A stretch of DNA of 13,965 nt, from positions 1 through 13,965 of the forward strand of contig DATALE010000021.1 in NCBI GenBank assembly GCA_036261235.1, given 5' to 3'. Positions 1 to 13,965 of the stretch are shown here, piece by piece. The position numbers and the translations under genes were made by a program. Within the stretch, counting starts at the first letter, position 1. The number at the start of each line of letters is the position of its first letter. The notes under the pieces were generated by a model. It was given only the letters and a program-made list of their open reading frames with translations, ran no database searches and was not told where the DNA came from. Source of the stretch: Ruminiclostridium sp. GTDB lineage: Bacteria > Bacillota > Clostridia > Oscillospirales > Ethanoligenentaceae.

Positions 1-80
1 TCACAGTCATTATTAAAATGCCTTATCTCCTGTTTCTGCGAACATGAAAACAATGTTAACCCAAACGCAGCAATTAACAA
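1..80. repeat. Left arm of a perfect inverted repeat; exact reverse complement of 316-395. It may continue left of the window start.
   Basis: Base-by-base reverse complement of 1-80 equals 316-395 with 80/80 identity. On the minus strand it reads LLIAAFGLTLFSCSQKQEIRHFNNDCE in frame. The in-frame upstream codons have a stop (TGA at 92-90) and no ATG. Confidence 0.95.
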
Positions 81-315
81 AAAATTAATTCATATTAGTG
101 AATTATGTCTATTATTAACTAAAAGAGTAAATACGATATAAAATAAATAGGTAAAAATATTAAATCAAAATTTAGTAATATATCTTGTAAACTTAATAAT
201 TAGTGATATAATTCGTTTATAAATCATATAGCATTATTATACAAAAAATAATAAAATATTAGGCAATCTTAAGGAGACGCGGAAGTTTATGTCGACAAGA
301 GCCGGCACGGCTTTA
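81..315. other. Putative invertible segment between the two repeat arms. It carries a promoter, RBS, start codon and the first 9 codons (MSTRAGTAL) of the downstream lipoprotein gene.
   Basis: AT-rich 235-bp segment exactly bracketed by the 80-bp inverted repeats. It contains TTGTAA-N16-TGaTATAAT and the ATG at 289. The junction at 315/316 falls on a codon boundary, so inversion would fuse the same start to the left copy in frame. Confidence 0.4.
185..212 (+). promoter_or_regulatory. Sigma-A-type promoter with extended -10. The -35 is TTGTAA at 185-190, a 16-nt spacer, then TGaTATAAT at 204-212.
   Basis: Near-consensus hexamers and spacing read directly. The predicted transcription start near 219 leaves a ~70-nt leader to the ATG at 289. 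Confidence 0.5.
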
Positions 316-1314
316 TTGTTAATTGCTGCGTTTGGGTTAACATTGTTTTCATGTTCGCAGAAACAGGAGATAAGGCATTTTAATAATGACTGTGAAAAAG
401 GAACCTCATATTGCAAGTATGCTGAGGAACCGATCAATTTGAAAACATATGACGGCAGCAATCAGGCAAACCATCCTAAAGTACTATATATCAAAAATGG
501 CTGGAAAGGGTATAAATATTGGATGTCGTTTACCCCATATCCTTTCATGAACGCGGCTTTCGAAAACCCTTCAGTGGCTGTTTCCAACGACGGAGTCAAC
601 TGGAGATCACCGGATGGGATGAAACAGCCGGTCGAAGGCCCTCCTCGTGACGCGGACAGAGGTGGCCATTATTCCGATCCCGAGCTGGTTTTTTGCGGTG
701 ACCGGATGGAAATGTGGTATAGATACAATCCGTCAAGAAAAGACAAACCGTGTACTGATAATAACGAAAACAGTATTCTTATGACAGAAACAAAGGACGG
801 TCGTGTCTGGTCGAAACCTTATCCTGAATTCAGGGGGAAAACACAGTACTACAGCCCGGCTGTGCTTTACGAAAACGGCGAGCACCGTGTGTGGTATTCA
901 AGCAAAGGAGGAAAACTTTTTTACCGTGAATGTAAAAATCTAAAACAATGGACAAAGCCTAAAAATGTTAAACTGTTTTTGCCTGGATTCAGTATCTGGC
1001 ATCAGGATGTAATAAAAAGCGACGGTGAGTATGAAATCCTGTTTACCGCATATAAAAACGGATGCTTCAACAGTAATAACCAGTGCCTTTATTTCGCAGT
1101 ATCTCACGACGGCATAAATTTCAGCAAGCCGGTTATGATTCTTTCGCCCTCGACTAATCCCGAAAGTCTCGATAATAAGATGATATACCGCAGCACCGCA
1201 GTTAAAATCGACGATTGCTGCGAACTTTATTATTCCGCGCTTAGCAGAAGCGGCGAGTGGCATATCTTCAAAACCGATTTTAGCGAGGAAACTGCGAGAA
1301 GGGCAGTTCTATAG
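289..1314 (+). CDS. Secreted/lipoprotein BNR (Asp-box) repeat beta-propeller protein, sialidase/glycoside-hydrolase-like.
   Basis: N-terminal signal peptide with a lipobox-like LFSC. Three Asp-box-like motifs S/T-x-D-G-x-x-W/F: SNDGVNW, TKDGRVW and SHDGINF. AAGGAG lies upstream. The 341-aa ORF is uninterrupted. Confidence 0.6.
   Translation: MSTRAGTALLLIAAFGLTLFSCSQKQEIRHFNNDCEKGTSYCKYAEEPINLKTYDGSNQANHPKVLYIKNGWKGYKYWMSFTPYPFMNAAFENPSVAVSNDGVNWRSPDGMKQPVEGPPRDADRGGHYSDPELVFCGDRMEMWYRYNPSRKDKPCTDNNENSILMTETKDGRVWSKPYPEFRGKTQYYSPAVLYENGEHRVWYSSKGGKLFYRECKNLKQWTKPKNVKLFLPGFSIWHQDVIKSDGEYEILFTAYKNGCFNSNNQCLYFAVSHDGINFSKPVMILSPSTNPESLDNKMIYRSTAVKIDDCCELYYSALSRSGEWHIFKTDFSEETARRAVL
316..395. repeat. 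Right arm of the inverted repeat, inside the 5' coding region of the lipoprotein gene (codons 10-36).
   Basis: Exact reverse complement of 1-80. Confidence 0.95.
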
Positions 1315-1361
1315 AAGCTTTTAACAATTAATCATTCAATAATATATAAAGGAGAGTTTTT

Positions 1362-3365
1362 ATGCAGTATTTGATTTTCGGGGCAGCTGTAATAGCTGCG
1401 ATTTTTGTTATCTGGCTTTTGATTTTTAAAATTTTAGGTCTGCGTGTTATCAAATCAAACGAGGTTGCGGTTGTTGAAAAGTGGTGGAGCTTTAAAGGCT
1501 CTCTTAAAAATTCAATTATAGCGATAAACGGTGAAGCCGGTTATCTGCCCGACCTGCTCCGCGGCGGTATCCATTTTCGCTCGGCGCTTATGTATAAAAT
1601 ACATAAATATCCTCTTATAACGGTATCACAGGGTGAAATGGCTTATGTATTCGCACGCGACGGTATTCCGCTTAGCCCTGAACAAACGCTGGGCCGGATT
1701 GTACCGGAAGCAAATAATTTTCAGGATGTTGCGGGATTTTTAAAAAACGGCGGACAGCGCGGCCCACAGAGAGGTATATTGCGTGAAGGAACTTATGCTA
1801 TCAACCTTTCGCAGTTCATCGTTGTGACGTCTTCCGGAATAAAATCTATCGCGACAAGCGCGCGTGAACTCAATGAAATGCAAAGTCTTGAAAACATACT
1901 AAAAGCAAGAAATGCTTTCAGCCCGGTAGTTATTATGAGTACCGGATTTCAAAAGAATTCGGCAAATCAGGTGCAGGAAAGCACTGATGTTATCGGTATT
2001 GCAACAGTCCACGACGGCCCGTCGATACCGAAAGGTGAAATCATTGCTTCCGACATCGGGAATGACCATCAAAGCTTTCAGGACCCGGAAAAATTTCTTG
2101 CAAGCGGTGGCTGTCGCGGTAAGCAGCTTCAGGTTCTGACAGACGGTACATACTATATAAACAGGCTATTTGCTACCGTTGAATTAAGGCCAAAAACAAT
2201 CGTTCCGATCGGATATGTCGGTGTTGTTACTTCATTCTACGGAAAACAGGGACGCGATACGACAGGTGTCGAATACGGCCACGGACAGCTCGTGAACCAG
2301 GGCTGCAAGGGTGTACTTTCGGAGCCGCTCATGCCCGGCAAATATGCGTTTAACACTGACGCGGGCGCAATTTCACTTGTTCCGACGACTAATATTATTT
2401 TAAAATGGAAAAAAGACGACAGCAGCGGCCAAAAGTATGATGCTGATTTAGCAGAGGTTGACATAATCACGAAGGACGCATTTGAACCGGCTCTTCCTTT
2501 GTCGGTTGTCATGCACATTGATTATAAAGAAGCGCCGTGGGTAATCCAGAGGTTCGGTGATCTGACAAAGCTTGTCAACCAATCTCTTGACCCGCTTGTC
2601 AGCGCATATTTTAAAGATATCGCGCAGACAAAGACACTTATCGAACTAATTCAGGAGCGCAGTACAATCCGTGAAAAAGCGGTTGTCGAAATGAAAGAAA
2701 AATTTGCGGCATATAACCTCAACCTTGAAGAAGTGCTTATCGGAACCCCTGTAGCGCCCTCGGGTGACTCCAGAATCGAGAATATCCTGACTCAGCTGCG
2801 TGAACGCCAGATTGCGGAAGAACAAAAGGTAACTTATAATAAGCAGAAGGAAGCCGCCGAGACGGAAAGAGCGCTTAAAGAAGCGCAGGCTGTGGCACAG
2901 AACCAGACGTCGCTTACCCAGTCAAAGATTTCGATTGAAGTCGCCGCCAATGAAGGTGAAGCAATCGCCAAAAAAGCGGAGCAGGAAGCGAATAAGATTG
3001 TTTCCATTGCAAAGGCGGACGCCGAAAGGGTAAAACTTGAAGGTAACGCGGAAGCTGAAAAGGAAGCGGCGGTCGGAACAGCAAAAGCTACCGCAATTCA
3101 AAAGCAGGTTGAAGCCTATGGCGGATCGAGCTATCGACTGACACAGGAGATTGCCGATAAACTTTCCGAAGCCATAAAAGAGGCTAAGACGCCGGTCGTT
3201 CCGGGAACTGTAGTTAATTTCGGTGGAGGGCAGAGCGGGAGCAGCGATACAATAGTTGAAACACTTCTTAAGCTGATTACACTCTCAAAAGTCGGTGTTG
3301 ATATAGACACGGATACACAGCGCATGGCGGCTGCGGACAGCGTTTCACCGGAAAATAAGAAGTAA
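1362..3365 (+). CDS. floT: Flotillin-like SPFH/band-7 family membrane protein (FloT/YqiK-like), 667 aa.
   Basis: N-terminal transmembrane helix. The C-terminal Ala/Glu/Lys-rich coiled coil (AKADAERVKLEGNAEAEKEAAVGTAKATAIQKQVEAYGG...TPVVPGTVVNFGGG) closely parallels the flotillin C-terminus. RBS GGAGAG sits 5 nt before the ATG. It lies only 47 bp after the upstream gene. Confidence 0.7.
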   Translation: MQYLIFGAAVIAAIFVIWLLIFKILGLRVIKSNEVAVVEKWWSFKGSLKNSIIAINGEAGYLPDLLRGGIHFRSALMYKIHKYPLITVSQGEMAYVFARDGIPLSPEQTLGRIVPEANNFQDVAGFLKNGGQRGPQRGILREGTYAINLSQFIVVTSSGIKSIATSARELNEMQSLENILKARNAFSPVVIMSTGFQKNSANQVQESTDVIGIATVHDGPSIPKGEIIASDIGNDHQSFQDPEKFLASGGCRGKQLQVLTDGTYYINRLFATVELRPKTIVPIGYVGVVTSFYGKQGRDTTGVEYGHGQLVNQGCKGVLSEPLMPGKYAFNTDAGAISLVPTTNIILKWKKDDSSGQKYDADLAEVDIITKDAFEPALPLSVVMHIDYKEAPWVIQRFGDLTKLVNQSLDPLVSAYFKDIAQTKTLIELIQERSTIREKAVVEMKEKFAAYNLNLEEVLIGTPVAPSGDSRIENILTQLRERQIAEEQKVTYNKQKEAAETERALKEAQAVAQNQTSLTQSKISIEVAANEGEAIAKKAEQEANKIVSIAKADAERVKLEGNAEAEKEAAVGTAKATAIQKQVEAYGGSSYRLTQEIADKLSEAIKEAKTPVVPGTVVNFGGGQSGSSDTIVETLLKLITLSKVGVDIDTDTQRMAAADSVSPENKK

Positions 3366-3373
3366 TAAATATA

Positions 3374-3419
3374 GAAAAGGGCTTTTCAAAGCGGTCAAAC
3401 CACTTGAAAAGCCCTTTTC
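3374..3419. terminator. Bidirectional intrinsic terminator hairpin between the convergent flotillin and nadC genes.
   Basis: Perfect 16-bp inverted repeat GAAAAGGGCTTTTCAA...TTGAAAAGCCCTTTTC with a 14-nt loop. It is flanked by A/T-rich sequence on both sides. Confidence 0.6.
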
Positions 3420-3437
3420 TATATAGATAAAAGAAAA

Positions 3438-4274
3438 TCAGATAATCTTCATTGAAATGTCAAATGCCTTGACGGAATGAGTCAGCGCTCCGATGGAAAT
3501 AATATCGACACCTGTTTCGGCAACCTTTTTTAACATTCCGGACGTGATTCCGCCGGAAGCTTCCACAAGGGCTTTGCCCCCGATTATTTCAACAGCCTGT
3601 TTCATTGTTTCGGCGTCCATATTATCAAGCATGATTATGTCCGCAGTAGTTGAGGCGGCTTCTCTCACTTCATTAAGCGTCCTTGTTTCAACTTCTATTT
3701 TTATAGTATGCCCTACTTTTGAGCGCAGGGTTTCAACTGCCTTTGTGATTGACCCGGTAGCGTCAATATGGTTGTCCTTTATCATTGCGGCGTCGGACAG
3801 ATTGAAACGGTGATTGTGACCGCCGCCTACCGTGACGGCATACTTTTCGAGTGCGCGGAGACCGGGAAGGGTCTTGCGGGTGTCAGTTATAGCAGCCTTT
3901 GTTCCGGCAACCTCATCAACCGCGTTTTTAGTTGCGGTGGCAATTCCCGACATATGCTGCAGAATATTAAGGGCGGTGCGTTCACCTTTTAACAACGCGC
4001 GTGTTTTGGCCTGAACCCGGGCTATTATATCGGATTTTTCAAGTAGATCGCCGTCTTTTTTAAGTATTTCAAAACAAGCATCGGCATCAAGAATTTTAAT
4101 TGTTTTGAGCGCTGCGTCAATACCGCAGAGAACACCATCCGCTTTTGACATAAACACAGCGTTGGAAACCTGCTTTTCGGGTATCAGGTAATCGGTTGTC
4201 ACATCAAGGTAGGTAATGTCTTCCTTGAGTGCTCTGCTGATTACATCGTCAAGAATAAAATCGGAAACATTCAT
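3438..4274 (-). CDS. nadC: Nicotinate-nucleotide pyrophosphorylase [carboxylating] (quinolinate phosphoribosyltransferase).
   Basis: 278 aa, the typical length. Shows the conserved QPRTase layout (..LKGERTALNILQHMSGIAT..KAAITDTRKTLPGLRALEKYAV..GGGHNHRFNLSDAAMIKDNHI..). Its start overlaps the nadB stop in ATGA. Confidence 0.85.
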   Translation of the reverse strand: MNVSDFILDDVISRALKEDITYLDVTTDYLIPEKQVSNAVFMSKADGVLCGIDAALKTIKILDADACFEILKKDGDLLEKSDIIARVQAKTRALLKGERTALNILQHMSGIATATKNAVDEVAGTKAAITDTRKTLPGLRALEKYAVTVGGGHNHRFNLSDAAMIKDNHIDATGSITKAVETLRSKVGHTIKIEVETRTLNEVREAASTTADIIMLDNMDAETMKQAVEIIGGKALVEASGGITSGMLKKVAETGVDIISIGALTHSVKAFDISMKII

Positions 4275-5743
4275 CCTATTACCTCCGTCAATATCAATTT
4301 TGCAATTTTCACAAGACTTTTTGCTTCCAGCAAATCAAGACTGTAGGTGAAGTCGGTGGTGTCCAGCATTTCTTCGATTTCACAAATTCTCGGGAGCCCA
4401 CGTTTTGCCGCGATAATGTCAGGATTAATAAAAAAGCTGTTCTGAACAATTGAACGGACTTCCCGGCGTATACCGATCGGGAGCGGCTGCCCGTTCTTCA
4501 TCTCAAATAATGCGCGTGGTGTAAAGCTGTTTTCTTCGCCGAGACATTTCTGCGAGATATCATGTGCCGCTCTGCGTGAAAATACAAGCGCCTCAAGCAG
4601 CGAGTTGCTGGCAAGACGGTTGTTGCCGTGAACCCCGGTATGGGAGCATTCCCCAACAGCGTAAAGCCTGTCCACAGTTGTCCGTGAAAAAGTGTCTACG
4701 TCTATGCCGCCCATTAGATAGTGCTGACAGGGGAAAACCGGAATTCTTTCTTTTGTGATATCAATCCCCTCGTCAAGGCATTTTGAATAGATGCCGGGAA
4801 AACGTTCTTTGACAAACAGAGGATCCTGAGCTGTAATATCAAGGTAAAAATTCTCGCTGTTAGTTTTTATTGATTCTTCCATAACGAAGTGTGAAACAAC
4901 GTCACGTGGGGCGAGTTCACCCCGGCTGTCATAAGAGGGCATGAAGCGTTCACCGCGGCAGTTAAGCAGGATAGCCCCCTCGCCGCGTACCGACTCTGAA
5001 ATAAGGAAGCGTTCGCGCTCTTCACGCGCCGCAAAAGCCGTCGGATGGAACTGGATAAGGCTTATTCCGCTGACTTTTGCCCCGAGACCGTTCGCCATTA
5101 CTATTCCGTCACCGGTCGCTATTTTTGAGTTCGTAGTATATTTATAAACACGCCCGATACCACCAGTGGCAAGTATTGCGTAACGCGAGCATACATTAAA
5201 AAATTTATCGCCCTGAAGGATACCAAAACAAAAACCGCGTTCAATCCTATCCATTTTAAGGACAGCAGCGTTTTCAAGAACGGTGATGTTTTTTCTCCGC
5301 TTTACATGAGCGCTCAGCTTTTGTACTACTTCAAGTCCTGTAGTATCCTTGTGGTGGACGATGCGGTTGATTGAATGTCCGCCTTCAAGGGTCATATGCA
5401 GATGACCAAGCGTATCACGGTCAAAATCAACGCCGAATTCTATCAGTTTTCGCACATCTTTTGGTCCTTCATCGACCAGAACTTTTACTGCGTTAATGTC
5501 ATTTTTGTTTCCGCCTGCCACAAGCGTGTCATGAATATGCTGTTCCCGGCTGTCTTTGTCGTGGTTGAGGACAGCGGCAATACCCCCCTGAGCCAAGGCA
5601 CTGTTGCTAAGTTCAAGTTCGCGCTTTGTTATTATAAGAACGGACAGTGACGGGTCGGCGTTAAGAGCTGCGTAAAGGCCCGACACTCCGGTACCTGCTA
5701 TAACAATATCATACGCAGGTATTGTTGAGTTGTTTTTAAGCAT
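4271..5743 (-). CDS. nadB: L-aspartate oxidase.
   Basis: N-terminal FAD-binding fold DIVIAGTGVSGLYAAL. Carries the succinate dehydrogenase/fumarate reductase flavoprotein family motifs AQGGIAA and EGGHSxxRIVH. Translationally coupled to nadC. Confidence 0.8.
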   Translation of the reverse strand: MLKNNSTIPAYDIVIAGTGVSGLYAALNADPSLSVLIITKRELELSNSALAQGGIAAVLNHDKDSREQHIHDTLVAGGNKNDINAVKVLVDEGPKDVRKLIEFGVDFDRDTLGHLHMTLEGGHSINRIVHHKDTTGLEVVQKLSAHVKRRKNITVLENAAVLKMDRIERGFCFGILQGDKFFNVCSRYAILATGGIGRVYKYTTNSKIATGDGIVMANGLGAKVSGISLIQFHPTAFAAREERERFLISESVRGEGAILLNCRGERFMPSYDSRGELAPRDVVSHFVMEESIKTNSENFYLDITAQDPLFVKERFPGIYSKCLDEGIDITKERIPVFPCQHYLMGGIDVDTFSRTTVDRLYAVGECSHTGVHGNNRLASNSLLEALVFSRRAAHDISQKCLGEENSFTPRALFEMKNGQPLPIGIRREVRSIVQNSFFINPDIIAAKRGLPRICEIEEMLDTTDFTYSLDLLEAKSLVKIAKLILTEVIG

Positions 5744-5841
5744 TTATTATCTGCACCTTCAAATCAGTATGCACAGCGCGCATAAATTTACATTTATTTT
5801 ACCACAAAAACATGCCGACTAAAATTATAAAAGAAAAGATA

Positions 5842-5870
5842 TTGTCATTTTTTTAAATAAAGGTTAAAAT
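5842..5870 (+). promoter_or_regulatory. Sigma-A-type promoter TTGTCA-N17-TAAAAT for the aldo/keto reductase gene.
   Basis: Hexamers and spacing read directly. It lies in the divergent intergenic region shared with nadB. Confidence 0.45.
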
Positions 5871-5929
5871 GTATATCATATTATTTGAGCGAGTACAACT
5901 TTTTGAGCATTTTTACTATGGAGGAAAAT

Positions 5930-7054
5930 ATGCAGAAACGGATTGTCGAGAAGACCGGGGAATGGGTGTCGCTGCTTGGTTTTGGCTGCATGCGCTTTCC
6001 CAAAAAAGACGGCGTTAATGATATGGAACAGGTGCAGAAGATGGTTGATTACGCCAAAGTAAGCGGCGTAAACTATTTTGACACGGCCTATGTTTATGAT
6101 AATGGGGATTCAGAACGCTGTATCGGCAAAGCGCTGAGCAAATATCCTCGTGACAGCTACTTTTTGGCGACAAAGCTTCCGATATGGGCTGTCAAAGAAG
6201 AATCGGATATTGAAAGGATTCTTAATACATCGCTTGAAAGACTTCGAACCGGATACATTGATTTTTATTTGCTGCACTCAATGGATAAGGATCATTGGAA
6301 CGACGCAAAAAAATTCAATGCCATAGAAATATTGAAGAAATATCGCGAAGAAGGAAAAATTAAATATATCGGTTTCTCTTTTCATGACAGTCCGGAAATG
6401 TTCCGTGAAATCGTCGGTGCATTTGATTGGGATTTTGTCCAGATTCAGCTCAATTATCTTGACTGGAATTTGCAGAGGGCGGGCGAGATGTACCAGATAA
6501 TTGAGGAAAAGAACTTGTCCTGCATAGTGATGGAGCCGATCCGCGGCGGGGCACTCGCAAATCCGCCAAAAGAAGTCTCCGATATTATCAATAAAGCAGC
6601 CGTGGGTGTTTCACCGTCATCAATGGCGTTAAGATTTTGCGCTTCTCATCCGCGTGTCAAGGTGATTTTAAGCGGTATGTCCAGTTTTGAAAATGTAAAG
6701 GAAAACGTTGAAACGCTTGCAAATTTCACACCGCTCACAGAGGAAGAAAACAAGGCTCTTGATGAGGCCGCAATGTTTTTAATGTCACAGCCAAATATCA
6801 AATGCACAGACTGCCATTACTGCATGCCTTGCCCAAAGGGCGTAAATATTCCGTCATCGTTTACAGCTTATAACGACTACATGAAATTCCACAATGATGA
6901 GATGCTAAAAGGCCGCTATAATTTTGAACTTAAAGATGCAAGTCCGTATCAGTGTGTAAAATGCGGTATTTGCGTCAAAAAGTGCCCGCAGCACATAGAC
7001 ATTCCGAACAACCTTGACAAGGTCAGGGAAGTATTGTCACACGCGGGCATATGA
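5930..7054 (+). CDS. Aldo/keto reductase fused to a C-terminal 2x[4Fe-4S] ferredoxin domain (COG1453-type oxidoreductase).
   Basis: N-terminal AKR TIM-barrel motifs (GFGCMRFP, DTAYVYDNGDSE, hydrophobic-x-LHS). C-terminal CTDCHYCMPCP and CVKCGICVKKCP motifs. GGAGG at 5920-5924 sits 5 nt before the ATG at 5930, so the TTG-started extension in the ORF track (5885) is rejected. Confidence 0.8.
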   Translation: MQKRIVEKTGEWVSLLGFGCMRFPKKDGVNDMEQVQKMVDYAKVSGVNYFDTAYVYDNGDSERCIGKALSKYPRDSYFLATKLPIWAVKEESDIERILNTSLERLRTGYIDFYLLHSMDKDHWNDAKKFNAIEILKKYREEGKIKYIGFSFHDSPEMFREIVGAFDWDFVQIQLNYLDWNLQRAGEMYQIIEEKNLSCIVMEPIRGGALANPPKEVSDIINKAAVGVSPSSMALRFCASHPRVKVILSGMSSFENVKENVETLANFTPLTEEENKALDEAAMFLMSQPNIKCTDCHYCMPCPKGVNIPSSFTAYNDYMKFHNDEMLKGRYNFELKDASPYQCVKCGICVKKCPQHIDIPNNLDKVREVLSHAGI

Positions 7055-7065
7055 CTTAAATAAGG

Positions 7066-7117
7066 AGGAGCTGCCCTGCAAAGGCTTTTTCGGCTGCGGG
7101 GCAGCTCCTGTCTATTT
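7066..7117 (+). terminator. Intrinsic terminator after the AKR gene.
   Basis: 14-bp GC-rich stem AGGAGCTGCCCTGC / GCGGGGCAGCTCCT with one G-U wobble and a 16-nt loop, followed by the U-rich tract GUCUAUUU. Confidence 0.55.
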
Positions 7118-7246
7118 AAAGCGGGCGGGCTTCCACGGCGAGAAATGCGCCGGTAATTCTCGGGCAAGGTGCTTACCTGCCGCCGACGCGCCGCACCTGC
7201 GGATTTTTCCACCCTGATATAGTTTATGCCGGCGCGGCCAGACTGG

Positions 7247-7285
7247 CACATAAAATAAAACACAAATAAAAACACAAAATAAATT
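7247..7285 (+). repeat. Three tandem imperfect ~13-bp direct repeats (CACAtAAAATAAAA / CACAAATAAAAA / CACAAAATAAAtt) abutting the rpe -35.
   Basis: Read directly. The A-tract-rich repeats end 1 bp before the TTGACC -35. They could be an UP element or a regulator site. Confidence 0.5.
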
Positions 7286-7286
7286 A

Positions 7287-7315
7287 TTGACCTTTTTTTC
7301 CTCATGGTTTAAAAT
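7287..7315 (+). promoter_or_regulatory. Sigma-A-type promoter TTGACC-N17-TAAAAT for rpe.
   Basis: Near-consensus -35 and -10 with a 17-nt spacer, 37 bp upstream of the rpe ATG. Confidence 0.55.
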
Positions 7316-7351
7316 TGTAAGGTAAGAATTAATTAAAAAAGCAGGATTTTT

Positions 7352-8017
7352 ATGAATATAAAAATTTCACCGTCGATTTTATCGGCTGATTTTGCATGTC
7401 TCGGAAGTGAGTGCAGGCGGGTTTGTGAAAGTGGTTCCGATTTAATACACATTGATGTTATGGACGGTAACTTTGTTCCGAACATAACGATCGGCGCACC
7501 GGTCGTCCGAAGCATTAAACCGTATTCGGAGATTCCGCTGGACGTGCACCTGATGATTGACAGGCCTGAGCGCTATATTGACGATTTCATTGCCGGGGGC
7601 GCCGGAATCGTTACGGTTCATGCCGAGGCAACAGACAAACTCGATTTCATCATCGGCAGGCTGCATGAAAAGGGAGTCAGGGCTTCTGTTTCAGTAAAGC
7701 CGGGAACAAGTGTCGAAACGGTTTATCCATATCTGAAAAATCTTGATATGGTGCTTATTATGACGGTTGAACCGGGTTTCGGCGGACAGAAACTGATTGA
7801 AAGCACTTTGCCGAAGATTTCTGCATTAAGGCAGAAATGCGCGGACGAGGGAGTCAATTTGGATATTGAGGTTGACGGAGGCATTACTCCTGAAAATATT
7901 GAGCATGTTTCAAAGGCGGGGGCAAATGTTTTTGTTGCGGGCAGCGCTGTTTTTAAGGCGCAGGACATGAGAAGCGCTGTTTCGGCGCTCAGGGACGGGG
8001 CAATTCGAGGTTTGTGA
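7352..8017 (+). CDS. rpe: Ribulose-phosphate 3-epimerase.
   Basis: 221 aa. Conserved Rpe motifs: SILSADF near the N-terminus, HIDVMDG, DVHLM, MTVEPGFGGQ and VDGGI. Confidence 0.9.
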   Translation: MNIKISPSILSADFACLGSECRRVCESGSDLIHIDVMDGNFVPNITIGAPVVRSIKPYSEIPLDVHLMIDRPERYIDDFIAGGAGIVTVHAEATDKLDFIIGRLHEKGVRASVSVKPGTSVETVYPYLKNLDMVLIMTVEPGFGGQKLIESTLPKISALRQKCADEGVNLDIEVDGGITPENIEHVSKAGANVFVAGSAVFKAQDMRSAVSALRDGAIRGL

Positions 8018-8024
8018 TAAAAAA

Positions 8025-8049
8025 ATGCCCCGCGGAAGCCGCGGGGCAT
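8025..8049. terminator. Hairpin between the convergent rpe and mecA-like genes. It has a T-tract on the minus strand, so it acts mainly as the terminator for the minus-strand gene.
   Basis: ATGCCCCGCGG aagc CCGCGGGGCAT stem-loop. An A7 run precedes it on the plus strand, which reads as U7 after the hairpin on the minus-strand transcript. Confidence 0.55.
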
Positions 8050-8063
8050 GGAAAACTGTCAAA

Positions 8064-8660
8064 TCAACAATGAAAATAGCGAATAAAGTTTTCTATTGCG
8101 CGTGTTTTCAGGATGATAGTTCCATGTTCTTCCAGCATGGCCTCGTAAATTGCAGTGCAGCTTTCAGCACTGCCGTACTCCGATAGGGCGGCCAGCAGCG
8201 CGGCGAGCCTGTCGCGGTCAAGTCCAATCGATACCGGCAGAAATACGAGGTAATATTTTTCGTTGAAACAATATAGGGCGCTGTTTTGAATCGGCAAATC
8301 CGGGAAATCGGCAAAATGTCCGATTGCGTTGATTGCGTCTTCAAGATTATCGCAGCTGAATACATATCCGCTATGCTTCTTCGGATTTTTCGCGTTTATG
8401 TGCTTCTCCACTGCCTCACATTGTGATTTTGTAATATAGATTATACACCCGCTGTTTTTCCCCGGAAGCACTTCAAGAAGCAGTTTACATCGCTGGGTGC
8501 TGAAACCGTCTCTTTGAGCCTCTGAAAGTATTTCTTTCAGGAGCCTCTGTGTGCCGGGGCTTTCCTTACTTATTGAATAATAGTCAAGGTCATATTTGTC
8601 AAGGTCCTTAGGGTCGAGCTGAATGCGCAGCCTGTCTGGGCCTATTTTCTGGATATTCAT
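8064..8660 (-). CDS. mecA: MecA-family adaptor protein (Clp protease adaptor-like), ~199 aa.
   Basis: The N-terminus MNIQKIGPDRLRIQL...DL and the segment LLLEVLPGKNSGCIIYITKSQ parallel B. subtilis MecA (MEIERI...; PLWIQVQALDKGLEIIVTKAQ). GAGGAGG sits 6 nt upstream of the ATG at 8660. The 53-codon upstream extension in the ORF track (to 8819) lacks an RBS and is rejected. Confidence 0.55.
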   Translation of the reverse strand: MNIQKIGPDRLRIQLDPKDLDKYDLDYYSISKESPGTQRLLKEILSEAQRDGFSTQRCKLLLEVLPGKNSGCIIYITKSQCEAVEKHINAKNPKKHSGYVFSCDNLEDAINAIGHFADFPDLPIQNSALYCFNEKYYLVFLPVSIGLDRDRLAALLAALSEYGSAESCTAIYEAMLEEHGTIILKTRAIENFIRYFHC

Positions 8661-8789
8661 TCCGTGCCTCCTCATGAAAGCGGTGTGGAGTTTTTTAAAG
8701 CATAAAATAAAGTAAAAGCTGCTGTTTTTTAAATAAGCGCCGCTTATGCCCAATAACACGGTAACGTTCAGCACCTGCGTGACATACTG

Positions 8790-8798
8790 TGTTATAAT
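8790..8798 (+). promoter_or_regulatory. Extended -10 element TGtTATAAT. It is the candidate promoter for the rnf-like operon and gives a ~185-nt leader.
   Basis: Read directly. The -35 is poor (TTCAGC). Confidence 0.3.
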
Positions 8799-8930
8799 AT
8801 TTATACTGGAAGAAACCATAAGACCGGCAAAAATATATCCGCTATTACATTATAATGAATACAACGCCAAAAGTCACTGTGCGACTTTTGGAAGAACGTC
8901 GATATTTATGTATTATTGTCGCAGGAAAGC

Positions 8931-8961
8931 AACTGCAGTTTTACTGTTTTGAAAACAGTAA
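8931..8961. promoter_or_regulatory. Two adjacent palindromes: AACTGCAGTT (8931-8940) and TTACTGTTTT-G-AAAACAGTAA (8941-8961, 10-bp perfect arms). Candidate operator or leader hairpin 29 nt upstream of the rnfC-like start.
   Basis: Perfect dyad symmetry read directly. There are three copies of the C(A/T)GTTTT / AAAAC(A/T)G half-site. The RBS GGAGG follows at 8979-8983. Confidence 0.45.
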
Positions 8962-8989
8962 ATGTACGCCAATTATATGGAGGTTTTTT

Positions 8990-10288
8990 ATGATGCTTAG
9001 AAGGCCGAGAGGTGGGCTGTGGCTCGAACTAAAAAAAACGCCGGCAGCCGAAAGGCCGATCGTTGAACTTAAAGCTCCGACAAGGCTCTATCTTCCGCTG
9101 AATCAATGCGGTGGAAGTTTGCCGGAAGTGCTGGTTCAAGAAGGCAGCCGTGTTTTAATGGGACAGCCTATAGCTGACGCTGCGCACGGGGATTGCTGTG
9201 CTTTGCACTCTCCTGTTTCCGGAACAGTTGAAAGCATTAAAGAATATAATTACCCTATCGGCGGCAAATCCGCTATGATAGTAATTGAAAATGACGGAAG
9301 GGATATGCCTTATAAAAAGAGTGCTGCTCATCCGAAAAATACCGAGGAAGTAATATCCGCCATAAGAAATGCCGGTGTCGTATCATCAAAAGGCTATGAG
9401 CTGCCGCTTTGGACGAAAATTCAGAAGATTGCCGACAGGAACATCAAAACAGTAGTATTGAACGTAGTCGAAACAGAGCCTTATGTCTGCGCGTCACAAA
9501 AAGTTATGGACGAGATGCCGGACGAGGTCGCACAGGGGCTCGGCATAATTATGAAATGCGCCGGGGCAAAAAAAGCAATTTTGGCGGTCAGCGACGATAT
9601 TCCTGGAGAAATTGCCAAAGGTATGGCGGAAAGTGCTCATCTTGCAGGTGTTGAGCTGACCATTGCCCATATACCACAAAAATACCCGAATGGGAACGAA
9701 CAATTTCTCTGGCGTGAGCTTTTTGCGCACGAAATCGATGCTCAGATTAAAAAAGGCGGACAAGCGCCGGAAGTATATTTCACTTATCCTCAGGACTGTG
9801 TTAATATATGCCGCGCGGTTGAAGACGGAACGCCTCAGCTGACGCGTGTGATTACCGTTGCGGGAGACGCCGTTGAAAATCCGCAGAATCTTGAAGTGCG
9901 TATCGGAACCCGGATTCATGATATTCTGGATCATTGCGAGCTCAGTTTTGACCCTGACAGGGTGGTTCTCGGCAGCGCTATGCGAGGGGTGGCCATTCAA
10001 AGCCTTGACACGCCGGTTACCAAATCTGTGGGAGCGGTTCTTGCTCTTAAGGCCGCGAGCAGAAAAATCGCAAAGTCGTCGTGTATTAACTGCGGCAAAT
10101 GCGTCAGCGTGTGCCCACAGGGCCTCTTGCCGAACTATATAGCAATGCGGGCGGTAAAAGCTGACGTTGATGCTCTTAAAGATCTCCATATTGACGACTG
10201 TATCGAATGTGGCTTATGTGCATACATATGTCCGGGCAGAATGCCGATTGTCGAATTGATTAAAAAAATAAAAAAAGCCGCGATGTAG
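8990..10288 (+). CDS. rnfC: RnfC-like electron-transport subunit. The RnfC_N domain and the C-terminal 2x[4Fe-4S] are present, but the canonical GGAGFPT NADH/FMN-binding motif is absent.
   Basis: N-terminal PLNQCGGSLPEVLVQEGSRVLMGQPIADAAHGDCCALHSPVSGTV matches the RnfC N-domain. ETEPY and IPQKYPNGNE are conserved. C-terminal CINCGKCVSVCP and CIECGLCAYICP motifs are present. Where canonical RnfC has GMGGAGFPT this protein has SSKGYELPLWTK (9371-9418). The start at 8990 has GGAGG 6 nt upstream, so the 45-codon upstream extension in the ORF track is rejected. Confidence 0.7.
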   Translation: MMLRRPRGGLWLELKKTPAAERPIVELKAPTRLYLPLNQCGGSLPEVLVQEGSRVLMGQPIADAAHGDCCALHSPVSGTVESIKEYNYPIGGKSAMIVIENDGRDMPYKKSAAHPKNTEEVISAIRNAGVVSSKGYELPLWTKIQKIADRNIKTVVLNVVETEPYVCASQKVMDEMPDEVAQGLGIIMKCAGAKKAILAVSDDIPGEIAKGMAESAHLAGVELTIAHIPQKYPNGNEQFLWRELFAHEIDAQIKKGGQAPEVYFTYPQDCVNICRAVEDGTPQLTRVITVAGDAVENPQNLEVRIGTRIHDILDHCELSFDPDRVVLGSAMRGVAIQSLDTPVTKSVGAVLALKAASRKIAKSSCINCGKCVSVCPQGLLPNYIAMRAVKADVDALKDLHIDDCIECGLCAYICPGRMPIVELIKKIKKAAM

Positions 10289-10325
10289 GAAAGCCTGCTC
10301 CGGTGAATGATAGGGGAACTGTTTC

Positions 10326-11306
10326 TTGAGACTGTTTGCAGCGTCGTCGCCTCACATAAGGCATGGCGATGATATAAGAGTTACGATGGGCGATACGATT
10401 TTGCCGCTCCTGTTTCTGCTGTTTATGGCAGTATACTATACGGGCTGGAGGGCGCTTACACTGACCGCCGTTTCGGTAGTAAGCGCTGTCGTCTTTGAAT
10501 ACCTTTACAGGCGAATTCTCCGCAAAAGCCGCAGCATCGGCGATATTTCGGCGATTGTTACCGGAATGATTATTGCGTTCTGCATGCCGGTTTCCGCGCC
10601 AATTTGGTTTCCGATTGTCGGATCGTTCTTTGCCATTGTCGTAGTAAAGCAGCTTTTCGGAGGGCTTGGCGGCAATATTTTCAACCCGGCGGCAAGCGCA
10701 ATCTGCCTGCTGACCGTTACATGGCCCGGCGTTATGTCAACCTTTCCGCAGGCTTCTGAAAAATTTCCCCTGTTTGCGACTCCCGTTAATTTTGAAACCG
10801 GAGTGCCTGTGCTGACTTCACTTAAAAACGGGACTCTTCCCGACAACAAAATTTTTGAGATGCTGATAGGCTATACCCCGTCAAACCTCGGCACAGGCGC
10901 GATTTTAATTATAGCTATCGCGGCTTTGGTACTGCTTTACCGCAGAATAATAAGTTGGAAGGTTCCGCTTGCATTTCTCGGTACCGTGGCGCTCGCGGCT
11001 TTCATTTTTCCGCGGTGCCCGTCCGGGAGGATTGACTCGGTTTTGTTTGAGCTGACTTCCGGTTCAGTTGCTTTTGCGGCTGTTTTTATGGCAACAGATC
11101 CGGTGACAAGCCCGGTTACTACATTCGGGCGGTTGCTGTACGGATTCTTCCTGGGCGTCATTACTATTTTTATAAGATACTTCGGGATTTATCCGGAAGG
11201 CGCATTTTTTGCGATACTAATCATGAACCCCTTTGTATTGGCGTTAGACAGACTCGGCTGGACGTTCAAAATGAAAGGGGGCAGAATAACATATGAGCAA
11301 CAATAA
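10326..11306 (+). CDS. rnfD: RnfD/NqrB-family integral membrane subunit.
   Basis: N-terminal MRLFAASSPH parallels E. coli RsxD MVFRIASSPY. Also carries LFGGLGGNIFNPAASA and FMATDPVTSPVTTFGRLLYG. TTG start with AGGGGA upstream. Polytopic, 326 aa. Confidence 0.7.
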   Translation: MRLFAASSPHIRHGDDIRVTMGDTILPLLFLLFMAVYYTGWRALTLTAVSVVSAVVFEYLYRRILRKSRSIGDISAIVTGMIIAFCMPVSAPIWFPIVGSFFAIVVVKQLFGGLGGNIFNPAASAICLLTVTWPGVMSTFPQASEKFPLFATPVNFETGVPVLTSLKNGTLPDNKIFEMLIGYTPSNLGTGAILIIAIAALVLLYRRIISWKVPLAFLGTVALAAFIFPRCPSGRIDSVLFELTSGSVAFAAVFMATDPVTSPVTTFGRLLYGFFLGVITIFIRYFGIYPEGAFFAILIMNPFVLALDRLGWTFKMKGGRITYEQQ

Positions 11307-12213
11307 GAAAAAAAGCAATAAGGCTCCGAAATCGGCATCCACGGCGGCGGTTATGGAAAAAAAGAAACCTGCTGAAAGCGCGGTAAAAAAGGTTTCCGTA
11401 AAAAATACGGTAAAGCCTGAAACCCCGGCGAAAAAAATCATCACTCCGAAGAACAGCAAAAAGGGAATTGCGAATATTATTTCAGAAACAAAAAATAAGG
11501 CGGCCGCACCTTTAAAAGTGATAAAGAGCAAGGCTTCTCAGTTTTCAAAACCTGAAAAGGTCAAAAAGGAACCGAAGCCTGTTGAAGTTGAAGCAAAAAT
11601 TGATCAGGTCAGGAACATTAAAGAACGGTTATTTTCTCTTAATCCTGTATTCGTTAGAATTTTGGCGGTTGTCCCGCTGCTGGGCGCGGCTGTATCGCTT
11701 AAAAACGGCGTGATGCTTTCATGCGCAATGCTCCTTACACTGCTTCCGCTTAACCTGCTGCTTATTCCCATATACAGATTTGTTCCTGAACGATACCGTT
11801 TTGCGATATCATTTGCCGCGGCAGGCATTATAATAACACCTGTTTGCCTGCTGACAGATTATCTTGTTCCCACAATCACCTCAAGCTGCGGAATTTATTT
11901 GCCTCTTATTGCCGTATGCGCACTTTTGTTGACCGAAAAAAAACATTTCGGCAAAAAATATGTTGTGCCGAATACAGCGCGTGACGCACTGCTGAACGGC
12001 CTCGGTTTTGCTTTTGCCGCAGTAATTTTCTCAGCGCTGCGCGAGATAATTTCGAACGGCTCGTTTTATGACAGGGCTCTCCCTTATATATCGGGATTTA
12101 AGTTCAAATTTGCGGCAATGCCCGCCGGCGCGTTTATACTTCTCGCAGTTTTGGCGGCGCTTTTCAGAAAAATATCCAAATACAAAAAAACTGACGGGGA
12201 GGATATGGAATGA
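11293..12213 (+). CDS. rnfE: RnfE/NqrD-family membrane subunit with an unusual ~110-aa lysine-rich low-complexity N-terminal extension.
   Basis: Residues ~112-306 align with RnfE: NPVFVRILAVVPLLGA, LGIF-like GIYLPLIA.C and LLNGLGFAFA...LREIISNGSFY. Residues 1-110 are K/P/A/S-rich (KKKSNKAPK, KKPAESAVKK, KVKKEPKPVEVEAK) with no TM helix and no FMN-binding motif. The gene overlaps rnfD by 14 nt and rnfA by ATGA. Confidence 0.65.
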   Translation: MSNNKKKSNKAPKSASTAAVMEKKKPAESAVKKVSVKNTVKPETPAKKIITPKNSKKGIANIISETKNKAAAPLKVIKSKASQFSKPEKVKKEPKPVEVEAKIDQVRNIKERLFSLNPVFVRILAVVPLLGAAVSLKNGVMLSCAMLLTLLPLNLLLIPIYRFVPERYRFAISFAAAGIIITPVCLLTDYLVPTITSSCGIYLPLIAVCALLLTEKKHFGKKYVVPNTARDALLNGLGFAFAAVIFSALREIISNGSFYDRALPYISGFKFKFAAMPAGAFILLAVLAALFRKISKYKKTDGEDME

Positions 12214-12803
12214 ATTCATCACAGTTTGTTTCAATTGCCGTATCGGCAATTTTTGTCCAGAATCTCGTCATTGTTTATATGCTGTGTGAGGGAAGTTTCT
12301 TTAAAGAACTTAAAACTCCCACATCAGGGATTCTTTATGGAATTTCCGTGACCGCGGCGACAACTCTTACGTCTGTTTTGGCATGGATAGTAAATAGTTT
12401 TTTGCTGAGACCGAATTCTCTCGAATGGCTTGCGCCATTTGTGTTCATAATTATAATAGTAATGCTGGAAACAGCCGCCGAACTCATTTTTTCAAAAGTT
12501 GTTCCGGATAAGATTAACTCTCTTCACAAACTGTTTACGGCTTCGGCCTTCAACTGTGCAGTCTTGGGACATGCATTCCTGAATATTGAAGTAAATATGA
12601 GAGGCTTTTTCGGAGCCGCGTTTTATGGGTTCTGCGCAGGTATCGGTTATATCGCCGCAATAATTATAATAGCGAACGCTCTCGAGCGCATCAGGTTCAG
12701 CACGCCGCCGACGGTTTTCAAGGGGCTTCCTATTGCGCTCGTCACAACCGGAATTATTTCACTGGCATTTATGGGATTTGCGGGTATAACGATTTCATAC
12801 TGA
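12210..12803 (+). CDS. rnfA: RnfA/NqrE-family membrane subunit.
   Basis: 197 aa. Carries the FNCAVLG motif and a TM1 Cys (YMLCEG). GGAGG sits 7 nt upstream. Typical six-TM hydropathy. Confidence 0.75.
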   Translation: MNSSQFVSIAVSAIFVQNLVIVYMLCEGSFFKELKTPTSGILYGISVTAATTLTSVLAWIVNSFLLRPNSLEWLAPFVFIIIIVMLETAAELIFSKVVPDKINSLHKLFTASAFNCAVLGHAFLNIEVNMRGFFGAAFYGFCAGIGYIAAIIIIANALERIRFSTPPTVFKGLPIALVTTGIISLAFMGFAGITISY

Positions 12804-12952
12804 TTGCGATTTGAGCATATTATATATTGCGTATGTGCACTCACGAGCAAAAAATCACACAGGTATATGGCGTTTAGTTTGCGAATGATGTATTATACTA
12901 ATTCCAAATAAACTTAAGGTAAGAATTCGCGTAAAAATCGTAAATCAATATT

Positions 12953-12981
12953 TTGACGCAAATTCGTTGGAGACTTTTAAT
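12953..12981 (+). promoter_or_regulatory. Candidate sigma-A promoter TTGACG-N17-TTTAAT for the downstream DUF4015 gene.
   Basis: Hexamers and spacing read directly. No clear terminator follows rnfA, so read-through is also possible. Confidence 0.35.
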
Positions 12982-13068
12982 TTGGAATAAGTATTAAACA
13001 TTATTCTGTTAATAGAATATTTAATAAGCAAATTAAAAAAAGAGGACATTTTTCGGAGGATAGCATCG

Positions 13069-13965
13069 ATGCGAAGAATAAAAAGAGGAAACTACAGCGG
13101 TATTTATTCGTCAAGGCGCAGAAGGCGCAGTTCAAGTGCGCTTAAAACGGTAATCTTTATTATTCTAGCCGCGGCGGTTGTGTTCGTCGGCTACAGCATT
13201 TCTGACCCGCTCATAAGGCTTTTCTCCGGAAACCTGAAACCGACCGCTGCGTCGCATATTTCAAGTTCAAAATCAACGGCTTCATCTTCAAAGAAAGCCT
13301 CGTCTTCAAAGGCTGGCTCATCTTCAAAATTAAAGGCAGCAGCTGTTCGCGGCGTTTATCTGCCAAAAAGCTATCTGTCAAACACCGCTGAACTTAACAG
13401 CTTTATTTCACAGGCAAAAAGCGCCGGTATAAATCTTGCCGTAATTGACCTAAAAGCGGAAGACGGCGTTGTAAACTATGCTTCAAAAACGGACAGCGCG
13501 AAAGAGGCCATGGCACAAGGTGCGCCTGATGCGTCGGCGGCAGCAAAAGCTTTATCTGACGCCGGAATTACCCCCGCCGCCAGAATTTGTGCGTTTCAGG
13601 ATCCTGTTGCCCCTTCGGTTTTGCGCGGAGCAGGTGTTCTTTATTCACAAAATCATAGTATGAACTGGCTTGACCCGTCAGGAAACAGATGGCTTAATCC
13701 GAATTCACAACAGGCACAGCAATATATTACAAGCCTTGCGACAGAGGCCGTATCTTTGGGATATAAACAGATATTTATTGATTCTCTTACTTTCCCGACA
13801 AAAGGGAATCCAGACAGTCAGGGTTATTATGGAGACAATATGACTTCAAAAGAACAAGTCATTTCGGATTATGTTAAGACGCTAAAACAGCAGGTCAACG
13901 CCGCGGGCGGAAAACTGACTGTTATGGCCGCCGGAGCAGCGGCGGTCGGTCAGGCAAACGAGAAT
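13069..13965 (+). CDS. Membrane-anchored putative glycoside hydrolase of the DUF4015 / GHL10 (YngK-like) family. The 5' part only; it runs off the window end.
   Basis: GGAGG 9 nt upstream of the ATG. Basic N-terminus plus one TM helix, then a Ser/Lys-rich linker (SSSKSTASSSKKASSSKAGSSSK). The block VRGVYLP...AGINLAVIDLKAEDGVVNY...ICAFQDP...WLDP...GYKQIFIDSLTFP parallels DUF4015 TIM-barrel proteins. The ORF is open to the last base. Confidence 0.6.
   Translation, partial: MRRIKRGNYSGIYSSRRRRRSSSALKTVIFIILAAAVVFVGYSISDPLIRLFSGNLKPTAASHISSSKSTASSSKKASSSKAGSSSKLKAAAVRGVYLPKSYLSNTAELNSFISQAKSAGINLAVIDLKAEDGVVNYASKTDSAKEAMAQGAPDASAAAKALSDAGITPAARICAFQDPVAPSVLRGAGVLYSQNHSMNWLDPSGNRWLNPNSQQAQQYITSLATEAVSLGYKQIFIDSLTFPTKGNPDSQGYYGDNMTSKEQVISDYVKTLKQQVNAAGGKLTVMAAGAAAVGQANEN

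Follow-up and report, generated by a model that had tools for sequence, protein, structure and literature searches.

A conserved Rnf-like operon without rnfG and rnfB has lost canonical cofactor sites and is probably kept for a different role

Introduction

Rnf and Nqr complexes are defined by a transmembrane electron loop. Here, we ask whether a clostridial operon that carries the database name of a ferredoxin:NAD+ oxidoreductase, and that comprises only C-, D-, E- and A-type subunit genes, can still encode such a complex. The operon (positions 8990-12803) lies in a stretch of 13,965 nucleotides of Ruminiclostridium sp. DNA (contig DATALE010000021.1), which is called the window below. Its genes for RnfC', RnfD', RnfE' and RnfA' are tightly packed in the order C'-D'-E'-A'. 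A preliminary description, made from the letters of the window, had proposed an Rnf-derived membrane module without G and B subunits.

Results

The operon encodes four Rnf-type proteins

The window contains the following features around and within C'D'E'A':

8064-8660, minus strand: mecA (ClpC adaptor), divergent from rnfC'; conserved upstream neighbour
8849-8857, plus strand: -10-like box CATTATAAT in the mecA-rnfC' intergenic region; putative promoter
8867-8891, plus strand: hairpin with TGTGC in the same intergenic region, 3' of the -10-like box; putative leader
8990-10288, plus strand: RnfC', 432 aa, ATG start
10326-11306, plus strand: RnfD', 326 aa, TTG start
11293-12213, plus strand: RnfE', whole gene, overlapping D' by 14 nt
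11293-11607, plus strand: N-terminal low-complexity extension of RnfE', ~105 aa, rich in Lys, Ala and Pro
11608-12213, plus strand: RnfE' core with the 6-TM Rnf-Nqr fold, assigned from profile matches and alignments
12210-12803, plus strand: RnfA', 197 aa, overlapping E' by 4 nt
12804-13068, no strand: AT-rich spacer of 265 bp at the position where rnfB would lie
13069-13965, plus strand: 5' part of a DUF4015 gene for a membrane-anchored GH-like TIM-barrel protein; conserved downstream neighbour

The RnfC' reading frame opens at 8855, and its start at the ATG at 8990 is backed by homologues and by a GGAGG ribosome-binding site. The pattern of -10-like box and TGTGC hairpin is present in seven lineages. 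All four proteins match Pfam families: RnfC' matches RnfC_N, Complex1_51K, SLBB and Fer4, and both RnfE' and RnfA' match Rnf-Nqr. Against the NCBIfam models for Rnf subunits (TIGR01945/6/8/3), RnfC' (TIGR01945, 317 bits; cutoff 246) and RnfD' (TIGR01946, 239 bits; cutoff 207) score above the cutoffs, and RnfE' (88 bits; cutoff 213) and RnfA' (113 bits; cutoff 229) score far below them. Searches with phmmer linked the four proteins to Rnf proteins with E-values of 3e-68 (C), 1.5e-61 (D), 4e-18 (E) and 9e-25 (A). The reading frames and the Pfam matches thus confirm the tightly linked and overlapping C-, D-, E- and A-type genes of the preliminary description.

rnfG and rnfB are missing from the locus

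No ORF for rnfG or rnfB is present in the window, and neither gene was found within 7-10 kb in 13 related loci. In a tblastn search of these 13 loci with 10 RnfG and 10 RnfB queries, the best E-value for RnfG was 0.059 and the RnfB matches were generic Fer4 motifs only; the positive control returned RnfG/RnfB in 74 of 80 canonical loci. The spacer downstream of RnfA' contained no RnfB remnant and no clear terminator. The absence of both genes from the operon, as described earlier, therefore stands. The accompanying remark that nothing lies between D and E was wrong in detail. In canonical loci, the gap between D and E measures 546-934 bp and contains rnfG; in C'D'E'A' this slot is filled by the translated RnfE' extension of ~100 aa, in which tblastn found no similarity to RnfG. 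Across lineages the extension varies in length (30-170 aa) and in composition, and it holds the in-frame indels and most within-species substitutions. RnfE' evolves fast (33-57% identity).

Canonical cofactor sites are lost in all four subunits

Motifs were checked by alignment to the solved Rnf structures 7ZC6, 9ERI and 8AHX. In RnfC', the position of the FMN/NADH glycine loop now reads SSKGYELPLWTK (nt 9383-9418), and the canonical G(M/L)GGA(T/I)FPT has become SSKGYELPLWT. None of the clade's 58 protein clusters retains the loop, which is intact in the canonical controls. Both [4Fe-4S] motifs of the CxxCxxCxxxCP type are in place (Cys365/368/371/375 and Cys404/407/410/414; nt 10082-10231), with all eight cysteines kept in the window and in 56 of the 58 clusters. 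Conservation within RnfC' is highest in the ferredoxin (Fd) domain, and a new PLW motif is strongly conserved in the clade. An AF2 model of RnfC' (pLDDT 90.9) gave Foldseek TM-scores of 0.88-0.90 to RnfC versus 0.66 to NqrA; judging from this model, RnfC' keeps the RnfC fold. PrdC was rejected as an identity for RnfC', as TIGR04481 scored 99 bits (cutoff 490) and no prd genes lie nearby.

Where Rnf has the covalent-FMN motif, the homologous stretch of RnfD' is KFPLFATPV (nt 10761-10787) as compared to D-G-V-T-T-A-T-P-L, with T152 corresponding to Thr153 of Clostridium tetanomorphum (Ct) RnfD. Using the ApbE motif definition D-x-x-[ST]-G-A-[ST] (PMC12052999), residues -6 (D), -3 (S/T) and -2 (G) are lost in all eight lineages, and the acceptor Thr is present (FATP) in six of them and missing in two. 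Because this Thr persists in six lineages and flavinylation partly withstands single changes to the ApbE motif (PMC12052999), some residual flavinylation of RnfD' may occur. Among the Ct RnfD residues with described roles (PMC9588780), Asn124 and Asp248, the latter implicated in riboflavin binding, are kept in RnfD'; Glu185 is replaced by Thr and Asn90 by Cys.

In RnfE', GMCPTL has become AVVPLL, so that Val127 (nt 11671-11673) occupies the Cys1 position; the canonical Cys2 position is Ala210, with a cysteine one residue upstream at 209. RnfA' has Gly28 at the canonical Cys1 position, with a cysteine two residues upstream, and keeps Cys2 (FNCAVLG; Cys116, nt 12555-12557). Among the eight lineages, the canonical columns hold cysteine in three (E Cys1), none (E Cys2), none (A Cys1) and all eight (A Cys2). 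As read from the alignments, the four-cysteine [2Fe-2S] site of RnfA/RnfE is lost, with one of the four cysteines invariant. The shifted cysteines of A' and E' in the window, or FMN held without the glycine loop, may allow non-canonical cofactor binding. The lost cofactor-site residues have elsewhere been called invariant or strictly conserved (PMC9588780; PMC12174285). Residues of Acetobacterium woodii (Aw) Rnf for RnfB contact or Na+ binding are replaced as well (functional residues from PMC11889175): the RnfB-contact residues R154 and E158 of Aw RnfA are L158 and R162 in RnfA', and E115 of Aw RnfE is Lys217 in RnfE', where Aw RnfE R67 is kept as R169.

Alignment and clade-wide comparison (58 of 58 clusters for the loop) thus agree with the preliminary description that the canonical FMN/NADH loop of RnfC' is gone, that both C-x2-C-x2-C-x3-C-P motifs are intact, that RnfD' lacks a canonical flavinylation motif (K-F-P-L-F-A-T at the homologous site) and that RnfE' lacks its TM1 cysteine. 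Its statement that the module retains Fe-S centres holds for the two [4Fe-4S] clusters of RnfC' and fails for the intramembrane [2Fe-2S] cluster of A/E.

C'D'E'A' is conserved under purifying selection

C'D'E'A' is carried by a small set of Clostridia that degrade cellulose in guts and digesters; they form a family-level clade.

Eight independent lineages share the gene block rpe, mecA, C'D'E'A', DUF4015, among them [Clostridium] cellulosi DG5, whose complete genome carries it. Conservation of the CDEA-only arrangement in relatives, which the preliminary description had proposed to check, is thereby confirmed. The C'D'E'A' ORFs are intact in the eight lineages, which span 44-72% RnfC' identity, and dN/dS of the genes ranges from 0.05 to 0.29, versus 0.07-0.20 for the housekeeping gene rpe. 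Between the window and C. cellulosi, identity is 71% for C, 84% for D and 79% for A, with 77% for rpe and 81% for nadB; RnfD' is better conserved than rpe, nadB and nadC. One copy (L007) appears broken; since efp is broken there too, we attribute its frameshifts to assembly errors. Taken together, the four genes are under purifying selection across the family-level clade.

The operon most likely descends from a canonical rnf locus

DUF4015 lies downstream of C'D'E'A' in every lineage and also downstream of canonical rnfCDGEAB in five loci of related Clostridia (L009, L015, L021, L027 and L043), so it is not the unrelated neighbour for which it had been taken. Moreover, mecA lies upstream of canonical rnfC in L034. 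As the same genes flank some canonical rnf operons, C'D'E'A' is most likely an in-situ descendant of a normal Rnf operon and not a paralogue.

Two loci, L011 (an Oscillospiraceae MAG) and L101 (GCA_045536965.1), represent intermediate forms with partial loss. In both, the RnfC FMN loop is degenerate, rnfB is absent and rnfG is kept. L011, which has DUF4015 downstream, retains a single one of the four A/E cysteines and has lost the SGAT motif of RnfG; in L101 no A/E cysteine is missing and the D..SGAT motif of RnfG is intact. In the searched literature, we found no published description of operons of either type.

Discussion

A different role is the probable reading

Our analysis bears out an Rnf-derived membrane module without G and B. 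We consider C'D'E'A' to be, probably, a descendant of clostridial rnfCDGEAB that lost its cofactor sites together with rnfG and rnfB and was kept for a different role. Loss of rnfG/rnfB, the FMN/NADH site, the flavinylation motif and the [2Fe-2S] site would break the transmembrane electron loop, so that C'D'E'A' would not be a Na+/H+-pumping ferredoxin:NAD+ oxidoreductase; despite the database name, it is most likely not a ferredoxin:NAD+ oxidoreductase. Purifying selection on all four genes across the clade in turn argues for a different role. We propose that an ancestral clostridial rnfCDGEAB lost rnfG and rnfB in place, and that the remaining subunits also lost the RnfC FMN/NADH site, the RnfD flavinylation motif and the RnfA/RnfE [2Fe-2S] site. 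The surviving active part could be the RnfC-type ferredoxin domain with its two [4Fe-4S] clusters. It would dock on RnfD', in which the Asp equivalent to the riboflavin- and Na+-binding residue of C. tetanomorphum RnfD is kept; we hold this with low confidence. With equally low confidence, this part might act as a short cytoplasm-to-membrane electron stub, passing electrons from Fe-S via riboflavin to some further acceptor, or it might sense redox state while capping a channel-like D'/A'/E' core. Our best guess is thus a residual Fe-S module, perhaps with riboflavin, on a channel-like membrane core.

Tentatively, one might go further and suppose that the Rnf/Nqr core (D plus the inverted A/E pair) was kept and selected without a transmembrane electron chain, with a remnant of RnfC as its Fe-S cap for redox sensing. 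If true, C'D'E'A' would be the first known redox-uncoupled member of the Rnf/Nqr pump family, the stepwise series CDGEAB to C*DGEA to C'D'E'A' would be traceable in living Oscillospiraceae with C'D'E'A' at its end, and the core might be a cation channel, a transporter or a membrane scaffold.

It seems unlikely that the operon encodes a one-way electron exporter, in which the two [4Fe-4S] clusters in C' would take electrons from ferredoxin or flavodoxin and hand them, via a flavin bound non-covalently in D', to an acceptor within the membrane or beyond the cytoplasm that may be connected with the DUF4015 protein. The conservation of the Fd domain within C', the D' residue equivalent to Ct RnfD Asp248 and the one-way systems proposed among partial NQR/RNF-like clusters (PMC8238504) are consistent with such a path. 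However, no extracytoplasmic redox partner is encoded (no FMN_bind domain, no cytochrome), and the constant adjacency of DUF4015, a TIM barrel of glycosidase type for which no redox role is known, reflects ancestral synteny, as the gene follows canonical operons too.

A decaying relic, whose genes are becoming functionless pseudogenes, is improbable. The loss of two genes and several cofactor sites, the fast evolution of E' and the differing loss patterns among related lineages (L011) would fit decay, but the ORFs are intact over the whole range of RnfC' identity, dN/dS resembles that of rpe, D' is conserved above rpe, nadB and nadC, the Fd domain and the PLW motif are strongly conserved, and the sole seemingly broken copy is explained by assembly errors.

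A working Rnf subcomplex that takes RnfG and RnfB (and ApbE) from elsewhere and remains a ferredoxin:NAD+ oxidoreductase, borrowing of G and B having been suggested earlier, is hardly credible. In its favour, C' and D' pass the rnfC and rnfD cutoffs, and most lineages retain the Thr at the D' site. All four proteins, however, have themselves lost the sites through which such partners would act: the NADH/FMN loop is gone from C' in every member and the NAD+ site with it; of the four [2Fe-2S] ligands, the link from RnfB to RnfG, three are not conserved; and the RnfA residues contacting the B8 cluster of RnfB are replaced. Its positional orthology with canonical rnf operons further argues for C'D'E'A' being the organism's only rnf locus.

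Comparison with known systems

All four proteins of C'D'E'A' are clearly homologous to those of Rnf (RnfCDGEAB; C. tetanomorphum 7ZC6, A. woodii 9ERI, Azotobacter vinelandii 8AHX), and the operon shares the clostridial gene order C-D-(G)-E-A-(B), the RnfC fold and both [4Fe-4S] motifs. In contrast to Rnf, whose six core subunits include the periplasmic FMN subunit RnfG and the polyferredoxin RnfB, C'D'E'A' has neither; it further differs in the lost FMN/NADH loop of RnfC, the lost RnfD motif, the loss of three of the four RnfA/E cluster cysteines and the disordered N-terminal extension of E'.

Partial NQR/RNF-like clusters (Meheust et al. 2021, PMC8238504) are incomplete Rnf/Nqr-derived sets for which part of the electron path has been proposed. 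They occur mostly in Actinobacteria and CPR and comprise an RnfD/NqrB-NqrF fusion beside ApbE or FMN-binding genes, whereas C'D'E'A' has no flavinylation partner and no NqrF domain and keeps homologues of C, E and A. We therefore rejected this identity: D' is a stand-alone 326-aa PF03116 protein, and PF00175, PF04205 and ApbE were found neither in the window nor in the related loci.

An identity as Na+-NQR was rejected as well, given the absence of NqrF and NqrC, NCBIfam Nqr scores of 32-144 bits versus cutoffs of 235-819, and the TM-score of 0.66 to NqrA. NqrA of Na+-NQR has no redox cofactors, and a structural role has been ascribed to it (PMC12174285); as such, it sets a precedent for an RnfC homologue remaining part of the complex once its redox cofactors are gone. 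Na+-NQR keeps FMN and riboflavin in NqrB, FMN in NqrC and the [2Fe-2S] cluster of NqrD/E, and it gained NqrF. C'D'E'A' shows the reverse pattern, having lost the cofactor sites in the membrane and kept the Fe-S clusters of RnfC.

A four-gene Rnf-like operon without rnfG and rnfB

The rnf' genes lie on the forward strand, and D', E' and A' overlap one another:

7352-8017, rpe, upstream of the rnf' genes
8064-8660, mecA, divergent, upstream of RnfC'
8990-10288, + strand, RnfC'
10326-11306, + strand, RnfD', TTG start
11293-12213, + strand, RnfE', 14-nt overlap with D'
12210-12803, + strand, RnfA', 4-nt overlap with E'
13069 to beyond the window end, membrane-anchored DUF4015 gene, after an AT-rich spacer of 265 bp

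By Pfam, C' is composed of RnfC_N, Complex1_51K, SLBB and Fer4 domains, D' belongs to NQR2_RnfD_RnfE, and E' and A' each belong to Rnf-Nqr. The NCBIfam subfamily models for rnfC and rnfD are passed by C' (317 bits, cutoff 246) and D' (239 bits, cutoff 207), respectively; E' (88 bits, cutoff 213) and A' (113, cutoff 229) score far below theirs. An identity of C' as PrdC or NqrA was ruled out by HMM scores. Elsewhere, the window encodes a lipoprotein-like ORF of 341 aa without a Pfam family (289-1314), which precedes the gene of an SPFH/Band-7 (flotillin-like) protein of 667 aa, whose long C-terminal tail is coiled or rich in Ala/Glu/Lys (1362-3365). In a further protein (5885-7054), an aldo/keto reductase carries a ferredoxin domain of the 2x[4Fe-4S] type fused to its C-terminus; this protein recurs near the rnf' block in two related loci (L005, L099).

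No FMN_bind (RnfG) gene and no RnfB-type gene is present in the window. We employed ten canonical RnfG and ten RnfB proteins as tblastn queries against 13 loci of the loop-less RnfC' clade (each with at most 10 kb of flanking sequence, three being short contigs). RnfG gave no match in these loci (best E = 0.059), and the matches of RnfB were confined to generic ferredoxin motifs. As a positive control, the same queries detected RnfG in 74/80 canonical loci among the matches listed, most of the six RnfG-negative loci being contigs cut short. These control loci came from a scan of genome contigs with the RnfC' alignment, in which the matches listed were all canonical RnfC loci of 29-36% identity. 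The ORFs of the window and these searches thus bear out the preliminary description of a CDEA operon lacking rnfG and rnfB.

That description had also placed nothing between D and E, where in fact a translated N-terminal extension of E' fills the gap. In canonical loci, the end of RnfD and the RnfE core are separated by 546-934 bp containing rnfG, with L045, L035 and L083 as the only exceptions; in the clade the distance is 190-485 bp, taken up by the extension. This low-complexity segment comprises 30-170 aa and is rich in Lys in the window, with acidic or Ser-rich versions elsewhere in the clade. Since strains differ in it by in-frame indels of 3 and 5 codons and no internal start codon is found near the core, we conclude that it is translated. 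Nearly all within-species amino-acid changes fall in the extension, which is thus under relaxed constraint. An rnfG remnant was ruled out, as no similarity to 10 RnfG sequences was found; the extension is not conserved. Likewise, tblastn found no rnfB remnant in the 265-bp spacer.

Cofactor and functional sites are largely lost

To map functional residues, we aligned the four proteins by phmmer to the complexes of C. tetanomorphum (7ZC6), A. woodii (9ERI) and A. vinelandii (8AHX), and the mapped residue numbers were verified against the published numbering.

Cofactor and functional sites in the window (Ct, C. tetanomorphum numbering; Aw, A. woodii numbering)
RnfC', NuoF-type loop G(M/L)GGA(T/I)FPT: reads SSKGYELPLWT, lost
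RnfC', two CxxCxxCxxxCP motifs: both intact
RnfD', covalent-FMN site, Ct Thr153 in D-G-V-T-T-A-T: T152 in K-F-P-L-F-A-T, Thr kept
RnfD', Ct Asn124 and Ct Asp248: kept
RnfD', Ct Glu185: Thr
RnfD', Ct Asn90: Cys
RnfE', [2Fe-2S] ligand Cys1: Val127
RnfE', [2Fe-2S] ligand Cys2: Ala210, with a Cys one residue upstream
RnfE', Aw E115: Lys
RnfA', [2Fe-2S] ligand Cys1: Gly28, with a Cys two residues upstream
RnfA', [2Fe-2S] ligand Cys2: kept, Cys116
RnfA', Aw R154 and E158, contacting the RnfB B8 cluster: Leu and Arg
RnfA', Aw T110 and T111, Na+-site residues: Ala and Phe

The altered FMN site of the C-type subunit, the non-canonical flavinylation motif of RnfD and the missing TM1 cysteine of the E-type subunit had all been noted from the sequence, and the alignments agree on each. 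Compared with the ApbE motif D-x-x-[ST]-G-A-[ST] (PMC12052999), Asp, Ser/Thr and the small residue are missing from the RnfD' site. As the threonine is kept in most lineages of the clade and ApbE tolerates single motif substitutions (PMC12052999), residual flavinylation of D' is formally possible. The four A/E cysteines were termed invariant by Vitt et al. (PMC9588780). In A. woodii, from which the roles of the Aw residues were taken, the RnfE substitution E115K abolishes autotrophic growth (PMC11889175).

A confident AlphaFold2 model of C' (pLDDT 90.9) superposes on RnfC chains with a TM-score of 0.88-0.90 vs only 0.66 for NqrA. Judging from this model, C' adopts the RnfC fold minus its flavin site.

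The reduced operon is conserved and under purifying selection

A search with C' in 5.8 billion protein clusters returned a sharply separated clade of 58 clusters (43-100% identity, at least 282 bits), canonical RnfC proteins reaching at most 36% identity. The glycine loop is absent in 58/58, its place being taken by a stretch of variable sequence and, after it, a conserved P-L-W-x-(K/R)-L; all eight Fe-S cysteines are present in 56/58. The ferredoxin domain is the best conserved part of RnfC' (mean majority-residue frequency per alignment column of 0.82, vs 0.55 for the former flavin domain).

Genomic context was available for eight independent lineages, comprising the window, L005, L006, L088, L098, L099, L100 and L090, the last being [Clostridium] cellulosi DG5, whose complete genome of 2.23 Mb (LM995447.1) carries the operon at about 2.010-2.031 Mb (CCDG5_1891). 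All eight share the CDEA-only arrangement, answering the question whether relatives do, in the order rpe, divergent mecA (absent from L005 only), C'-D'-E'-A' and DUF4015; genes outside this block vary from lineage to lineage. In L098 alone, gene calling adds an ORF of 57 aa between RnfC' and RnfD' (9312-9485). A search of metagenome contigs with the RnfA' alignment yielded seven loci, one of them canonical (L095).

The acceptor threonine of D' is kept in 6/8 lineages, with LQNP in L098 and FGSQ in L100. Cysteine occupies the E' Cys1 column in 3/8, the E' Cys2 and A' Cys1 columns in 0/8 each and the A' Cys2 column in 8/8. The suggestion that Fe-S centers are retained therefore holds for the two motifs of C' but not for the A/E [2Fe-2S] site, whose four cysteines are complete in 0/8 lineages.

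dN/dS of the rnf' genes and rpe
Window vs C. cellulosi: C' 0.11, D' 0.05, E' 0.13, A' not computable (dS saturated), rpe 0.07
L088 vs L005: C' 0.24, D' 0.19, E' 0.29, A' 0.14, rpe 0.20
Within C. cellulosi: C' 0.12, D' 0.11, E' 0.21, A' 0.04, rpe 0.15

D' is 84% identical to its C. cellulosi counterpart, exceeding nadB and nadC (both 81%) and rpe (77%). Judged by these substitution patterns, the rnf' genes are functional. One contig, L007 (JGI 3300053040), carries frameshifts in efp and in all rnf' genes relative to the near-identical L088. Pseudogenisation in L007 (protein cluster P0058) was ruled out, as efp is fragmented on the same contig and L088 is intact; the breaks are thus assembly indels rather than decay. 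Proteins from this indel-rich assembly (P0058) are accordingly unreliable.

The mecA-rnfC' intergenic regions of the lineages (window 8849-8891, L006, L088, L098, L099, L100, L090) have in common a -10-like box, A(C/T)(A/T)TTATAAT, followed after 15-25 nt by (A/C)(A/T)TGTGC. The TGTGC element lies within a hairpin with an 11-bp stem (CCAAAAGTCACTGTGCGACTTTTGG) in the window and C. cellulosi, and in the other lineages it continues into the RBS as ATGTGCAAGAGGTGAA. Box and element may represent a conserved promoter plus an operator or leader. Nothing convincing as a Rex-box was found upstream of the operon.

Origin of the operon and related variants

The downstream DUF4015 gene had been regarded as unrelated. 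In five related Clostridia loci (L009, L015, L021, L027, L043), DUF4015 likewise directly follows a complete rnfCDGEAB operon, and a mecA homolog is located divergently upstream of canonical rnfC in L034. The five loci are of Oscillospirales-type Clostridia and make Rnf-DUF4015 a recurrent synteny. As the same genes flank canonical operons, the window operon occupies the chromosomal slot of a normal Rnf operon, and in-situ reduction of CDGEAB to C'D'E'A' would be the simplest reading. For the same reason, we downgraded a functional coupling to DUF4015 or mecA: their adjacency is inherited synteny and no evidence of a functional link.

Two further operons lacking rnfB look, from their gene content and motifs, like intermediate or parallel states:

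L011, 6527-11922, Oscillospiraceae MAG RGIG7313, degenerate rnfC*D*G*E*A* followed by DUF4015
L101, 8001-12758, GCA_045536965.1, JAZSON010000029.1, non-canonical Rnf operon with RnfD present

In L011, the C subunit reads GLGGSAAPLS where the FMN loop would be, RnfG is present with its flavinylation motif SGAT changed to GSDI, E lacks Cys2 and A lacks both cluster cysteines, a loss pattern unlike that of the window clade. In L101, RnfC has no FMN loop (NAGTTPMPIHEK); the D..SGAT motif of RnfG is intact and all four RnfE/RnfA cysteines are kept. A lipoprotein-like ORF of 204 aa without a Pfam match takes the rnfB position, and gpr, a sigma factor gene and spoVG flank the operon.

We also searched 1.84 billion representatives with an HMM of the clade. 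Among the best 150 RnfC-family clusters (50% identity; P0147-P0293 numbering), the FMN glycine loop is lost in 25 and partial in 10 more, a fraction biased upward because the profile was built from loop-less sequences. Nine of ten loop-deficient clusters checked pass the NCBIfam rnfC model and none the PrdC model. One cluster, P0159 (775 aa), is an RnfC-RnfD fusion. Complete or partial loop loss in 25 + 10 of these 150 suggests that non-canonical Rnf-like complexes are under-recognised.

Discussion

C'D'E'A' is an Rnf derivative of four subunits that is largely stripped of its cofactor sites, and it is conserved in Oscillospiraceae of the [Clostridium] cellulosi lineage. In our literature searches on CDEA-only Rnf operons, DUF4015 and Rnf in Ethanoligenens or C. 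cellulosi, the variant is undescribed, and the searched literature yielded no expression or biochemical data on the rnf' operon. Carere et al. (2012) list no rnf-type NFO for E. harbinense, and recent structural reviews call the Rnf/Nqr core cofactors strictly conserved. In NCBI and IMG, the rnf' genes carry the name 'RnfABCDGE type electron transport complex subunit C/D' or 'Na+-translocating ferredoxin:NAD+ oxidoreductase'; they are thus currently mis-annotated as a standard Rnf complex. Metabolic reconstructions would thereby wrongly credit Rnf-based energy conservation to [Clostridium] cellulosi-type cellulolytic hydrogen producers and to many digester and gut MAGs. That most cofactors are lost yet purifying selection persists implies that the Rnf/Nqr scaffold is useful beyond redox-driven ion pumping. 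C'D'E'A' is also a naturally minimal system in which the roles of RnfD and RnfA/E alone could be addressed.

Electrons traverse the membrane twice in both Rnf and Nqr; in Rnf they pass from RnfB via the A/E [2Fe-2S] cluster, RnfG FMN, RnfD FMN and RnfD riboflavin to the RnfC [4Fe-4S] clusters, RnfC FMN and NAD+ (PMC12174285). C'D'E'A' lacks the entry module, the intramembrane cluster sites, both covalent-flavin sites and the NAD+ site. The complex is left with the ferredoxin domain of C', with its two clusters, beside D', and D' retains the Asp that has been linked to riboflavin and Na+ binding in RnfD of C. tetanomorphum. From these sites we predict with high confidence that C'D'E'A' is neither a ferredoxin:NAD+ oxidoreductase nor a redox-driven pump, and that borrowed G and B subunits would restore neither activity. 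The complex might form a short Fe-S-to-flavin stub passing electrons to some membrane acceptor, or C' might act as an Fe-S redox or oxygen sensor capping a channel-like core. By analogy, its role may also be structural, as proposed for NqrA, which has no cofactors.

Follow-up and report, generated by a model that had tools for sequence, protein, structure and literature searches.

A Predicted Disordered, Lysine-Rich N-Terminal Extension on a Putative RnfE Paralogue in a Reduced Rnf-Like Operon of Clostridia

Introduction

Two cysteines of RnfE, located in the half-helices of TM1 and TM4, and two cysteines of RnfA bind an intramembrane [2Fe-2S] cluster; both the four cysteines and the cluster show strict conservation across Rnf/Nqr (PMC12174285). 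The solved RnfE/NqrD proteins (7ZC6, 8AHX, 9ERI, and 7XK3) consist of a six-helix core, probably in N-in orientation, and are encoded between rnfD and rnfA. A reduced rnfDEA operon is annotated in Faecalibacterium duncaniae A2-165 (Oscillospiraceae), where it coexists with a full rnfCDGEAB operon (PMC10781979); the present analysis found such operons in Ruthenibacterium lactatiformans (L005) and in a MAG (L018) as well. Two-subunit “Nqr/Rnf-like” complexes (Meheust et al. 2021; PMC10979944) represent another type of reduced Rnf/Nqr derivative without the ferredoxin-input module. Our literature searches retrieved no study on the Rnf of [Clostridium] cellulosi and nothing relevant on disordered or low-complexity tails of Rnf subunits.

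Here, we describe an RnfE-like protein (RnfE′) with a long Lys-rich N-terminal extension, encoded in a stretch of 13,965 nucleotides from Ruminiclostridium sp. (contig DATALE010000021.1), which is referred to in its full length as the window.

Operon Organization and the RnfE′ Core

The Rnf-type features identified in the window, apart from the extension, are as follows:

8990–10288, forward strand: rnfC-like gene (rnfC′), encoding an RnfC_N domain, an NADH/FMN domain, and two 4Fe-4S motifs
10326–11306, forward strand: rnfD-like gene (rnfD′), passing the TIGR01946 cut-off
11617–12213, forward strand: Rnf-Nqr six-helix membrane core of the RnfE-like protein (PF02508, E = 2.8e-26; PDB alignments; AF2 helices)
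12210–12803, forward strand: rnfA-like gene (rnfA′), below the NCBIfam rnfA cut-off

Homology with relatives places the true start of the rnfC-like gene at M46/M47 of the listed open reading frame (ORF). RnfD′ keeps the flavinylation Thr in an atypical context (L-F-A-T), while RnfA′ retains the TM4 Cys and has its TM1 Cys displaced by two residues. The RnfE-like ORF (11293–12213, forward strand; 306 aa) directly follows rnfD′ and precedes rnfA′, and the layout rpe-mecA-rnfC-D-E′-A-DUF4015 is conserved in the loci of close homologues. No FMN_bind or RnfB-type gene was present in the window or in six syntenic loci. The extension thus sits where rnfG normally stands, as the first-pass annotation had stated, since rnfD′ is followed by the ORF carrying it and the window has no rnfG; the accompanying statement that RnfB is missing holds for this locus, but not beyond it, as F. 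duncaniae keeps a full rnfCDGEAB operon beside its rnfDEA operon (PMC10781979).

The Pfam Rnf-Nqr match was restricted to aa 109–287 of the RnfE-like ORF, six helical spans were predicted by AF2 past residue 117, and the closest PDB matches were RnfE chains (E = 3.9e-18 to 1e-9). The protein scored 87.6 bits with TIGR01948 (NCBIfam rnfE; cut-off 213.4) and 87.8 with NF009070 (cut-off 184), passing neither. The columns that hold the canonical [2Fe-2S] cysteines of TM1 and TM4 contain V127 and A210; both ligands are lost in all 12 family members, with V/A at the TM1 site and an invariant Ala at the TM4 site, while the canonical controls L010, L014, and P0014 presented C/C. Sequence and gene order indicate that RnfE′ is a divergent RnfE paralogue in a reduced rnfC-D-E′-A′ operon of an Oscillospiraceae-type Clostridia lineage.

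RnfE′ shares the six-helix core, the position between rnfD and rnfA, and probably the N-in orientation with the solved RnfE/NqrD proteins; unlike these, it has 108 disordered residues, V127/A210, and an operon without rnfG or rnfB. PDB alignments also bear out the first-pass statement that canonical RnfE/NqrD proteins are without such an extension, as it is absent from all structurally characterized members. The reduced rnfDEA operons, like that of the window, adjoin rpe, are without rnfG or rnfB, and encode a divergent, Cys-less RnfE/RnfA pair together with RnfD; however, the rnfDEA operons of L005 and L018 are without rnfC and their RnfE has only ~20 residues before the core, whereas the window family keeps rnfC and a long tail. 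The two-subunit complexes (PMC10979944), like the window operon, are reduced and without the ferredoxin-input module, but they combine an RnfG-like subunit with an RnfD-like/NAD-binding fusion and are without RnfE/A, whereas the window operon encodes RnfC, D, E′, and A′ without RnfG.

Extent, Composition, and Predicted Structure of the Extension

Two features precede or enter the membrane core of the RnfE-like protein:

11293–11616, forward strand: Lys-rich N-terminal extension, predicted to be intrinsically disordered (codons 1–108; composition, AF2, open frame)
11578–11640, forward strand: amphipathic pre-membrane helix linking the tail to TM1 (aa 96–116; AF2 helix; conserved in alignments)

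Residues 106–114 onward of the query align with residues 4–21 onward in solved RnfE/NqrD chains; because the Pfam and PDB alignments begin only at ~106–114, the RnfE-like protein has ~108 extra N-terminal residues. Lys accounts for 28 of these 108 residues (26%), followed by Ala (13), Ser (11), Val (10), and Pro (9); the net charge is +20, with no Cys, no His, and a single aromatic residue. As the other proteins of the window average 6.4% Lys (binomial P = 1.7e-10), this enrichment is far beyond chance. With 3.37 bits, the tail has a lower Shannon entropy than any segment of 108 aa from the remaining proteins of the window (minimum 3.46), and its hydropathy peaks at a Kyte-Doolittle 19-residue mean of 0.42, arguing that it contains no transmembrane segment. 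AF2 pLDDT was <50 across residues 1–107 (25–42 in the tail), with no secondary structure predicted up to approximately residue 95. Together, pLDDT, entropy, charge, and predicted cytoplasmic side match the features of disordered polybasic membrane-proximal tails such as nFtsK. The first-pass annotation had thus correctly described a basic extension of ~110 aa ahead of an RnfE-like membrane core, its low complexity, its frequent Pro, Ala, and Ser, and the absence of a hydrophobic segment, and AF2 supports disorder as well. Of its coordinates (11293–11628), the start stands, while the end is moved to 11616, as 11628 lies four codons into the conserved pre-membrane helix; its ~30% Lys compares with a count of 26%.

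No Pfam match was found in the tail at E ≤ 10, no tandem repeat was found in the extension DNA, and Rfam and tRNA searches gave no match; the tail of the window protein contains only scattered xPKx/AKK motifs. The pre-membrane helix, with the motif (F)W/Q-x-N-x-K-x-R-L-L-S-x-N-P, is the sole part of the N-terminal region that is conserved in alignments A1 and A2. A Sec signal peptide, which has a basic n-region, a hydrophobic h-region of 7–15 residues, and a cleavage site, was considered and rejected, as residues 1–108 contain no hydrophobic stretch. The [C.] cellulosi homologue CDZ24984.1 is annotated as a “putative secreted protein”.

The position of the tail in the rnfG slot raises the possibility that rnfG, or an RnfG-RnfE fusion, has decayed to a translated remnant without transmembrane anchor and FMN-binding fold. 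Tail lengths (96–190 aa among close homologues) do approach those of RnfG (184–195 aa), and genuine FMN_bind-RnfE fusions do occur (P0116 and P0186). However, no FMN_bind (PF04205) match was found in 12 family members even at E ≤ 10, hhalign of the 12 tails against four RnfG sequences gave a probability of 0.04%, and direct reading of the 108-aa tail found neither a hydrophobic anchor nor an [S/T]GA[T/S] flavinylation motif. In addition, the RnfG domain is extracytoplasmic, whereas the tail is predicted to be cytoplasmic, and at one locus (L031) an rnfG gene coexists with an RnfE that carries a Lys-rich tail. As far as homology can be detected, descent from RnfG is therefore largely refuted, and we regard it as very unlikely, in agreement with the first-pass reading that the tail has no FMN_bind signature and is not a degenerate RnfG.

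Evidence for Translation of the Extension

The start of the RnfE-like ORF is associated with two features:

11274–11281, forward strand: Shine-Dalgarno-like element AAAGGGGG, 11 nt upstream of the ATG, within the rnfD′ codons for M-K-G-G-R
11293–11306, forward strand: 14-nt dual-coding overlap in which rnfD′ ends and rnfE′ begins (identical length in related loci)

In the window, the tail frame is free of stop codons where 6.6 would be expected (P = 0.0004), and the remaining forward frames contain 7 and 9; across five related loci, no stop occurs in the tail frame (4.9–11.8 expected; P ≤ 0.008 each), with 6–28 stops in the other forward frames. All five family loci have the element GAAAGGGGG ahead of the ATG, with a spacing of 11 nt in four of them and of 12 nt in L003, where the element reads GAAGGGGGG. 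The 14-nt overlap between rnfD′ and rnfE′ is present in the window, L003, L004, L025, L026, and L027, and these data place the translation start at the ATG lying within the end of rnfD′, which is consistent with translational coupling. The N-terminal cap MS(K/R/N)N(K) is conserved because it is dual-coded with the end of rnfD′; MSKNKKK was accordingly rejected as a protein-level motif for the first five codons, which also encode the RnfD′ C-terminus and stop codon.

A misassigned start codon, or a sequencing frameshift in an A-run that joins a small ORF to rnfE, could also produce an apparent extension. The extension region contains six A6–A7 homopolymer runs, in L028, a distant relative represented by one short contig, a frameshift splits the ORF between tail and core, and the JGI gene call P0045 (207 aa) of the [C.] cellulosi cluster starts internally. 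However, the exact window protein is present in two independent SRA assemblies from distinct strains, with identical extension DNA; five divergent loci maintain an open frame along with the conserved Shine-Dalgarno-like element and ATG; and L004 has no in-frame start codon in the 166 codons that separate codon 25 from the core (codon 191). Poly-A slippage was rejected as well, as runs of just 6–7 A are too short. Such an artefact is therefore extremely improbable, and these comparisons confirmed, as far as open frames and start signals can predict translation, that the tail is real and translated, forming one continuous ORF with the core.

Conservation and Variation among Relatives

All 12 close homologues (Oscillospiraceae, including [C.] cellulosi), which extend down to about 42% overall identity, carry an extension of 96–190 aa, identifying the extension as lineage-specific. 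When genome contigs were scanned with the family alignment, L009 was the single additional family member recovered, its tail being truncated where the contig stops; the scan otherwise returned canonical Rnf/Nqr loci. Only M1, S2, and one Pro column reached 90% conservation when the tails were aligned by themselves (A5). Within [C.] cellulosi, ~13 substitutions and one in-frame 3-aa indel were found in the 163-aa tail, as compared to one substitution in the 207-aa core, i.e., a substitution density roughly 15-fold that of the core. By these alignments, the tail is evolving much faster than the core, with its presence, but not its sequence, conserved in the lineage.

Tail composition follows the GC content of flanking genes (n = 8; rho = −0.74 for K% and 0.98 for G+A+R+P%). 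While 10 of the 12 close homologues have a basic tail, including a GC-rich one with 18% Lys and a charge of +22, two present net charges of −7 and −2, and L027, with the same operon type as the window, has an A/P/E-rich tail with just 5% Lys. In the wider clade, net charge ranges from +30 to −34; since some tails are neutral or acidic, a clade-wide function cannot depend on positive charge. Almost no tail was present in 27 of 68 Cys-less relatives, so that it is dispensable in many lineages. Tails were found in 56% of the Cys-less clade, as compared to 21% of canonical RnfE, in a wider sample of 155 proteins that may over-represent tailed proteins, as it was picked by a profile including tail columns. 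In a small sample of loci, tails of at least 65 aa were present in 7/7 loci with rnfC′, as compared to ~20 aa in the rnfC-less L005 and L018; P0073 and P0094, which lie on contigs of about 1 kb, did not enter this comparison.

These patterns could be explained by a tail with no function of its own. If translational coupling fixes the rnfE′ start at the rnfD′ stop, the intervening sequence would need only be in frame, hydrophilic, and non-translocatable, and Lys would be a by-product of AT-biased mutation. The high substitution density, the absence of any conserved motif besides the dual-coded first five codons, the dependence on GC, the wide range of net charge, the many tailless relatives, and the tail split off by a frameshift in L028 all fit this explanation. 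On the other hand, in-frame deletions are easy (one was seen), yet every close homologue retains at least 96 aa; most tails remain net basic, including that of the GC-rich member; and tails are enriched in the Cys-less clade and long in the loci with rnfC′. We thus consider a neutral spacer unlikely, although it deserves to be taken seriously.

A Lys-rich tail was also found on a canonical RnfE. P0147 (locus L031) has, like RnfE′, an N-terminal tail before the Rnf-Nqr core (99 aa, Lys/Thr-rich, 26% Lys, +14), but unlike RnfE′ it keeps both Cys ligands, scores 200 bits on PF02508, and is encoded in an rnfD-rnfG-rnfE-rnfA-rnfB operon. Its K/T/S-rich tail differs in sequence from that of RnfE′ and is evidently, from this comparison, of independent origin. 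As L031 has a tail plus rnfG and rnfB, the presence of a Lys-rich tail is not linked to the absence of either gene. Elsewhere, other RnfE N-termini carry acidic tails, FMN_bind, LysM, or receiver domains.

Topology and Candidate Binding Partners

RnfE is reportedly the N-in partner of the RnfE/RnfA pair. In the core of RnfE′, Lys and Arg number about 17 in predicted inside loops and about 4 in outside loops, as counted by eye on AF2 helix boundaries. The account of topology in PMC12174285, which cites Saaf 1999, gives RnfE and RnfA an inverted topology. The tail should thus lie on the cytoplasmic side, and the first-pass annotation, which had placed it there by the positive-inside rule, is supported by both the loop bias and the inverted topology of the pair.

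Bacterial ferredoxins are acidic, and the first-pass annotation had speculated that, with RnfB missing, the tail is an electrostatic arm that docks ferredoxin. A cytoplasmic, strongly basic tail (+20) and the absence of rnfB from the window locus and all syntenic relatives fit this proposal. However, the tail contains neither Cys nor His as potential cofactor ligands, and RnfE′ is without both [2Fe-2S] ligands that fulfill the canonical role (PMC12174285), so that the canonical electron entry point on the cytoplasmic side is gone; as rnfG is absent as well, the canonical electron path is also broken further on. Furthermore, positive charge is not conserved, either among close homologues (−7 and −2; 5% Lys in L027) or in the clade (+30 to −34), tail composition tracks GC, L031 has a Lys-rich tail alongside rnfG and rnfB, and Faecalibacterium keeps a full rnfCDGEAB operon beside its reduced operon (PMC10781979). 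The proposal was therefore not upheld, and we assign ferredoxin docking only a slight probability.

Another reading of the basic composition is a histone-H1-like tail that binds nucleic acid and anchors DNA or RNA at the membrane complex. Bacterial H1-like tails are K/A/P-rich with AKK/PKK-type composition, are marked by tandem PAKKA/AAKK-type repeats, and bind DNA, and some homologues (e.g., P0008–P0010) have K/A/P-rich tails with runs of this type. Against this, no tandem repeat was found at the DNA level, charge is not conserved across relatives, composition tracks GC, and the genomic context gives no pointer to nucleic-acid functions; nucleic-acid binding is thus highly improbable.

Discussion

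Our preferred explanation, to which we give about even confidence as a whole, is that RnfE′ carries a genuine, translated, disordered, and polycationic tail that is weakly constrained and serves as a non-redox electrostatic or steric appendage. The tail is called non-redox because it has no Cys or His and because the RnfE Cys ligands are lost. According to this explanation, the tail would remain cytoplasmic, on the side of the RnfE′/A′ dimer that RnfB normally occupies, and would act as an appendage of low specificity. It probably rests on the anionic surface of the inner leaflet, on adjacent subunits, or on both, and may tune assembly, placement, or turnover of the complex; it would carry no electrons, replace no RnfG, and dock no ferredoxin. 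Composition and analogy suggest such lipid or partner binding. The analogy is with mycobacterial FtsK, whose basic disordered N-terminal extension (nFtsK) binds to the lipids cardiolipin and phosphatidic acid, while core function does not require it (PMC13277299); a tuning effect of this kind has been demonstrated by experiment for nFtsK. Like the RnfE′ tail, nFtsK is poorly conserved in sequence and adds to a conserved machine without replacing a part of it; it differs in belonging to an unrelated family involved in cell division and in that its lipid and protein interactions have been shown experimentally.

A more far-reaching idea is that rpe-mecA-rnfC-D-E′-A′-DUF4015 encodes an uncharacterized Rnf-derived complex without RnfB, RnfG, or [2Fe-2S] cluster, in which the RnfE′ tail takes over the cytoplasmic organizing role of RnfB by tethering or regulating RnfC′ or another partner; we consider this quite unlikely. 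Such a complex may, for example, combine an NADH-linked RnfC′/RnfD′ module with a structural E′/A′ pair. The one hint of a tether between tail and RnfC′ is the association of tail length with the presence of rnfC′ (7/7 loci, a small sample). If the tail does organize RnfC′ without RnfB, a disordered region would replace the scaffolding of a folded subunit in a respiratory-type complex.

On its own, the tail matters little, being a further case of a disordered, lineage-specific appendage to a membrane protein, and it indicates that additions are tolerated at the N-terminus of RnfE. It does, however, draw attention to the conserved, reduced, Cys-less Rnf-like operon, which is of greater interest, as it is without RnfG, RnfB, and the RnfE Fe-S ligands, yet is under selection. 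The Oscillospiraceae, which host this operon, include abundant gut and rumen bacteria; as annotations count reduced operons as “Rnf”, the ferredoxin:NAD+ energy conservation that is inferred from them may be wrong.

Extent and Composition of the RnfE′ N-Terminal Extension

The window contains a reduced Rnf-like operon with four subunit genes (RnfC′, RnfD′, RnfE′, and RnfA′), which is also found at five related loci. Features discussed here are as follows:

3438–7054: nadC-nadB and an aldo-keto reductase gene with a C-terminal Fe-S (Fer4) region
8990–12803: reduced rnfC-D-E′-A′ operon (also in L003, L004, L025, L026, and L027)
11293–12213, + strand: rnfE′, 306 aa, of which codons 1–108 (11293–11616) form the extension
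11244–11531, − strand: 95-aa Phe-rich antisense ORF, not a gene
13069–13965: DUF4015 gene (putative glycosyl-hydrolase-like), cut by the window end

The Pfam Rnf-Nqr match is limited to residues 109–287 of RnfE′ (E = 2.8e-26), and alignments with the solved RnfE/NqrD chains 9ERI_E, 7ZC6_E, 8AHX_E, and 7XK3_D start at residues 4–21 of those chains and at residues 106–114 of the query, indicating that about 108 residues are absent from characterized RnfE. This tail contains 28 Lys (26%), 13 Ala, 11 Ser, 10 Val, and 9 Pro, lacks Cys, His, Trp, and Tyr, and has a net charge of +20. Lys is enriched as compared to the other window proteins (6.4%; binomial P = 1.7e-10), and the entropy of the tail (3.37 bits) is below that of every equal-sized chunk from those proteins; the extension contains no tandem DNA repeat. 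The first-pass annotation of a Lys-rich, low-complexity extension on an RnfE-like subunit is thus confirmed, although its estimate of ~30% Lys was slightly high. The absence of a hydrophobic segment, also proposed there, holds as well, since the highest 19-residue hydropathy (0.42) leaves the tail without a TM segment.

AF2, run with an alignment of the 12-member family of close RnfE′ homologues, left residues 1 to ~95 without secondary structure (pLDDT 25–42) and predicted a helix (residues 96–116) and six membrane helices after them. Counted on the AF2 helix boundaries, K+R number ~17 in the pre-TM1 segment, the 2–3 and 4–5 loops, and the C-tail vs. ~4 in the other loops, so that the core by itself predicts an N-in orientation, in line with the cytoplasmic side initially suggested for the tail. 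RnfE is said, after work by Saaf in 1999, to be the N-in partner of an inverted pair. Inverted topology is known for RnfA and RnfE (PMC12174285, citing Saaf 1999), and RnfB normally docks on the cytoplasmic face (PMC9588780). Taken with this inverted topology, the N-in prediction would place the tail in the cytoplasm, at the face where RnfB normally docks.

Translation of the Extension

The extension frame contains no stop codons in five divergent family loci (window, L003, L004, L025, and L026), where shuffles of the same sequences are expected to contain 4.9–11.8 stops (P = 0.0000–0.008 per locus); the remaining two forward frames contain 6–28 stops. All five loci share an ATG with a 14-nt overlap with the rnfD stop, located 11–12 nt downstream of a Shine-Dalgarno-like GAAAGGGGG (GAAGGGGGG in L003) that sits within the conserved RnfD C-terminal M-K-G-G-R codons. 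The N-terminus "MS(K/R/N)N(K)" is conserved largely because it is dual-coded with the last rnfD codons and stop. No conserved internal start was found near the core in these five loci; in L004, in-frame ATG, GTG, and TTG are all absent from codon 25 to the core at codon 191. Two independent SRA assemblies encode the identical 306-aa protein, with extension DNA identical to that of the window and 17 and 6 differences elsewhere, which excludes a homopolymer sequencing error. A frameshift separating a small basic ORF from rnfE, raised by the first-pass annotation as a possible artifact, is therefore not what we found, and we conclude that the extension is translated. The Phe-rich antisense ORF mirrors the Lys-rich (AAA/AAG) coding strand.

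Tail Variation among Close Relatives

A search of 5.8 billion proteins identified 12 close homologues (293–388 aa), each with a low-complexity N-extension of 96–190 aa; the next matches showed 27–33% identity and lengths of 185–273 aa, except for P0019, a 408-aa RnfE-RnfA fusion. An exhaustive profile search across 1.84 billion representatives placed only ~15 clusters in the tight family. One family cluster represents [Clostridium] cellulosi (Oscillospiraceae), with the protein annotated as a "putative secreted protein"; in this cluster, the 163-aa tail shows ~13 substitutions plus an in-frame indel of 3 aa, and the 207-aa core a single substitution. Across the N-terminal region of the alignments, conservation is limited to the pre-membrane helix and the initial residues. 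A net basic charge (+5 to +22) is seen in ten of the 12 tails, P0007 (−7) and P0011 (−2) being the exceptions, and several tails contain long acidic blocks; L027 has the window operon type, yet an A/P/E-rich tail with 5% Lys. Tail composition follows the GC content of flanking genes (n = 8), negatively for K% (Spearman rho −0.74, P = 0.037) and positively for G+A+R+P% (rho 0.98, P = 3e-5). Presence of the tail is maintained in the lineage, while its sequence drifts with mutational bias. The main rival to a functional role is that the tail represents an essentially neutral in-frame spacer.

Operon Context and Redox Sites

The gene order rpe, mecA (opposite strand), rnfC, rnfD, rnfE′, rnfA′, DUF4015 is shared by the window, L003, L004, L025, L026, and L027, and partly by L007; rnfG and rnfB are absent at the window locus and at six relatives' loci. 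The NAD-biosynthesis genes nadC-nadB and the aldo-keto reductase gene lie just upstream of rpe-mecA-rnfC and are kept upstream in the closest relatives. In the DUF4015 protein, a basic N-terminus is combined with one hydrophobic helix and a linker rich in Ser; because its gene trails rnfA′ in all syntenic relatives, a functional link with the operon is suggested. By homology, rnfC starts at M46/M47 (~8990/8993; relatives begin MLKRPRGG) and the mecA-like adaptor gene (− strand) probably at ~8660 (M54; relatives 197–201 aa), the ORF list over-extending both (8855–8992 and 8661–8819, respectively).

More distantly related loci of Ruthenibacterium lactatiformans (L005/L006) and an Oscillospiraceae MAG (L018) carry rpe-rnfD-rnfE-rnfA without rnfC; RnfE has only ~20 residues before the core in L005 and L018, and neither RnfE nor RnfA has the canonical Cys ligands at these loci, except that L005 RnfA keeps one TM4-site Cys, displaced by one position. 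As the tail is present in seven of seven loci with rnfC′ and absent in rnfC-less loci (a small sample), it may be linked to RnfC′.

RnfC′, the NADH-binding subunit, and RnfD′ pass NCBIfam cut-offs, which RnfE′ (87.6 vs. 213.4) and RnfA′ (112.7 vs. 229.3) fail. Two RnfE Cys contribute to binding of the intramembrane [2Fe-2S] cluster and are described as strictly conserved across Rnf/Nqr (PMC12174285); each of the 12 family members has V/A and an invariant Ala at these sites, with Cys at both in canonical controls. RnfA′ retains the TM4 Cys and has the TM1 Cys shifted by two residues; since L027 retains a different set, the sequences suggest a decaying cluster site. In RnfD′ the flavinylation Thr is preserved, but its L-F-A-T setting is atypical. 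The operon is unlikely to encode a canonical ferredoxin:NAD+ oxidoreductase. Faecalibacterium duncaniae is reported to carry rnfDEA alongside a full rnfCDGEAB (PMC10781979), indicating that reduced operons can be paralogues coexisting with normal Rnf.

N-Terminal Extensions in the Wider Clade

We compared 155 RnfE-like proteins (the 150 best matches of the exhaustive profile search plus the 12 family members, overlaps counted once); the search profile included tail columns, so the sample may be biased. N-extensions of at least 40 residues occur in 61 of the 155, with net charges of +30 to −34. In this possibly biased sample, extensions are rarer among proteins retaining both canonical Cys (9/42, median 12 aa) than among those missing both (38/68, median 66 aa). 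Other N-terminal fusions on RnfE-like cores include FMN_bind (P0116 and P0186; RnfG-RnfE fusion), LysM (P0132), and a response-regulator receiver (P0084); the extracytoplasmic domains among these are hard to reconcile with an N-in RnfE. Three loci carry further tail variants:

L031, 1115–2026 (P0147): canonical RnfE that retains its Cys and bears a 99-aa Lys/Thr/Ser-rich N-tail of independent origin (26% K, +14)
L028, 354–1161 (P0068): 58-aa acidic "tail" ORF from the usual rnfD-overlapping ATG, divided from the RnfE core by a frameshift
L010, 8022–8831: canonical RnfE with both Cys in a full rnfCDGEAB, with a ~65-aa, A/E/S/G-rich, net acidic, low-complexity C-terminal tail

The L028 split comes from one GC-rich metagenome contig of 2.5 kb and may reflect a sequencing error or a pseudogene, or may be genuine. 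The acidic C-tail of L010 indicates that disordered cytoplasmic tails on RnfE can also be C-terminal and need not be basic.

The view of the first-pass annotation that the tail is not a decayed RnfG is supported: FMN_bind was not detected in the family tails even at E ≤ 10, an hhalign comparison of these 12 tails with four RnfG sequences (two confirmed FMN_bind) gave a probability of 0.04%, the tail lacks an anchor helix, and an RnfG domain would lie on the wrong membrane side. The accompanying proposal that the tail docks ferredoxin in place of the missing RnfB is not supported. The tail has no ligand residues, the cluster that takes electrons from the cytoplasmic side is missing from the RnfE′ core, and positive charge is not conserved among relatives of the same operon type. 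Decisively, the L031 Lys/Thr-rich tail sits on a canonical RnfE whose gene has rnfG (FMN_bind) on one side and rnfA-rnfB on the other. This low-GC operon (rnfD-rnfG-rnfE-rnfA; 0.32 over rnf core genes) is followed by the gene for a RnfB-like FeS protein that is very short, at 104 aa.

Interpretation

The extension is best explained as a genuine tail, intrinsically disordered, polybasic, and cytoplasmic, carried by a divergent RnfE paralogue without a redox role. At the membrane surface and the vacant RnfB-side face, it would serve as an electrostatic or steric appendage of low specificity, influencing assembly, placement, or turnover of the complex. Its closest experimentally studied analogue is the N-extension of mycobacterial FtsK, also basic and disordered; that extension binds the lipids cardiolipin and phosphatidic acid, takes part in protein contacts, and is not required for core function (PMC13277299). 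In the literature, we found no description of such an RnfE tail or of the rnfC-D-E′-A′ operon type, the only trace being a passing "rnfDEA" annotation; the known two-subunit "Nqr/Rnf-like" system differs from this operon. The tail itself adds a disordered appendage to an already known family of membrane subunits, and the reduced, Cys-less Rnf-like operon that it marks merits separate study.
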